Source: Planctomycetota bacterium
GTDB taxonomy: Bacteria > Planctomycetota > UBA1135 > UBA2386
Length of the DNA: 64,000 nt
Assembly: GCA_046290465.1 (NCBI GenBank)
Contig: JBKAGP010000001.1
Span: forward strand, 4,992,001-5,056,000
Reading direction: 5' to 3'
The translations under genes and the position numbers were made by a program. Below are positions 1 to 64,000 of this stretch, one piece after another; position 1 is the stretch's first letter; each line of letters opens with the position of its first letter. Below the pieces are notes generated by a model. The model was given only the letters and a program-made list of their open reading frames with translations, searched no databases and was not told the origin of the DNA.

Positions 1-2
1 CC

Positions 3-830
3 GCGCGGCACGAACGGCCGCGGGAGTTCCTGCTCAAGCGGGTGATCCGGGTCGTGCCGCTCTACTGGCTGGCGACGGCCATGCTGATCGCGGTGGCGGC
101 GTGGTTCGGCGATCCGCTGCTGCGCGATCTCGACGCCGCGCGGGTGCTGCAGTCGCTGGCGTTCGTGCCGCACTACGACCCGTCGGGGCAGCCGTTCCCG
201 GTGCTGGTGCCCGGCTGGACGCTCAACTACGAGATGTTCTTCTACCTCGTGTTCTTCGTCGGCCTGCTCGGCGGCCGGCTGCTGGGCACGCTCAACGTCG
301 CGATCCTGGGCCTGGTCGCGGCCGGCCTGCTGGTCGACTTCGACGGCGCCGTGATGCGCACCTACACCCACGGCCGCATGCTCGAGTTCCTGGCCGGCGT
401 CTGGCTCGGCTGGCTGCACGCCCGTCGGCGCATCCCGCCGGCGCTGAGCCTGGTCGGGCTGCTCGGCTTCGTCGGGCTGCTGTGGCCGCCGCGGCCCGGC
501 GGCTTCGAGGCCGGCACCTTCGCGGTGGCAGCGTGCAGCACGCTGGTCGTCACGGGCGCCGTCGCGCTCGGCGAACGCGCCCCCGTCAGCCGCGTCGCGC
601 GCCTGCTCGGCGACGCCAGCTACTCGATCTACCTGACCCATACGATCCTGCCGCTGCGCGCCGCCAAGGCGCTGTGGCGCGAGGTCCCGCTGGCCGGCTG
701 GCCGCAGTTCGTCGGCTACCTGGTGTTCGCCGTGCTGGTCTCGACCGTGGTGGGCGTGCTGGCCTACCTGCTGTTCGAACGGCCGGTGCTGCGCTGGCTG
801 CGCCGGATCTGGCTGCGGCGGTCCGCCTGA
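3..830 (+). CDS. Acyltransferase 3 family (OafA/ExoZ-like) membrane O-acyltransferase, 5'-truncated by the window edge
   Basis: Frame is open from the window start (…EFLLKRVIRVVPLYW). Motifs GWTLNYEMFFY and LGDASYSIYLTH; multiple hydrophobic helices. Confidence 0.85.
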   Translation, partial: ARHERPREFLLKRVIRVVPLYWLATAMLIAVAAWFGDPLLRDLDAARVLQSLAFVPHYDPSGQPFPVLVPGWTLNYEMFFYLVFFVGLLGGRLLGTLNVAILGLVAAGLLVDFDGAVMRTYTHGRMLEFLAGVWLGWLHARRRIPPALSLVGLLGFVGLLWPPRPGGFEAGTFAVAACSTLVVTGAVALGERAPVSRVARLLGDASYSIYLTHTILPLRAAKALWREVPLAGWPQFVGYLVFAVLVSTVVGVLAYLLFERPVLRWLRRIWLRRSA

Positions 831-896
831 GCCCGCCGCTGGCGCGCGAGCCGTGCCCGCAGCCGGATTCGCGTGCAGTCCCGGCGCGATTGCGGG

Positions 897-2801
897 ATGC
901 TATCGGCCGGTCCCAACCAAGCGCTGCAGCCCTCGCTACCCGTGGACAGCCATCGCCTCTTCTCGCTGATCTGCCTGCTCAACCAGTGCGTACTCGCCTG
1001 GATCTTCGCGGGCTTCTTCGGCGCCCTCCTGCGTGGACGGGCGCAGTGGCTGGCGAGCTTCTTCCTGGCGTTCGTCGGCCTCGGCATCGGCCTGACCGCG
1101 GTGGTGGTGCGCATCTGGCTGTCGTCGATCCCGGAGACCGCCGGGCCCGAACTCGACGAAGGGGCGCTGGCGGTGCGTGGGCTCTACGGCGTCTACCTCG
1201 CCGGCAAGCTGCTGTTCGTCGCCGGCCTGGTGCGCGGGGTCGTGCGTTGGCGGGACGAACGTCCGGGCGGCCCGGCCTGGCTGGTCGCGGTGATCGCCGT
1301 CGCGGCCTTCGTGGTCGGCTTCGTGCTGCCGACGATCGAATCGGTGCTGCTCGTGCAGGGGCCGATCGTCGCACTCGCATGCGCCTACGCGGCGTCGCGC
1401 CTCGGGGCCTCGGACGAGCAGCGGCTCGCCGACGCGGGCCGCCAGACGGTGCGCGTGGTGCTGACGGCGATGGCGGTCATCTGGTCGCTCTACGTCGTCG
1501 CGACGCTGTTCGCGGGCCCGGTCGACCCGCGGGCGCTGCAGCCGTTCGGCTTCCTGCTGCGCTACAACTCGCTGATCGACCTCACCCTGCAGGTGGTGCT
1601 CGCCACCGGCCTGATCGTCGCGGTGCTGTCGGAGGCGCACGCCCGCACGCTGGCGGCGCAGAACGAACGGGACCGCCTGCGTTCGCAGGTGATGCGCGAC
1701 GACAAGCTGCGGGTCACGGCGACCCTGATCAGCGGCGTGGCGCACGAGATCAACAACCCGTTGACCGCGATCATCGGCTACGCCGACGACCTGTCCTCGG
1801 CCGATGCGGCGACGCGCGAGCGCGCCGCCAACATCGTGCGCGAACAGGCCGAACGCTGCCGCGCGATCGTGCAGCGCATGTCGGTCATCGGCCGGCGCCG
1901 GCTGCTGACGACCAGCACGTTCGGCGTCCGTGCCAAGGTCGAAGCGGTCGCGGCCGGGTTCGCGCCGCGCTGCGAAGAGCACGAAGTCGCGATCGAGGTC
2001 GGCGTCGACGAGGGCCTGCACGTGACCGCCGACGCGACCGGCTTCGAGCAGGTGCTGACCAACCTGGTGTCCAACGCGATCGCCGTGTCGCCACGCGGTT
2101 CGGCCGTCGTCGTGCGTGCGGAGTCGACCGAGAACGGCATGCGGCTGTCGGTGCGCGACCACGGTCCGGGCATCGCGCAGACCGACCGCGGGCGGATCTT
2201 CGAGCCGTTCTGGACGACCAAGCGGCCCAACCAGGGCACCGGCCTCGGGCTCGCGGTCGCCGACGCCATCGTGCACGCGCACGGCGGCGCGATCGACATC
2301 GTCGACGCGACGGGCGGCGGCACCGAGTTCGTCGTGCTGTGGCCGTGGCGAGCGACGACCAGCAGCGAGTCGCCGCTGCCGTCGACCAGGCTGCATTCGA
2401 AGCCGGAGGCGGCTGCTGCGGGCGCGGCCGACCAGGCCCGCATGCTGATCATCGACGACGAGCCGCTGGTCCGTTCGACGATCCGCCGGCACGCCGAGAA
2501 CCACGGCTGGCAGGTCGACGAGGTCGATTGCGCCCTCGAAGGCCTCGAGCGGCTGATGGCCGATCCCGGCGGCTTCCGCGCGATCGTCTGCGACATGCGC
2601 ATGCCGGGCATGTCGGGCGTCGAGTTCCACGACGAGCTCGAGCGCCGCGCACCCGAACTGCTGGCGCGCACGCTGTTCGTCACCGGCGACCTCGCCTCGC
2701 AGGAGATGGCGGCGTTCTCGCAGCGCTGCCGCGCCGAGATCGTCACCAAACCGTTCGTCACCCGCGAACTCGTGCAGCGCCTCGCCGACCTCGCCTCCTG
2801 A
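897..2801 (+). CDS. Membrane-bound hybrid sensor histidine kinase (multi-TM sensor, HisKA, HATPase, receiver)
   Basis: About 7 TM helices, H-box GVAHEINNPL, N-box NLVSNA, DHGPGI, GTGLGL, receiver IIDDEP…CDMRMP…KPF. Start uncertain (ATG 897 or GTG 942). Confidence 0.9.
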   Translation: MLSAGPNQALQPSLPVDSHRLFSLICLLNQCVLAWIFAGFFGALLRGRAQWLASFFLAFVGLGIGLTAVVVRIWLSSIPETAGPELDEGALAVRGLYGVYLAGKLLFVAGLVRGVVRWRDERPGGPAWLVAVIAVAAFVVGFVLPTIESVLLVQGPIVALACAYAASRLGASDEQRLADAGRQTVRVVLTAMAVIWSLYVVATLFAGPVDPRALQPFGFLLRYNSLIDLTLQVVLATGLIVAVLSEAHARTLAAQNERDRLRSQVMRDDKLRVTATLISGVAHEINNPLTAIIGYADDLSSADAATRERAANIVREQAERCRAIVQRMSVIGRRRLLTTSTFGVRAKVEAVAAGFAPRCEEHEVAIEVGVDEGLHVTADATGFEQVLTNLVSNAIAVSPRGSAVVVRAESTENGMRLSVRDHGPGIAQTDRGRIFEPFWTTKRPNQGTGLGLAVADAIVHAHGGAIDIVDATGGGTEFVVLWPWRATTSSESPLPSTRLHSKPEAAAAGAADQARMLIIDDEPLVRSTIRRHAENHGWQVDEVDCALEGLERLMADPGGFRAIVCDMRMPGMSGVEFHDELERRAPELLARTLFVTGDLASQEMAAFSQRCRAEIVTKPFVTRELVQRLADLAS

Positions 2802-2811
2802 GCGGTCCGGT

Positions 2812-4158
2812 TCAGAAGCGGATCGCGATCGCCGGCGTGTTGATCATGCCGCGCCACAGCAGCCGGTCGTTGGCGCGCCAGACGGTCGGTTCGAAGTGGA
2901 AGCGGATGGCGACGTCGCGATCGCCGGCGAGGCCCGCCACGCCATGTTCGCCGTCGCTCCAGTAGTCGGCGAGCACGACGACCGAACGGATCGAACCGAC
3001 CGGCTGCGGGGCCTTCAGCCACTTCGCGGCCGTCAACACCGACAGGCCGTCGCGCTGCCGCCACCGCTGCCCGTCGACCAGCAGGTCGAAGTGGAACGGC
3101 TGCGGGATCTGCGCCAGGGTCGTGCCGGTGACGTTGTAGCCGCGCACCCGATCGGAGTCGTTGCGCAGCTGCACGGCGACCACCAGCGGGCGGCCATGGG
3201 GGCGGTTGGTATTGGCGACGATGCGGGCGCGCATGCCGTCGACCGGCGCGCTCCACGCGCCGACGACGCCGCGCACGGCAAAGCCTACCGACACCTCGAG
3301 TGGCTCGGCGAACGCCGGCGCGGCGCCGGCCGCGGTCGGCACGGCCCGCAGGGTCAGCTGCAGCCGGAACGCGCCGGGGACCTGCGGCACCAGCCCCATG
3401 CGCTGGTCGGGCTCCGGCACGATGCCCTGCGAGAAGCCCCAGCGGAAGTCGCGGCGGGCGCCGTCCGGCGTCGGTCGCACGGTCAGCAGCGGCCCGATGC
3501 CCGGGCACGGCACGCGCAGGTCGGTCAGCCGCACCGTCAGCGCGGAGGCCTGCGCGGCGAACGTCCCGTCGACGCCGGCGACCGGACCCTGGACCTTGCC
3601 CTGGGCGTCGACCACGGCGGCTTCGAGCACCAGCGGCACGACCGCGGCGCCGTCGTTGTCGGCGAGCGCGCGGGCGCCGAGCTGCACGTCGGTCTCGCCC
3701 TGCTCCCGCGCCACGACCCGGCACGGTGTGGCGGTCCTCGCGTGGCCCTCGAGCTCGAACCGGATGTCGGAGAACAGGTCCCAGCCTGCCTGCACGCCGC
3801 GCAGTTCGACGGCGAGCCAGTCGTTCTCGGCGACTTCGTCGCGGGCTTCGGGGCGGGTCGTCGCGATCGTCACGACGACGGCCAGCGCCGCTGCGGCGAG
3901 CAGCCAGATCGGCGACCAGCGCGTCCGACGCAGCGCCGCGATCGGCGGCGGCGGCGGTGCCGCCTCGTTCTCGCCGAGCGCCCATCCGAGTTCGGCGCGC
4001 GCCGAGCGCAGCAGCCGGACCCGTGCGCCGAGCCGGTCGTCCTGCGCCACCCGCGTCGCGACGCGCCGCGCGTGTTCGGGCGCGAGTTCGCCGTCGAGCC
4101 AGGCGACCAGGGTCGCGTCGTCGAGGAGGTCGGCGTCTCGTTGCTCAGCCTGGTTCAT
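2812..4158 (-). CDS. Putative anti-sigma factor (N-terminal anti-sigma domain, TM helix, large extracytoplasmic region)
   Basis: N-terminal LVAWLDGELAPE, a single TM helix, and a 4-bp overlap with the upstream ECF sigma gene. Confidence 0.7.
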   Translation of the reverse strand: MNQAEQRDADLLDDATLVAWLDGELAPEHARRVATRVAQDDRLGARVRLLRSARAELGWALGENEAAPPPPPIAALRRTRWSPIWLLAAAALAVVVTIATTRPEARDEVAENDWLAVELRGVQAGWDLFSDIRFELEGHARTATPCRVVAREQGETDVQLGARALADNDGAAVVPLVLEAAVVDAQGKVQGPVAGVDGTFAAQASALTVRLTDLRVPCPGIGPLLTVRPTPDGARRDFRWGFSQGIVPEPDQRMGLVPQVPGAFRLQLTLRAVPTAAGAAPAFAEPLEVSVGFAVRGVVGAWSAPVDGMRARIVANTNRPHGRPLVVAVQLRNDSDRVRGYNVTGTTLAQIPQPFHFDLLVDGQRWRQRDGLSVLTAAKWLKAPQPVGSIRSVVVLADYWSDGEHGVAGLAGDRDVAIRFHFEPTVWRANDRLLWRGMINTPAIAIRF

Positions 4159-4685
4159 CGTTCGTCTCCCAGATCCTGCAGGGTCTCCGCCAGCCGCAGC
4201 GTGGCGGCGGCGATGCGCGACTTGACGGTGCCGAGCGGCAGCTCGAGGGTCGCGGCGATGGTGCGGTAGTCGAGGCCTTCGACGACGCGCAGCACCAGCG
4301 CGTCGCGCAGCGCCGGGCTCAGCGCGTCGATGGCGCGGTGCACGCGTTCGCGCCGCTCGGCGGCGCTCGACGCGGTGAACGGGTTGCTGGCGAAATCCGC
4401 GACGGCGGCCTCGTCGAGCGACAGGTCGAGCTGGGTGGCGCTCGGTTCGCGGCGGCGACGACGGCGCAGCCGCTCGGCGAACCGGGCCAGCGTGCGCACC
4501 GCGATGCGATGGGCCCAGGTGGTCGGCGCCGACTCACCGCGAAACGCCGGCCACGCGCGGACCAGCTCGCGGTGCACCTCCTGGGCGCCGTCGCGGGCGT
4601 CCTGCCCGCACCAGCGCGCGGCGAGCGCGTCGACCCGCGGCGCCATCGCGCGGGTCAGTTCGTCGAGCTGTGGGCGCGTTGCCAT
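4155..4685 (-). CDS. ECF RNA polymerase sigma factor (sigma-70 family)
   Basis: Region 2 DGAQEV…WPAFRGES…TWAHRIA; region 4 LVLRVVEGLDYRTIAATLELPLGTVKSRI. Confidence 0.9.
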   Translation of the reverse strand: MATRPQLDELTRAMAPRVDALAARWCGQDARDGAQEVHRELVRAWPAFRGESAPTTWAHRIAVRTLARFAERLRRRRRREPSATQLDLSLDEAAVADFASNPFTASSAAERRERVHRAIDALSPALRDALVLRVVEGLDYRTIAATLELPLGTVKSRIAAATLRLAETLQDLGDER

Positions 4686-4809
4686 GCGTGCCCGGTTTGG
4701 TGGCGTCGGTGGGCCTTCGGGTTCGGTGCGCACGGCGATTTTTCGGCCGCGCGATCCCGCGCCGGCGCCTGCCAGCTACGCTGCCTGGGCCGACGAAGGC
4801 GACACTACC

Positions 4810-5532
4810 ATGGAAGACAACAACCCCTACCGCAGCCTCGAAGCGCCGCCCGCGGCGTTCGCTGCCGCCAACGAGAAGGCGGCGTTCCTCAAGAAGGTCT
4901 ACGGCATCCTGCTGCTCGGCGTGCTGGGTTTCGCCGCGACGCTGTTCGCGTGCGCGACGGTTCCGGCGCTGACCGACCTGACCTGGCGCTTCGCCAACCT
5001 GATCTACGGCAACGGCCTGATGGGGTGGGCCATCTACATGGCCATCTTCCTGGGCGGCTCCTGGCTCGTGCAATCGGTCGCCGAGAAGCGCCCGATCAAC
5101 GCGTTCGCCTACGCTGGCTGGGTCGTGCTGATGGCCCTGATGGTCGCGCCGGTGGTGCTGATCGCCAGCGAAGCGCACGGCGTCGGCATCATCCAGCAGG
5201 CCAGTGCGTTGACCGCACTCGTCTTCGGTGGCCTGACCGTCTACGTGCTGTGGACCGGCAAGGACTTCTCGTGGATGCGCGGCCTGCTGATGCTCGGGTT
5301 CCTGGTGCTGGTCGCGACCAGCCTGCTCGGCTGGGTGCTCGGCTTCTCGTTGGGCCTGTGGTTCTCCGGCCTGGTCGTGCTGCTGGCCGCCGGCTACATC
5401 CTCTACAACACCAGCGTGATCCTGAACCACCTGCCGACGCACATGGCGATGACCGGCGCGATCACGCTGTTCACGGACGTGGTGCTGCTGTTCAAGCACA
5501 TCCTGATCCTGCTGATGAACAGCGACGACTGA
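4810..5532 (+). CDS. Bax inhibitor-1/YccA family membrane protein
   Basis: FLKKVYGIL, KDFSWM, YILYNTS, AITLFTDVVLLF; 7 TM helices. ATG at 4810. Confidence 0.9.
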   Translation: MEDNNPYRSLEAPPAAFAAANEKAAFLKKVYGILLLGVLGFAATLFACATVPALTDLTWRFANLIYGNGLMGWAIYMAIFLGGSWLVQSVAEKRPINAFAYAGWVVLMALMVAPVVLIASEAHGVGIIQQASALTALVFGGLTVYVLWTGKDFSWMRGLLMLGFLVLVATSLLGWVLGFSLGLWFSGLVVLLAAGYILYNTSVILNHLPTHMAMTGAITLFTDVVLLFKHILILLMNSDD

Positions 5533-5547
5533 TTGCGTCACCGGAGC

Positions 5548-5601
5548 GGCGCCCGTCCGTCGTCGGGCGCCCGTCCGTGTTGGGGCATCCGTCCGGTTCG
5601 A
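5548..5601. repeat. Three imperfect 18-bp tandem units (GGCGCCCGTCCGT core) between convergent genes
   Basis: GGCGCCCGTCCGTCGTCG / GGCGCCCGTCCGTGTTGG / GGCATCCGTCCGGTTCGA. Confidence 0.55.
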
Positions 5602-5621
5602 GCGCGGCGGAGCGCCGTGCG

Positions 5622-6326
5622 TCAGTCGCGCCAGAGCGCCGCGCCGCCGCTGAGCCCGGCGATGTTGTCGATCACCGAGACGTCGTCCGGCAGGTCGACG
5701 TGCATCTTCTTGGCGTTGCCGCCGCCGATGTAGAGGTGGTCGAAGTGCGTCAGCGCGCGCATGTTCTCGATCGCCATCAGCACGCGCTTCTGCCACTTCT
5801 TGTTGCCGACCGACTTCCGCGCGAAGTTGCCGAGGTGCTGGTCGTAGGTCTCGCCCTTGCGGAACGGCTGGTGCGAGATCTCCAGGTGCGGGCACAGGCG
5901 GCCGTCCTGGTAGAGCGCCGTGCCGAAGCCGGTGCCGAGCGTGATCACCATCTCGACGCCGTCCCCGGCGATCACCGCGAGGCCCTGCACGTCGGCGTCG
6001 TTGGCGACCCGCGCCGGCTTGCCGAACGCGCGCTCGAGCGCGTCGGCGAGGTCGTAGCCACACCACGCGTCGTTGCCGAGGTTCGGCGCCGTGCGCACGA
6101 CGCCGTCGCGCACCATGCCCGGAAAGCCCGTCGAGATCCGCGTCGACTCCGGCAGTTCGCTGGTGAACTCCTTCAGCAGCGCGACCACCGCGTCCGGATG
6201 CGCGCCGATCGGCGTCTCCATGCGGATGCGGTCACAGATCGGTTCGCCGTGGCCGTTCAGCACGGTCGCCTTGAGGCCGGAGCCGCCGATGTCGAAGGCC
6301 AGGGTCGCCTGAGCGGTGGTGGGCAT
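5622..6326 (-). CDS. ROK family sugar kinase (polyphosphate glucokinase-like)
   Basis: DIGGSGLK, GFPG, NDADVQG, TLGTGFG, LYIGGGN. Likely ATG at 6326. Confidence 0.85.
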   Translation of the reverse strand: MPTTAQATLAFDIGGSGLKATVLNGHGEPICDRIRMETPIGAHPDAVVALLKEFTSELPESTRISTGFPGMVRDGVVRTAPNLGNDAWCGYDLADALERAFGKPARVANDADVQGLAVIAGDGVEMVITLGTGFGTALYQDGRLCPHLEISHQPFRKGETYDQHLGNFARKSVGNKKWQKRVLMAIENMRALTHFDHLYIGGGNAKKMHVDLPDDVSVIDNIAGLSGGAALWRD

Positions 6327-6473
6327 GGCGTGACATGCTACAAGGCTGTGCTGCTCCATGATGCTGTCGGTTCCTTCGACAGCCGCACGCGCGCGGCTTG
6401 AACGTCGAGAGTTACGGCAGTGCTAATCCTGCGGCACCGGATTGGTCGATCCTGAGACCGGAGAGGTGACCGT

Positions 6474-6869
6474 ATGCGATTCATGGTGATCGACGACGAG
6501 CGGACTGCGCGCACCGAACTGGCGCTGCTGCTCGCACGATGGGGGCGGGTCGAGGAGGCCGAGAGCGCCCAACAGGGACTGACGAAGATCCGCGAGGCGA
6601 TGGCGGCGAGCGATCCGTACTCGCTGGTCTGCGTCGATCTGTGCATGCCCGGCGAGGGCGGTCTGGAGGCGCTGAACGCGATCCGCGACCTCGACGAACG
6701 GTCCGGAACGGACCGCACCGAGGTCGTGATGGTGACGTCGTCCGACGACAAGCACGACGTCATCGAGGCGTTCCGGCAGCAGGCCGATGCCTACCTGGTC
6801 AAGCCGGTCTCGGCGGCGAAGATCGAAGAACTCGTCGCGCGGCTCGGCGGCGGGGAGGGGCAGCGATGA
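6474..6869 (+). CDS. Single-domain response regulator (CheY-like)
   Basis: VIDDE…VDLCMP…VTS…YLVKP. Confidence 0.9.
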   Translation: MRFMVIDDERTARTELALLLARWGRVEEAESAQQGLTKIREAMAASDPYSLVCVDLCMPGEGGLEALNAIRDLDERSGTDRTEVVMVTSSDDKHDVIEAFRQQADAYLVKPVSAAKIEELVARLGGGEGQR

Positions 6870-7429
6870 AGGGCGTCATCTTCGTGATCTTCGAGGAGTT
6901 CATCACCGAGAACTGGGGCGCGGAGACGTTCGAAGACCTGCTCGACGACTGCCCGCACGCCGCCAACGAACCGTTCATCGGGCCGAAGTCGTATCCCGAT
7001 GCGTGGATCGTCGACCTGCTGACGGCGGCCTGCACGCGGCTGAACCTGGCGGCGCCCGACGCGCTGCGCGCATTCGGCAGGTTTGCCTTCGGCGGGCTGA
7101 TCTCGCGCTACCCGAACTTCGTCGACGGCGTCGAGCACCCGCGGCAGCTGCTGCTCGCCGTGCACGACATCATCCACGTCGAGGTCAAGAAGCTGATGGA
7201 GGGCGCGACGCCGCCCAACCTCTACTACGACGACGTCGACGGCGATCCCGACACGCTCACCGTGCACTACGAGTCGGCGCGTGGGCTGTGCGCGCTGATG
7301 GAGGGGTTGCTGGAGGGTGCCGCCGAGCACTTCGGCATCGGCATCGAGCACGAGCAGACCGCGTGCACCCACCAGGGCGCCGCGCGCTGCACGTTCGCGC
7401 TGAAGTTCCTGCAGCCGGTGGCGAGCTGA
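6866..7429 (+). CDS. H-NOX heme NO/O2-binding sensor protein (187 aa)
   Basis: MKGVIF N-terminus, YPD, IHVEV (proximal His), YESAR (YxSxR). ATGA overlap with the preceding gene. Confidence 0.9.
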   Translation: MKGVIFVIFEEFITENWGAETFEDLLDDCPHAANEPFIGPKSYPDAWIVDLLTAACTRLNLAAPDALRAFGRFAFGGLISRYPNFVDGVEHPRQLLLAVHDIIHVEVKKLMEGATPPNLYYDDVDGDPDTLTVHYESARGLCALMEGLLEGAAEHFGIGIEHEQTACTHQGAARCTFALKFLQPVAS

Positions 7430-7430
7430 G

Positions 7431-9110
7431 ATGGACGACGCTCGCTGGGAACGTCGGCTCGAGCGAGAGCGGGCGCGCAACGCGGCGCTCGAGAAGGTCG
7501 TCGAGGACAAGACGCGCGAGCTGTACCTGGCCAACGAACGGCTGCGGCAGCACAACGAAGGCCTCGAGGTCATGGTCGAGGAGCGCACCGCGGACCTGCG
7601 CGCGGCGCTGGAGGCCGCCGAGGCGGCCGGTCGCGCCAAGACCGAGTTCCTGGCGCAGATGAGCCACGAGCTGCGCACGCCGCTGCACGGTCTCAACGGC
7701 ACCATCGACGCGTTGACGCGCACCGAGCTCGGCGCCGAGCAGCGTCGCCTGCTCGACCTGTGTCAGGCTTCGGGCGCCCGCCTGTTGCGCGTGATCGGCG
7801 ACGTGCTCGACTTCTCGCGCATCGAGTCCGGCAAGCTGGAGTTCGAAATGCGGCCGGCCAACGTCGGCGAGATCGTGCTGGCGGCAGCATCGTCGTTCGC
7901 GGCGGCCGCCGAGCAGAAGGGGCTGCGCTTGACGCACGCGTGCGTCGGCGACGACGTCTGGATGCGTGCCGACTCGCACCGGCTGGGGCAGGTGCTCGCC
8001 AAGCTGCTCAGCAACGCCGTCAAGTTCACCGAGCACGGCGAGATCGCCTTGCGCGCCGAGGTGCGGCGAGACGACGGACACCTCACGGTCAGCTGGCAGG
8101 TGCGCGACAGCGGCTGCGGCATGACGCCGGAGGCCGCCGAACGGATCTTCGATGCGTTCCGGCAGGCCGAGGCCGCGACCACGCGGCGGTTCGGCGGCAC
8201 CGGGCTCGGGCTTTCGATCGTGCGCGGCATCGTCGAAGCGATGGGCGGCACGATCCGGGTCGAGACCCAGGTCGGCGTCGGCACGACGTTCACGTTCGAG
8301 ACCCGCCACGAGGCTTGTGCGAGCGAGGCGAACGTCGCGCAGCTGGCGCCGTCGGCGCTCGACCTCGGCGGCAAGAAGGTGCTGGTCGTCGACGACCATC
8401 CGATCAACCGCACGCTGTGCGAGACCATGCTGGCGGGCTGCAACTGCGAGCTGCTGTTCGCCGCGAGCGGCGCCGAGGCGATCCTGCAGGTCGCCCGTAG
8501 CGCGCCGGACCTGGTGCTGATGGACTGCCACATGCCGGGCATGTCCGGCCTCGAAGCGACGCGCGCGATCCGGTCGACGGGCTACCAGAACCCGATCCTG
8601 GCCGTGTCCGCCGATGTCACTACCGACAACGCGACCGCGGTCGTGGCCGCCGGCATGCAGGGCATCCTCGGCAAGCCGTTCCGCCAGTCGGACCTGTTCG
8701 AGTCGATCACCGAGCTGCTGGACGGTAGCGGCCGGTTCGCGGCGGCCGTGCCGGAGGACCTCGACGACGCCCTGCCGCTGTTCGCGCCGGACTCGGCGCT
8801 CGAACTGCTCGGCGGCCACCGCGACATGGTCGCGCGGCTCTGCGAGGTCTTCCTCGAGGAGCTGCCGGGCAACCTCGACAACCTGCGGGCCGGCGTCGCC
8901 GACGCCGATGCCGCGGCACAGGCGCAGTTCGCGCACTCGTTGAAGGGGGCGTCCGGTGTGGTCTGTGCGGTGCGCCTGCGCGACCTGTGCGCCGACCTCG
9001 AGGCGAAGGGCCGCGAGGGGCAGTGCCAGCCGGACCGGCTCGACCGGCTCGAGGCGGTCGCGCGGGAGACCGAGGCGGCGCTGCGCGCGTGGCTCGCAGC
9101 GTGCCCGTAG
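7431..9110 (+). CDS. H-NOX-associated hybrid histidine kinase (coiled coil, HisKA, HATPase, REC, Hpt)
   Basis: MSHELRTPL, SNAVKFT, DSGCGM, GGTGLGL, LMDCHMP and Hpt motif AHSLKGAS; no TM helix. Confidence 0.9.
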   Translation: MDDARWERRLERERARNAALEKVVEDKTRELYLANERLRQHNEGLEVMVEERTADLRAALEAAEAAGRAKTEFLAQMSHELRTPLHGLNGTIDALTRTELGAEQRRLLDLCQASGARLLRVIGDVLDFSRIESGKLEFEMRPANVGEIVLAAASSFAAAAEQKGLRLTHACVGDDVWMRADSHRLGQVLAKLLSNAVKFTEHGEIALRAEVRRDDGHLTVSWQVRDSGCGMTPEAAERIFDAFRQAEAATTRRFGGTGLGLSIVRGIVEAMGGTIRVETQVGVGTTFTFETRHEACASEANVAQLAPSALDLGGKKVLVVDDHPINRTLCETMLAGCNCELLFAASGAEAILQVARSAPDLVLMDCHMPGMSGLEATRAIRSTGYQNPILAVSADVTTDNATAVVAAGMQGILGKPFRQSDLFESITELLDGSGRFAAAVPEDLDDALPLFAPDSALELLGGHRDMVARLCEVFLEELPGNLDNLRAGVADADAAAQAQFAHSLKGASGVVCAVRLRDLCADLEAKGREGQCQPDRLDRLEAVARETEAALRAWLAACP

Positions 9111-9111
9111 C

Positions 9112-9873
9112 TCAGCGGCGTCGAGATCCGACCGCGATCTGCATCAGGTCGGCGGCCATCGTGACCTTGCCGTCGAAGCGGGCGCGCGCCTGCTGGCACA
9201 GGTCGACGCCGTCGCACTCGGGATAGAAGTGCGTCAGCACCAGCTCGAGGGCGCCGGCGCGCTGCGCGTAGTCGGCGGCGAGTCCGGGCGTCAGGTGGCC
9301 TTCGAGCTTGTGGCCGTCGGGTGAGGCGGTGTCGCAGACGAACACGTCGACGTCGCGCGCCAGCTCGACCAGCTCTTCGCAGGTGTCGGCGTCGCCCGAC
9401 AGCGCGACGACGCCGGCCGCGGTGCGCAGCCGGTAGCCGAGGCTCTGGGCCGTGTGCCGGATCGGGATCGACGTGACCTCGAACCCGTGCACCTGCGCGG
9501 TGCCCGGCAGCCACTCGACCAGCTCCAGTTCGTAGTCCTTCGGCTCCAGCCACGGCCAGGCCTGCGTCAGCAGCGCGACCAGCCGCCGCAGTCCCGGTGC
9601 GCCGTGGATCGACAGCGGCGGGCGCGGGCTGAGGTGCGGCGAGCGCAGCGCGAACAGCAGGGCGGCGAGGTCGGCGCAGTGGTCGGTGTGGTAGTGGGTC
9701 AGCAGCACCGCGTCGAGCTGCGCGGGCGACACCCCGGCCTGGGCGAGGCGCCGCAGGGTCCCGGGCCCGCAGTCGACCATGACGCGCCGGTCGTCGTGCT
9801 CGATCAGGTAGCCGGCCGGAAAACGGTCGGCCACCGGCACCGAAGTGCCGGAGCCGAGCACGGTGAGTTGCAT
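9112..9873 (-). CDS. MBL-fold metallo-hydrolase (RNase Z/ElaC-like)
   Basis: LTVLGSG, DCGPG, THYHTDH, SGD, GHLT, LTHFYP. ATG at 9873. Confidence 0.85.
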   Translation of the reverse strand: MQLTVLGSGTSVPVADRFPAGYLIEHDDRRVMVDCGPGTLRRLAQAGVSPAQLDAVLLTHYHTDHCADLAALLFALRSPHLSPRPPLSIHGAPGLRRLVALLTQAWPWLEPKDYELELVEWLPGTAQVHGFEVTSIPIRHTAQSLGYRLRTAAGVVALSGDADTCEELVELARDVDVFVCDTASPDGHKLEGHLTPGLAADYAQRAGALELVLTHFYPECDGVDLCQQARARFDGKVTMAADLMQIAVGSRRR

Positions 9874-9935
9874 GCGTTGCAACGTAGCAGTGGCGCCGTT
9901 CGCCGTCGCGTGACTTGCCGATGACGCAGGGGGCT

Positions 9936-9950
9936 TGGCGCATCGTTTGC
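9936..9950 (+). promoter_or_regulatory. Candidate sigma-54 (-24/-12) promoter for the multiheme cytochrome operon
   Basis: TGGCGC-ATCGT-TTGC has the canonical GG-N10-GC spacing and lies ~130 bp upstream of the first operon gene. Confidence 0.5.
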
Positions 9951-10082
9951 CCGATTGCCGGCGCGGTTGCGGTCGCGACATGTCTCGATTCGGGGCGGCG
10001 TGATCAAGGCGCCAGTCGCACCGGCCGAAGGGTCGATGACCGGCGTAGCGGATCCGCGCCGGCAGCTCAGAATCGAGAACCT

Positions 10083-10748
10083 ATGCAACAACGCAGTCTG
10101 CTTCGCCCGTCCCTTGCCCTCGTCGCCGTGCTCGGCGCCTGCGCCGGCGGCCCCGACCGCCAGGATGCCCCGATCAAGGTCGAGGAGATGATGACCTGGA
10201 TCGAGAAGGTGCACATCGAGGCCGAGCGCGCGCGCGACGCGATCTCCGACTCGTTCGAACGGCTCAACACGCTCGCCGGTGGCCGCTTCGAGGGCGACTC
10301 CGCCGCGGTCGTCTACGCCCGCTTCGTGCAGTCGATCGACGTCGCCGAACAGCAGGCCAAGCGCTACCGCGACGTGGTCGCGCCGATGGTCGCCTCGGCC
10401 GGTCCGGTGTTCGCCACCTGGCAGGCGGACGTCGAGATGATCCAGTCGGAGCGGCTGCGCCAGCGCAGCGAGATGCGCTTCCAGATCGCCAAGGAGCGCT
10501 ACGACGCGATCGCCAAGGTCGCGGTGCCGGCGCAGGAGCAGTACGACCTGTTCGTGCGGGCGCTGCGCGACCACGCGCTGTTCCTCGGCCACGACCTCAA
10601 CGCCGGCTCGATCGACGACATCCAGGAAGAGGTCAAGCTGGTGGCGCAGAACGCGCTGCAGCTGGACCAGAACCTCGAGTCGACGATGGCCGCCTCGCGC
10701 GCCTACGTCGAGCAGTCGTCGCTGCCCGCCGCCGCACCCGGACGCTAG
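10083..10748 (+). CDS. Helical lipoprotein, DUF2959-like (221 aa)
   Basis: Lipobox LGAC; coiled-coil body with the motif LRDHALFLGHDLNAGSI. Confidence 0.65.
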   Translation: MQQRSLLRPSLALVAVLGACAGGPDRQDAPIKVEEMMTWIEKVHIEAERARDAISDSFERLNTLAGGRFEGDSAAVVYARFVQSIDVAEQQAKRYRDVVAPMVASAGPVFATWQADVEMIQSERLRQRSEMRFQIAKERYDAIAKVAVPAQEQYDLFVRALRDHALFLGHDLNAGSIDDIQEEVKLVAQNALQLDQNLESTMAASRAYVEQSSLPAAAPGR

Positions 10749-12977
10749 GTGACCCCGACGCTGCTGATCCTGCTGCTGGCGGCGCTCGCGCTCGCCTTCG
10801 CGGCGACCTGGCAGCGCCAGGCAGAACTGCGTCGGCAGCGCGACGCCGTGCGCGAACGCGCCGAGCTGTCCGCGGCGAGCAGCGGTGCGGCGCCGCTGCA
10901 GCTGCCGGTCGTCGACCTGCAGAAGTGCATGGGCTGCGGCACCTGTGTGCGCGAGTGCCCCGAGGAGGGCGTGCTCGCGCTGGTGCACGGCCAGGCGGCC
11001 GTCGTCAACCCTACCGGCTGCGTCGGCCACGCCCGCTGCGTGTCCGAGTGCCCGGTCGACGCGGTGACGTTGACGCAGGGGGACCTGCAGCAGCGCGACG
11101 ACGTGCCGGTGCTCGACGCCGAACTGCAGGCGGTCGGCAACGACGGCCTGTTCCTGGTCGGGGAGATCACCGCGCGCTCGCTGATCCGCGTTGCGGCCGA
11201 ACAGGGGGTGTCGGCGGGCCGCGCGATCGCGCGGCGGTGCGCCGAGCCGGGGCCGGACGGCGTGCTCGACGCCGTCGTCGTCGGCGCCGGACCGGGCGGC
11301 ATCGCCTGCGCGTTGGCCTGCCGCGAGGCGGGCCTCGACTTCGCGCTGCTCGACCAGGAGCCGTTCGTCGGCGGTGCCGTCGCCAAGTATCCGCGCAAGA
11401 AGCTGGTGCTGACCGACCGGATCGACCTGCCGCTGCACGGCCGCCTGCCGCGCCGCGAGTACGAGAAGGAAGAGCTGGTCGCGCTGTGGCAGGATCTCGG
11501 CGAACGGCACGAGCTGCCGTTCGTCGGCGGCGTCGCGTTCGAACATGTCGAGCGGCAGGACGACGGCACGTTCGTCGTGCATACCGACGCCGGCGGCTAT
11601 CGCGCCCGCAACGTCGTGATCGCGGTCGGCCGACGCGGCCAGCCGCGCCGGCTCGGCGTGCCGGGTGAGGACCAGCCACACGTCGCCTTCGGCCTGCTCG
11701 ACGCCGCCAGCTACGCCAACGCGCACTGCGTGGTCGTCGGCGGCGGCGACAGTGCGGTCGAGACCGCGATCGCGCTGGCCGAGCAGCCGGGCAACGACGT
11801 GACGCTGGTCTATCGCCAGGAGGCCTTCTTCCGGCTGCGCAGCAAGAACCGCAAGCGGCTCGAGCAGCAGGTCGCCAGCGGATCCCTGCAGACGATGCTG
11901 GCGACCGACGTGCAGGCGATCGGCGCCGACCACGTCGAGGTCGCGCAGCGGCAGGAGGCCGGCGGCCCGGTGGCGGTGCAGGTGCGCGCCGACCATGTGT
12001 TCGTGCTCGCTGGCGGGGTGCCGCCGTTCGAGCAGCTGAAGCGCAGCGGCGTCTCGTTCGACGCCGCGCTGCATCCAGAGGAGGCCGCGCCGGCGGACGA
12101 CGGCGCGCGCAGCAGCCTGCTGTGGGCGGTCGGCTGTGGCCTGCTGCTGGCGGCGGCGACGCTGGCGTTCGTGCTCTGGCACGCCGACTACTACCTGCAG
12201 GCCTCGGGGCTGCGCGCGGCGCATCCCAAGCACGCGTTCCTGCGGCCGGATCACGGCCTCGGGCTGTGGTTCGGGCTGCTCGCGTCCGGCGCGATGCTGG
12301 CCAACCTCGCCTACCTGCTGCGGCGGCAGCAGCTGTGGGGCGTGCGCTTCGGTCGCCTGTCGACGTGGATGAACGTGCACGTCGCGACCGGCGTGATCGC
12401 CGTGCTGCTGGTGATGCTGCACGGCTCGATGGCGCCGCGCACGACACCCGGTGGCTATGCGTTCTGGGGTCTGGCGGTGCTGCTGCTGACCGGCGCGATC
12501 GGGCGCTGGTTCTACGCCTGGCTGCCGCGGTCCGCGAACGGCCGCGAGCGTCGCCTCGACGAGCTGCGGCAGGACCTGCACGAGCGCAAGCGGCGGCGGG
12601 CGGACGATCCGTTCGCGGCGGCGGCGCGCGCCGAGACGCTCGCGCTGATCGAACGGCGGCAGTGGCACGGCAGCTGGTTCGGTCGCGCGCTGGCGCTGGT
12701 CGGCCTGCAGTGGGACCTGTGGCGCACGCGGCGTCGCATCCGCGATCTCGGTCGCGAGCACGGCGCCGATGCCGCGTCGCTGGCCCGCGAACTGCACGAG
12801 GCGCGGCAGGCGCACGGCACCGCGGTGGCGGTGGCGCACCTCGAGGACCTGCGCGCGCTGCTCGGCACGTGGCGCTGGCTGCACCGCTGGATCGCGCTGC
12901 TGACGGTGCTGCTGGTGGTGGTGCACGCGGTGATCGCGATCGGCCGCGGCGTGTTCCGCGACGGAGGCGGCCTGTGA
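10749..12977 (+). CDS. Membrane-anchored 2x[4Fe-4S] ferredoxin / FAD-NAD(P)H oxidoreductase / cytochrome-b-like membrane domain fusion
   Basis: N-terminal TM; CMGCGTCVRECP and CVGHARCVSECP; GAGPGG (FAD); VVGGGDSA followed by YRQ..F.R (NADPH-type); C-terminal TM helices with His in WMNVH, MLHG, WLHRW and VVHA. Confidence 0.85.
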   Translation: MTPTLLILLLAALALAFAATWQRQAELRRQRDAVRERAELSAASSGAAPLQLPVVDLQKCMGCGTCVRECPEEGVLALVHGQAAVVNPTGCVGHARCVSECPVDAVTLTQGDLQQRDDVPVLDAELQAVGNDGLFLVGEITARSLIRVAAEQGVSAGRAIARRCAEPGPDGVLDAVVVGAGPGGIACALACREAGLDFALLDQEPFVGGAVAKYPRKKLVLTDRIDLPLHGRLPRREYEKEELVALWQDLGERHELPFVGGVAFEHVERQDDGTFVVHTDAGGYRARNVVIAVGRRGQPRRLGVPGEDQPHVAFGLLDAASYANAHCVVVGGGDSAVETAIALAEQPGNDVTLVYRQEAFFRLRSKNRKRLEQQVASGSLQTMLATDVQAIGADHVEVAQRQEAGGPVAVQVRADHVFVLAGGVPPFEQLKRSGVSFDAALHPEEAAPADDGARSSLLWAVGCGLLLAAATLAFVLWHADYYLQASGLRAAHPKHAFLRPDHGLGLWFGLLASGAMLANLAYLLRRQQLWGVRFGRLSTWMNVHVATGVIAVLLVMLHGSMAPRTTPGGYAFWGLAVLLLTGAIGRWFYAWLPRSANGRERRLDELRQDLHERKRRRADDPFAAAARAETLALIERRQWHGSWFGRALALVGLQWDLWRTRRRIRDLGREHGADAASLARELHEARQAHGTAVAVAHLEDLRALLGTWRWLHRWIALLTVLLVVVHAVIAIGRGVFRDGGGL

Positions 12978-15016
12978 ACCTCAAGGCGCGCTCGATCGTC
13001 GTCGGCGTGGTCTCGGCCGTGCTGGTGCTGACGCTGACGATGGCGGCTGCCGAACGGCAGTCGCCGGGACCGATCTCGACCGTGCACGGCCGCCTCGCCG
13101 AGCTCGACGGAGGGGCTTCGTGTTCGAGCTGCCACGGCGGTTGGTTCGGCGACATGCGCGCGTCCTGCATCGAGTGCCACGAGGAGATCGCCGCCCAACT
13201 CGAGCACGGCAACGGCCTGCACGGCGTGCTCGGCAAGGAGGCGGCGCACCAGTGCGCGACGTGCCACAGCGAGCACCACGGCGAGACGTTCCAGCAGGTC
13301 AACCGGCTGGCGTTCGCCCAGGCCGGCGTGCCCGACCCGGAGGCGTTCGACCACCGCATGATCGGCTTCGACCTCTCCGGTGCGCACGACCAGCTGAAGT
13401 GCGACGCGTGCCACGAGCACGCCTACGCCGAGGTATTGCCGGAGAACCAGCAGCGCTTCCTCGGCCTGCAGCGCGACTGCGGCTCGTGCCACGCCAACCC
13501 GCACGGAGGGCGCATGCAGATGACCTGTGTCACCTGCCATACGCAGTCGGACTTCACGCAGCGGTTCGTGTCGAAGCACGACCGCTGGCTGCGGCTCGAG
13601 GGGGCGCACGGCGGCGTCGACTGCCGTTCGTGCCACCAGGCCGGGAGCGCGCACGCGCTCGAGGCGCTGCGGCCGGGGGAGCTGTCAGCGCGCGGTTGCG
13701 CCGACTGCCACGAGTCGCCGCACGTCGCGGCGTTCGTCGCCGGCAACGGCGGCTGCGCGAGCTGCCACCAGCAGGAGTTCGAGCACTTCGACGACGACCG
13801 TCTGGCGCTGACCGCCGAACAGCACGCGCACAGCGGCTTCGCGCTCGGCGCGCCGCACGACCGGCTCGCGTGCACGGCGTGCCACGACGCGGCGGGCACG
13901 TTCGCCGAACGGCACCCCGGGCGCGCGCCGACCGACTGCCGCGCGTGCCACCAGGATCCGCACGGCGGCCAGTTCGACGGCAGCCCGTTGGCCGAACAGG
14001 ACTGCGTCAGCTGCCACGAACGCACCCACTTCGCACCGCACCGCTTCGACGAGGCGATGCACGCGCGCACGGCGCTGCCGCTCGACGGCCGGCACGCCGA
14101 GCAGCGCTGTGAGGCATGCCACGAGGTGCGGCCGCCCGATTCGGTCCGGCAGTTCCGCGGCACGCCGTCCCGATGTGAGAGCTGCCACGGCGATGCGCAC
14201 GACGACGCGTTCGCGGCGCATCGCCAGCGGCTGGCCGCGCACCCGCGCGGCGCCTGCGCGCAGTGCCACGACACCGACGCCTGGACGAGTCTCGACCACG
14301 CGCGCTTCGACCACGCCGACTGGACCGGCTTCGGCCTCGACGGGGCGCACGCGCAGATCGAGTGCACCGACTGCCATGCGCGCACCGACACCCCGGACGC
14401 GTTGGGCCGGCGCTTCGGCCGGATCCCGGAGCACGACGGCACCGATGCGGCGGGTGACTGCGCGCGCTGCCACGGCGACCCGCACGAGGGCATCTTCGCG
14501 CGCGAGGGTGCCCCGCAGCAGATCGACGGCCGCGGCGGATGCCTGCGCTGCCACGACACCGCGTCGTTCCGCGCGCTGCCGCACGGCTTCGATCACAAGG
14601 CGTTCGCGGGCTTCGAGCTGACCGGCAAGCACGGCAAGCTCGACTGCTCGGCGTGCCACCAGGCGCTCGACGAGGCGACCAGCACCGGGCGGACGTGGGG
14701 CAAGGCCAAGGGGCGGGCGTGCGCCGACTGCCACCAGGATCCGCACGTCGGGCAGTTTGCGCGGTTCGGCAAGACCGACTGCCATCGCTGCCACAAGAGC
14801 GCCAACACGTTCGCGACGCTGTCGTTCCGCCACAACCTGGACTCGCGGTTCCGACTGGGCGAGCAGCACCGCAAGGTCGCCTGCAGTCTCTGCCACAAAC
14901 CCGAGACGAAAGATGGGCACACCTTCGTCCGATACAAGCCGCTGCCGACCAAGTGCGTCGACTGCCACGGTCGGGAAGAAGGAGGAGCGCCGAAACGGAG
15001 ACGGAGGCGCGAGTGA
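12974..15016 (+). CDS. Multiheme cytochrome c, 23 CxxCH motifs (680 aa), c7/c3-like triheme repeats
   Basis: 23 CxxCH counted; hydrophobic signal/anchor; repeating FDH..GF.L.G.H units; GTGA overlap with the preceding gene. Confidence 0.92.
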   Translation: MNLKARSIVVGVVSAVLVLTLTMAAAERQSPGPISTVHGRLAELDGGASCSSCHGGWFGDMRASCIECHEEIAAQLEHGNGLHGVLGKEAAHQCATCHSEHHGETFQQVNRLAFAQAGVPDPEAFDHRMIGFDLSGAHDQLKCDACHEHAYAEVLPENQQRFLGLQRDCGSCHANPHGGRMQMTCVTCHTQSDFTQRFVSKHDRWLRLEGAHGGVDCRSCHQAGSAHALEALRPGELSARGCADCHESPHVAAFVAGNGGCASCHQQEFEHFDDDRLALTAEQHAHSGFALGAPHDRLACTACHDAAGTFAERHPGRAPTDCRACHQDPHGGQFDGSPLAEQDCVSCHERTHFAPHRFDEAMHARTALPLDGRHAEQRCEACHEVRPPDSVRQFRGTPSRCESCHGDAHDDAFAAHRQRLAAHPRGACAQCHDTDAWTSLDHARFDHADWTGFGLDGAHAQIECTDCHARTDTPDALGRRFGRIPEHDGTDAAGDCARCHGDPHEGIFAREGAPQQIDGRGGCLRCHDTASFRALPHGFDHKAFAGFELTGKHGKLDCSACHQALDEATSTGRTWGKAKGRACADCHQDPHVGQFARFGKTDCHRCHKSANTFATLSFRHNLDSRFRLGEQHRKVACSLCHKPETKDGHTFVRYKPLPTKCVDCHGREEGGAPKRRRRRE

Positions 15017-16686
15017 GCACGACAAGGCATCTGGGCGCGTCGCTGGCCGCGCTGCATCTGGTCTGCGGCGGACTGGCCGCGCAAGGAGAGCGCTTCGAGC
15101 GCCTCGACCTGCGCGTCTCGGCACCGCGACCGAACGGGCAGTGTGTGATCGACCGCGGCAAGCGCGAGAAGGTCGAGGTCGGCGATCGCGTGGTGCTGTC
15201 GCCGCGCGGCGGCCAGCCGTTGACCGGTCGCGTGCTGCAGGTCGAGGACCGCACCGCGCTGGTGCAGCTGCTCGACCCCAAGGCTTCGGTGGCACGCGGC
15301 ACGCGTGGCCACGTGCTGATCCCGCGGACGCGCAAGCAGCAGGCCGGGCCCGATCCGGCCGATCCGGCGGTCGAGCCGCAGCCGCCGACCGGTGAGCCGG
15401 GCGCGCAGGATCCGCCGGGCGACGAGGTCTGGAGGCCGGGCATGCCGTTGCTCGGCCGTCACCGGGCGCCGCGGCCGAACGAACGCGACGCCCAGTTGCG
15501 CGGCCGCCTCTACGGCTCCAGCAACCTGGTCCGCACGCTCGACTCGTTCTCGCAGTCGTACGCGCGCGCCGGTGCCGACGTCGACGTCAACAACATCGAT
15601 GGCGACGGCGGCCGGCTGCGCTTCCACGGCGAGTTCGTGCACAGCGAAGAGGTCTCCGGCAACACCGGCAGCGACCTGCGCATCTACGAGCTCAGCTACG
15701 CGCACGGCGGCACGCGCTTCGACCCGTGGCGCTGGCAGGTCGGCCGCTTCCTGCAGCAGGACATGCCCGAGTTCGGGCTGCTCGACGGCATCGAGGTCGG
15801 CTTCCGCAGCGAGCACGGCGACCGCTTCGGCGCCAGCGTCGGCTACCTGCCCGAGCTCGACGACGACCTCGACAGCCTCGCCGACCTGCAGCTCGCGGCG
15901 TGGTACGTGTTCAACCCGGACGTGTCCGAACGGATCTCGTACGCGATCGGTTACCAGAAGACCTGGCACCGTTGGGACGCGGACCGCGACCTGATCGTCG
16001 CCAAGGCCCGCTATCTGCCGCACAGCGGTTGGGACGTGTCGTCGGCGATCTGGGTCGACATCTACGACAACGACGACAACCTCAAGGACGAGGCGTTCGA
16101 GTTCACGCGCGCCAACCTGTTCGCGACGCGTCGCTGGCAGGACGAGGGCGGCGTCGAGCTGTTCTACGACCACGAGGAGTATCCGGAGCTGCTGCGCAAC
16201 GAGACGCCGCAGACGCTGTTGCCGCAGACGTTGATCGGGGCGCACGTCGATCGCGTGTCGGCGCACCTGTGGACGGGTGGCGGCGACCGGGCGCAGTGGT
16301 TCACGCGCACGACCGGCTGGGTCGACGAGGAGGACGAGGGCTTCGCGTTCGAGCTCGGTGGTCGGCAGGACGACGTGCTCGGTTCGCGCACGCGCTCGGG
16401 TCTGGCGTTGTTCCACGTGAACGCGCAGACCAGCAACGTCACCGGCGTGCGTATCGAGCACGGCGGCGACTACCAGTTCGGTCGCCTCGACCTGCTCTAC
16501 GAACTCGGCTTCGTGCACTTCGACGACCAACCGTCCGATCGCAGCGAGTTGCTGCAGCACCGCTTCGCCGCGCTGGTCTCGACCGGCATGGGGTCGGGTT
16601 GGGACGCGACGTTCACTGGCGACGTCACCGTGTGGGACGAGGAGATCTCGTTCGGCGTCGGCATCTACCTGCAAAAGCTGTTCTGA
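15013..16686 (+). CDS. Putative outer-membrane beta-barrel (porin) with an N-terminal soluble domain (557 aa)
   Basis: Signal peptide ending LAAQ; Pro-rich linker; alternating amphipathic strands rich in aromatic/Gly residues; C-terminal GVGIYLQKLF ending in Phe. Confidence 0.75.
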   Translation: MSTTRHLGASLAALHLVCGGLAAQGERFERLDLRVSAPRPNGQCVIDRGKREKVEVGDRVVLSPRGGQPLTGRVLQVEDRTALVQLLDPKASVARGTRGHVLIPRTRKQQAGPDPADPAVEPQPPTGEPGAQDPPGDEVWRPGMPLLGRHRAPRPNERDAQLRGRLYGSSNLVRTLDSFSQSYARAGADVDVNNIDGDGGRLRFHGEFVHSEEVSGNTGSDLRIYELSYAHGGTRFDPWRWQVGRFLQQDMPEFGLLDGIEVGFRSEHGDRFGASVGYLPELDDDLDSLADLQLAAWYVFNPDVSERISYAIGYQKTWHRWDADRDLIVAKARYLPHSGWDVSSAIWVDIYDNDDNLKDEAFEFTRANLFATRRWQDEGGVELFYDHEEYPELLRNETPQTLLPQTLIGAHVDRVSAHLWTGGGDRAQWFTRTTGWVDEEDEGFAFELGGRQDDVLGSRTRSGLALFHVNAQTSNVTGVRIEHGGDYQFGRLDLLYELGFVHFDDQPSDRSELLQHRFAALVSTGMGSGWDATFTGDVTVWDEEISFGVGIYLQKLF

Positions 16687-16694
16687 GGGCCATC

Positions 16695-17348
16695 ATGAAG
16701 ACCAGACGTTTCGGCAAGTGGGCCGCGGCCCTCGTCATGTTGGTCGCCGTCGTGGCGTGCACGATCAGCAACCCGCGCCGCGTCGAGCAGCATCGCTGGT
16801 GGTCGGGCTTCGGCCTGGTGGTGCCGCACGAGTCGTTCCCGGCCGACTGCAGCCTGTGCCACGTCGGCTCGTCGTGGAACAAGCTGGTCGCCGACTTCCG
16901 CTTCGACCACGGCGCGCGCACCGGCGTCGCGCTGCACGGCGCGCACGACCAGGCGGCGTGCCTGCGCTGCCACAACGACCGCGGCCCGGTGTCGGCCTAC
17001 AACGCCAAGGGCTGCGTCGGCTGCCACGAGGACGTGCACTACGGCGAACTCGGCCAGGACTGCGCGCGCTGCCACGACGAGGTGCTGTGGCGCGTGCCCA
17101 ACACGCGGGTCGCGCACATCCACACGCGCCTGCCGCTGATCGGCGCGCACATGCAGGTCGCCTGCCACCGCTGCCACGCCGGCGCGACGGTCACCAACTT
17201 CCGACCGACCGATCCCGACTGCAGCAGCTGCCACCTCAACGAGGCGATCGCGACCACCAACCCGCCGCACCAGGGGCTCGGCTGGACGCAGCAGCGCTGC
17301 GACCGCTGCCACCAGCCGACGGCCTGGCGGCCGGCGCAGGTGCGGTGA
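16695..17348 (+). CDS. Heptaheme cytochrome c lipoprotein (217 aa)
   Basis: 7 CxxCH; lipobox-like VVAC; same FDH…G.H repeat as the 23-heme protein. Confidence 0.9.
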   Translation: MKTRRFGKWAAALVMLVAVVACTISNPRRVEQHRWWSGFGLVVPHESFPADCSLCHVGSSWNKLVADFRFDHGARTGVALHGAHDQAACLRCHNDRGPVSAYNAKGCVGCHEDVHYGELGQDCARCHDEVLWRVPNTRVAHIHTRLPLIGAHMQVACHRCHAGATVTNFRPTDPDCSSCHLNEAIATTNPPHQGLGWTQQRCDRCHQPTAWRPAQVR

Positions 17349-17475
17349 CCTGCGATCCCACACGGAGACCACGGCCCGGTCCCATCTGGAGACGGGCCAC
17401 TCACGGAATGACACAGGAGTGTCGATGACCCCCGAACTCGGAAGGAACGATGCGCTCCCCACGCGGAGTTCGATC

Positions 17476-20274
17476 ATGAAGACTCCTGTACGCAGGTTGG
17501 CGGTCCGTGCCGCGTCCCTGGCCATGGCCGGGGCGGTGCTGGTGCTGTCGATGTTCCCCGCTTCTTGCGTCGACCAGCAGGGGCGCGAGGCGTCCGTGGC
17601 GTCGGCCGAGTCCTGCATGCGCTGCCACAACGGCTCGCTGCACGACGACTACGCCGGACCCGGCCTCGAGAACCCGCACCCGTTCCCCGGTGATGCCGAG
17701 ATGCTGCGCTGCACGGCGTGCCACGGCGGCAACCCCAATGGCGCCGACGCGGCCACCAGCCACGTGCCGCCGCCGCCGTCGATCGGGGACCGTGACTTCC
17801 AGGATCAGAACGCGCAGGCGTACTTCAACAAGCTGACGCTCGCGGGCATCGACAAGGTCGACGACTACGAGGTCGACGGCGTCACCTACACCGGCCTGCA
17901 GTACCTGCAGTTCCTCAACCCGTCCGACCTGCGCGTCACCAGCATCGGCCAGGGCTGCGGCGAGTGCCACCAGCCGCACGCGACCGCGTCGATCCGTTCG
18001 CCGATCGGCAGCGAGATGGGCATCTTCTCGGGCGCCTTCTACGCGGTCGGCATGGCCAACGCGATCGCCGCGCACCAGGGACTGTTCGAGGACACGGCCG
18101 CCGACTACGGCTGGCGGGCGGTCGTCGATCCGGCCCACGTGCACGATCCCAACGCCGACGGCAAGGTCGGCGAACTGCTCGAGGCGCCGGTCTGGAGCTC
18201 GCGCGAGGACCAGGGCCCGGACTTCCTGTTCCGCAACCAGGACTTCGTCGTCGCCAACCTGGTCAACGACGTCAACGCCGACGGCTCGGTGGTCAGCGGC
18301 TCGCGGCTGGCCAAGCTCTACCAGGAACAGGTCGCGTTCACCTGTGGCGACTGCCACCTCGGCAGCAGCGGCGCCAACAACCGCTACGGCGACTTCCGGC
18401 CGTCGGGCTGCGCGGCGTGCCACATGCCGTACAGCCTCGACGGCCGCAGCCGCAGCCAGGACCCGAACGTGCCGAAGTTCGAGCCGCTCGACCCGGACGA
18501 CATCGACGACCCCGAGCGCGCCCACGTGCGTTCGCACCGGATCCGTTCGGTGGCGCGCACGCTGACCAACGGCACGCAGGTCGAGGGCATCGACGACTAC
18601 ACCTGCGCCGGCTGCCACCAGGGCAGCAACCGCATGGTCATGCAGTACTGGGGCATCCGCCTCGACCAGAACCAGGACGTTCGCCGCGGCCACCAGTACC
18701 CGGCCAACCCGGTCGACTTCGAGACCACGCGCAACGACACGCGCCTGTTCGACCCGCAGGTCGGCAACAACACGTTCAACGGGCGCAACCACCGTCAGTA
18801 CCTCCTGATGGAGGACTACGACGGCGACGGCCGTGACGACACGCCGGCCGACGTGCACTACGACGCGGGCATGGGCTGCGTCGACTGCCACGGCACCGTA
18901 GACCTGCACGGCGACGTCGCCGCGGCCAACAACGGCGACATCGTCAGCCGCATGACGCACGCCGTGACGATCAAGTGCGAGGACTGCCACGGCTCGGCGA
19001 CGGCCTACGCGCCGACCACGGTCGGCGAGAACTACGACGGCGAGACCGTCACGCTCGCGGTCGACAGCGCCGGCAACCCGCTGCGCCACGTCGAGGTGGA
19101 CTCGAACGGCGACTACTGGCTGACCAGCAAGGTCGACGGCCGCCGCCACTACGTCTCGCAGACGCTCGACGTGATCGTCGACAACGGCCGGACCAACCCG
19201 GTCACCGGCACGCCGATCTACACGCAGCACGGCTCGTTCGCGATGGGCCGCGACGACAACGACCCGGCGACCGGCATCGGTTCGCAGCAGACCGGCAGCC
19301 CGCACGCCGGCTTCAGCCACATGGACTCGATGCACTGCGCGTCGTGCCACAGCGCCTGGAGCAACTCGTGCGTCGGCTGCCACCTCGAAGGCGAGTACAA
19401 CGAGGGCAACAACTTCAGCAACATCACCGGCGAACGGATCGCGTTCCGCGAGCGCTTCGCCGAGTTCGTCTACCAGTCGCCGATCCCGTTCACGCTCGGC
19501 ATCGGGCCGGACAACGACATCCGCACGACCGCGGCCAACACCAAGGTGTTCTTCCGCTACCGCGACATCAACGGCGACCGCACGCCGGTGTTCGCGTTCT
19601 CGGACCGCAACGGCCAGGGCGGCAACACGGTCGCGCGGCCGACGCCGTCGCTGGGCCACAACGCGCTGATGGCGCACTCGATCCGCGGCCGCGTCAGCGC
19701 GACCAACGAAGGGCCGCGCTCGTGCGTCGCGTGCCACCTGACGAACGACGCGATCACCAACTACGGCTCGCAATACGCGGCGTTCCGGACGGCGCTCTAC
19801 GCCAACGACTACGGCAACCTCGACTACAACCTGCTCAGGCAGCACATCGGGCAGAACCCGGGTAACCAGCTCGACTCGCCGTTCTTCGTGCACATGGTCG
19901 CGGGCCTCGGCACCGGCCTCTACCTGTTCGACCAGAACGGCGCCGCGCAGAACCCGCTCGACGACAACGACGATCGCTACGGCAGCGACGGCGCTGCGCC
20001 GAACACCTACTTCAACCCGGCCGACGTGCGTTACGACCTCGACCGCGTGGTCGAGACCAACGGTGTCGCCAACGGCTCGAGCAGCATCCCGATGAACCAG
20101 CCGTTCCTCGGTCCGCTGCGCCGCGACGGGGCGCTCGACCCCAACATGACCGGGCCGCTCGGCACCACGCTGGCGCTGCGCCTGGCTGACCCGGCGACCG
20201 GCATCGTGCTCAACAGCTGGGTGGACGCGGACCGCACGGTCAAGGGCGACGCGAGCAACGTGATCGATCCGTAG
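17476..20274 (+). CDS. Large 11-heme cytochrome c, probable lipoprotein (932 aa)
   Basis: 11 CxxCH counted; signal peptide ending PASC; acidic, Asn/Asp/Gly-rich inter-heme regions. Confidence 0.9.
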   Translation: MKTPVRRLAVRAASLAMAGAVLVLSMFPASCVDQQGREASVASAESCMRCHNGSLHDDYAGPGLENPHPFPGDAEMLRCTACHGGNPNGADAATSHVPPPPSIGDRDFQDQNAQAYFNKLTLAGIDKVDDYEVDGVTYTGLQYLQFLNPSDLRVTSIGQGCGECHQPHATASIRSPIGSEMGIFSGAFYAVGMANAIAAHQGLFEDTAADYGWRAVVDPAHVHDPNADGKVGELLEAPVWSSREDQGPDFLFRNQDFVVANLVNDVNADGSVVSGSRLAKLYQEQVAFTCGDCHLGSSGANNRYGDFRPSGCAACHMPYSLDGRSRSQDPNVPKFEPLDPDDIDDPERAHVRSHRIRSVARTLTNGTQVEGIDDYTCAGCHQGSNRMVMQYWGIRLDQNQDVRRGHQYPANPVDFETTRNDTRLFDPQVGNNTFNGRNHRQYLLMEDYDGDGRDDTPADVHYDAGMGCVDCHGTVDLHGDVAAANNGDIVSRMTHAVTIKCEDCHGSATAYAPTTVGENYDGETVTLAVDSAGNPLRHVEVDSNGDYWLTSKVDGRRHYVSQTLDVIVDNGRTNPVTGTPIYTQHGSFAMGRDDNDPATGIGSQQTGSPHAGFSHMDSMHCASCHSAWSNSCVGCHLEGEYNEGNNFSNITGERIAFRERFAEFVYQSPIPFTLGIGPDNDIRTTAANTKVFFRYRDINGDRTPVFAFSDRNGQGGNTVARPTPSLGHNALMAHSIRGRVSATNEGPRSCVACHLTNDAITNYGSQYAAFRTALYANDYGNLDYNLLRQHIGQNPGNQLDSPFFVHMVAGLGTGLYLFDQNGAAQNPLDDNDDRYGSDGAAPNTYFNPADVRYDLDRVVETNGVANGSSSIPMNQPFLGPLRRDGALDPNMTGPLGTTLALRLADPATGIVLNSWVDADRTVKGDASNVIDP

Positions 20275-20294
20275 CGCCGGCTACGGTCGATCAC
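20260..20294. terminator. Strong hairpin at the end of the cytochrome operon, between convergent genes
   Basis: GTGATCGA-T-CCGTAGC [GCCG] GCTACGG-TCGATCAC; no clear U-tract. Confidence 0.5.
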
Positions 20295-20327
20295 CGCACG
20301 CCCACTCGGCCGTCGAGGCCGAACGGC

Positions 20328-20705
20328 TCAGGGCTGCCGTCCGCCCATCGACACCTGGAAGCCGCGATCGCTGCGCACCGTGTACTGCACGGTCGCGTCG
20401 TCCTCGGTCACCGAGAACCGGATCGCGAGCTTGCGGGTGTTGGCGTCCCAGCGCGCCTCGCGGCCGCCGGGCTTCAGCACCCCGGTCGCGGTGACGCTCG
20501 GCGACATCGCCTGCCACGCGACGTCGGCCGGCCCCTTGCTCCACACCTCGACCTCGACGTCGATCGGCTCGGGTGCCTCGAACTGCAGGTGGATCGGGTG
20601 GCCGGCGCGGACCTGCATCGAGCCAGCGGTGCGGTGGTAGCTGCAGCTGCAGAACGCGGCGAGGGCCAGCAGCGCGGCGGCGCGGACGACGGGGTGGTTG
20701 CTCAC
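20328..20705 (-). CDS. Small hypothetical lipoprotein (125 aa)
   Basis: GTG start overlaps the stop of the DTW gene; signal peptide AAALLALAAFCSC; beta-rich body. Confidence 0.65.
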   Translation of the reverse strand: MSNHPVVRAAALLALAAFCSCSYHRTAGSMQVRAGHPIHLQFEAPEPIDVEVEVWSKGPADVAWQAMSPSVTATGVLKPGGREARWDANTRKLAIRFSVTEDDATVQYTVRSDRGFQVSMGGRQP

Positions 20706-21865
20706 TCCGCCATCGTATCCTGCAGCGTGCGCAGCCAGCGAGCGACGGCCAGCGCGTTGGCGAGTCGACGGCCGGCCCGACCCCGGCACGGGATCGTCGG
20801 CAGGCTCAGGCCTTCGCGCTCGACGACCTGTTCGAGCAGGCCCGAGTTGTGCTGCACCTTGTTGCAGTAGCTCGCCTTCAGCAGCGTGTGCTCGAACGTC
20901 GCGGGCAGCACGGCGCGGCCCCAGGCGAGCGTCGTCGGGGTCCAGCTGGCGAACGGCGTGCCCGGCGGGGCGAACGCCTCGAACCGCCGGCGCGCGGCGG
21001 CGATCGGCTCGCCGTGCTCGAGCGCCGCGCGCGGCACGTCCATGTGGAACAGGTGCTCGTCGCTCGGCGGCGTGCGCTCGGGGCGGATCACCGCTTCGAA
21101 CGTCTCGCCGCTGTCGACGCGCGCCGCGACCCAGTGCAGCAGTTCGCGTTCGGTGTCCGGCGGCTCGTCCGGCAAGAGCGGCGCGGTCTCGGCGTAGCAG
21201 ACGACCACGCGCGGGTCGTAGAGCAGCCGGTCGATCGCCTTCGGTTCGCGGCGCCGTGCGCTGCGGAAGCGGCTGACGCGGCGCGACGAGCGGTGCTGGA
21301 TCTGCCGGTCGATCATCCCGTCGAACGCGCGCAACAGCTCGTCGAGGTGCTGATGGTCGGGCTCGACGATGCGCAGCGCCTCGACGATCGCCTCGATGGT
21401 CGAGATGTACTCGGGCTTGGGCTCGCGGCGGATCCGGTAGTTGCTCGGCGCCGACGGCTGCAGCTTGACGTGGCGGCGGTCGTGCAGCCACGCGTTCTCG
21501 CGGTAGAGCCGCCTGGCGTGGCTCCAGGTGCCGTCGATGACGATCAGCGTCGACGGCCACTCCGAGGACGGCAGGTCGGCGAGGTCGTCGGCGTCGCGGT
21601 GCGGAAACAGCACCGCCGCGTCGTCGGGCACCTCGACGCGCTGCTCGAGCGTGCCGGTGAAGCCGGGGGTCGGGACGTGCACCGACGCGTTGGGCATGCA
21701 CAGCTTGACCAGCCGCGCCGTGCCGAACGGGTGGCTGCGTTCGTGGGGGTGCTGCAGGACCACCAGCCGGGTGCGGGTGTCGACCGACGGCAGGCCTTCG
21801 CAGTAGCACAAGGCCTCTGGGCGCAGGCAGCGCAGGCAGCGCGGGGGCGGGGCTGGATCGGACAC
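20702..21865 (-). CDS. DTW-domain tRNA-uridine aminocarboxypropyltransferase (TapT/DTWD2-like) with C-terminal extension
   Basis: CxxC…CxC, LQHPHE, IDGTWSHA, YRIRREP, STIEA. Confidence 0.85.
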   Translation of the reverse strand: MSDPAPPPRCLRCLRPEALCYCEGLPSVDTRTRLVVLQHPHERSHPFGTARLVKLCMPNASVHVPTPGFTGTLEQRVEVPDDAAVLFPHRDADDLADLPSSEWPSTLIVIDGTWSHARRLYRENAWLHDRRHVKLQPSAPSNYRIRREPKPEYISTIEAIVEALRIVEPDHQHLDELLRAFDGMIDRQIQHRSSRRVSRFRSARRREPKAIDRLLYDPRVVVCYAETAPLLPDEPPDTERELLHWVAARVDSGETFEAVIRPERTPPSDEHLFHMDVPRAALEHGEPIAAARRRFEAFAPPGTPFASWTPTTLAWGRAVLPATFEHTLLKASYCNKVQHNSGLLEQVVEREGLSLPTIPCRGRAGRRLANALAVARWLRTLQDTMAE

Positions 21866-22013
21866 GAGCGACCGGAGTCTAGCCCGCGAACCTCGGCAAC
21901 AACACGTCGGCGCGGGGCCGAATCGCGCGGTCGGGCGTACGCGGTTCGGCCGTCCGTCGTGCCGGTCTGCAAACTCGTCGTGACCGGTGTCGGCGGTGCG
22001 CTACGTTGCCGCC

Positions 22014-23708
22014 ATGCGTCGTATCGCCAGCGCCTGGTTCCTGTTGTTGGTCGTATCCGTGTGCCCCGGCATCCTCGTCGGCCAGGATCCGGGGGCCGGG
22101 CAGGCGGGCGGGACCGGCCCGGAGCAGCAGCAGGAGGGCAGCCAGGAAGGGCCGCAGCAGGCAGCTACGCTCGACCAGGACACCCGCGACGCGCTCGCCA
22201 ACCTGGCCGAGCAGCTGGTCAAGGACCGTGCGGCGCTGGCGCAGGCGCGGAGCGAGGGCAAGAGCGACGAGGTCAAGCGCCTGACCACGGTGATCGAAGA
22301 TGCGGAGGCGGAGTTCGCCAAGCTGACCGCGCGCGTCGACGTCAAGCACTACCAGGGCGGCGCCAAGGCCAAGTTCGACCTGCAGCAGGAGATCGAGGAG
22401 ATCCTGCGACCGTTGATGCGTCTGCTCAGCGACGCGACCGAAGGGCCGCGCGAGCTCGCCGAACTGCGCGCCGAGCTCGAACGGGTGACCGCGAAGAAGC
22501 GCATCGCCGAGAAGGCCAAGGCCAACGTGCTCCGGGTCCGGGACGCGTTGGCGCCGGATTCGCCGGCAAGGGCCGAGGCCGAGCGCGAACTGGAGGAGCG
22601 CTGGGACCCGGAGCTGAAGCGGCTCGGTAGCGAGATGCTCGTGCTCAACGCCTCGATCACCCAGCTCGAGGAAGGGCGCGAGTCGATCTGGGAGACCGTC
22701 GGCGACAACACGCGGGACTTCGTCGGTGGCGAGGGGCTCAACCTGGTGATCTGCGTGGCGGTGTTCACGCTGACGTGGCTGCTGGTCGGCTTCCTCGGGC
22801 GCCGCCTGCTCAAGCTGCGGCCGCGCGGCAGCTTCTCGCGCCGCCTCGGCGAAGTGCTGCTGCGCCTGGTCGCAGGCGTCACCGCGATGGTGACGACGTT
22901 GGCCGTCATCTACGCGCGCGACGACATGCTGCTGCTGGCGATCGCGTTCGTGGTGCTGATCGGGTTCGGCTGGGTCGTCATCAAGGCCGCGCCGCAGTTC
23001 CTCGACCAGATCCGCCTGGTGCTCAACGTCGGCGCCGTGCGCGAGGGCGAGCGCATCCTGATCGACGGGTTGCCGTACCGGGTCGAGTCGCTGCGCTTCT
23101 TCTCGTGGCTGAAGAACCCGCTGCTGCAGGGCGGCAACCTGCGCATGCCGCTCAAGGACCTGCTCGACAAGCGCTCGCGCCCGCTGGCCAAGGACGAGCC
23201 GTGGTTCCCGTGTGCGCAGGGGGACGTGGTCGCGCTCAGTGACGGCACGATCGGCGTCGTGCACCTGCAGACCCCCGAGGTCGTGACGATCTCGATGCGC
23301 GGCCAGCCGCAGCAGCACATCCCGACGCTCGACTTCCTCGAGATGAAGCCGCGCAGCTTGTCGGACGGGTTCGAGATCCGCGTGATCTTCGGCGTCGACT
23401 ACGGCCACCAGCAGGACGTGCTGACGGCGGTGCCGTCGAAGCTGGCCGACGCGATCCAGCAGCGCATCGCCGAGGACGAATCGTCCCAGCACCTGAAGGC
23501 CGTCAAGGTCGAGCTCAACAGCGCCGGTTCGAGCTCGCTCGACATGATCGCGCTGGTCGCCTTCGAGGGCGAGGCGGCGCTGCGCTACTACCCGCTGCTA
23601 CGGCGCATCAACCAGGCACTGGTCGCGGCGTGCAACGAACACGGCTTCGGCATCCCGTTCCCGCAGCTGACGGTGCACGGCATCGGCGAACGGGGCATGG
23701 AGGAATAG
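22014..23708 (+). CDS. MscS-family mechanosensitive channel with a large periplasmic coiled coil
   Basis: Signal peptide, coiled coil, 3 TM helices, FGVDY, C-terminal GIPFPQ. Confidence 0.75.
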   Translation: MRRIASAWFLLLVVSVCPGILVGQDPGAGQAGGTGPEQQQEGSQEGPQQAATLDQDTRDALANLAEQLVKDRAALAQARSEGKSDEVKRLTTVIEDAEAEFAKLTARVDVKHYQGGAKAKFDLQQEIEEILRPLMRLLSDATEGPRELAELRAELERVTAKKRIAEKAKANVLRVRDALAPDSPARAEAERELEERWDPELKRLGSEMLVLNASITQLEEGRESIWETVGDNTRDFVGGEGLNLVICVAVFTLTWLLVGFLGRRLLKLRPRGSFSRRLGEVLLRLVAGVTAMVTTLAVIYARDDMLLLAIAFVVLIGFGWVVIKAAPQFLDQIRLVLNVGAVREGERILIDGLPYRVESLRFFSWLKNPLLQGGNLRMPLKDLLDKRSRPLAKDEPWFPCAQGDVVALSDGTIGVVHLQTPEVVTISMRGQPQQHIPTLDFLEMKPRSLSDGFEIRVIFGVDYGHQQDVLTAVPSKLADAIQQRIAEDESSQHLKAVKVELNSAGSSSLDMIALVAFEGEAALRYYPLLRRINQALVAACNEHGFGIPFPQLTVHGIGERGMEE

Positions 23709-23876
23709 CCTCGGAGCGTTGCCCGGGTCGGGTCGGCGAACGGCCCGTGGCAGGGCCGCTGGCGCGAGCTTGCGACATCTTAATGTGCCTGGTTGCCGCA
23801 ACCGGTCCCGGCTGTCGGACTAAGGGGGATCCAGTCGCGTGGAGGGGGCGGTGCCCCCGGCCGGCTGCCCCCGTTG

Positions 23877-25274
23877 ATGACGGCCCTCCCCGCAGCCTCG
23901 ATCGAACCGCACGGACGCCGGCCCGGCGATCGCTCCCCGGCACCCGCCGCGCTCGCCGCCGGTCCGTCCCGGCGTCGGGGACGCGCGCTGCTGCTGCTGG
24001 TCGCCGTCGGTGGGGCCCTGCTGGTCGCCGAACTGCTGCTGCGGGCGTTCGACCTGCCGCGCATCGGCAGCCGCTTCGTCAGCGTCGACTACGACGCCGG
24101 CACGTTCGAGTTCGACCGCGAACTGCTGTGGCGGCTGGCGCCGGCGGCCGGCGTCGACGACCGCAACCGACTCGGCCTGCGCGGTTGGCTGCCGCCGGGT
24201 GGAGGGGACGGGGCCGGTCGAGGAGACGAGGCCGGTGGCGCGGACGGGGCCGACTACCGCATCGTCTGCGTCGGCGACTCCTGCACGTTCGGCACGGGGG
24301 TGCGCGTCGACCAGACCTACGGCGCGCGGCTGCAGCGGCATGCGCAGGCGGCCCTTGGCGGGAGGCCGGCGCACTGTGCGCTGCTGGCGCTGCCCGGCTA
24401 TTCGACCTATCAGGACCGGGTGCTCGTCGACCGCGTGCTGCCGACGGCGGCGGCCGACCTGGCCGTGTTCTACTGCGGCACGTGGAACGACTTCCTGCCG
24501 GCGCTGCAGCACACCGACGCGGCGTGGGCCGAGGCGTTCTCCGGCGGTCGGTGCCATCTCGCCGAACTGTTCTCCCGGGCGCTGCAGCCAGAACTCGGGG
24601 TGCAGGCGCAGCAGCTCGCCGAGGCCTTCGTGCGCGGCGAGCAGCCGCGGCAGCGCCGCGTGCCGCTGCCGCAGTTTCGCGACAACATGACGGCGATGCT
24701 CGAGGTCGCGCGGACCACGGCGCAGGACGTGCTGGTGGTGCTGCCGCCGCTGCCGGCCGACACGCGCGCGCGCTTCCCGATCGCCGACGACTACCGCCGC
24801 GGCTGCCGCGAAGTCGCCGAGCGGCTTTCGGTCGACGTGCTCGACGCGCAGCAGTTGTTCGACGGCTTCGTCACCGCGCTGCCGCCGACGTTCCGTCAGC
24901 ACGCGCAGCCCGACCGGCTGCTGTTCACCGACAGCGCCCACCCGAGCGCGATCGGCCACGCGCTGCTGGCCTGGCAGATCCAGGCGCGGCGCAGCGGTCG
25001 CACCGGGGGGCCGGCGGTGGCACCGACGCTGCGCGGCGGCTCGGTCGACGGCGTCGCGACGTTCGAGTGCTCACAGGTCGACGGCGCGCTCGGCTACGCG
25101 ATCTACTACACCTCCGAGGACGCGGAGCCGATCTGCGGCAGCTTCGAGGTGCGCGAGGCGCGCGCGCTGCGCGTCACGCTGCCGCCGGGCACGCGGTTCC
25201 ACGCCTGTGCACAGGCCTTCGACGCCAGTGGGGCCGGGCCGATGTCGGACGTGCTGGTGCTCGACGGCAACTGA
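23877..25274 (+). CDS. Membrane-anchored SGNH/GDSL hydrolase
   Basis: TM helix, NRLGLRG, VGDSCTFG, GTWND, DSAHP; start uncertain. Confidence 0.8.
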   Translation: MTALPAASIEPHGRRPGDRSPAPAALAAGPSRRRGRALLLLVAVGGALLVAELLLRAFDLPRIGSRFVSVDYDAGTFEFDRELLWRLAPAAGVDDRNRLGLRGWLPPGGGDGAGRGDEAGGADGADYRIVCVGDSCTFGTGVRVDQTYGARLQRHAQAALGGRPAHCALLALPGYSTYQDRVLVDRVLPTAAADLAVFYCGTWNDFLPALQHTDAAWAEAFSGGRCHLAELFSRALQPELGVQAQQLAEAFVRGEQPRQRRVPLPQFRDNMTAMLEVARTTAQDVLVVLPPLPADTRARFPIADDYRRGCREVAERLSVDVLDAQQLFDGFVTALPPTFRQHAQPDRLLFTDSAHPSAIGHALLAWQIQARRSGRTGGPAVAPTLRGGSVDGVATFECSQVDGALGYAIYYTSEDAEPICGSFEVREARALRVTLPPGTRFHACAQAFDASGAGPMSDVLVLDGN

Positions 25275-25334
25275 ACGTCGGGGCGACTGCCGTTGCGCGA
25301 CGGCCAGGACGTTGACCGCCCGGTCGGATGGGGC

Positions 25335-26681
25335 TCAGTCGGCGACGGCGAGGTGCATCGAGAGCGCGCCGCGCAGCAGCTCGGCATCGACCGGCTTGTG
25401 CAGCACGCCGTTGCAGCCGGCCGCGAGGCACTGCTCCTGACGTGCGGTCGATCGATCGCTGGTCAGGCCGAGGACCGGCGTGTCGGCGGTGCGTTCGCGC
25501 ACTTCGCGCATCGTCTGCGGGCCGCGCTGCGCGTCCGCGTCCATGTCGAGCAGCACCAGGTCGAACGTGCGTTCGTCCAGCAGGTGCAGGGCCAGTTCGG
25601 CGGTGGCGGCGACGGTGGTCTCGGCGCCGATGTCGTGCAGCAGCGTCGAGAACAGCTGCTGGTGGTCCTGCTGGTCGGTCATCAGCAACACGTCACCCTG
25701 CACACGATGCTCGCGCAGCGACGCGTCGGCGTCCGGCTGCAGCTCGGCCTCCATCAGCTCGACCTCCCAGTCGGGCGCGGCCTCGTTGGGCAGCGCGACG
25801 TGGAACTCGGTGCCGCCGTCGGGGCGCGTGGTCAGCTGCAGCGTGCCGCCCATCACCTTCGCCAGGCCGCTGGCGAGCGCGACGCCGAGGCCGTCCGGAT
25901 CCTCGAAGCCGGCGTGCACGTTGAGCAGCGCCAGATGCAGCCGGTCGTCGTCGGCGGACGCGCTGATGTCGACCGGTCCGATCGTGCACCGGTTGGTCGC
26001 GATCTGCAGCACGCGCGAGATCAGCTGGCGCACCCGCGACGGGTCGCCGACCACCCAGCGCGGCAGCGACGGCGACGGGTCGAAGCGCAGCTGCACCTCG
26101 CGTTCGCGGGCCAGCGGCATCATCTCGTCGATGCAGTTGGCCAGCACCTGGCGCAGGTCGTAGGTGTCGTGGGCCAGTTCGAGCTCGTCGTGCAGCAGGT
26201 CCTGGAGGTCCTCGATGTCGGCCATCGACGAGGCCAGCTGGCGGCCGTACGCGCGCAGTTGCTGCAGCCCGGCCGTCTGGTGTTCGCGGCTCTCGGCTGC
26301 GTCGATCGCCGCCAGCATGCTGGTCAGCGGGTTGCGCAGGTCCCGCATCGCCGCGGTCGGCGGCAGGGCGGTGGCCGCAGTGAGCGGTGCGACGACGGGG
26401 GCGGGGGCGCGCCCGGCAGCCGCCGGGGAGGCCTGGGTGGACCGCGCGCCGGCCTCGGCGCAGAGCCTCGCCAGTCCGATCGCGCACAGCAGGGCCGCCA
26501 GCGGCAGGGCCGTTCCCGATGGCATCGCGGCTTCGGCGAACAGCGCCGCGGCGGCGAGGATCAGCGACCGTCCGGCGAGGCGCAGCCGGCGCGGTTCGCA
26601 CCGGGTCAGTCCGACGCCGAGCATGGTCCACGCGAACGCGGCGCAGGCGGTCAGGATCGGTGCGAAGTCGACGTCGGCCAT
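25335..26681 (-). CDS. Degenerate hybrid histidine kinase (pseudokinase) with C-terminal receiver domain
   Basis: TM helices; H-box reads MRDLRNPL; GDPSRVRQ; shortened ATPase lid; receiver LVLLDM…LT…HKPVD. Confidence 0.75.
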   Translation of the reverse strand: MADVDFAPILTACAAFAWTMLGVGLTRCEPRRLRLAGRSLILAAAALFAEAAMPSGTALPLAALLCAIGLARLCAEAGARSTQASPAAAGRAPAPVVAPLTAATALPPTAAMRDLRNPLTSMLAAIDAAESREHQTAGLQQLRAYGRQLASSMADIEDLQDLLHDELELAHDTYDLRQVLANCIDEMMPLAREREVQLRFDPSPSLPRWVVGDPSRVRQLISRVLQIATNRCTIGPVDISASADDDRLHLALLNVHAGFEDPDGLGVALASGLAKVMGGTLQLTTRPDGGTEFHVALPNEAAPDWEVELMEAELQPDADASLREHRVQGDVLLMTDQQDHQQLFSTLLHDIGAETTVAATAELALHLLDERTFDLVLLDMDADAQRGPQTMREVRERTADTPVLGLTSDRSTARQEQCLAAGCNGVLHKPVDAELLRGALSMHLAVAD

Positions 26682-26730
26682 CGACGTCGTTATCGGCGGA
26701 TTCGCCCTGGTGCTGAATGCGGGCTGCCCC

Positions 26731-27363
26731 TCAGGTGCTGCCCGCGTCGGGCGCCAGCAGGCGGACGGCCTCGCGGTAGTCGTCGGGGTGATTCAGGTTG
26801 CGCAGGAACCGCAGCTCGGGGTCGATCTCGCGCAGTTCCTCGGCCTCGACGACGCGGCTGCTGGTCGCGTCGGCGAGTTCGCGCGGCCGCCGTGAGCCGG
26901 CAGCCAGCAGGCGGTCGGCGTGGGGCAGCACCGCGACCCGGTAGATCGCCGTCAGCGGCTGCAGCTTGTCGTTGGCGCGCGGCATCAGCACGTGCTCGTC
27001 GGCGAGCCGTTGGCACAGCGCCCGGACCGTCGCCGCCGTCAGGAACGGTTGGTCGCAGCCGACCGTGATCGCGGCGTCGCCGTCGGCGAAGCCGTGCGCG
27101 TCGCGCAGCCGACGCAGGCCGGCCGCGATCGCCGCCAGCGGGCCCTCGCCCGGCATCTCGTCGAGGGCGACGTCGACGCCTGCGGGCATCGGCGGCAGGG
27201 CCTGGTCCGTGGCGCGGCCGATCACGACCACCGGCGAGGTGCAGGCGAGCAGGGTGCGGCACTGCCAGCCGAGCATCGTGGTGTCGCCGATCGGCAGCGA
27301 CTCTTTGGGCCGACCCATGCGTCGGCTTCGTCCACCTGCCAGAATGAGCGCGCCGAGCCGCAT
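26731..27363 (-). CDS. mobA: Molybdenum cofactor guanylyltransferase
   Basis: LILAGGRSRRMGRPK, GPLAAI, CDQPF, QPLTAIY, NLNHPDD. Confidence 0.9.
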   Translation of the reverse strand: MRLGALILAGGRSRRMGRPKESLPIGDTTMLGWQCRTLLACTSPVVVIGRATDQALPPMPAGVDVALDEMPGEGPLAAIAAGLRRLRDAHGFADGDAAITVGCDQPFLTAATVRALCQRLADEHVLMPRANDKLQPLTAIYRVAVLPHADRLLAAGSRRPRELADATSSRVVEAEELREIDPELRFLRNLNHPDDYREAVRLLAPDAGST

Positions 27364-27414
27364 GCCCATCTTGTCCGGGATCCCCCGGTCGTTCGCAAGC
27401 GGCGACAGACACCG

Positions 27415-27741
27415 ATGGACCAACCCCAACCGAAGAAGGCCGACCTCGTGTCGCCGTTCCAGTTCCGCATCGAGTGGAAGGGCGGTGGCGCCTCCGACTA
27501 CAAGGCGCGCGACCTGCGCCTTGCGTGTCCGTGCGCGAGCTGCGTCGACGAACACACCGGCGCGCCGCTGCTCGATCCCAAGACCGTCGCCGCCGACGTC
27601 GCGCTGGTCGACGCCGAACTGGTCGGCCGCTACGGGCTGGCGTTCACCTGGAGCGACGGCCATCGCACCGGCATCTTCGCGTGGCCGATGCTGAAGCAGC
27701 TCGGGGAGCTTCACACCGGCGACGACGGGGGCGGCCGTTGA
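27415..27741 (+). CDS. DUF971 / GBBH-like N-terminal domain protein
   Basis: LRLACPCASC, VGRYGL, WSDGHRTGIF. Confidence 0.85.
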   Translation: MDQPQPKKADLVSPFQFRIEWKGGGASDYKARDLRLACPCASCVDEHTGAPLLDPKTVAADVALVDAELVGRYGLAFTWSDGHRTGIFAWPMLKQLGELHTGDDGGGR

Positions 27742-28454
27742 GCTCGCCGCAGGACTGGCACGAGGTCGAGAAGCGGACCCGGCGGGTGTTCGAGGCGGTC
27801 GACTGGGCGGCGCTCGGGGCGATCTACTTCCACGAGGACGGCGAACGGCACTGGGCCGAGCGGCGCAAGCTGGTCGTCGAGCTCGGCAGCCAGCTGGCGC
27901 GCCGTCTGGCGCGGCAGGTCGAACGCGGCGGGACCTCGCTGTGGGTCGGGGCGGGCGTCGCGGAGCTGCCGGTGTTGCTCGGCGAGGTGCAGGTGCTCGG
28001 CCGCAGCGTGGTCGCGTCGAACCTGATCGCCGAGGAGTGCGACGTGCTCAACGCGGCGCTCGCGGCGGCGGCGCCGGACCTCGAGCTGCGCTACGAGGCC
28101 GGCGACGCACAGCAGCTCGCCGGCGACCGGACGTTCGACCACGTTGGCTGCATCAGCGTGTTCACCGACCCGGAACGCTGGCCGGCATTGAGCGGCGTCA
28201 GCTACGGTCGGTTGGCGCCGGTGCAGCTCGACGTCGAGCAGTTCGTCGCCGAGCGCGAGCAGGCGCGCGCGCTCGCCGCGGCGGTGTTCGCGCGGCTGCG
28301 GCGGCCGGGGTGCATCACGACGTCCGCGGAGGAGGTGTCGTGGTTCCTCGAGCTGTGCGAGGCGCAGGGCCTCGAGGTCGAGGCGGCCGACGACCTGATC
28401 GAGACGGCGGTCGTCGGCGATCCGGTCGGCTTCCTGAGCGTGCGCGCCCCATAG
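27738..28454 (+). CDS. Hypothetical protein, possible class I SAM-methyltransferase fold
   Basis: TTGA overlap with the upstream gene; LWVGAGVAE, AGDA, TFDH motifs. Confidence 0.6.
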   Translation: MSSPQDWHEVEKRTRRVFEAVDWAALGAIYFHEDGERHWAERRKLVVELGSQLARRLARQVERGGTSLWVGAGVAELPVLLGEVQVLGRSVVASNLIAEECDVLNAALAAAAPDLELRYEAGDAQQLAGDRTFDHVGCISVFTDPERWPALSGVSYGRLAPVQLDVEQFVAEREQARALAAAVFARLRRPGCITTSAEEVSWFLELCEAQGLEVEAADDLIETAVVGDPVGFLSVRAP

Positions 28455-28534
28455 GGGACGCGACGTAGAGGGCGCAACGCAGGGGTCGCAACGCAGGGGG
28501 GGGGGCGCAGCCCGGCTGCAGAACGGAACGGCTG

Positions 28535-29428
28535 CTACTTGCCGCCGTCGGTCTTGCCTGCGTCGCTCTTGGCCGCGTCGCCCGCTGCCTTCTTCGGAGC
28601 CGGCTTCTTGGCCGGGGCCGGCTTCATGGTGATGCCCACCTCCATCTTGACGGAGCCCATCTGGCCGCCCATCTCCAGCTTGATCTGCAGCGTACTGTTG
28701 CTCGGCAGGCCGGTGGTGCGATCGATGGTGACCTTGCCGCTGGCCTTGGCGCTCTTGACCTCCATGCCGCCGGGCCCCTCCATCTCGTCGAGGTTCATCT
28801 TGAGCTGCTGCTCGAGCACGACGTTCTTGTCGTTGACCGAGACCAGCTTGTAGGTGATCTCGGTGTCGGTGTCGCCCATCTGGCCGAGCGGCAGCGCCTG
28901 CTTGACGGTCCAGGTCTCGCCGACGGCGATCGGCTGCTCGGGCATGCTGGTGACGATCTGCGACATCATCTCCTCGAGATTGACGCCGCCCGCGTCCTTC
29001 ATGTCGTCCGGGATCTTGACGTTGCTGGTCTTGCCGCGGTCGTCGAGCGTCATCGACGTCTTCTGGCCGACCAGGTCGGCGAGACCGCCGAGCATTCCCG
29101 GATCCGAGTCCTTGTCGTCGCTGTCGAACTCGACCTGCATCGGGCCGTCGGCGGCGGCCTTGACGCGCGTGATCTTCTGCTCGATGTCCGCCTTGTTGCC
29201 CTTGACGCTCTTGATCGTGAACGTCTGGAACATGTCCATCGTCATCTTCGTGGTCATCTTCTGACCGGCGACGTCCATGTTCATGGTCATGTCCTGGGTC
29301 ATGACCTGCTGGGCGACGGTGCCCTCCTTGAAGTTGAAGCGGAGCAGGTGCTTCGGCTTCTCTTGATCCTGGGCGAACGCCGGTGCGGCGAGGACGAGGG
29401 CGAGGGGAAGGATGCGTGCGGTGAACAT
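28535..29428 (-). CDS. Secreted hypothetical protein (DUF6263-like)
   Basis: Signal peptide ending AFAQ; LRFNFKEG, FDSD, PEQPIAVGETW; strong codon bias. Confidence 0.7.
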   Translation of the reverse strand: MFTARILPLALVLAAPAFAQDQEKPKHLLRFNFKEGTVAQQVMTQDMTMNMDVAGQKMTTKMTMDMFQTFTIKSVKGNKADIEQKITRVKAAADGPMQVEFDSDDKDSDPGMLGGLADLVGQKTSMTLDDRGKTSNVKIPDDMKDAGGVNLEEMMSQIVTSMPEQPIAVGETWTVKQALPLGQMGDTDTEITYKLVSVNDKNVVLEQQLKMNLDEMEGPGGMEVKSAKASGKVTIDRTTGLPSNSTLQIKLEMGGQMGSVKMEVGITMKPAPAKKPAPKKAAGDAAKSDAGKTDGGK

Positions 29429-29527
29429 GTAGGTCTCCTGAAGGGCTCCGGTGTGGAGCGGGTGGGATCATTCGTGCAAAGCTGCGCGAAGACCAGGGGC
29501 AAACGCCACGGACCGGGCGGTTTGCCG

Positions 29528-29630
29528 GACCGGCCCCCTCAGTGGCCGGTCACGTTCCGGGTCGGTCGCCCGGAACGCGGCGGATCCGCGGATCCGCCGC
29601 CTGCGATCCGCCCTGACGAATCGTCAGGGC
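29528..29630. repeat. Array of four inverted repeats, including a perfect 24-bp palindrome
   Basis: 29528-29551, 29553-29577, GCGGCGGATCCGCGGATCCGCCGC (29577-29600), and 29610-29630. Confidence 0.7.
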
Positions 29631-31531
29631 TGGATCGTCAGTAGCACCGGGTTGGACGCTGCCGTGAACAGCTCGGTCGCGCCCAGCAGCACGGTCGCGA
29701 AGTGGGTGGTGCCGGTCGGGATCGCCGCCGACGGCGGCAGCGTGAACGTCGCCTGGGCGCGGCCCTCGCCGTCGAGCACGCCGAGGAACTGTCCGAACAC
29801 CGGGCCGTTGAGCCCGGCCAGCGTCAGGTTGGTCAGCGGGTCGAGGTTGAGCGGCAGCTGCACGGTCGGCGACAGCGCGGTGCCCGGCGCGGTGCCGGAG
29901 CCACCCCACGCGATCAGGTAGAGCGTCGCCGCCGGGTCCGCGCACGGCGCCAGCACCGTCGGGTGCAGCGTGCCGCCTGAGCTCAGCGACAGCGACGCGG
30001 CGAACGGTTGCGTCAACGGATCCTGGAACTCGAGCCCGGTCGTGCACGGGATCTGCTGCACGAACACGACCCGGTTGGTCTCGTTGTCGGCCTCGTTGCT
30101 CTCGCCGACGACGTCTGTGCGGTCGATCACCGCGTGCACCCACGACGCGTAGAGCGGCAGGCTGTACGGCAGCTTGGTCGAGAACGGCATCGACGTCTGC
30201 TGGTTGGCCGGCAGGCCGGCGAAGTCGACGTGGCCGAGGTAGGTGTCCTGCGGCGTGTAGCCAGCGGCGTTCTGGCTCAGGAAGAACTCGACGCGGAACG
30301 GACCGGCGGCGGCCGGGCCGTCGTTGGCGACGGACGGCGTGTAGGTCACCGGGTCGCCGGGCTGCAGCAGCGTCGCGCTCGCGTTCATGCTCGCGAACCG
30401 CAGCTGCGCCAGCGACGGGTCGCTGATCTGCACGTTCCAGTCGACCTGCTCGAGCATCACGTTCTGCGGGTCGCTGCGCACGCGGTCGCTCTGGTCGAGC
30501 ACCGTCGCCGAGACGGTGTGCGCGCCGAGCGAGAGCTGCGACGAGTCGAGCGTGAAGCTGGTCGCGTTGGCGCCCGGCTGCACGACGCCATCGACCAGCC
30601 ACTCGACGATCGGGTTGTTGCCCGCCGGCACGAAGTGCGTGATCGAGAACGTCTGCTGCGCCGGCACGATCACCTGCTGGGTCACGCCGTTGTCGGGCGT
30701 CGTCGACGTGACCACGTCGACGATCGAGTTGGTCACCAGGGTGATGTTCTCCTGGCAGACGCGGCACAGCACCTGGCCGAGCGAGCGCATCAGGCAGTTG
30801 TTGCGCGGGCGGTAGAGGCCGTACTGGTGGTAGCCGGCGCCCTGGAACGAGCTGATGCCCTGGGTGCCGTGCCAGATCTGCCACTTCATGCCAGCCGGGT
30901 CGGCGGTGATGTTGGGCTGGCTCGGCTCGCTGCCGGTGTAGGTCTGGCCGGCGTACTCGTACTCGTCGGCGAGCTGGCCGAGGCTGTGGCCGAGTTCGTG
31001 CGCCTGCACTTCGCTCATCTGGCTGCCGGTGTAGCTGACCGCGAACGTCGACGCGCAGCCGCCGTAGCGGGTGTCGTTGACCATCACCAGCACGCGGCCT
31101 TCGGTCGCCGGCGCCAGCGCGGCGTCGGCGAGCGCCTGCGAGGTGTTCTGGATGTAGAGGCAGCGGTCGACGCCGCCGTAGTTGTAGGTCGCGTCGTAGA
31201 CGGTGTTGACGTAGACGGGCGGCTGCTCGTCCGGTCGGTCGGCGCCGCTGTCCTGGCTGGCGCGGAACACCGTGTGCACGTTGTAGTAGGCCGCGAACGT
31301 CTGGTAGGGCTCCTTCTGGAACAGCGAGGTCAGGAATGCCTGGCAATCGTTGTTGAACTTGGTCTGCTCGTTGAGCTGGTAGCCGTCACCGAGGATCACG
31401 ATGTCGTAGCGGGTGTCGGTCGTGCCGTTGCTGATCACGGTGGTGACCGTCTGCGCGTGCAGCGACGCGGCCAGCATCGCCGCCGGCAGCAGCGCCTTGC
31501 CGAGCGGGCCTGCGCGGAGGAAGTTGCTCAT
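29624..31531 (-). CDS. Secreted M64-family metallopeptidase with Ig-like and CARDB-like domains
   Basis: DIVILGDGY, YGG, HELGHSLGQLADEY, CLMR…C..C; ESNEADN (CARDB-like). Confidence 0.88.
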   Translation of the reverse strand: MSNFLRAGPLGKALLPAAMLAASLHAQTVTTVISNGTTDTRYDIVILGDGYQLNEQTKFNNDCQAFLTSLFQKEPYQTFAAYYNVHTVFRASQDSGADRPDEQPPVYVNTVYDATYNYGGVDRCLYIQNTSQALADAALAPATEGRVLVMVNDTRYGGCASTFAVSYTGSQMSEVQAHELGHSLGQLADEYEYAGQTYTGSEPSQPNITADPAGMKWQIWHGTQGISSFQGAGYHQYGLYRPRNNCLMRSLGQVLCRVCQENITLVTNSIVDVVTSTTPDNGVTQQVIVPAQQTFSITHFVPAGNNPIVEWLVDGVVQPGANATSFTLDSSQLSLGAHTVSATVLDQSDRVRSDPQNVMLEQVDWNVQISDPSLAQLRFASMNASATLLQPGDPVTYTPSVANDGPAAAGPFRVEFFLSQNAAGYTPQDTYLGHVDFAGLPANQQTSMPFSTKLPYSLPLYASWVHAVIDRTDVVGESNEADNETNRVVFVQQIPCTTGLEFQDPLTQPFAASLSLSSGGTLHPTVLAPCADPAATLYLIAWGGSGTAPGTALSPTVQLPLNLDPLTNLTLAGLNGPVFGQFLGVLDGEGRAQATFTLPPSAAIPTGTTHFATVLLGATELFTAASNPVLLTIQP

Positions 31532-32076
31532 CGGCCACCTCCTGCGAGTTCGCGCACCTTACTGCCGGCGACCACGCCGAGCGGGACCTCGACGCCGCGC
31601 GGGTCGATGCGCGTGAAGCGGTAGCGGTCGGCCTCGGCGTAGCACGGCACGTTGACCAGCATGCCGATGCGCGAGTCGACGACGATGCAGCCACGCACGG
31701 TCGCCGGCTTGCCGACCGACGCGGGGTCGGTCGCGAACGGCCGCACGTCGAGCGGCACGTCGGCGAGTTCGACGCCGCGGGCATCGACGACCGACAGGCG
31801 CCAGTTGCTGTCGAAGCCCTTCGGCACGCCAGCCCAGGGGGCCTGCTTGCGGCTGGCGAAGGTCACGCCGAGGCCGTTGCGGTCGCCCTCGACGACCAGC
31901 ACGTAGTGGCCGTTGGCGACGGCGGGAGCGATCGGTGCGATCGGGTCGGCGGGCTTGGTCGCGGGGGCGGCGGCGGCGCGGTCGAGGGGCGATTGCGGTG
32001 CGGCGGTGCGGTCACCGAGCAGCACCACGGCGACGACGGCGACGGCCGCGGCGCCGAGCAGATGGGAGATGTGCAT
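31528..32076 (-). CDS. Hypothetical exported protein, translationally coupled to the M64 peptidase
   Basis: Hydrophobic N-terminus; ATGA overlap at 31528-31531. Confidence 0.65.
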   Translation of the reverse strand: MHISHLLGAAAVAVVAVVLLGDRTAAPQSPLDRAAAAPATKPADPIAPIAPAVANGHYVLVVEGDRNGLGVTFASRKQAPWAGVPKGFDSNWRLSVVDARGVELADVPLDVRPFATDPASVGKPATVRGCIVVDSRIGMLVNVPCYAEADRYRFTRIDPRGVEVPLGVVAGSKVRELAGGGR

Positions 32077-32169
32077 GGGAGGGTCGTTCGAGGCGGGCAG
32101 AGCTCGAGCAGGGAGCTGCAGTCTAGCGGCAATGGAAAGCGATGTGGCAAACCGCCAGAGTGCCGGCCT

Positions 32170-33282
32170 ATGGACTTTCGTGGTCGCGTGTTCCTCGCCC
32201 CCCTGACCAAGGGGGGCAACCTGCCGTTCCGCCGGCTGCTCCTGAAGCACGGTTGCGAAGTCACCATGGGCGAGATGGCCTACGCCTATCAGGTCGTCAA
32301 GCGCAGCAAGAGCGAACTGGCGCTGCTGCGCAAGCACGACGACGAGCAGTGCTTCGGCGCGCAGATCGCAGCCTCGCGCATCGACGACGCGGTCAAGGCC
32401 GGCAACGCCGCGGCGGAGCGCGGCGCGAAGTGGGTCGACCTCAACTGCGGCTGCCCGATCCACGACGTCGTCAAGCGGCGCATGGGCGCGACGCTGCTGC
32501 AGAAGCCGCACAAGCTGGCGCGGCTGGTCGAGGGCATGGTCGAGGGCATCGAGGTGCCGGTGACCGTCAAGATCCGGCTCGGCTGGTCGGAGGACGCCTA
32601 CAACGCCAGCGAGGTCGCGCGCGTCTGCGAGGAGGCCGGCGCCAAGGCGGTCGGCATCCACGGTCGGACCCGCGAGCAACGCTACTCGCGCGCGGCCGAC
32701 TGGGACGAGATCGCCAAGGTCGCGGCCGAGCGTTCGATCCCGGTGATCGGCAACGGCGACCTGCTGACGTGGTTCGAGACGCACGAGCGCTGGCAGCAGA
32801 GCGGCGTCGCGTCGGTGATGATCGGTCGCGGCGCGCTGATCAAGCCGTGGATCTTCCGCGAGATCGCCGACAAGCAGGCGTGGGAGCCGGACGCCAGCGA
32901 GCGCCTCGGCGTCTACCACGACTTCGCGAGGATGATGAAGGAGCACTTCCGCGACGACGAGAAGGGCAAGCAGCGCGCGATGCGGTTCCTGCCGTGGCAC
33001 CTCGGCTTCTTCTGCCGCTACCGGCCGCTGTCCGGCGAGCGCTGGATGGCGGCGAGCCGCGAGCACCCGCTGATCCAGACCCGCATGCCCGACGACGAGG
33101 TCGACCTGCCGCTGCTCGAACGGCTGCTGCGCGACCCGCGCAAGGAACTGCACGAACGGCTGGCCGACGTGCTCTGGTCATCCGCGGACCGCGACGAGTG
33201 CGAAGCCCAGGCGCTCCGCCTCGCCGAGGACATGCCCCCCGAAGTCGGCGACGCCGGCGAAGTCGCCACCGCCCACGGCTGA
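32170..33282 (+). CDS. tRNA-dihydrouridine synthase (Dus family, Dus3-like)
   Basis: LAPLTKGGNLPFRR, DLNCGCP, VTVKIRLG, IHGRTREQRY, GNGD, MIGRGALIKPWIF. Confidence 0.92.
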   Translation: MDFRGRVFLAPLTKGGNLPFRRLLLKHGCEVTMGEMAYAYQVVKRSKSELALLRKHDDEQCFGAQIAASRIDDAVKAGNAAAERGAKWVDLNCGCPIHDVVKRRMGATLLQKPHKLARLVEGMVEGIEVPVTVKIRLGWSEDAYNASEVARVCEEAGAKAVGIHGRTREQRYSRAADWDEIAKVAAERSIPVIGNGDLLTWFETHERWQQSGVASVMIGRGALIKPWIFREIADKQAWEPDASERLGVYHDFARMMKEHFRDDEKGKQRAMRFLPWHLGFFCRYRPLSGERWMAASREHPLIQTRMPDDEVDLPLLERLLRDPRKELHERLADVLWSSADRDECEAQALRLAEDMPPEVGDAGEVATAHG

Positions 33283-33376
33283 AGGTTGCTGTACGGTACC
33301 TGGTTCATCCTCCAACATTCGCGAGCGCAAGCGCGCGCGAATGTTGGAGGATGAACCAGGTACCGTACGGCAACTT
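33283..33376. repeat. Long palindrome (33-bp perfect arms, extendable to ~41 bp) between convergent genes; REP/MITE-like
   Basis: 33291-33323 is the exact reverse complement of 33336-33368. Confidence 0.9.
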
Positions 33377-33393
33377 GACGGGGGGCGGATGGG

Positions 33394-34776
33394 TCAGCTG
33401 AGCGCGGCGACGAACGGCGCGGGCGTGCCTTCGCGCACGGCGTCCTGCAGTGCCAGCGATCGATCGATCGCGGCCGCGTCGAAGCCGAACGGCAGCATCG
33501 GGCCGTCGATCGCCTCCCAGCTGGTCACGTTCTGCAGGCGTCGCTGGCGTTCGGCGGTGATCGCCTTCTTCAAGGTGGCGTCGCCGGATCCGGCGACCAG
33601 CGTGGCCAGGTTGACGGCCGCCGGCAGGTAGTCGGGGCTCGCTTCGAGCGCGCGCTGCCAGAGGTCGAACGCCTGTTCGCCGCCGTCGTTGCCGCGCCAG
33701 CGCAGCGTCGCCATCGCCAGCAGGTTGAGGGCGCGCGGGTCGTCGGGGGCCTCGCGCACGGCGCGGATCGCGGCCTCGATAACGGCGTGGCCGTCGGCCC
33801 AGGTCGTCAGCATCGCCGTGGCGCGGCCGAGGGTGCGGTCGGCGGCCGTGCTCTGCGGGCGGCGCAACCCGCCGCCGGCGAGCGGCGCCAGCTCGTGCAT
33901 GCGGTTGCCGAGACGATGGTCCTGCACGCGGCGCAGCCCGGCGCCGGCGATGCGGCGGGTGCGGTCCGGGTCGCCCAGCAGCCGCGCGACGACGTCCTCG
34001 AAGTCGTCGTCGCCGTGCAGCACACACTCCTCGTCGGGCACGAAGAAGTCGCGCACCTCCCGGTTGTCGCGCTCCATCAGCAGCAGCGCGCCGCACGCCG
34101 GGACCTCGAACGCGCGCAGGTTCATCTCGCCGCGGATGCTGCGGTTCCAGCCGATGCGGCAGCGGTTGAGGAAGCGGCCGTAGTGGTGGCCGTGCAGGCC
34201 GCCCTGCACCACGGCGTGCACGCCGCTGCGGTCGAGGCGCTGCACGCGCTCGATCCAGCCGGCGCGTTCGCGCTGCACCACCGGGTTGAGGTTGCCGACG
34301 AAGCCGAGGTCGACGTCGCGCTCGGCGACGTCGTCGTAGAGCCGGTGGAACGGCCGCTTGTGCGCATACTGGCACCAGTAGCGCACGTCGGCGAACGTCA
34401 GCCGTTCGAACAGCGCGACGCCGCTCCGGTCACACAGCAGCGAATCGAAGAACGGCCACAGCCCCGCCAGATGCGGCAGCGTCAGGTTGTAGTCCGAGAC
34501 CACGCCGACGACCGGCACCGGGCACGCGTCGAGATCGGCGGGCAGCGGCTCCTGGTCGGGCCAGTAGATCAGCACCAGGTCCGGCGCGAAGCCGTCGGGC
34601 AGCGCCGCCGCGAGTTCGTGCCAGCTCTGCCGCGACGGATCGAACGCGACGTCGAACGGGTAGTGCACCCCGTCGACCATCATCCGCTCCGGCGGTCCGA
34701 ACGTGCACAGCTCGACGTCACGCATCGCGGTGCGGTCGTCGAAGCACTCGAGCGGCAGGTTGCAGAGGATGCGCAT
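33394..34776 (-). CDS. Glycosyltransferase (CgeB/Glyco_trans_1_2-like) with C-terminal TPR
   Basis: DLGFVGN, NLRAFEVPACGALLL, FFVPDEE; TPR-like helices at the C-terminus. Confidence 0.8.
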   Translation of the reverse strand: MRILCNLPLECFDDRTAMRDVELCTFGPPERMMVDGVHYPFDVAFDPSRQSWHELAAALPDGFAPDLVLIYWPDQEPLPADLDACPVPVVGVVSDYNLTLPHLAGLWPFFDSLLCDRSGVALFERLTFADVRYWCQYAHKRPFHRLYDDVAERDVDLGFVGNLNPVVQRERAGWIERVQRLDRSGVHAVVQGGLHGHHYGRFLNRCRIGWNRSIRGEMNLRAFEVPACGALLLMERDNREVRDFFVPDEECVLHGDDDFEDVVARLLGDPDRTRRIAGAGLRRVQDHRLGNRMHELAPLAGGGLRRPQSTAADRTLGRATAMLTTWADGHAVIEAAIRAVREAPDDPRALNLLAMATLRWRGNDGGEQAFDLWQRALEASPDYLPAAVNLATLVAGSGDATLKKAITAERQRRLQNVTSWEAIDGPMLPFGFDAAAIDRSLALQDAVREGTPAPFVAALS

Positions 34777-34787
34777 CGCGCGGCTGC

Positions 34788-36471
34788 TCAGGCCGCCGGC
34801 AGCGAGTTGAGGTTGGCGCGCGCGTCGCCGTGCTGCGGGTCGAGCACCAGCGCCCGTTCGAAGCTCTCGCGCGCGGCGCGCACGTCGCCGTTCTGGAACA
34901 GCACGACGCCGAGCAGGTTGGTAGGTGTCGGCGTTGCGCTGGCCCGCGGTGATCGCGGCGCGGATTGCCAGCGCGGCCTCGTCCAGGCGGCCGAGCATGT
35001 GCAGCGCGTTGCCGCGCAGGACGTGCAGCTGCGGCTGCTCGTCGGCGCCCGCCAGCTGCTGGTCGAGCGTCGCCAGCGCCGCCTGCGGTTGGTTGGATGC
35101 GAGCCACGACCCGCACAGGTCGAACAGCAGCTGCGGGTCGGCGTCGTCGAGGCAGCGCGCCGCGGCGAACGCGCGGGCCGCGTCGACGTGGTTGCCCTGG
35201 CTCCGGTGCCGCGTCGCCGTCTGGCGCAGCTCGTCGAACAGCCGGCGCAGGTGTTGGTCCTGGGCGGCCCCGGCGCTCGGCGTCGGGATCTCCTTGGTGA
35301 CCAGGCGCAGCTCGCTGCGGCGCGCGTGGTCGTCGCTGGCCGCGTTCGCGGGCGCGGGCGCCGGCGTCGGCAGGATCGTCTGCTTCTGCGGTGCGGCGGG
35401 TGCGGCGGGCGCAGCGGACGCCGGCGCGGCCTGCGGCGGCTGCGCGTCGGCCATCTGCTGCAGCACGGCCTCGAGCTGTTCGCCGTGGTACTCGGGGCGG
35501 TAGTGTCCCGCGACCTCGATGCCGCCCGCACGCAGCGCCGTGCGCACGTCCGGCAGCGCGCCCGCCAGCACGATTGCCTCGGCCATGGCGCGCGGGTCCT
35601 TCGGTTCGACGAACAGCGCGTAGCGATCGTGGCCGACCAGCTTGCCGTGGTTGCGGAAGCACGGGATGTCGGTCAGCACGCTCGGCACGCCGCACGCCAT
35701 CGCCTCGATCGCCGGCAGGAAGAAGCCCTCCTCGGCGCCGCTGCTGGTGCCGAGGAACACGTCGAGCGAACGGTAGAAGTCGCCCATCTGGTCGGGGCGC
35801 AGCTCCTGGTGCCACTCGACCGCGAACGGCAGGTCGCGCTCCTCGGGGCTCGGCGGCGTGTTCGACGCGCGCACCAGCACCAGGTTCTGGCCGGCCCTGG
35901 CCGCCAGTTCGCAGGCGGCGTAGCCGGTCGGCAGGTCCTTCCACGGGATCGAGTAGGGGCCGACCAGGCCGACGCGCAGCGGCGACTGCGGCGGCCGGAA
36001 CGGGCCCGGCTTGTGCACCTGGTGGTCGATGACGTAGCGGACCTCGTGCGCGTCGACGCCGAACCGCTCCTTCAGCAGCGCGGTCAGGTGCGGCGAGATC
36101 GTCACGTGGTGCATGCCCGGCAGGCGGTAGGTCGCCTCGATGCGGTCGCGCACGCCCTGGTTCTCGGGGTTGTCCCCCTCGTAGCCCTGGCACAGGTGCA
36201 CCGGCGCGCCCTTGCCCGGGCCGGCGCTGGCGACCCACGGCACCGTGCTCCAGAACGTGCCGATCAGCACGTCGCCGTCCGGCAGGTTCTCGGGACGGAA
36301 GTCCGGCACCTGGCAGAACCCGCAGTCCAGCTGCATCCAGGCCGGTGGCCCCGAGCGACTGACGATGGTGACCTGGTGACCGCGCTGGCTGAGCCAGTTG
36401 GCGTCCTCCAGGGCGACCTTTACGCCACCCCAGAGCTGGTCCGCGACTTCGAGCAGAAACGTGATGCGCAT
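34788..36471 (-). pseudogene. GT4 glycosyltransferase-TPR protein with an apparent +1 frameshift at ~34920
   Basis: WGGVKV, EEGFFLPAIEAMACG. TPR reads …NADTY, then continues NLLGVVLFQNGD…SLPAA* in another frame; one extra C in TAC-C-AAC. Confidence 0.75.
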
Positions 36472-36600
36472 GTGTTCGCCTCGGCCGCCGTCTGCGGCCA
36501 TCGATCCGATGTCTCCATCGGCCCGATGCCACGGGCGACCTGAGCCGTCTCGCTTCGGATGGTTTCCGGACGCCCCGCTCGGCATGATCTCCGGCCGCCA

Positions 36601-37518
36601 GTGAACCCTCTCATCCGCATCATCCCGGCTTTCATGGTGCGCTTCTTCGCGAAGCCCTATGTCGCCGGCGACTCCCTCGAAAAGGCGATGGGCGTCGTCG
36701 ACCAGCTGCGCTCGGAGCGCGGCCTGCTGTCGACGCTGGACCTGCTCGCCGAGGACATCCACGAGCCCGAGCAGGCGCAGCGCAACCTGCAGGCCTACCT
36801 GGACATGGTCGATGCGGCGGCGCGCGTGGCACCCGCCGACCGGCCGACGCTGTCGCTGAAGCCGTCGTCGTACACGACCAGCCCGCTGCACGAGGGCGGC
36901 GACGCCGCCGGCTCGCGCGCGGCCATGTGGCAGATCGTGCAGAAGGCGATCGAGCACGACGTCGACGTCTCGATCGACATGGAGGGCCGCCACTGGACCG
37001 ACTTCACGCTGGAGGCGCTGCAGCGCTTCCACGCGGACGGTGCGCGCAACGTCGGCTGCGTGCTGCAGACGCGTCTGCACCGCACCGAGAAGGACCTGGA
37101 CGCGCTGCCCGAGGGCATGCGCGTGCGCCTGGTGATCGGCATCTACCAGGAGCCCGCCGAGGTCGCGCTGACCGACAAGGTCGCGATGAAGGACCGGATG
37201 CTGGCGTTCGCCGAGAAGCTGCTCGAACGCGGCCACTACGTCGAGTTCGCCTCGCACGACGTGCAGTGCGTGCGCCGCTTCCTCGAGGACGTCGTGCCGC
37301 GCGTCGGCGCCGCGCAGGATCGCTACGAGGTGCAGATGCTCTACGGCGTGCCGCGCGACCGCTTCCTCGCCGACCTGCAGCGGCAGGGGGTCAAATGCCG
37401 GCTCTACGTGCCGTTCGCGCTGGGCTGGGACCTGGCGATCGAGTACCTGCGCCGCCGGCTCGACGAGTACCCGGCGATGATGTGGCTGGTCACCAAGAAC
37501 ATGTTCCTGCGGCGATGA
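36601..37518 (+). CDS. Monofunctional proline dehydrogenase
   Basis: YVAGDS, LSLKPS, IDME, VRLVIGIY.EP, ASHD, QMLYG, YLRRRL. Confidence 0.88.
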   Translation: MNPLIRIIPAFMVRFFAKPYVAGDSLEKAMGVVDQLRSERGLLSTLDLLAEDIHEPEQAQRNLQAYLDMVDAAARVAPADRPTLSLKPSSYTTSPLHEGGDAAGSRAAMWQIVQKAIEHDVDVSIDMEGRHWTDFTLEALQRFHADGARNVGCVLQTRLHRTEKDLDALPEGMRVRLVIGIYQEPAEVALTDKVAMKDRMLAFAEKLLERGHYVEFASHDVQCVRRFLEDVVPRVGAAQDRYEVQMLYGVPRDRFLADLQRQGVKCRLYVPFALGWDLAIEYLRRRLDEYPAMMWLVTKNMFLRR

Positions 37519-37666
37519 GCGGCGTCAGCTGCTCGTAGCTGCCCATGGCAGCGCGGGTTCGGGTGATTGCGAGATGGTTGCCGGGGCCCGGGGCCGGGCC
37601 GGTTTCGACGGGGAAGATCCGCCACCCTGGCGGAGCCTTGCCTTCGCCGGTATAGTGTTTCCCCCC

Positions 37667-37990
37667 ATGGATCCACTTGCCACGATTGTCGAGCGACTCT
37701 GCGCCTGGAAGGATGTCAACAAGGAGAAGCGCGACGGGAAGGACTGTTTCCTCGTCCGCGGCCAGGTCTTTGCCTACCTCGGCAAGAAGGGCGTGGTCGT
37801 CAAGCTCGCGCCGCCGCAGGTGACCGAAGCGCTCAAGATCATTGGCGCCAAGCGGATGCCGGACGACGGCGACCCGCACTCCCGCGAGTTCGTCGAGATC
37901 CCGGTCACCGGCCCGCGTGAGGTCGAGCGCGCCATGATGTGGCTGCGCCGCGCCTGCCGCCTCGGCCGCACGGCCGCCGGCCCGGTCTAG
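37667..37990 (+). CDS. Small hypothetical protein (YjbR/TfoX/luciferase-like fold?)
   Basis: FLVRGQVFAYL…WLRRA pattern; good codon usage; TATAGT at 37651-37656 just upstream. Confidence 0.65.
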   Translation: MDPLATIVERLCAWKDVNKEKRDGKDCFLVRGQVFAYLGKKGVVVKLAPPQVTEALKIIGAKRMPDDGDPHSREFVEIPVTGPREVERAMMWLRRACRLGRTAAGPV

Positions 37991-38179
37991 GGGCTGGCCC
38001 GTCTGGTAGCTTGCCGATGGATTGGCCGGCTGGTCGAGTCGCCGGCTGATGTGGGGAGCTGCCTGGGCGCGTGCTCCCGTCGGACGCCGCCGGATCCGTC
38101 GGCTGGCTCCGGAAGTCGTTGCCAATCGGTTCGCTAGGTCAACCGGTTCGCGGCGCGCCCCAACGCGCAGCCGAGGTGC

Positions 38180-38737
38180 TCAGTCCGCCCGCTGCCAGGG
38201 GATGTCGGCGACGCCGGCCTGCTGGTTGGCCAGGCGAGCCCAGCTGAAGCACAGGTCCGACAGCCGGTTGAGGTAGACGCCGATCTGCGTCGGGACCGGG
38301 TGGCTGTCGGCGACGCAGCGCTGCAGGGTCCAATAGCAGCGCTCGGCGCGCCGCGAGACCGTGCGCGCGAGGTGCAGCACCGCGCCGATCCTCGAGCCGC
38401 CCGGCAGCACGAACGTCTTGAGCTGCGGCAACTTCGACTCCGAGGCGTCGATCCACTGCTCCAACTCGCCGATCGCCTTCTCGACCCGCGGCACCGAGGC
38501 GTTGCCGCCCTCGGTCGCCAAGTCCGCGCCGATCTCGAACAGCGCGTCCTGCAGGCTCTGCACCTGCGCATCGGTCGGCGTCTGGCCGTCCTGCAGCTCC
38601 GCACGCAGCATGCCGAGCACGGAGTTCAACTCGTCGACGGTGCCGTAGGCCTCGATGCGGGCGTCGTCCTTGGGGACCCGTCGGTTGCCGAAGAGTCCGG
38701 TGTGGCCGTCGTCGCCGGTTCCGGTGTAGATGGGCAT
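38180..38737 (-). CDS. PduO/MMAB-type cob(I)alamin adenosyltransferase
   Basis: IYTGTGDDGHT, EAYGTVDELNS, FVLPGG, ARTVSRRAER, YLNRLSD. Confidence 0.93.
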   Translation of the reverse strand: MPIYTGTGDDGHTGLFGNRRVPKDDARIEAYGTVDELNSVLGMLRAELQDGQTPTDAQVQSLQDALFEIGADLATEGGNASVPRVEKAIGELEQWIDASESKLPQLKTFVLPGGSRIGAVLHLARTVSRRAERCYWTLQRCVADSHPVPTQIGVYLNRLSDLCFSWARLANQQAGVADIPWQRAD

Positions 38738-38769
38738 GCGCGCCGTTCCTGGGTCACTCGTAGGGATAG

Positions 38770-38806
38770 AAAAACCGGTCGGCGGGGCGTGAACCCCGCC
38801 GACCGG
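38770..38806 (-). terminator. Intrinsic terminator
   Basis: 13-bp stem CCGGTCGGCGGGG/CCCCGCCGACCGG with a 6-nt loop, followed by U5 on the minus strand. Confidence 0.9.
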
Positions 38807-38975
38807 AAACTCTGTTCAACACTTCGATGGGGGCCCGTCAGGGCGGATGGAGAGGTTTCCCATCTGGAGCCGTTGGCTCACACGATCCTGGCGAGAGGAC
38901 CGGTAGCCGCCCAGGTCTCGACTCCAATGCAGACAGAGAACTGTACGATCTGGCACTCGGTGCCACCGGGGCCGT
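38770..38975 (-). ncRNA. Candidate structured RNA (6S-like ncRNA or riboswitch/attenuator leader)
   Basis: Bounded by a sigma-70-type promoter and an intrinsic terminator; nested stems with G-U pairs that work only on the minus strand; no credible ORF. Confidence 0.65.
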
Positions 38976-38980
38976 GGACG

Positions 38981-39009
38981 AGTATTTTGTGGCGAGTCGG
39001 GCAAGTCAA
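38981..39009 (-). promoter_or_regulatory. Sigma-70-type promoter
   Basis: TTGACT (39009-39004), 17-bp spacer, AATACT (38986-38981). Confidence 0.65.
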
Positions 39010-39128
39010 GGTGCAAAGGCACCGCCCGGACAAGGATCGGTTTAGGATCGAGCCGCACTTGAGCGCTGGCTAAGGGGCTTCCCTCATTCGCTGCCAGCGC
39101 CGGAATCCGATCGCCTCGGAGAACAAGG

Positions 39129-40697
39129 ATGCCGTCCAGCCACGACCCGTCTCATCCCAACCTGCGCGCCGGAAGCAGGTTTTGCCTGTTGGGCCTGCTT
39201 GCCGCGGCGCTGCCGGCGCAGAACCTCGAACTCGGTGTGGTCGGTGGCTCGATGCCCGGGCCGTTCGAACTCGGCATCGCCGGCGGCCTGCCGTTCGAGA
39301 TCGTGCTGATCGTGCCGTCGAGCACCTCGGGGCCGACGCCGCTGTCGCTGGTCGATCCGGCGGATCCGCGCTCGCTGTCGATCGGCGTCGACCTGGTCGG
39401 CAACGCGATCGCGGCCATCACCGACTTCAACGGCGAGGTCTCGCTGCCGGGGCAGCTGTCGCTGGTTCCTTCGCTGGTCGACGTGCCGCTCTACTGGCAG
39501 GCGGTGACGTTCGCGTTCCAGCCGACGCTGGTCGATCGGATCAGCAACCCGGACGTGTTCCGGTTCGGCATCGCCGGGGAGTTCCGTGACCGGGGCCTGA
39601 CCACGTTCGACCTGCGCGCGTTCGCGACCGCGCTCGAACGGGCCGACCGCAAGACGCTGATCGTCGGCGGTGCGCGCGGCGCCCTGCTGGCGCAGGTCGC
39701 GGTCGACACCACCGAGATCTACGATCCGATCACCGACACGTTCGTCAACGGGCCGACGATGACGACGCCGCGCTCGCTGCACACGCAGACGAAGCTGGAC
39801 GACGGTCGCTACCTGATCTGCGGCGGCGTCGACGACGCCAACAACCCGCAGGCGAGCTGCGAGATCTACGACCCGGTCGCCGACACCTTCACCGCGGTCG
39901 CGTCGATGAACTCGCCGCGCATGGGTGCCACCGCGACGCTGCTCGCGGACGGGCGCGTGTTCGTCAGCGGCGGCCTCGAGGCGATCTCGGTGACGCCGAC
40001 GCAGCTGCAGGCGATCCGCGACGCGGTCGACTCGACCGAGATCTACGACCCCGTCACCGACACCTGGACCGTCGGCCCGCCGATGAGCGATCCGCGCGCC
40101 GGCCACGTCGCGCTGCAGCGCACCGACGGCGTGATCGTGCTGGCCGGCGGCATCAGCTGGGACCCCAACATCCTGTTCGGCTGGCTGCCGACCGTGCGCA
40201 CGTCGAGCGACCTCTACGATCCGGCGACCAACACGATGAGCGCCGGCCCGTCGATGAACGACGCGCGCGCGCTGACCGACCCGGTCGCGATCGGGGCCGA
40301 TCGCTGGCTGATCGCCGGCGGCATGAACGGCCTGTCGATCATCCCGTTCAACGCCGGCAACCCGACCGCGTCCGCCGAGATCTACGACGGCGCGAGCAAC
40401 ACCTTCACGAGCGTCGGTTCGATGGCGACGGCGCGCGCCAACCAGAAGGCGTGGGCGCTCGGCAACGGCCAGTACCTGCTCGCCGGTGGCGGCGACGGCA
40501 GCATCCTGTCGCCGGTGCCGCTGTCGTCGACCGAGGTCTTCGACACCGCGACCAACACGTTCTCGCCGGGGCCGGCGATGAACGCACCGCGCGCGGCGGC
40601 CGGCATCTACTTCACCACCCAGGGCCAGGTGTTCCTGTTCGGCGGTGCCGACTCCGGCGCGACGATCACGAACACCACGGAGTGGTACTTCTTCTGA
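39129..40697 (+). CDS. Secreted Kelch-repeat (beta-propeller) protein
   Basis: Signal peptide ending LPAQ; repeated GG…EIYDP…M..PR..H Kelch units. Confidence 0.88.
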   Translation: MPSSHDPSHPNLRAGSRFCLLGLLAAALPAQNLELGVVGGSMPGPFELGIAGGLPFEIVLIVPSSTSGPTPLSLVDPADPRSLSIGVDLVGNAIAAITDFNGEVSLPGQLSLVPSLVDVPLYWQAVTFAFQPTLVDRISNPDVFRFGIAGEFRDRGLTTFDLRAFATALERADRKTLIVGGARGALLAQVAVDTTEIYDPITDTFVNGPTMTTPRSLHTQTKLDDGRYLICGGVDDANNPQASCEIYDPVADTFTAVASMNSPRMGATATLLADGRVFVSGGLEAISVTPTQLQAIRDAVDSTEIYDPVTDTWTVGPPMSDPRAGHVALQRTDGVIVLAGGISWDPNILFGWLPTVRTSSDLYDPATNTMSAGPSMNDARALTDPVAIGADRWLIAGGMNGLSIIPFNAGNPTASAEIYDGASNTFTSVGSMATARANQKAWALGNGQYLLAGGGDGSILSPVPLSSTEVFDTATNTFSPGPAMNAPRAAAGIYFTTQGQVFLFGGADSGATITNTTEWYFF

Positions 40698-40711
40698 TCC
40701 ACCAGGACCCG

Positions 40712-41446
40712 TTGCTCGACGTGCTGGCCGCCAACGTGCGGTCGTTGCGCAAGGCGCGCGGCTGGTCCCGGCGCGACCTGGCGACGCGCGCCGACATCAG
40801 CGAGCGATTCCTCGCCGATGTCGAGCAGGCCTCGGCCAACCCGTCGCTGCTGCGCGTGCAGGCGCTGGCGCGCGCGTTCGACGTCGCGCTGGTCGATCTG
40901 CTGACGGCGGCCGCGCCGACCGAACGCGCGCACGTCGCGCTGCTCGGCCTGCGCGGCGCCGGCAAGAGCACCGTCGGGCCGCTGCTGGCCGAACGCATGC
41001 AGGTGCCGTTCGTCGAGCTGGACGCGCGCATCGAGGCGACGTCGGGCCTGAGTCTCGACGAGATCTTCCAGGTGCACGGCGAGTCGTACTGCCGTTCGAC
41101 CGAGCGCAGCGAACTGGATCGGCTGCTCGCCGGCGAACCGTGCGTGGTCGCCGTCGGCGGCGGCCTGGTCACCGACGCGGACAGCTATCGATCGCTGCGC
41201 CAGCAGGCGCGAACGGTGTGGCTGCGCGCCGCTCCGGAGGATCACTGGCGGCGCGTGATCGCGCAGGGCGACACCCGTCCGATGGCCGACAACGAGCAGG
41301 CGTTCGTCGACCTGCGCCGCATCCTCGCGACGCGCGAACCGCTCTACGAGCAGGCCGACGTCGTCGTTGACACGTCCGATGTCCCGCTCGAACAGGTCGT
41401 CACCCGGGTCGCCGACCGCCTCGCCACCGTCGCGACGACCCTGTGA
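40712..41446 (+). CDS. XRE HTH-shikimate kinase-like regulator (BzdR/BoxR architecture)
   Basis: VRSLRKARGWSRRDLA…ISERFLADVE…NPSL HTH followed by P-loop GLRGAGKS, GGGLV and AQGDTRPM. Start uncertain (40694-40721). Confidence 0.85.
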   Translation: MLDVLAANVRSLRKARGWSRRDLATRADISERFLADVEQASANPSLLRVQALARAFDVALVDLLTAAAPTERAHVALLGLRGAGKSTVGPLLAERMQVPFVELDARIEATSGLSLDEIFQVHGESYCRSTERSELDRLLAGEPCVVAVGGGLVTDADSYRSLRQQARTVWLRAAPEDHWRRVIAQGDTRPMADNEQAFVDLRRILATREPLYEQADVVVDTSDVPLEQVVTRVADRLATVATTL

Positions 41447-41486
41447 ATCGAGGTCGCGCGGGGCTGCGGCTCGTCGACCGGTGCCG

Positions 41487-41879
41487 TTACAGCTCTTCGG
41501 GCAGTTCGTCCGGCACGTCGCCCTCGTTGCCGCGCACGACCACCAGGATCGCGCCGTGGGGGACCACCAGGTACTGCTCGTCCTCGAACGTGATCTCGAT
41601 CGCCGCCTTGCGGAAGAACAGCGCGTAGTCGCCGAGCCTGGCCTGCATCGGCAGGAAGCGCGGGTTGCGGTAGCCGTCCTTCCACGGCTCCTGTTCTTCG
41701 TTGGCCGGCGGCAGCGGCTGGCCGGGGCCGATCGCGATGACCTTGCCGCCCTGCACCTCCTCCTTCTCGACGACGTTGGCCGGCAGGTAGAGGCCGACCT
41801 TGGTCATGCGCTCCTTCTGCTCGGGCTTGACCAGCACGCGGTCGCCGACGACCAGGAGTTCCTTGTTGCCACGCTTCAT
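41487..41879 (-). CDS. groES: Co-chaperonin GroES-family protein (stand-alone)
   Basis: VGDRVLVKP, TKVGLYLP, GKVIAIGPG, GD.ALF. ATG at 41879. Confidence 0.85.
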   Translation of the reverse strand: MKRGNKELLVVGDRVLVKPEQKERMTKVGLYLPANVVEKEEVQGGKVIAIGPGQPLPPANEEQEPWKDGYRNPRFLPMQARLGDYALFFRKAAIEITFEDEQYLVVPHGAILVVVRGNEGDVPDELPEEL

Positions 41880-41952
41880 GAGACGGGCGCCACGATACGG
41901 TGGGAGCGCGCTCGCCGCATCCGTCAGGAGAGTCCCCTCGAACGTCCCGACC

Positions 41953-43428
41953 ATGCCCGCCTCGACCGTTCCCGACATCCGTATCCGTACCGCCAACGAC
42001 GGCGAACTGCGCGAGGACGGCGACTTCGTGCTCTACTGGATGATCGCGTCGCGTCGGCGGCTCGCGAACTTCTCGCTGCAGCGCGCGGTCGAGCTCGCCA
42101 ACGAGGTCGGCAAGCCGCTGCTGGTGCTCGAGGCGCTGCGCTGCGACTACCGGTGGGCCAGCGATCGCCTGCACGCCTTCGTGCTGCAGGGCATGGCCGA
42201 CAACCAGGTCGAGTTCGGCGACGCCGGGGTCACCTACCACGCCTATGTCGAGCCGGAGCAGGGGGCGGGCAAGGGGCTGCTCGAGGCCCTCTGCGAACGC
42301 GCGTGCGCCGTCGTCACCGACGACTTCCCGTGCTTCTTCCTGCCGCGCATGGTCGCCGCCGCCGCCGCGCGCTGCGACGTGCGCTTCGAGGTCGTCGACA
42401 GCAACGGCCTGCTGCCGATGCGCGCGGCCGACAAGGTGTTCCTGCGCGCGTTCGACTTCCGTCGCTTCCTGCAGAAGTCGCTGCCGCCGCACCTGTCGGA
42501 CTTTCCGGTGGGCGACCCGCTGCGCGGCTACGACCTCGGCGCGGCGAAGCTGCCGCGCGGCTTCGCCAAGCGTTGGCCGGCCGCCGACGAGGCTCTGTTG
42601 ACGGGCGACAGCGAGGAGCTGGCGGAGCTGCCGATCGACCACGACGTCGGGCCCGGGGCGCTGCGCGGCGGCCCGCGCGCGGCCGGCCAGGCGCTGCGCG
42701 CGTTCTTCGGCGATCGTCTCGATCGCTACGCGGACGAACGCAGCCACCCCGATTCGGACAGCCCCAGCGGCCTGTCGCCGTATCTGCACTTTGGGCACCT
42801 GTCGGCGCACCAGGTGTTCGCCGGCCTGGCGCAGCGCGAGGAGTGGACGAGGGATCGCATCGCCGAGAAGCAGGGCGGCCAGCGTGGTTGGTACGGCATG
42901 GGCGAGGCGGCCGAGGCGTTCCTCGACGAACTGGTCACGTGGCGCGAGCTCGGCTTCAACTACACGTCCCAGCGCGACGACTACGAGGACTACGAGTCGC
43001 TGCCGGAGTGGGCGCGCAAGACGCTCGAGAAGCACGCGCCGGACGAGCGCAGCCACCTCTACTCGCTCGACGAGTTCGCCGAGAGCCGCACCCACGACCG
43101 CGTCTGGAACGCCGCCCAGCGGCAGCTGCGCGAGACCGGCGTCATGCAGAACTACCTGCGCATGCTGTGGGGTAAGAAGGTGCTGGAGTGGTCGCGCAGC
43201 CCGCAGGAGGCGATGGCCGTGCTGATCGAACTGAACAACCGCTACGCGCTCGACGGCCGCAACCCCAACTCCTACAGCGGCATCTCCTGGGTGCTCGGCC
43301 GCTACGACCGGCCGTGGGCGCCGGAGCGGGACGTCTACGGCGTGATCCGTTACATGAGCTCCGACAACACCTTGCGCAAGCTTCGCATGAAGGGCTACAT
43401 GGCTCGCTGGGCCGACGAGGAGGACTGA
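41953..43428 (+). CDS. phr: Deoxyribodipyrimidine photolyase (class II-like)
   Basis: VLYWM, SGLSPYLHFG, RTHDRVWNAAQ, YLRMLWGKK, YALDGRNPNSY. Confidence 0.92.
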   Translation: MPASTVPDIRIRTANDGELREDGDFVLYWMIASRRRLANFSLQRAVELANEVGKPLLVLEALRCDYRWASDRLHAFVLQGMADNQVEFGDAGVTYHAYVEPEQGAGKGLLEALCERACAVVTDDFPCFFLPRMVAAAAARCDVRFEVVDSNGLLPMRAADKVFLRAFDFRRFLQKSLPPHLSDFPVGDPLRGYDLGAAKLPRGFAKRWPAADEALLTGDSEELAELPIDHDVGPGALRGGPRAAGQALRAFFGDRLDRYADERSHPDSDSPSGLSPYLHFGHLSAHQVFAGLAQREEWTRDRIAEKQGGQRGWYGMGEAAEAFLDELVTWRELGFNYTSQRDDYEDYESLPEWARKTLEKHAPDERSHLYSLDEFAESRTHDRVWNAAQRQLRETGVMQNYLRMLWGKKVLEWSRSPQEAMAVLIELNNRYALDGRNPNSYSGISWVLGRYDRPWAPERDVYGVIRYMSSDNTLRKLRMKGYMARWADEED

Positions 43429-43555
43429 TCCGCGGGCGGTCGTGCCGGGGTGGTCGGGTCGGTTGTCCCTTTGCAGCACGAGCTGCTGCGGCGCAGCGGT
43501 TCGAAGCGCGATCCGGTGCAGGCGCCGACGCAGCGGCGGTCGAACTGACCGTGCG

Positions 43556-44554
43556 CTACTCGCCGAACAGGCGCGACAGGAAGCCCTCGTCGCCGAAGCG
43601 CGTGCGCGAGCCGGTCTTGCCCAGCCGCACGACCAGCAGCTTTCGCGACGGGATGATGTAGAGCTTCTGGTTGAACATGCCCGCAGCCGAGACCGTGTCC
43701 TTCGGGATGCGCTCGCTGCGCGCGCGCTTGCCGACGAGCCAGAAGTTGAGGCCGTAGACCGGATTGGCCTTGCTGCCGACGAAGCACTCGTCGAAGCGTG
43801 CGGTTGGCACGATCTGTCGTTCGCCGTGCTTGCCGCGGTTGAGCACCAGCAGGCCGAACTTGGCCCACTCGCGCGCCGTCATGTAGGCGCCGTAGGGCAG
43901 CGCCGGGTTGCCCTTGGCGTCGCGCAGCCACGAGGCGAACCGGCAGTCGATCGGCTGCAGCACGCGGTCCTTCAGGTAGGCGACGAAGTCGCGCGGTTGT
44001 TGTTCGCCCTCCTTGGCGCTGGCTGCGAGCTTCCGCTTGAGCACCTCGCCGAACACCATCAGGTGGTTGGAGCCGTAGCGGAACCGCTTGCCCGGCGCGC
44101 GCACGCCGTCGCAGTCGATCGACGCGGCGTACTTGTCCCGCGTGCGGATCGAATGCAGCTCCGTGTCGATGTTCTTCAGGCCGCTGGTGAAGTTCAGCAG
44201 GTGGCGGATCGTGATCTGCTCCTTGAGCTCGTCGCCGCGCCACTCGGGGATCGTCTCGCAGACCAACTCGTCCAGGGTCAGCAAGCCTTCCTGTTCGGCG
44301 ATCAGCGCCACCATCGGCGCGAACGATTTGGTGCCGCTGAAGATGTGCTGCGCTTTGTCGCGGCGGTGGCCGTTCTGGTAGCGCTCGAACACGAGCTGGT
44401 CCCGGTCGTAGACGAGCACGGCGAGGCCGGCGTGTTCCTCGGAGTAGTCGGCGGCCGTATCGAAGTCGAGCTTCGGCGCGTTCGTGCCGGTGTCCTGCGC
44501 GCACGGTGTGGCCGCCAGCAACGAGATCGCGAACAACGCGGGGAGGATGCGCAT
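43556..44554 (-). CDS. Secreted serine hydrolase, beta-lactamase (class C-like) family
   Basis: Signal peptide; SGTK (SxxK), ITIRHLLNFTSGL, PGKRFRYG. Confidence 0.88.
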   Translation of the reverse strand: MRILPALFAISLLAATPCAQDTGTNAPKLDFDTAADYSEEHAGLAVLVYDRDQLVFERYQNGHRRDKAQHIFSGTKSFAPMVALIAEQEGLLTLDELVCETIPEWRGDELKEQITIRHLLNFTSGLKNIDTELHSIRTRDKYAASIDCDGVRAPGKRFRYGSNHLMVFGEVLKRKLAASAKEGEQQPRDFVAYLKDRVLQPIDCRFASWLRDAKGNPALPYGAYMTAREWAKFGLLVLNRGKHGERQIVPTARFDECFVGSKANPVYGLNFWLVGKRARSERIPKDTVSAAGMFNQKLYIIPSRKLLVVRLGKTGSRTRFGDEGFLSRLFGE

Positions 44555-44589
44555 GGCTGCATGCTAGCCGGCGCGGCTACGCTTGGGGC

Positions 44590-46089
44590 ATGCGCCGGCT
44601 GCTCGTGCTCGGGTTCGTGGGTTGGCTGCTCGCCGGGCTGCGTGCCCAGGAGCAGCGGCCGCACATCGTGTTCATCCTCGCCGACGACCTCGGCTGGACC
44701 GACCTGTCGACCGGGCGGACCAACGGCGGCAACGGCTCGCCCTACCACCGGACGCCGAACCTCGACGCGCTGGCCGAGCGCGGCACGTGCTTCGTCAACG
44801 CCTACAGCAACGGTCCCAACTGTGCGCCGACGCGCGCGGCGCTGTGGAGCGGGCAGTGGGGGGCGAGGACCGGGATCTACACGGTCGGCAGCGGCAACCG
44901 CGGTCGCGGACGGTTCCGCAAGCTCGATGCGGCGGCCAACGAGACGACGCTGTCGGGCGATGCGGTGACGTTGGCGGAGGCGATCAAGGCGGCCGGCTAC
45001 GCGACCGCGCACTTCGGCAAGTGGCACCTCGGCAACCGGGGCGACGGCGCGTCGCCGACCGACCAGGGCTTCGACCATCAGGTCGGCGGCGACCACCGCG
45101 GCGGCATCGGTCGGCTCAGCCACTTCACCGACGAGCAAGGTGCGATGCCGATCCCCGGCATGAAGGCGAACGGCAAGGCGAGGCAGTTCGTCGCCGATCG
45201 TCTGACCGACGAGGCGATCGACTGGCTCGGTGGCGTGCGCGACGCGCCGGCGTTCTGCTGCATCAGCCACTACTCGGTGCACACGCCGATCCAGGCGCCG
45301 AAGGCGGACCTCGAGGCGACGCCGCAGCCGCCGCCGGACGCGCGGCATCGGCACCGCCGCTATGCGGCGATGATGAAGAACCTCGACGACAACGTCGGGC
45401 GCGTGATGACGTTCTTGGCGGCGACCGACGATCCGCTGCGCCCGGGGCAGAAGCTGCTGGCGAACACGCTGGTGGTGTTCACGTCGGACAACGGCGGCCT
45501 CGGCGGGTATCGCAAGGCCGGCATCGAGGGCGGCCAGGAGGTCACCGACCAGACGCCGCTGCGGGCCGGCAAGGGGTCGCTGCACGAGGGCGGCATCCGC
45601 GTGCCGTTCGTCGTGCGCTGGGACGGCAGGGTCGTCGCCGGTGGCGCCGACGACACGCCGCTGCAGCTGTTCGACCTGTATCCGACGTTGGTGGCGATCG
45701 CGGGCGGCGCGCTGCCGGCGGACCACGCGGTGGACGGGGTCGACCTGTCCGGCCGGTGGGCGGCGACGCCCGCCGCCGTCGCGTCGCGCCCGCTGTTCTG
45801 GCACTTCCCCGGCTACCTGGAGGCGAGCGGCAAGAACGGCACCTGGCGCACGACGCCGGCCGCCGCGATCCGCGACGGGGACCTCAAGGCGATCTTCTGG
45901 TTCGAGCAGCGTCGCTGGACCCTCTACGACCTCGCCGCGGACATCAGCGAATCCCACGACCTCGCCGGCAAGCGCCCGGCCGACCTGCGCCGCCTGGCTA
46001 CGCAACTCCGCGCCTGGCTCACCCGCACCAACGCCCCGTTGCCCCACCACAAGGACGGCACCCCCGCAGCCCTGCCCCCAACAAGGTAG
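44590..46089 (+). CDS. Sulfatase (formylglycine-dependent)
   Basis: ILADDLG, CAPTR (CxPxR), GKWHLG, SDNGG, GKGSLHEGGIRVP. Confidence 0.93.
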   Translation: MRRLLVLGFVGWLLAGLRAQEQRPHIVFILADDLGWTDLSTGRTNGGNGSPYHRTPNLDALAERGTCFVNAYSNGPNCAPTRAALWSGQWGARTGIYTVGSGNRGRGRFRKLDAAANETTLSGDAVTLAEAIKAAGYATAHFGKWHLGNRGDGASPTDQGFDHQVGGDHRGGIGRLSHFTDEQGAMPIPGMKANGKARQFVADRLTDEAIDWLGGVRDAPAFCCISHYSVHTPIQAPKADLEATPQPPPDARHRHRRYAAMMKNLDDNVGRVMTFLAATDDPLRPGQKLLANTLVVFTSDNGGLGGYRKAGIEGGQEVTDQTPLRAGKGSLHEGGIRVPFVVRWDGRVVAGGADDTPLQLFDLYPTLVAIAGGALPADHAVDGVDLSGRWAATPAAVASRPLFWHFPGYLEASGKNGTWRTTPAAAIRDGDLKAIFWFEQRRWTLYDLAADISESHDLAGKRPADLRRLATQLRAWLTRTNAPLPHHKDGTPAALPPTR

Positions 46090-46104
46090 GGGCTGTCCGA
46101 TCGT

Positions 46105-46152
46105 GGCAGTCCGGTAGTCGGGCAGTCTGGCAGTCCGGCAGTCGGGCAGTCC
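46105..46152. repeat. Six tandem 8-bp repeats GG(C/T)AGTCN
   Basis: GGCAGTCC GGTAGTCG GGCAGTCT GGCAGTCC GGCAGTCG GGCAGTCC. Confidence 0.85.
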
Positions 46153-46165
46153 GGTTCCGCGCGGG

Positions 46166-47065
46166 TTACTCGAGGTGCCGCGGCAGCTCGAGTTCGTCGA
46201 GTTCTGCGAACAGCGCCTCCTCGGCGCCGTCGGCCAGCGGTGGCACCGGCTCGCGCACGCCACCGACGTCGACGCCGAGGTACTTCATCGTGGCCTTCGC
46301 GGCGGCCAGGTAGCCGTGGCTCGTGAGGCGCTCGACCAGCAGCGCCACGTAGCTCTGCTGCTGGCGCGCGGTCTCGAGATCCCCGGCCGAGAACGATTCG
46401 AGCAGGCGATGGTAGACCGGCATCGCGAAGTTGTAGGTGCTGCCCATCGCGCCGTGGGCGCCCAGTGCGATGCCGGTGACGACCTGCTCGTCGCAGCCCC
46501 AGTAGAGCCGCAGCGCGTCGCCGTGCTCGCGGCGCACCGCCTGGAAGTCGAGCACGTCCGGGTGCGTGAACTTGATGCCGGTGAAGCTCGGGATCCGTTC
46601 GCGTGCGAGCCGCGCGAACGGCGCCATCGGCACGTGCACGTGCGACAGCACCGGGATGTGGTCGTAGACGAACGGCAGGTCGGTGGCCGCGTCGGCGACC
46701 TCGGCGCACGCCGCGACCAGCCGTTCGACGTCGCGGATCGCGAGCCAGCTCGGCGGCGCCGCGCAGATGCCGTTGGCGCCGATCTCGGCGGCGTGTTCGG
46801 CGAGCGCGGCGGCGTCGCGCAGGCTGTTGTGGCCGACGTGCACCCACAGCTCCAGCGCGCCACCGGCCTCGGCCCAGCGCGAGGCGAGCGCGCGGCGCTC
46901 GTCGCAGGTCAGCGAGCATCCCTCGCCGGTGCTGCCGGCGACCAGCACGCCGTTGACGCCGAGCCTGCGCAGGTGCTCGGCCTGGCGGCGAACGGCGCGC
47001 AGCGCGAGGTCGCCGTTCTGGGCGAACGGCGTGTGAGGGGCGGCGATCCAGTCGAACTCGGGCAT
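46166..47065 (-). CDS. DHDPS/N-acetylneuraminate lyase family protein
   Basis: APHTPF, GSTGE, VHVG, GIKFT (Schiff-base Lys), GSTYN. Confidence 0.88.
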   Translation of the reverse strand: MPEFDWIAAPHTPFAQNGDLALRAVRRQAEHLRRLGVNGVLVAGSTGEGCSLTCDERRALASRWAEAGGALELWVHVGHNSLRDAAALAEHAAEIGANGICAAPPSWLAIRDVERLVAACAEVADAATDLPFVYDHIPVLSHVHVPMAPFARLARERIPSFTGIKFTHPDVLDFQAVRREHGDALRLYWGCDEQVVTGIALGAHGAMGSTYNFAMPVYHRLLESFSAGDLETARQQQSYVALLVERLTSHGYLAAAKATMKYLGVDVGGVREPVPPLADGAEEALFAELDELELPRHLE

Positions 47066-47120
47066 GGTGCAGTTCTCGCGAACTGCACCTGTACCCGAGC
47101 AAGGCCGCCGCGCCCAGCTT

Positions 47121-47290
47121 CTAGGAGCGCGTCCATGTAGTGGACGCGCTGCCGACCGTGATCGCGGAAGCGGCGTCTGCGCGTGCGGACGGGGCTTTGC
47201 CCACTAGGAGCGCGTCCATGTAGTGGACGCGCTGCCGACCGTGATCGCGGAAGCGGCGTCTGCGCGTGCGGACGGGGCTTTGCCCACTAG
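47121..47290. repeat. Perfect 83-bp tandem duplication bounded by CTAG, with internal palindromes
   Basis: 47121-47203 is identical to 47204-47286, followed by a third CTAG at 47287-47290. Confidence 0.92.
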
Positions 47291-49614
47291 CGGATGCCGC
47301 CGCGACGGCGGCGGCGATCGGCGCTGCGACGATCCGCGTCCTCGGCCGCCATCTCCGTCTTGATGGCAGCCCACTTCCGCGCCGCCTCGTCCTTGCTCAG
47401 GTCGCCGCGCCGGACCGCGGCCTCGATGCGCGCCTCCAACGCCTTCAGGTCGCGGCCGCCCTGCCGGGCCGACTTCTTCCTGGCCTCGGCCTGCGCCTTG
47501 CGCTCGGCCTTCTTCTTGGCCGCCATCTCCTTGCGCAGCGCGTTCCACTTCTTCTTGGCGTCCTGCTTGCTGAGGTCGCCGCGCTCGACGGCCGCGTCGA
47601 GTGCGGCGCGCAGGTCCTGCAGCTGCTTCCTCGCGTCGTCGGCGCGCGCGTCCCGCTGCGGCGCCCTGCCGTCGGTAGCGCGCTTGTCGACGGGCTTGTC
47701 GCTCTGCAGCTGCGTCCACTTCTGCCGCGCTTCCTGCCGGCTGAGGTCGCCGCGCTCGACCGCAGCTTCGAGGCGGCGACGAACGGCTTCGCCGCGGTCG
47801 GCGCGGTCGGTCTTCGCGGCGCGGGCGCGCTGCTTCTCGACCTCGGCGAGCTTGCGGCGGTAGGCCTCGATCTTGTCGGTCATCTGCTCGACCTTGCGGG
47901 CCATGTCCTCGCGCTCGAGCTTGCCGTTCTTGACGGCGACCTCGAGTTGGCGGCGAACGTCCTCGTACTGCGCGCGGGCCGCGCGGTAGGCGTCGCGCGC
48001 GTCGGTGCGCGCCTGCGCCCCGCGCGGATCCTGCTGCTGCTTCTTCTCCGCGTACTCCTTCCACAGGCGCGCGGCCTGTTCGCGGTCGATGCGGCCGTTG
48101 TCGATCGCTGCACCGAGGCGCTTCTTGTACTCGGCGGCGCGCTCGTCCCGCCCGTCGCGGTCGCGGCGCTCGCGCAGCTCGCGCGTGCGCGCCTCGAGAT
48201 CGCGTTGGCGGTCCTGCAGCTCGCGCTGGCGACGGATCAGCTCGCGGCGCTCGCTCTCGTCGCGGTCGCGCCGGCGAACCCGTTCGACCTGCCGGTCGGC
48301 AGCCTCGCGGTCGAGCTGTTCCTGACGCTTCGCGGTCTCGAGTTCGAGTTGCGCCATGCGCTCCCGCAGGATCTTGCGGGCCTCGGACGGGTCGACGCGG
48401 CCCGAGTCGATCGCGGCCTTCAGGCGGCGCCGCATCGCCTCGGCGCGTTCCTTCAGCTCGTCGGCCTGGTTGCGGTCGCGGCTTGCGTCGCGGCCGCGCG
48501 GCTCCTGCTTCGCTGCGGACTTCTTCAGCGCGCCGAGCATCGTCCGCATGTCCTGCTTGCTGAGTTCTCCGGCCTTGACCGCGCGCTCGAGGCGCTCGGA
48601 AACGGCCTCGACATCCGGGTTCTGGGCGTAGGCGACGCCGAGCGGCATCAGCAGCGCGGCGCACGCGGCGAGCGTGCCCTGCAGCCAGCGCGGCACCGTC
48701 TTGACGGGGGTCTTGGAAACGATCATCTCGAACCTCTTCTGGAGGAAGCCGCCGCTGTTGATCTCGCTCGCCATCGCCGGTGGGCGGGGCCCCGGCATGG
48801 CGAGGAACTCGACCGCTGCGAGCAGCGAGTTCGCGTAGGAGTGTCGCGAGCCCTGCAGCGTGCGCATCACCAGCGCATCGCAGCAGACCTCTTCGTTGGC
48901 GCGCAGGTTGCGGCGCGCCCACCACGTGACCGGGTTCCACCAGAACGCCACGCACGTCAGCCACTCGATCCAGCGCACCAGGTGGTCACCGCGCCGGACG
49001 TGGCCGAGTTCGTGGGCGAGGATCCAGCGGAGCTGGTCGTCGGGCAGCTGCGTGGCCATCTCGACCGGCAGGTAGATCTGCACGCGTCCGCCGAGCCACC
49101 AGACCATCGGCGTGACGCGCGCGGTGGTGACGTACAGGTCGGGGGCGCGGCGCAGGCCGAAGCGGTGGCTGAGCGCGGCAAGCTGCGCCGTCAGGGCTGG
49201 CGGCGTGGTCGCACGCGAGCGACGCAGCAGCCGCTGGAACGTCGCGACGCGGGTGAGCGACCAGCAGAGCACGACGGCGCTGCCGAGCAGCCACGCGCAC
49301 ACGAGCAGCGTGCCGGCGCCCGGCAGCGACCAGGTCGCGGCGTCGGCCAGCGGTTCGACTTCGGCCATCGCGGGCAGGGCGGCGTCGACGTGGACCGGGA
49401 GCTGGTCCGCGGTCGGCGACGCCGCCTCGGCCGGCAACGGCACGATCGGCAGCGTGAACAGCGGCGGCGTCAGCAGCTTGACGAGGGCCAGCGTCCACAG
49501 CAGGTGCGCGACCATCGGCCGGCGCAGCCGCGTCTGCGCGGTCCACGCGCAGCCGGCCAGCGCAGCCGAGACCAGCAGGTTGCCGGCGACGAAGTGCAGC
49601 AGGTAGTCGCTCAT
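47287..49614 (-). CDS. M56/BlaR1-family membrane metallopeptidase with a repetitive helical C-terminal domain
   Basis: TM helices, ILAHELGHVRRGDH, FWWNP, EEVCCD; charged C-terminal repeats. Confidence 0.9.
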   Translation of the reverse strand: MSDYLLHFVAGNLLVSAALAGCAWTAQTRLRRPMVAHLLWTLALVKLLTPPLFTLPIVPLPAEAASPTADQLPVHVDAALPAMAEVEPLADAATWSLPGAGTLLVCAWLLGSAVVLCWSLTRVATFQRLLRRSRATTPPALTAQLAALSHRFGLRRAPDLYVTTARVTPMVWWLGGRVQIYLPVEMATQLPDDQLRWILAHELGHVRRGDHLVRWIEWLTCVAFWWNPVTWWARRNLRANEEVCCDALVMRTLQGSRHSYANSLLAAVEFLAMPGPRPPAMASEINSGGFLQKRFEMIVSKTPVKTVPRWLQGTLAACAALLMPLGVAYAQNPDVEAVSERLERAVKAGELSKQDMRTMLGALKKSAAKQEPRGRDASRDRNQADELKERAEAMRRRLKAAIDSGRVDPSEARKILRERMAQLELETAKRQEQLDREAADRQVERVRRRDRDESERRELIRRQRELQDRQRDLEARTRELRERRDRDGRDERAAEYKKRLGAAIDNGRIDREQAARLWKEYAEKKQQQDPRGAQARTDARDAYRAARAQYEDVRRQLEVAVKNGKLEREDMARKVEQMTDKIEAYRRKLAEVEKQRARAAKTDRADRGEAVRRRLEAAVERGDLSRQEARQKWTQLQSDKPVDKRATDGRAPQRDARADDARKQLQDLRAALDAAVERGDLSKQDAKKKWNALRKEMAAKKKAERKAQAEARKKSARQGGRDLKALEARIEAAVRRGDLSKDEAARKWAAIKTEMAAEDADRRSADRRRRRGGIR

Positions 49615-49991
49615 GCTTCCTCCTCGCGGCTGCGGTCGAGCAGCGCACGGAGCTGCGCGATGTCGTCGGACGAGATCCGGTTGGCGTCGAGCAGGTGGGT
49701 GAGCAGCGGCGCCAGCGAGCCGCCGGTGAGCTTGTCGGCGAGCGACTCGAGCTGGCTGCCGGCGTAGGCCTCGCGGGTCAGGGTCGTCGCGAACAGGTGC
49801 ACCGGCAGGCTGCGGTCGCGGCGCACGAACCCCTTGTCCTCGAGCCGCTGCAGCAGGCGCTGCACGGTGCCGTGCTGCGCCTTGTCCGCGCCGGGGTAGA
49901 GCTGCTCGCGGATCTGCCGCGCGGTCTGCGGCTGCTCGCTCCAGAGCAGCTCCATGATGGCCAGTTCGGCGTTCGCGAGCGGTTGGGTCAT
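49611..49991 (-). CDS. blaI: BlaI/MecI/CopY family repressor (126 aa)
   Basis: LANAELAIMELLW, TVQRLLQRLEDKGFVRR, GGSLAPLL; ATGA overlap with the M56 gene. Confidence 0.9.
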   Translation of the reverse strand: MTQPLANAELAIMELLWSEQPQTARQIREQLYPGADKAQHGTVQRLLQRLEDKGFVRRDRSLPVHLFATTLTREAYAGSQLESLADKLTGGSLAPLLTHLLDANRISSDDIAQLRALLDRSREEEA

Positions 49992-50017
49992 GTTCGGCGT
50001 GATTCGATCTGGTCGGA

Positions 50018-50063
50018 TACGACAGGTTGTCGCATGTCTACGACTGCTTGTCGTATCTGTCAA
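50018..50063 (-). promoter_or_regulatory. Tandem BlaI-type operators overlapping the blaI promoter
   Basis: TACGAC-N5-GTCGCA (50018-50034) and TACGAC-N5-GTCGTA (50039-50055); TTGACA on the minus strand at 50063-50058. Confidence 0.8.
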
Positions 50064-50128
50064 CCGCCATCGGCATGGGGATCTGCCCTGCTGGAGCCGG
50101 CCTGCTCGGGGGCGGGTGGTCTGTGGGT

Positions 50129-50740
50129 TCAGGTGCCGGTCGCGTTCCAGGCGAGGATCAGGGCGCGGCGCCAGTCGTCGGTCCGGTTGGCCGCCGTGTG
50201 GTGCGCGACCAGCTCGTGGTAGACCAGCGCGCTGCCGGCTTCGGTCGCGGCGTGGCGGGTCTCGCCGTGGATCGCGTCGCTGCAGGACGGCAGGTCGGTG
50301 CCGTGCATCCGGTGCGGCAGCAGTTCGCCCGGGAGGTGGCTGCCAGGCAGGAACCCGAAGCAGCCGTTGTGTTCGTCGGTGCGGTCGATCGCGAGCCAGG
50401 TGGTGACCGTCGTGGGCCGCGAGTCCGGCCAGAACCGGCGATCCTGGTGCCAGCCGATCGCGCCGCCGGGTTCGTTGGGCGGCTTTGCATACCACTGCGC
50501 GAACGCGAGCTTCGCCTCGACCTCGAGGCAGCTGCTGGCCAGCCCGCGGCAGCGTGCGACCAGCGATTCGGGCAGCACGCGTTCGCTTGCGGGGCCGACG
50601 AAGATCCGATCGAGCGGGATCAGCGTCGGGTACTCGACCGTCAGCAGGGTGCGTTCGCCAGCAGTGATGACGTCCGGCACGACGACGAAGCCGTCGGCGC
50701 GGTAGCGGGTGAGCTGCTCGTCGGTGAGCTGGTCCGGCAC
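50129..50740 (-). CDS. Phytanoyl-CoA dioxygenase (PhyH) family 2OG-Fe(II) enzyme
   Basis: WHQD, WLAID…NGC…PGSH, distal H…AANRT…RRA. Confidence 0.85.
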   Translation of the reverse strand: MPDQLTDEQLTRYRADGFVVVPDVITAGERTLLTVEYPTLIPLDRIFVGPASERVLPESLVARCRGLASSCLEVEAKLAFAQWYAKPPNEPGGAIGWHQDRRFWPDSRPTTVTTWLAIDRTDEHNGCFGFLPGSHLPGELLPHRMHGTDLPSCSDAIHGETRHAATEAGSALVYHELVAHHTAANRTDDWRRALILAWNATGT

Positions 50741-50824
50741 CGCCGCATGATACGACGTCCGGCCGGATCGCGCGCCGCGGGCCGATGCCCGCGGCGCGGC
50801 GGTCTCGGGACCGCCTGCGAACTT

Positions 50825-53800
50825 TTAGCGGCGGTCGCGGTTGCCGACCTGCTGCGGTTCGGCCGCTTCCTGCGACTCCTGGGCCTGCTTCTCGTCGCTG
50901 CCCTGGATCAGGCCCGCTTCCATCGCCTCGCGGTAGCTCGGCGCGTGCGGGATCTTCTCGGCCTTGCGCTCGTGGTAGGGCACGCCGCGCCGCATCCACT
51001 CGGGCGCCGGCGCGCCCTTGAGGTGGTGGTCGAAGAACTCCTGCATGCGGCGGGTCCAGTCGCGCTGGTTCGGGCGCTTGCGCAGGCCGTGGTCCTCGCC
51101 GTTGTAGTTGGCGAGGTAGGCCTCCTTGCCGAGACGGCGCATCGCGACGAAGAACTCGATGCCCTGGTACCACGGGACCGCGCCGTCCTTGTCGTTGTGC
51201 AGGATCAGCACCGGCGTGTTGGCCTTGTCGAGGTGGAACAGCGGCGAGTTCTCCCAGTACTGCATCGGGCGCTCCCAGATGGTGCCGCCGATGCGCGACT
51301 GGGTCTTCTCGTACTGGAACTGGCGCGACATGCCCGAGCCCCAGCGGATGCCGCCGTAGGCCGAGAACATGTTGACGACCGGCGCGCCCGACTCGGCGGC
51401 CGCGAAGATGTCGGTGCGCGTGATCAGGTGCGCGGTCTGGTAGCCGCCCCACGAGTGGCCGGCGACGCCGATCGCGTCGCGGTCGACGAAGCCCTTGGCG
51501 ATCAGGCTCTGCACGCCGGAGACGACGCACTTCTCGCACGACTCACCCGGGTAGCCGTCGCGGTAGACGATGTCCGGCACGAACCACAGGTAGCCGTTGG
51601 AGACGTAGTAGGCCGCGTTGGGCGACGTGCCGATGCTCGGCGAGACGAAGCTGTGCACGCGGTTGCTGCTCTTCTCGTAGAAGTAGACCATCATCGGGTA
51701 CTTCTTGTTCGGGTCGAAGCCGTCGGGCTTCACCAGGTAGCCCTTGAGGTCGACGCCGTCGTCCGAGCGCCAGTGCACCAGCTCGGCCTTGCCCCAGCGG
51801 ACCTCGTCGCGCAGCGGGCACGCGTCGGTCAGCTTCTTGGCGTTGTCGAACGTCAGGTCCGACGTCCAGACGTCGGGGTACTGGTCGAACCGGCTGAACG
51901 TCATGAACAGGCGGTCGGCATCCTTCGGGCGCGAGACCCGGCCGATGCTCATGTCCTTCATCACGACCTTCTTCGGCTTGGCGACGCCGTCGATGGTGTC
52001 GGTGTAGTAGCCGGTCGCGTAGGTGTTGGTGTCGGTCGCGCTGAGCACCAGCTCGTTGCGCAGCCAGCGGCGCTTCTCGTTGTCGTCGCGCTCGGCGTCC
52101 GGTCGCAGGTCGACGCCGCTGTTGCGGAACGTGATGCCGCTGGCGCGGCCGAGGCCGTCGGTGACGCAGCGGAACGCGCCGGTCTGCGGGTTGATCGCCC
52201 AGATGTCGAACTCGTCGTTGATCAGCACCTCGGCGTCGTCCTTGGTCCAGCCGGTCACGCCGTGGGCGCGGTGCGGCTCGGGGCGGTCGTCCTGCTCGCG
52301 GTCGAACGCGACCGGAATGCCCGAGGTCAGGTTGCGCGTCGTGCCCTTGTGCACGTCGTAGCAGTGCCAGTCGTAGTCGCGGTGGTCGAACCACACCACG
52401 TAGTTGCCGCCGGTCGAACGGCTGGTGCTGCCGCGCAGGCCTTCGACGATCTTCTTGCGGCTGCCGTCGATCGTGTTGACGACGTAGGTGTCGCTGTAGC
52501 GACCGTCCCACGTGACCATCATCTCGTACGGCTTCGAGTCGCTCTGCAGCGCGCGCGAACCGTCGTCGGTCAGCAGCGAGATGCGCGGGTTCTCCGGCGT
52601 GCCGAGCACGACCGCGCGGTCGACGTCCAGGTGGTAGGCGGCCGTCAGGGACGCGCGGCGCGGATCGCTGCGCTTGGCCTGCATCGTCTGCAGCAGACCG
52701 TCCCGGTAGTGCCACAGGTCGAGGTTGACCTCGTCCTCGCCGAGGATCTTCGGCAGCTCTTCCGGCTTCGGCTGGCTGAGGCTGAACATCAGCACCGAGC
52801 CGTCACGCGAGAAGCTCAGGCCCGACGAGCGCAGCTCGTGCTCGGCCGGGATCCCGGCGGTGTCCTTGGTCAGGATGCGGCGCGCGGGCTTCTCGTTGAA
52901 CTGCCACAGGTAGACTTCGCGCTCGGTCTCCTTCTTGCCGAACGTGCGCAGGTCGCTGGTGAAGGCGAGCTGCTTGTCGTCGTTGTCGGTGGTCATGCCC
53001 GACACGTTGCTGTAGCCGGCGAGCACGTTGACGGTCGCGCCGGTGGCCAGCTCGCGCGCGAACAGGCCCTGCTCGACGCCTTCCTGGTCCTTCTTGGTGC
53101 CGACCGTGTACCAGAGCCACTTGCTGTCGGCGAGCGTGCCGTAGCTGCGCACGTGCTCGATGGTCTCGTCCTTGCCGGTCGCGAGGTTGCGGATCACCAG
53201 CCTGGTGCCGTCGCTGCGCTTGCCGCCGGACGACGAGCTGTCGCCGCCGTCACCGCGAGCCGCACCGCCACGGCGTCCGCCGCGACCCTGACCGCGTCCC
53301 TGACCTTGACCGCGCGGGCCGCGTCGGCCGCCGCGGGTGCGCTCGGGGCGCGCCGGCTCTTCGGCCTTCTGCTCCGGGGTCTCCTTGTTCTGCTCGCCCT
53401 TCTCTTGGGCGGCCTTCTTCGGTGCCCCCTTCTTCTGGGTGCCCTTCTCTTGGGCCGACTGCTCGCCCTCGGCCTTCTCGTTGCCCTCGGCGGGCTTGTC
53501 GTCGTCCTTCTTCTCTTCCTTCTTCGGCTCCGGCTTCTCGAAGTGGATCAGCATCAGGTCGCTGTCCGACACCAGGCGGTAGCCCTTCACGTTCTCGATC
53601 TTGGCGACCTCGCCGGTCGCGAGGTCGAGCACGTGCACGCGCTTGGTCCGCGCCTTGGCCTCCTTCTCGGCGGCCTTCTCCTGCTCGCTCTTGGCGTTCT
53701 TCTCCGACTTCTGCGCCGGCTTCTTCTCGGCCTTCTTCTCCGGCTCGGGCAGACCGAGGAAGCCGCGCACCTCGGACATCGACGCGCCGCGCTGTTCGAT

Positions 53801-54280
53801 CATGCGCCGGGCCATCGCCTCGGTCATGCCGCGCTCGGCGAGCGCTTCCTTGATGTCCGGCGGCAGCTCTTCGGACTCCTCCGCTGCGCCGCCCTTCTTC
53901 TCTTCCTTCTTCGCGTAGAGCTTCTCGAGCTTCTTGCGACGCTCCTCTTCGTACGACTTGCCGATCTTGAAGAACGCCAGCTTGCTGTCGTTGGAGAGCG
54001 ACACGCTGGTCCCGAGCGGGAACTCGTACTTCTTGTCGCCGTCGACCTGCTGCACGTAGAGCGTGCCGTCGCCGACGCGCGGGTTGATCGAGTAGGCCAT
54101 CCACTGGCCGTCGTTGCTGTAGCTGGTGCTGCGCAGCGACGTCCACTGGTCGTAGTCGTCGTGGGTGACGGCCCGCTTGGTGGCCTGGGCGAGGATCGTG
54201 TCGGTCGTGGCGAGCGGCGCGAGCAGCGCGGCCAGTGCCAGCGTCGAACGGAAGGTGCCTCTACGGAGGAACTGCGTCAT
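50825..54280 (-). CDS. Secreted S9 family (prolyl oligo/dipeptidyl) peptidase
   Basis: Signal peptide, beta-propeller region, GHSWGG, DKDGAVP, GEDHG catalytic triad. ATG at 54280. Confidence 0.92.
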   Translation of the reverse strand: MTQFLRRGTFRSTLALAALLAPLATTDTILAQATKRAVTHDDYDQWTSLRSTSYSNDGQWMAYSINPRVGDGTLYVQQVDGDKKYEFPLGTSVSLSNDSKLAFFKIGKSYEEERRKKLEKLYAKKEEKKGGAAEESEELPPDIKEALAERGMTEAMARRMIEQRGASMSEVRGFLGLPEPEKKAEKKPAQKSEKNAKSEQEKAAEKEAKARTKRVHVLDLATGEVAKIENVKGYRLVSDSDLMLIHFEKPEPKKEEKKDDDKPAEGNEKAEGEQSAQEKGTQKKGAPKKAAQEKGEQNKETPEQKAEEPARPERTRGGRRGPRGQGQGRGQGRGGRRGGAARGDGGDSSSSGGKRSDGTRLVIRNLATGKDETIEHVRSYGTLADSKWLWYTVGTKKDQEGVEQGLFARELATGATVNVLAGYSNVSGMTTDNDDKQLAFTSDLRTFGKKETEREVYLWQFNEKPARRILTKDTAGIPAEHELRSSGLSFSRDGSVLMFSLSQPKPEELPKILGEDEVNLDLWHYRDGLLQTMQAKRSDPRRASLTAAYHLDVDRAVVLGTPENPRISLLTDDGSRALQSDSKPYEMMVTWDGRYSDTYVVNTIDGSRKKIVEGLRGSTSRSTGGNYVVWFDHRDYDWHCYDVHKGTTRNLTSGIPVAFDREQDDRPEPHRAHGVTGWTKDDAEVLINDEFDIWAINPQTGAFRCVTDGLGRASGITFRNSGVDLRPDAERDDNEKRRWLRNELVLSATDTNTYATGYYTDTIDGVAKPKKVVMKDMSIGRVSRPKDADRLFMTFSRFDQYPDVWTSDLTFDNAKKLTDACPLRDEVRWGKAELVHWRSDDGVDLKGYLVKPDGFDPNKKYPMMVYFYEKSSNRVHSFVSPSIGTSPNAAYYVSNGYLWFVPDIVYRDGYPGESCEKCVVSGVQSLIAKGFVDRDAIGVAGHSWGGYQTAHLITRTDIFAAAESGAPVVNMFSAYGGIRWGSGMSRQFQYEKTQSRIGGTIWERPMQYWENSPLFHLDKANTPVLILHNDKDGAVPWYQGIEFFVAMRRLGKEAYLANYNGEDHGLRKRPNQRDWTRRMQEFFDHHLKGAPAPEWMRRGVPYHERKAEKIPHAPSYREAMEAGLIQGSDEKQAQESQEAAEPQQVGNRDRR

Positions 54281-54499
54281 TTCGGCTGTCGGTTTCTTGG
54301 GGGGGAGGGGGCCCCGCAAGGTACCGGCTCGCTTCCCGACCTGGATCGACAGCACGCAACCAGAAGGTAACGAGGGTGTCCTGAGGCGGTCACTCCCGGC
54401 CCGATCGCGACCCGAATGGCCGCTCGCGACCCGATGGCCGCTCGGGGCCGTCCGGTCGCTTGCGCCCGGGTGGATCGGGGCCGCGCGCCGCCAGGCATC

Positions 54500-55264
54500 T
54501 CATCGCGCCCGTTCGCGGCCGAGGTCCGCGAGCATCGCGAACACCTGGTCGAACGTGCCGTTGGCCTCGGCGTGCCGCAGCGGCGCGACGCCGTCGATGA
54601 CCACCTCCTGCCGGTCGGGGTGCTCGACCAGGATCGCCATCGTGTCGCGCACGTAGTCGTCCAGCGGCATCGCGCGTTGGTCGCTGGCGTGGGCGTCGCC
54701 GGTCAGGTGCGTGCGCACGTACGGCGGGATCAGCTCCAGCACCTGGACGCCGCGCTCGCGCAGCTGCTCGCGCAACGCGACCGTGTACGAGTGCAGCGCG
54801 GCCTTGCTGGCGTTGTAGCTCGGCGTCGCGGCCATCGGCACGAACGCCAGGCCCGACGTGACGTTGAGGATCGCGGCGTGGTCGCGCTGCACGAGGTGGG
54901 GGAGCAGCGCGGCGGTCGTCCGGATCGGTCCGAGCAGGTTGGTGGTCACGGTCCGTTCGCCGATCGCGGCGCCGTCGCGAATCGCGTCCTCGTAGTGCAT
55001 CACGCCGGCGTTGTTGATCAGCACGTTGAGCTCGGGGAAGCGTTCGGGCAGTTGCCGGCCGGCGCGGGCGATGTCGTCCGGGTCGGTCACGTCGAGCGCA
55101 AACGCGTGCATGCCCGGATTGGCGGCGACGGTCTCGTCGAGGCGCGCCTGGCTGCGGCCGCCGACGACGACGGTGTTGCCGAGGCGGTGGAAGGCCTCGC
55201 AGAGGCCGCGGCCGATGCCGCTGCCGCCGCCGGTGATGAAGATGGTGTTTCCTTGGGTCTGCAT
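54500..55264 (-). CDS. SDR oxidoreductase (DltE-like)
   Basis: TGGGSGIG, NNAG, YNASK. ATG at 55264. Confidence 0.9.
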   Translation of the reverse strand: MQTQGNTIFITGGGSGIGRGLCEAFHRLGNTVVVGGRSQARLDETVAANPGMHAFALDVTDPDDIARAGRQLPERFPELNVLINNAGVMHYEDAIRDGAAIGERTVTTNLLGPIRTTAALLPHLVQRDHAAILNVTSGLAFVPMAATPSYNASKAALHSYTVALREQLRERGVQVLELIPPYVRTHLTGDAHASDQRAMPLDDYVRDTMAILVEHPDRQEVVIDGVAPLRHAEANGTFDQVFAMLADLGRERAR

Positions 55265-55416
55265 GATGCGGGCGTGATGGGTCGGTTGGTCTTCGGTTGG
55301 GGCGAATCGCTTGCTCGCCACCTTGCGCACCCTTTTGGTAGATTGCCGCCCACTGGGCAACGCGCGGTCTGGCCCAACAACTTGCACGATCCGCGCAGTC
55401 GTGGCCGAAGACGATC

Positions 55417-56319
55417 ATGGACGCCGAACACCGACAGAGCCTCGCACAGATCGCAGACATCGCGCGACGGCACAGCGAACCCGGGGTCCAGGACACGCTG
55501 GTGCCGCGCCTTCGCCTGTTCCGCGCCGACGAGCCATCGGTGCCGACGCCCAACGTCTACGACCCGATGTACTGCCTCGTCGTCGCCGGCAGCAAGCGCG
55601 GCTACCTCGGCGGCGAGACGGTCGAGTACCGCACCGGGGACTCGCTGCTGGTGACCGTCGACCTGCCGGTCGTCGGGCAGATCCTCGAGGCGGCGCCCGA
55701 GCGTCCGTACCTGGCGATGTCGTTGATGCTCGACCGGCCGACGCTGGCCGCGGTCCTGCTCGAGTGCGAGGCGGCTGCGCGCGGCGGCGACGAGCGCTGT
55801 GGGTTCCGTGTCGGTCGGGCATCCCTCGACGTCGTCGACGCCGCGCTGCGGCTGGTGCGGCTGCTGGATCGTCCCGAGGACATCGCCGTGCTGGCGCCGT
55901 TGATCGAACGCGAACTGCTCTACCGGCTGCTGACCTCGCCCGCCGGCGTGGCGCTGCGCGAGATCGCCCGCGGCGACAGCCGTGTCGCGCAGGTGACGCG
56001 CGCGGTCACGTGGCTGCGCGACCACCACGCCAGCGAATACAACGCCAACGAGCTGGCGCAGCGCGCCCACATGAGCGTGTCGTCGCTCAACCGCCACTTC
56101 CGCGCGATGACCGGGATGAGCCCGCTCGAGTTCCAGAAGCACGTGCGCCTGCTCGAGGCGCGCCGGCTGCTGCTGGTCAGCGCGACCGACGTCGGCGGGG
56201 TCGGTCGCGCCGTCGGCTACGGCAGCGTGTCGCAGTTCTCGCGGGAGTACCGCAGGCTGTTCGGCGAGCCGCCGGGGCGCGACGCGCAGCAGCTGAGGCG
56301 TTCGTTGCCGGCCGACTGA
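55417..56319 (+). CDS. AraC family regulator (AraC_N type), divergent from the SDR gene
   Basis: VDLPV, ERELLYRLL, MSPLEFQK, VGYGSVSQFSREYRRLFG.PP. Confidence 0.92.
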   Translation: MDAEHRQSLAQIADIARRHSEPGVQDTLVPRLRLFRADEPSVPTPNVYDPMYCLVVAGSKRGYLGGETVEYRTGDSLLVTVDLPVVGQILEAAPERPYLAMSLMLDRPTLAAVLLECEAAARGGDERCGFRVGRASLDVVDAALRLVRLLDRPEDIAVLAPLIERELLYRLLTSPAGVALREIARGDSRVAQVTRAVTWLRDHHASEYNANELAQRAHMSVSSLNRHFRAMTGMSPLEFQKHVRLLEARRLLLVSATDVGGVGRAVGYGSVSQFSREYRRLFGEPPGRDAQQLRRSLPAD

Positions 56320-56549
56320 ACGTGCGGTGCGGCGGTCGGCCCGCGTCTCGGCCTGATGGCGTGTTGGCAAGGCGCGCAGGTCGCATCCTTCCCCAGCGCG
56401 CAATTGTGCAGGTCGACTTCCGCTTCGGCCGGTCGGCACCGCCATATCGGCTCGTGCCCGCGAGCTGTTCGCAGGCACCGCCGACCGCGCCGGCGAACCC
56501 GCAGCGCCAACTGGAAGACGCGGCATCGAACATGCCGCGCGGAGACCCC

Positions 56550-58451
56550 ATGACCCGTATCCACCGATCTGTTTCGAAGCGACCCGCTTCCAATCTGGCC
56601 GTTTCCAACCTGGCCTGGCGCGTCGCGCCGGCGCTCGCGCTGGCGGCGTTCGCGACCCACGCGGCAGCACAAGGCCAGCCCGTGACCTCCAACTCGACCC
56701 GCGCCGGCCTGTCGGTCCGCGAACTGGTCGAAGGCATGACGACCGCGGCCAACGGCACGCCACTGATGCGCGTCGAGGCCGCGCCGACGTCGACCTACAT
56801 GATGCTGATCCAGTGGGGGCAGCCGTTCGCGGCTGGCACGCCGTCGCTGGTCGATCTGAGTGACATGCTGCCGCCCGCGTTCGGGCCGGTCGGCGTGCAG
56901 AACGCGCAGCAGTTCCAGGGGCTGGTCGACGCCAACGGTGGCAACGTCGGCACGATCCCGGCGGCGGGCTTCCAGGAGTTGAACCTCGCCGCGCCGGTTC
57001 CGACGGGCATCACGGGATTTCTGCTCGCCGTCGAGCTGCAGGCGCTGATGTTCCTGCCGACCGGTGAGTCGCAGTGGAGCAACTCGCAGGTGCGCGCCGT
57101 GCAGGAGCCGCCGCCGCCGCTCGGCTTCACCGGGTCGGTGCCGTTGCCGCAGAGTGCGGGCATCGATTGGGACGACATCGAACAGGGCGACGTCGACGGC
57201 GACGGCGACCTCGACATCATCGCGCTGCGGCGCGGTTCGTTCCTCGACGACGTGCAGCTGTGGCTCGCCGTCGATGCTGGCTACGTCGGCCCGACCGTGC
57301 TGGCGCAGTCGCCGCCGGCGGCCGGGACCGCGACGTCCGCCGAGCTGTTCGACTACGACAACGACGGCTTCCTCGACCTCGCCGTCGCGTTCTTCGGCAA
57401 CGCCGGCAACAACTACGTGCAGCTCTGGCACAACGACGGCCTCACCGGGACGAACTGGAACGGCTTCACCGCGATCGACAACGCGCGCATCCAGATGGAC
57501 CCGCAGTTCGGCCGCGCCGATCCGGCGGACCTCGAGACTGCGGACGTCGACGGCGACGGCGATCTCGACATCTTCGTGGCGTGCGCGTTCGACCCGCTGG
57601 TCGGCCAGCAGAACCGCCTGCTGCTCAACCAGAACGGCCCGCTCGGCCCTGACCCGCAGGGGATCCCGATCTTCACGCTGTTCGCGGAAGCCACGGCGGC
57701 CAACCTGCCGGCGATCGTCGACGACACCGAGGACGCCGAGTTCTTCGACTTCGATGGCGACGGCGACATGGACCTGGTCGTGGCCGCGCTCGACGGTCCG
57801 CCGGCCAGCGCGACCAGCTTCGGCCCCGGGGTCGACTACGTGATGATCAACGACGGCACCGGCGTGTTCACGGCGCCCGGCCTCGGCGGCACGCTGCCGG
57901 CCAACCCGATCCCTGCGGTCGACGACGAGTCGGCGGACGTCGTCGTGTTCGACATGGATGGCGACGGCTTCCCGGACCTGTACTTCGGCAACTGGATTGG
58001 CACGAGCTTCGCCGGTGGCGGCATCGTCTACGGCGCTCCGCTGCCGGACCGGCTGCTGCGTCACGACGGGGTCGGCGCCTACCAGGACCTGTCGCCGCTG
58101 CTGGCCCTGCCCAACCGCAGCGCGACGGACTGTGAGGTCGCCGACTTCGATCTCGACGGCGACCTCGACGTGATCGTCGGAGCCGGCTCGCTGACCCGGA
58201 CCATGTCGCCGTTCACGACGGGGATCACGGTCATCGTCAACCCCGGTGACCTGGTGTCGCCGTGGACCCAGGTCGTCGTGCCGGGCGGCAACGGGCTCGA
58301 CGTGCGTGACCTGGAGCCGGGGGACTTCCAGCGCTTCAGCGATCCCAACAGCGGCGGCGACGTGTTCTTCAACCAGGCCCGTTGGTTCGATCTCGACGTG
58401 GGCATCGCCCCGCTCGGCGGTGCCGGCCTGTCGTCGTTGAACCGCAACTGA
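56550..58451 (+). CDS. Secreted FG-GAP/VCBS repeat protein
   Basis: GGAG RBS; signal peptide ending AAAQ; six DxDGDGxxD-type motifs. Confidence 0.88.
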   Translation: MTRIHRSVSKRPASNLAVSNLAWRVAPALALAAFATHAAAQGQPVTSNSTRAGLSVRELVEGMTTAANGTPLMRVEAAPTSTYMMLIQWGQPFAAGTPSLVDLSDMLPPAFGPVGVQNAQQFQGLVDANGGNVGTIPAAGFQELNLAAPVPTGITGFLLAVELQALMFLPTGESQWSNSQVRAVQEPPPPLGFTGSVPLPQSAGIDWDDIEQGDVDGDGDLDIIALRRGSFLDDVQLWLAVDAGYVGPTVLAQSPPAAGTATSAELFDYDNDGFLDLAVAFFGNAGNNYVQLWHNDGLTGTNWNGFTAIDNARIQMDPQFGRADPADLETADVDGDGDLDIFVACAFDPLVGQQNRLLLNQNGPLGPDPQGIPIFTLFAEATAANLPAIVDDTEDAEFFDFDGDGDMDLVVAALDGPPASATSFGPGVDYVMINDGTGVFTAPGLGGTLPANPIPAVDDESADVVVFDMDGDGFPDLYFGNWIGTSFAGGGIVYGAPLPDRLLRHDGVGAYQDLSPLLALPNRSATDCEVADFDLDGDLDVIVGAGSLTRTMSPFTTGITVIVNPGDLVSPWTQVVVPGGNGLDVRDLEPGDFQRFSDPNSGGDVFFNQARWFDLDVGIAPLGGAGLSSLNRN

Positions 58452-58604
58452 GATGGGCCCCGGCAACCTGTCCCGTTGTTTCCGAACGGGATAGAGTGCA
58501 GCGCCAGCACGGCCGACCGCCCTCGGCGCCGCGATTTTTTCGTGGGAACCACTTCCGGTCGGCTGCCCGGATTCCGCCAGTTCCGGACGGTGTCCCTGCT
58601 CGCC

Positions 58605-59197
58605 ATGACCACTCCCGCATCGCAACCCCCGGATCCCGGGGCCAGCCGCCGCGAACTGGCGGCGCTCTGCCAGCGCCACTATCCGGCGGTCTACGATCGG
58701 GTGCACCGGCTGCTGGCGCGCGACATCCGGCGCGGCCGGCCGTGGCTGTCGGCGATGCTCAGCACCGGCGACCTGGTGCACGAGGTGTTCCTCGGCGTGG
58801 TGCGCGACTTCGACGGCTTCCGCGGCGACGGCGACGAGCAGTTCGTCGCCTACCTCGCGCGGCTGACGCGCAACCGATTGATCGATTCGGTGCGCTACCA
58901 CGAGGCCGAACGTCGCGATTCGCGGCGCGGCCAGGTGCTGGATCCCGAGGCGTGCCACGACGCGCCGTCGCCGGTGACCGTCAGCATGCAGCGCGAGGAG
59001 GTCGAGCGGGTGTTCGCGATCCTGGCGACGTTCCCCGAGCGCGACCGCGCGCTGCTGCGCGGGCGCATCGACGACGGCGAGACCTTCGCCGAACTGGCCA
59101 GCGCGCTCGGCTACGCCTCGGCGGACTCGGCGCGCAAGTCGTTTCGGACCCTGCAGGCCCGCCTGCTGGCGCGGCTGCAGCTCGAGGAGGGACAAGG

Positions 59198-59201
<4 letters not shown>
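58605..59201 (+). CDS. ECF sigma factor of the kinase-associated type
   Basis: DLVHEVF…FRGD…FVAYLARLTRNRLID; region 4 TFAELASALG; GTGA overlap with the kinase gene. Confidence 0.8.
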
Positions 59202-61675
<2,474 letters not shown>

Positions 61676-61785
61676 ACGGCTGCTCGTCGACCGATTCCCC
61701 ATTCCCCTCCGATCACGGTCCCTGGTTCACGATCCTCGGATCACGATCACCCTGCCCCCGACTCGCCAAACGACGGATCGAACCC

Positions 61786-63378
61786 ATGAACCTCCTGCTC
61801 CCCTCCTTCGCAATCTCCGCGCTCGCCGCGTCGCTCTGTGCCCAGGGCGGAACGGCCGTCACGGTCACGACGTCGCCGCGCGGTGTCATGGCCGGGAACG
61901 AACTCGCGTTCGTCTACGACGGTCCCGATGGCGTGCATACACGCAAGAGCATCGTGCGCAAGCGCGCCGGTATCCCGGCGACCCTGACGACCTACGCCGG
62001 CACCGGCTCGACGAGCGTGCCCGAATACACCAACACGGCAATCAACACCTGGCTCAACGCGCAGCCGGGCGTGAGTGGTGCGGACGTCGAGATGGACGCC
62101 CTGTCCTCGGGCAACGGCTTCGCGCCGCTGCTGGGTTACAGCGGCACGTCGTCGCCGATCCCCAGCATCGCGACCATCAATCCAGCGGCCGCTGAGCAGA
62201 GCTGGGTCGGTATGTACGTCTCGTTCAAGGCCGGCTCGATCGTGGGCCCGTTCCAGGACGACGAGCTCTACAACTCGCACATCTACGGCCTGGGATCGCT
62301 CGGCGGCAGCGAGGTCATCGGCTACGTGCTCGACGGCTCACGCACCAACACCCAGCTGGTCGGGGACCTGTACCTCGAACACTCCAACGCGTCGGGCGAC
62401 TTCCTCAACGGCGGTTCGGTGCCGGCGTCGTCGACCATGGACATGATCGCGATGGATGCCGCGATCGCCGACGTCGTCAACACGGGCGGCACCGTGCAGC
62501 CGAGCATCGCCCAAGAGGTCAGCAAGCTGTACTTCTCGGTCAGCCCGCAGTGCGCGGCTCTGTGGACCGCGAACGCGTCGCTGCGCGCCGCGGTGAACGC
62601 TGGCCCCAGCATCGGGGCATCGACGATCTTCGTCGCGACGTTCTCGAACGGGGTCGTCGAGGACATCGAGGTGCACCTCACGCACGCCCAGGTCGCGGGG
62701 TCGAATGCGCCGGACGCCAACCTCGACGCGTTGTCGGTCGTCAACGTCAACGGGCAGAGCGCGTCACCGCTGTACTGCATCGTGTCGTTCGAAGGCAATG
62801 CGATGGGCAACCAGATCCAGGCGCTGTTTCCGTATGGCACGGCGGCGCCGCAGCGCGCGCCCATGCAGACGATCTACGGCGTCAGCCTGGACCTGATCTT
62901 TGCGGTCGCGACCGGCGACATCGACGCGATCTGCGTTCGCGATCCGGAAGGCGCGACCAACATCCCGATGGCGCATGCCGTTGCCTATGACGACGGGGTC
63001 AGCGCGACGCGCATGGGCCTCAGCGTGGCGCGGGAGCCGGCGGGCTTCACGACTCCCGGCAGCAATCCGCCGATCCCGCTCGCGTGCACGGTGTCGGGTT
63101 GGGGATCGGGTGGCTCGGGTGCGGCGACCTACGTGTTCATCGTCACCAATTCGGCGGCCTGGGTTCCGCCCGGTCCGACCCTGCCCAATGGGGGGTGGAG
63201 CGCTGCTACCTCGCCCCAGGTGTACGGTCCGTTCTGGCGCGCAGCGGGTCAGGAGGTGATCACGGCGCAGATCACGCATCCGGCGCTCGGAGGCTACATC
63301 CTCGAGCTTCAGGCCGGGTCGACGCTGACGGACATGACGCCGTTGGCTGATTCTTGGCCGGTGCTCATCGAGTTGTAG
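61786..63378 (+). CDS. Secreted hypothetical protein (530 aa)
   Basis: Signal peptide ending LCAQ; repeated (M/L/I)DA(L/I) motifs; Ser/Thr/Gly-rich. Confidence 0.8.
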   Translation: MNLLLPSFAISALAASLCAQGGTAVTVTTSPRGVMAGNELAFVYDGPDGVHTRKSIVRKRAGIPATLTTYAGTGSTSVPEYTNTAINTWLNAQPGVSGADVEMDALSSGNGFAPLLGYSGTSSPIPSIATINPAAAEQSWVGMYVSFKAGSIVGPFQDDELYNSHIYGLGSLGGSEVIGYVLDGSRTNTQLVGDLYLEHSNASGDFLNGGSVPASSTMDMIAMDAAIADVVNTGGTVQPSIAQEVSKLYFSVSPQCAALWTANASLRAAVNAGPSIGASTIFVATFSNGVVEDIEVHLTHAQVAGSNAPDANLDALSVVNVNGQSASPLYCIVSFEGNAMGNQIQALFPYGTAAPQRAPMQTIYGVSLDLIFAVATGDIDAICVRDPEGATNIPMAHAVAYDDGVSATRMGLSVAREPAGFTTPGSNPPIPLACTVSGWGSGGSGAATYVFIVTNSAAWVPPGPTLPNGGWSAATSPQVYGPFWRAAGQEVITAQITHPALGGYILELQAGSTLTDMTPLADSWPVLIEL

Positions 63379-63408
63379 GGGCGGGTTTTTGCACTGGCTA
63401 CATCTGCG

Positions 63409-63687
63409 CTACGTCTTGGGCGGGTACCCAGATTGCAGGTGGATGCTCGCCACTTCAGCGAAGTTGACGCTGACGATGCTGTGGTTGAGGTGGTAGTTCT
63501 CGGTCGTTTGCGTGCCGTTCTCGATGTAGCGCGCGAAGTCGTTCACGAGCACGATCGCACCTCCGCCCGAGGGCTGATTGTAAAGGGCTGGCATCGGACC
63601 GATCGTGGCTCCGCCCTTGAATGCGATGAAGACGCTGTGCGTGGGGTCAACGGTGAGAACCTCGACTTCTTCATGAGCTTCCTTCAT
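63409..63687 (-). CDS. Small hypothetical protein (92 aa)
   Basis: ORF with natural amino-acid composition in a lower-GC segment; no recognised motif. Confidence 0.5.
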   Translation of the reverse strand: MKEAHEEVEVLTVDPTHSVFIAFKGGATIGPMPALYNQPSGGGAIVLVNDFARYIENGTQTTENYHLNHSIVSVNFAEVASIHLQSGYPPKT

Positions 63688-63866
63688 GCCGGGGATGCTA
63701 CTTGGTTCCTTCTACACTCGCACACGACGGTTCCGCGCGGTCCAGCAGTCGCGCCAGCTGGTCGCGCAGCGACCCGTTTAAGTGTGGTTGAGGAGCACCC
63801 TGTGTTGGTAGTGCAGCATGCGTTCAGGCGCACGCGGGCAAATTACAGAACGCATGCTGCACTACC

Positions 63867-63998
63867 TCACGCTGAGACGTTGGGCGACGCGGACCCGAAA
63901 GCCTTGACGAGTATGTTCCTGGTCAGCGTCTCCCAAGCACCGTAGTCGTCACTGGTAAGTGACGGGCGGCTGAGCAGGTCTTCAGCCTTCGCGATCTG
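63867..63998 (-). CDS. 3' end of a gene or gene fragment entering from beyond the window
   Basis: Open frame QIAKAEDLLSRPSLTSDDYGAWETLTRNILVKAFGSASPNVSA*. Confidence 0.45.
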   Translation of the reverse strand, partial: QIAKAEDLLSRPSLTSDDYGAWETLTRNILVKAFGSASPNVSA

Positions 63999-64000
63999 AT

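Follow-up and report, generated by a model that had tools for sequence, protein, structure and literature searches.

A candidate NADPH-fed porin-cytochrome wire in a Planctomycetota bacterium, resembling PCC3 in layout and Ptd/PCC4 in parts

To our knowledge, every characterised porin-cytochrome conduit is fed by quinol, and the reducing power of the exported electrons is therefore limited. The locus described here raises the question whether such a conduit may be fed directly by cytoplasmic NADPH. It lies in a window of 64,000 nucleotides (the whole stretch of DNA that was analysed) from a Planctomycetota bacterium and comprises six co-oriented frames on the + strand between positions 10083 and 20274, found by ORF calling. 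We consider it moderately probable that the six genes encode a single trans-envelope wire, which would lead from cytoplasmic NADPH to surface cytochromes without an obligatory quinone step. The features are:

Gene 1, 10083..10748, + strand: 221 aa; DUF2959, predicted lipoprotein
Gene 2, 10749..12977, + strand: 742 aa; fusion of N-terminal membrane anchor, ferredoxin, FAD/NADPH and membrane domains
Ferredoxin domain of gene 2, 10899..11078, + strand: approximately residues 51-110; C60/C63/C66/C70 and C91/H94/C97/C101
Flavoprotein domain of gene 2, 11109..12068, + strand: approximately residues 121-440; Pyr_redox_3, TrxR fold, FAD/NADPH motifs
Membrane domain of gene 2, 12111..12974, + strand: residues 455-742; five helices in the model, four His
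Gene 3, 12974..15016, + strand: 680 aa; 23-heme cytochrome c
Gene 4, 15013..16686, + strand: 557 aa, C-terminal F; predicted outer-membrane beta-barrel
Gene 5, 16695..17348, + strand: 217 aa; 7-heme predicted lipoprotein
Gene 6, 17476..20274 (start may be 17419), + strand: 932 or 951 aa; 11-heme predicted lipoprotein

The six co-oriented genes and their junctions were found as given in a preliminary description of this DNA: TAG directly abuts GTG at 10748/10749, GTGA is shared at 12974 and 15013, and an 8-base gap follows 16686. Third-position GC is 0.92-0.97 across all six genes, and a frame artefact is ruled out by the codon pattern and by homologs. The 41 CxxCH motifs counted earlier were recovered as well (23 in gene 3, 7 in gene 5 and 11 in gene 6), far above the maxima of 4, 2 and 2 in 1000 shuffles of each of these proteins.

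Gene 2 had been described as a fusion with FAD/NAD(P)H motifs and two Fe-S clusters. Its parts and folds stand, but the second Fe-S site is not all-Cys. Fer4_10 matches above its cut-off, and the seven Cys of the ferredoxin domain are invariant in 117/117 close homologs. The second motif, C91-x2-H94-x2-C97-x3-C101, holds only three cysteines, and position 94 is His in 92, Ile in 14 and Val in 11 of these 117 homologs. The three cysteines and the variable position 94 favour a [3Fe-4S] or a His-ligated cluster at this site over a second all-Cys [4Fe-4S] cluster. The Pyr_redox_3 match covers positions 1-287 of 305 of the profile and starts at residue 176. GAGPGG at residue 179 stands downstream of a GE-motif segment that normally ends TrxR/FNR, a GxxxxGE...A..QG helix which we take to be the segment closing a normal enzyme of this type. 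Since this usual C-terminal segment precedes GAGPGG, the domain is, judging from its sequence, circularly permuted. Solved FNR/TrxR chains align with gene 2 only up to about residue 265 of 320-335, and a GE..LI motif stands N-terminal to GxGxxG in 69 of 82 flavoproteins (by a single regular expression). GGGDSA together with R356/R362 suggests NADPH as the cofactor; the R..R pair is conserved in 73 of the 82.

The CxxC of thioredoxin reductases was found in none of the 80 members of this flavoprotein family that were scored, and the domain resembles FNR-type enzymes in this respect. Thioredoxin reductase was rejected as its identity on the missing CxxC and on a score of 61 bits vs a cut-off of 343, and YpdA, likewise for the missing CxxC, on 138.8 bits vs 339.9. 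With TrxR-fold ferredoxin-NADP reductases and YpdA/Bdr it shares the fold, the dinucleotide motifs and the absence of CxxC. Unlike these, gene 2 is permuted, membrane-anchored and fused to a ferredoxin of its own.

The membrane domain carries two W-x3-H-x13-H motifs (W540-H544-H558 and W708-H712-H726) and TGAIG, where the consensus of 71 divergent stand-alone relatives reads SGxxG. H544 and H558 are kept in 117/117 close homologs, H712 and H726 in 116/117, and all four are invariant in the 71 stand-alone relatives, so that the His-containing membrane domain claimed earlier now has four candidate b-heme ligands. The domain is predicted to bind two b hemes, an inner one presumably held by H544/H712 and an outer one by H558/H726. 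PF01794 scores 16.4 bits on the domain, under its cut-off of 28, and matches 23 of the 71 stand-alone relatives with E-values no higher than 0.01, the lowest being 1e-4. Profile searches found no convincing solved relative, the top match being to cytochrome b6, over 29 residues and with an E-value of 0.005, and Foldseek with gene 2 returned only flavoproteins and no membrane-domain relative. A 301-aa Pseudomonadota cluster gave a TM of 0.51 against the domain, which is a lead only towards a PCC3 relationship. The membrane-domain family is large, with 4539 representatives up to an E-value of 0.001. Among Planctomycetota it occurs in 88 of 301 genomes, and in the phylum of a Myxococcales genome in 37 of 121. 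In Alteromonas, a distant relative of the domain adjoins a periplasmic hydrogenase.

Conservation of the genes together had been set beforehand as a test, and it was found. With the membrane domain as the sole criterion for picking loci, the flavoprotein stood in the same cluster in 36 of 40, in several gene orders: in 19/20 from Planctomycetota (20 of approximately 29 matches of 120-246 bits) and in 17/20 from the phylum of the Myxococcales genome (20 of 46 places). It may precede or follow the membrane domain, lie downstream of the barrel or be divergent. Among all fetched membrane-domain loci, which include some chosen by the full-length fusion (and thus hold the flavoprotein by construction) and kin that are not independent, 84/89 have the flavoprotein and 5/89 lack it. 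A cytochrome of at least 17 hemes is present in 81 of these 84 loci and a barrel homolog (two profile iterations) in 82, both misses being cut contigs.

The two parts are fused in both orders. In a quick tree of 75 of the 82 flavoproteins (7, in which the first Fe-S pattern was unmatched, were left out), the order flavoprotein-membrane accounts for 43 rows in two separate groups and the order membrane-flavoprotein for 5 rows in one group with a support of 99. By helix count, the Fe-S/FAD part is cytoplasmic in either order. Co-occurrence and fusion in both orders thus support the proposed electron transfer from the flavoprotein to the membrane domain. Full-length gene 2 is patchy (20/40 relatives and 4/14 of the same genus, with genomes 69-95% complete), and shorter homologs are mostly contig-end fragments. 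No relatives of gene 2 were found in viral contigs, and the split membrane protein gave no match as query in a metagenome scan. A split copy of flavoprotein and membrane protein is carried on a plasmid by the cultured Emticicia oligotrophica DSM 17448.

The membrane domain may alternatively be a quinone-reactive cytochrome b, as in the models for PCC3 and PCC4. The heme chain would then exchange electrons with menaquinone, and the flavoprotein would be a second port, acting as NADPH:quinone oxidoreductase or as priming input. We regard this as unlikely, but the earlier wording "without quinone" was too firm for what can only be inferred: in PMC5566968 a protein with this membrane signature is modelled as acting on quinone, and the source genome carries the futalosine menaquinone genes and hence makes menaquinone. 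Weak Ni_hydr_CYTB matches in 17 of the 71 stand-alone relatives, the binding of ubiquinone by MsrQ (PMC12525009) and the description of PCC3 as four genes, with no flavoprotein among them, also favour a quinone partner. Nevertheless, a dedicated NAD(P)H module in nine tenths of the independently picked loci, together with the fusion in both orders, is hard to square with a quinol donor, and a direct crossing needs no more than four His on two helices. By analogy, MsrQ may be taken as a precedent for a direct cytosolic NAD(P)H feed of a membrane heme, its electron donor being a cytosolic NADH oxidoreductase and not the bound ubiquinone (PMC12525009).

Beyond the inner membrane, gene 3 has an N-terminal signal or anchor and 29.6 residues per heme. 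From this N-terminal hydrophobic stretch it is predicted to be the periplasmic wire; its homologs in Planctomycetota loci hold 17, 20, 23 or 26 heme motifs, and its matches to solved structures are marginal. The barrel-like protein ending in Phe is borne out by the model of gene 4 (pLDDT 79), which shows a small N-terminal beta domain, then 22 consecutive strands and no plug domain. Its top Foldseek matches are outer-membrane barrels, so that gene 4 is predicted from its model to be one as well; profile searches gave no family above cut-off. Gene 5 belongs to a family that reaches 10-25 or more hemes and whose conserved N-terminal part it represents. In gene 6 the hemes are spaced at 85 residues, which is enzyme-like, and it is likely the terminal, substrate-facing module. 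It is distantly ExtM-like (63 bits vs a cut-off of 800), and no solved relative was found in the search. The lipoprotein assignments rest on a conserved lipobox-like Cys in homologs, judged by eye. Gene 1 is the third predicted lipoprotein of the cluster, matches PF11172 (DUF2959) with 74.6 bits vs a cut-off of 26.8 and has no heme or other redox motif. Of the 20 fused loci whose gene 5 has 7 hemes, 19 also hold gene 1, and the remaining one is cut by a contig end; wherever gene 5 is longer, gene 1 is absent. It is confined to the fused, 7-heme form of the cluster and likely has a role in assembly or as a spacer.

The enzyme-like spacing in gene 6 and its faint resemblance to ExtM, a protein of a selenite/tellurite operon, would also fit electrons that leave the cytoplasm but stop within the envelope. 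In that case a soluble sulfur, selenium or metal species would enter through the barrel as the substrate, the lipoprotein cytochromes would face the periplasm, a side that is as much a matter of prediction as the surface, and gene 6 would be a reductase. The Geobacter porin ExtI reportedly takes up selenite, which is in line with such a route. We consider it rather improbable, since gene 5 relatives without gene 6 reach 22-56 hemes, a better fit to outward extension than to a periplasmic enzyme, and the barrel is unplugged with both cytochromes always alongside.

In the NADPH-fed wire that we favour, electrons would pass from NADPH to FAD and the two Fe-S clusters within gene 2, then, in the membrane domain, to the inner b heme and on to the outer one. 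From there they would enter the 23-heme periplasmic chain of gene 3, cross the 22-strand barrel of gene 4 via the 7-heme lipoprotein of gene 5 and arrive at the 11-heme terminal protein of gene 6. Outward transfer over the inner membrane would consume membrane potential and would therefore not be an energy-conserving respiratory step. Such a wire would provide the cell exterior with strongly reducing electrons, or serve to drain surplus NADPH. If this is true, acceptors too negative for menaquinol would be reachable and a non-respiratory purpose would be served. The NADP couple lies at -320 mV and the membrane potential at about 150 mV. An inward wire, making NAD(P)H with electrons from an external donor (mineral, partner cell or electrode), is very improbable: FNR-type flavoproteins are reversible, PCC3 is present and expressed in iron oxidisers and the Alteromonas relative stands beside a hydrogenase, but a donor near -470 mV would be needed against the membrane potential, and the heme-copper oxidases of the source genome are consistent with ordinary respiration. 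Flow "in either direction", as proposed earlier, is hence doubtful, because textbook potentials favour outward flow at the expense of membrane potential.

For comparison, the preliminary description had turned to Shewanella MtrCAB and Geobacter Pcc, missing the closer described clusters PCC3 and Ptd/PCC4. In MtrCAB and Geobacter Pcc/Ext, as here, a porin goes together with multiheme cytochromes on its periplasmic and outer sides; these systems are quinol-fed. Unlike for CymA-fed MtrCAB, a search of the source genome (94% complete) gave no gene of the NapC/CymA family. Membership in MtrCAB/Ext was rejected on the scores for MtrA/DmsE (51.6 vs 192), MtrC (26.7 vs 209) and ExtM, and no barrel match was obtained.

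PCC3 is described with a five-helix inner-membrane protein bearing two W-x3-H-x13-H and (S/T)GxxG, a 21-27-heme periplasmic cytochrome, a porin and an outer cytochrome (PMC5566968; PMC9900912; 10.1101/2025.02.27.639646; PMC13386937). The set of Leptothrix cholodnii has 24 hemes, 22 strands and 22 hemes. Judged by description and layout, the barrel, the 23-heme cytochrome with its heme spacing and the membrane signature are PCC3-like here. Heme counts run in steps of three in both (21/24/27 in PCC3; 17/20/23/26 in Planctomycetota loci). The outer cytochrome of PCC3 has at least 10 hemes; here there are predicted lipoproteins of 7 and 11, and in a second, paralogous cluster of the same genome 23 and 22 hemes flank a barrel homolog. 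PCC3 has been described as four genes of Proteobacteria with a stand-alone membrane protein (about 300 aa) assumed to use quinone, electron uptake being the favoured role; the function of PCC3 is itself putative. Our cluster differs in the fusion of membrane domain and ferredoxin-flavoprotein into one protein of 742 aa, in an outer part divided into 7 and 11 hemes and in the extra DUF2959 lipoprotein.

Ptd/PCC4, reported from Planctomycetes, combines a porin with an FAD/NAD(P) oxidoreductase, a two-cluster Fe-S protein, a ferric-reductase-like membrane protein and multiheme cytochromes, which bear 4, 5 and 10 hemes and of which none is extracellular. The genes are separate, and a cNMP-binding ferredoxin is among their products (10.1101/2023.11.21.568154; PMC5566968). 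Its function is stated as unknown, and the available part of 10.1101/2023.11.21.568154 proposes no NAD(P)H-to-surface path. Compared by description only, the oxidoreductase, the ferric-reductase-like membrane protein and the porin are shared parts, whereas our cluster has 23, 7 and 11 hemes, no cNMP domain and the fused gene 2. Since the PCC3 layout matches and Ptd/PCC4 lists similar parts as separate genes, the cluster is a variant of a known layout and of known parts rather than a new kind; the difference is the electron input. No characterised complex matches, in agreement with the earlier claim. Neither the fusion nor an NADPH-fed porin-cytochrome conduit is described in the literature searched, most subscription journals lying outside its reach, or mentioned in the available parts of PMC7399161, PMC8258643, 10.64898/2026.05.27.727921, 10.1101/2022.03.26.485925, PMC13608581 and PMC13510729; this judgement does not include Supplementary Figure 4 of PMC5566968 (domains of PCC4 redox genes) and the PCC3 gene tables, which may bear on it.

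A route from cytosolic NAD(P)H via flavin and a heme held by His in the membrane to an external acceptor characterises the NADPH oxidase/ferric reductase superfamily, including Fre-MsrQ (PMC12525009) and MsrQ-like systems (PMC8238504), and is also predicted for gene 2, whose four conserved His and modelled helices correspond to one feature of that superfamily. In contrast, its members use a C-terminal FNR-fold dehydrogenase domain or a flavin reductase and go no further than the periplasm or O2/Fe(III), whereas gene 2 has an N-terminal TrxR fold with Fe-S and is followed by a 41-heme chain and a barrel. Tentatively, and with slightly less than even confidence, we propose a widespread NADPH-oxidase-like machine spanning the whole Gram-negative envelope: one polypeptide that, driven by the membrane potential, would carry NADPH electrons over the inner membrane, a periplasmic wire growing in three-heme steps, a barrel and swappable surface ends. 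If so, either an extended heme tail or an enzyme with 11 hemes would form these ends, quinone-free low-potential extracellular reduction would occur in O2-respiring Planctomycetota, Myxococcota and Bacteroidota, and the PCC3/PCC4 membrane protein might be a direct transmembrane gate. The NADPH-fed reading makes the role of this conserved protein testable. The natural fusion places donor site and heme domain within one expressible protein, of which the split version in E. oligotrophica is an accessible counterpart. The cNMP domain absent from the six genes is found elsewhere in the same genome in a cluster, L023, which is closer to the Ptd/PCC4 type.

The cluster at window 10083-20274 is real, well conserved and uncharacterised; it is of the porin-cytochrome kind and new in its probable dedicated NADPH input. 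Its six frames, junctions and heme counts, as claimed in the preliminary description, were all exactly reproduced from the reading frames of the window. The cytochrome genes 3, 5 and 6 carry 23, 7 and 11 CxxCH motifs, while shuffled proteins reach at most 4, 2 and 2. There are 29.6 residues for each heme in gene 3 and 85 in gene 6. The lipobox-like cysteine of genes 1, 5 and 6 is conserved in most homologs listed. For gene 4, at 15013-16686, a beta-barrel had been proposed, and the model is indeed a 22-strand barrel without a plug. Its structure matches are outer-membrane barrels, but they inform on the fold class only, since the TM scores are low. The stop codon of gene 6 is overlapped by a long inverted repeat (window 20260-20294; 15-base arms and one bulge, by eye), a possible terminator. 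Upstream lies a further gene group:

Window 6474-9110, + strand: response regulator, hybrid kinase and putative heme-NO-binding-like protein, 1 kb upstream of the cluster

The protein at about 6866-7429 presumably resembles a heme-NO binding domain. A metallo-beta-lactamase-fold gene on the opposite strand separates this group from the cluster.

The 742-aa fusion (gene 2) matches a two-cluster ferredoxin (residues 53-102) and a pyridine nucleotide-disulphide oxidoreductase (176-443) in Pfam. Of its eight Fe-S positions, seven are cysteine in all 117 close homologs, and the remaining one holds H, I or V. In the structure model (pLDDT 88, pTM 0.70), an N-terminal helix is followed by two soluble domains and a membrane domain made of helices. 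Nearest solved relatives are ferredoxin-NADP reductases of the TrxR fold and YpdA. Because the alignment with these spans only about 265 of 320-335 residues, and because a motif that normally closes the TrxR-type fold sits upstream, at residues 133-163, the flavoprotein domain may be read as a circular permutation. By one regex, 69 of 82 homologs have that motif ahead of their first GxGxxG. The R-x5-R pair typical of NADPH binding is retained in 73 of 82, and the CxxC of TrxR is absent from gene 2 and was found in 0 of 80 scored homologs. The membrane domain has two W-x3-H-x13-H motifs, which contain its four histidines. Among the close relatives 116-117 of 117 retain these histidines, as do 71 of 71 among the distant ones; the consulted text of PMC5566968 reports this signature for PCC3 and PCC4 membrane proteins as well. 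A quinone site on this domain is possible, since the same text assumed one for a membrane protein of this signature and since MsrQ binds ubiquinone, although not as its donor, as far as the accessible part of PMC12525009 goes.

Twenty of 40 relatives encode a full-length gene 2, and 827 of 8000 scored proteins match it at E up to 1e-20. The proposed joint conservation of the genes held, with the order gene 2, 3, 4, 5 in 17 of 17 relative loci. A fairer test picks loci by the membrane domain alone, here by the stronger matches; weaker ones may belong to other systems. Gene order differs among such loci, and the ferredoxin-flavoprotein shares the cluster in 19 of 20 Planctomycetota loci with a stand-alone membrane domain and in 17 of 20 membrane-domain loci from the phylum of a Myxococcales genome. 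Overall the flavoprotein is present in 84 of 89 loci; 81 of these 84 have a cytochrome of at least 17 hemes and 82 a barrel homolog. In a quick tree of flavoproteins, fusion with the membrane domain appears in both orders: the flavoprotein comes first in the 41 members of one Planctomycetota group and in two proteins placed apart from it, the membrane domain in 5. One protein from Elusimicrobiota is a fusion as well. In the cultured Emticicia oligotrophica the split form occurs on a plasmid, accompanied by ccsA, a barrel homolog and cytochromes of 23 and 40 hemes. In three loci (L114:9529-11532, L115:9390-11477, L116:9634-11793) the membrane domain is joined to a two-cluster ferredoxin and the FAD domain is missing; two of these fusions adjoin 30- and 31-heme cytochromes. 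The flavoprotein module is reused elsewhere: a related domain is joined to other Fe-S domains in loci L117-L123 (Fer4_5, NapH-like, in L121). The fetched stretches of these loci hold neither a multiheme cytochrome nor a four-His membrane domain.

Related clusters in the source genome (G000 C1) and a distant relative

L021:8872-16533 (G000 C1 about 4844900-4852500): second copy, with fused gene 2 (44% identical), 23-heme cytochrome, barrel homolog and 22-heme lipoprotein
L023:4060-19998 (G000 C1 about 2614000-2631200): third cluster, more similar to Ptd/PCC4
L055:5839-12558: distant membrane-domain relative, Alteromonas macleodii plasmid

Genes 1 and 6 are absent from the second copy. The third cluster encodes a stand-alone membrane-domain relative, a cNMP-ferredoxin, an FHA-domain 15-heme protein, a 17-heme protein, a flavoprotein with FHA and 2Fe-2S domains, and a 10-heme protein with LVIVD repeats and weak similarity to gene 6; the cluster's FHA domains hint at phospho-control. 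The Alteromonas relative has an oxidoreductase that binds 2Fe-2S on one side and a 7-heme cytochrome on the other, with hydrogenase genes directly downstream and no barrel annotated within L055:5839-12558.

In layout and membrane signature our cluster resembles PCC3, whose own function is unverified according to the available portions of 10.1101/2025.02.27.639646 and PMC13386937. PCC3 is described as four genes with a stand-alone membrane protein. Since our cluster lacks that form, and since it was set against PCC3 by description, layout and signature rather than by reference-protein homology, we keep the two apart. Ptd/PCC4 has similar parts as separate genes, with a function stated as unknown in the consulted parts of 10.1101/2023.11.21.568154 and PMC5566968. 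NAD(P)H-fed heme proteins of the inner membrane are known or proposed, as the accessible text of PMC8238504 indicates. A literature search of openly accessible text found no publication on a fusion of the gene 2 type or on NADPH input to a porin-cytochrome chain.

We propose that electrons would pass within gene 2 from NADPH via FAD and two Fe-S clusters to an inner and then an outer b heme. From there they would enter the 23-heme chain of gene 3 and reach the 7-heme gene 5 protein, in or at the barrel, and the terminal 11-heme gene 6 protein; every contact along this path is inferred. Electrons leaving the negative cytoplasm gain about 150 mV, and spend it. Hence, outward flow from NADPH (-320 mV) is strongly favoured, at a cost of one charge per electron. 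Inward reduction of NADP+ would require a donor near -470 mV. The wire likely serves to supply a strong reductant outside or to drain NADPH, and not for respiration. The host is probably a planctomycete, as its named relatives belong to Planctomycetota. Its genome, a single contig and 94% complete, contains menaquinone genes and genes for heme-copper oxidases (two, with a third, weaker match); no match to NapC/CymA was found in it. We give slightly less than an even chance to an NADPH-oxidase-like, potential-driven machine that spans the whole Gram-negative envelope for quinone-free, low-potential extracellular reduction.

The heme ends vary among homologs. Across loci L021-L096, gene 6 accompanies every gene 5 of 7 or 10 hemes (25 of 25 loci) and no gene 5 of at least 13 hemes (0 of 36); these counts are inflated by kinship and include some long-form loci cut downstream. 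Gene 6 was not seen in the divergent L073 and L074, which have a weakly similar 10-heme protein, nor in any of the 20 membrane-domain loci from the phylum of the Myxococcales genome, where the rule fails. Even so, gene 6 seems to stand in for the long gene 5 tail, and this would put it at the chain's far end; its likeness to ExtM is weak, and a structure-database search found no solved relative. Heme counts across homologs mostly rise in steps of three, as do those of PCC3 periplasmic cytochromes (21, 24, 27) in the consulted part of PMC9900912. At locus L089, three gene-5-like proteins stand in tandem; their heme motifs number 38, 17 and at least 56.
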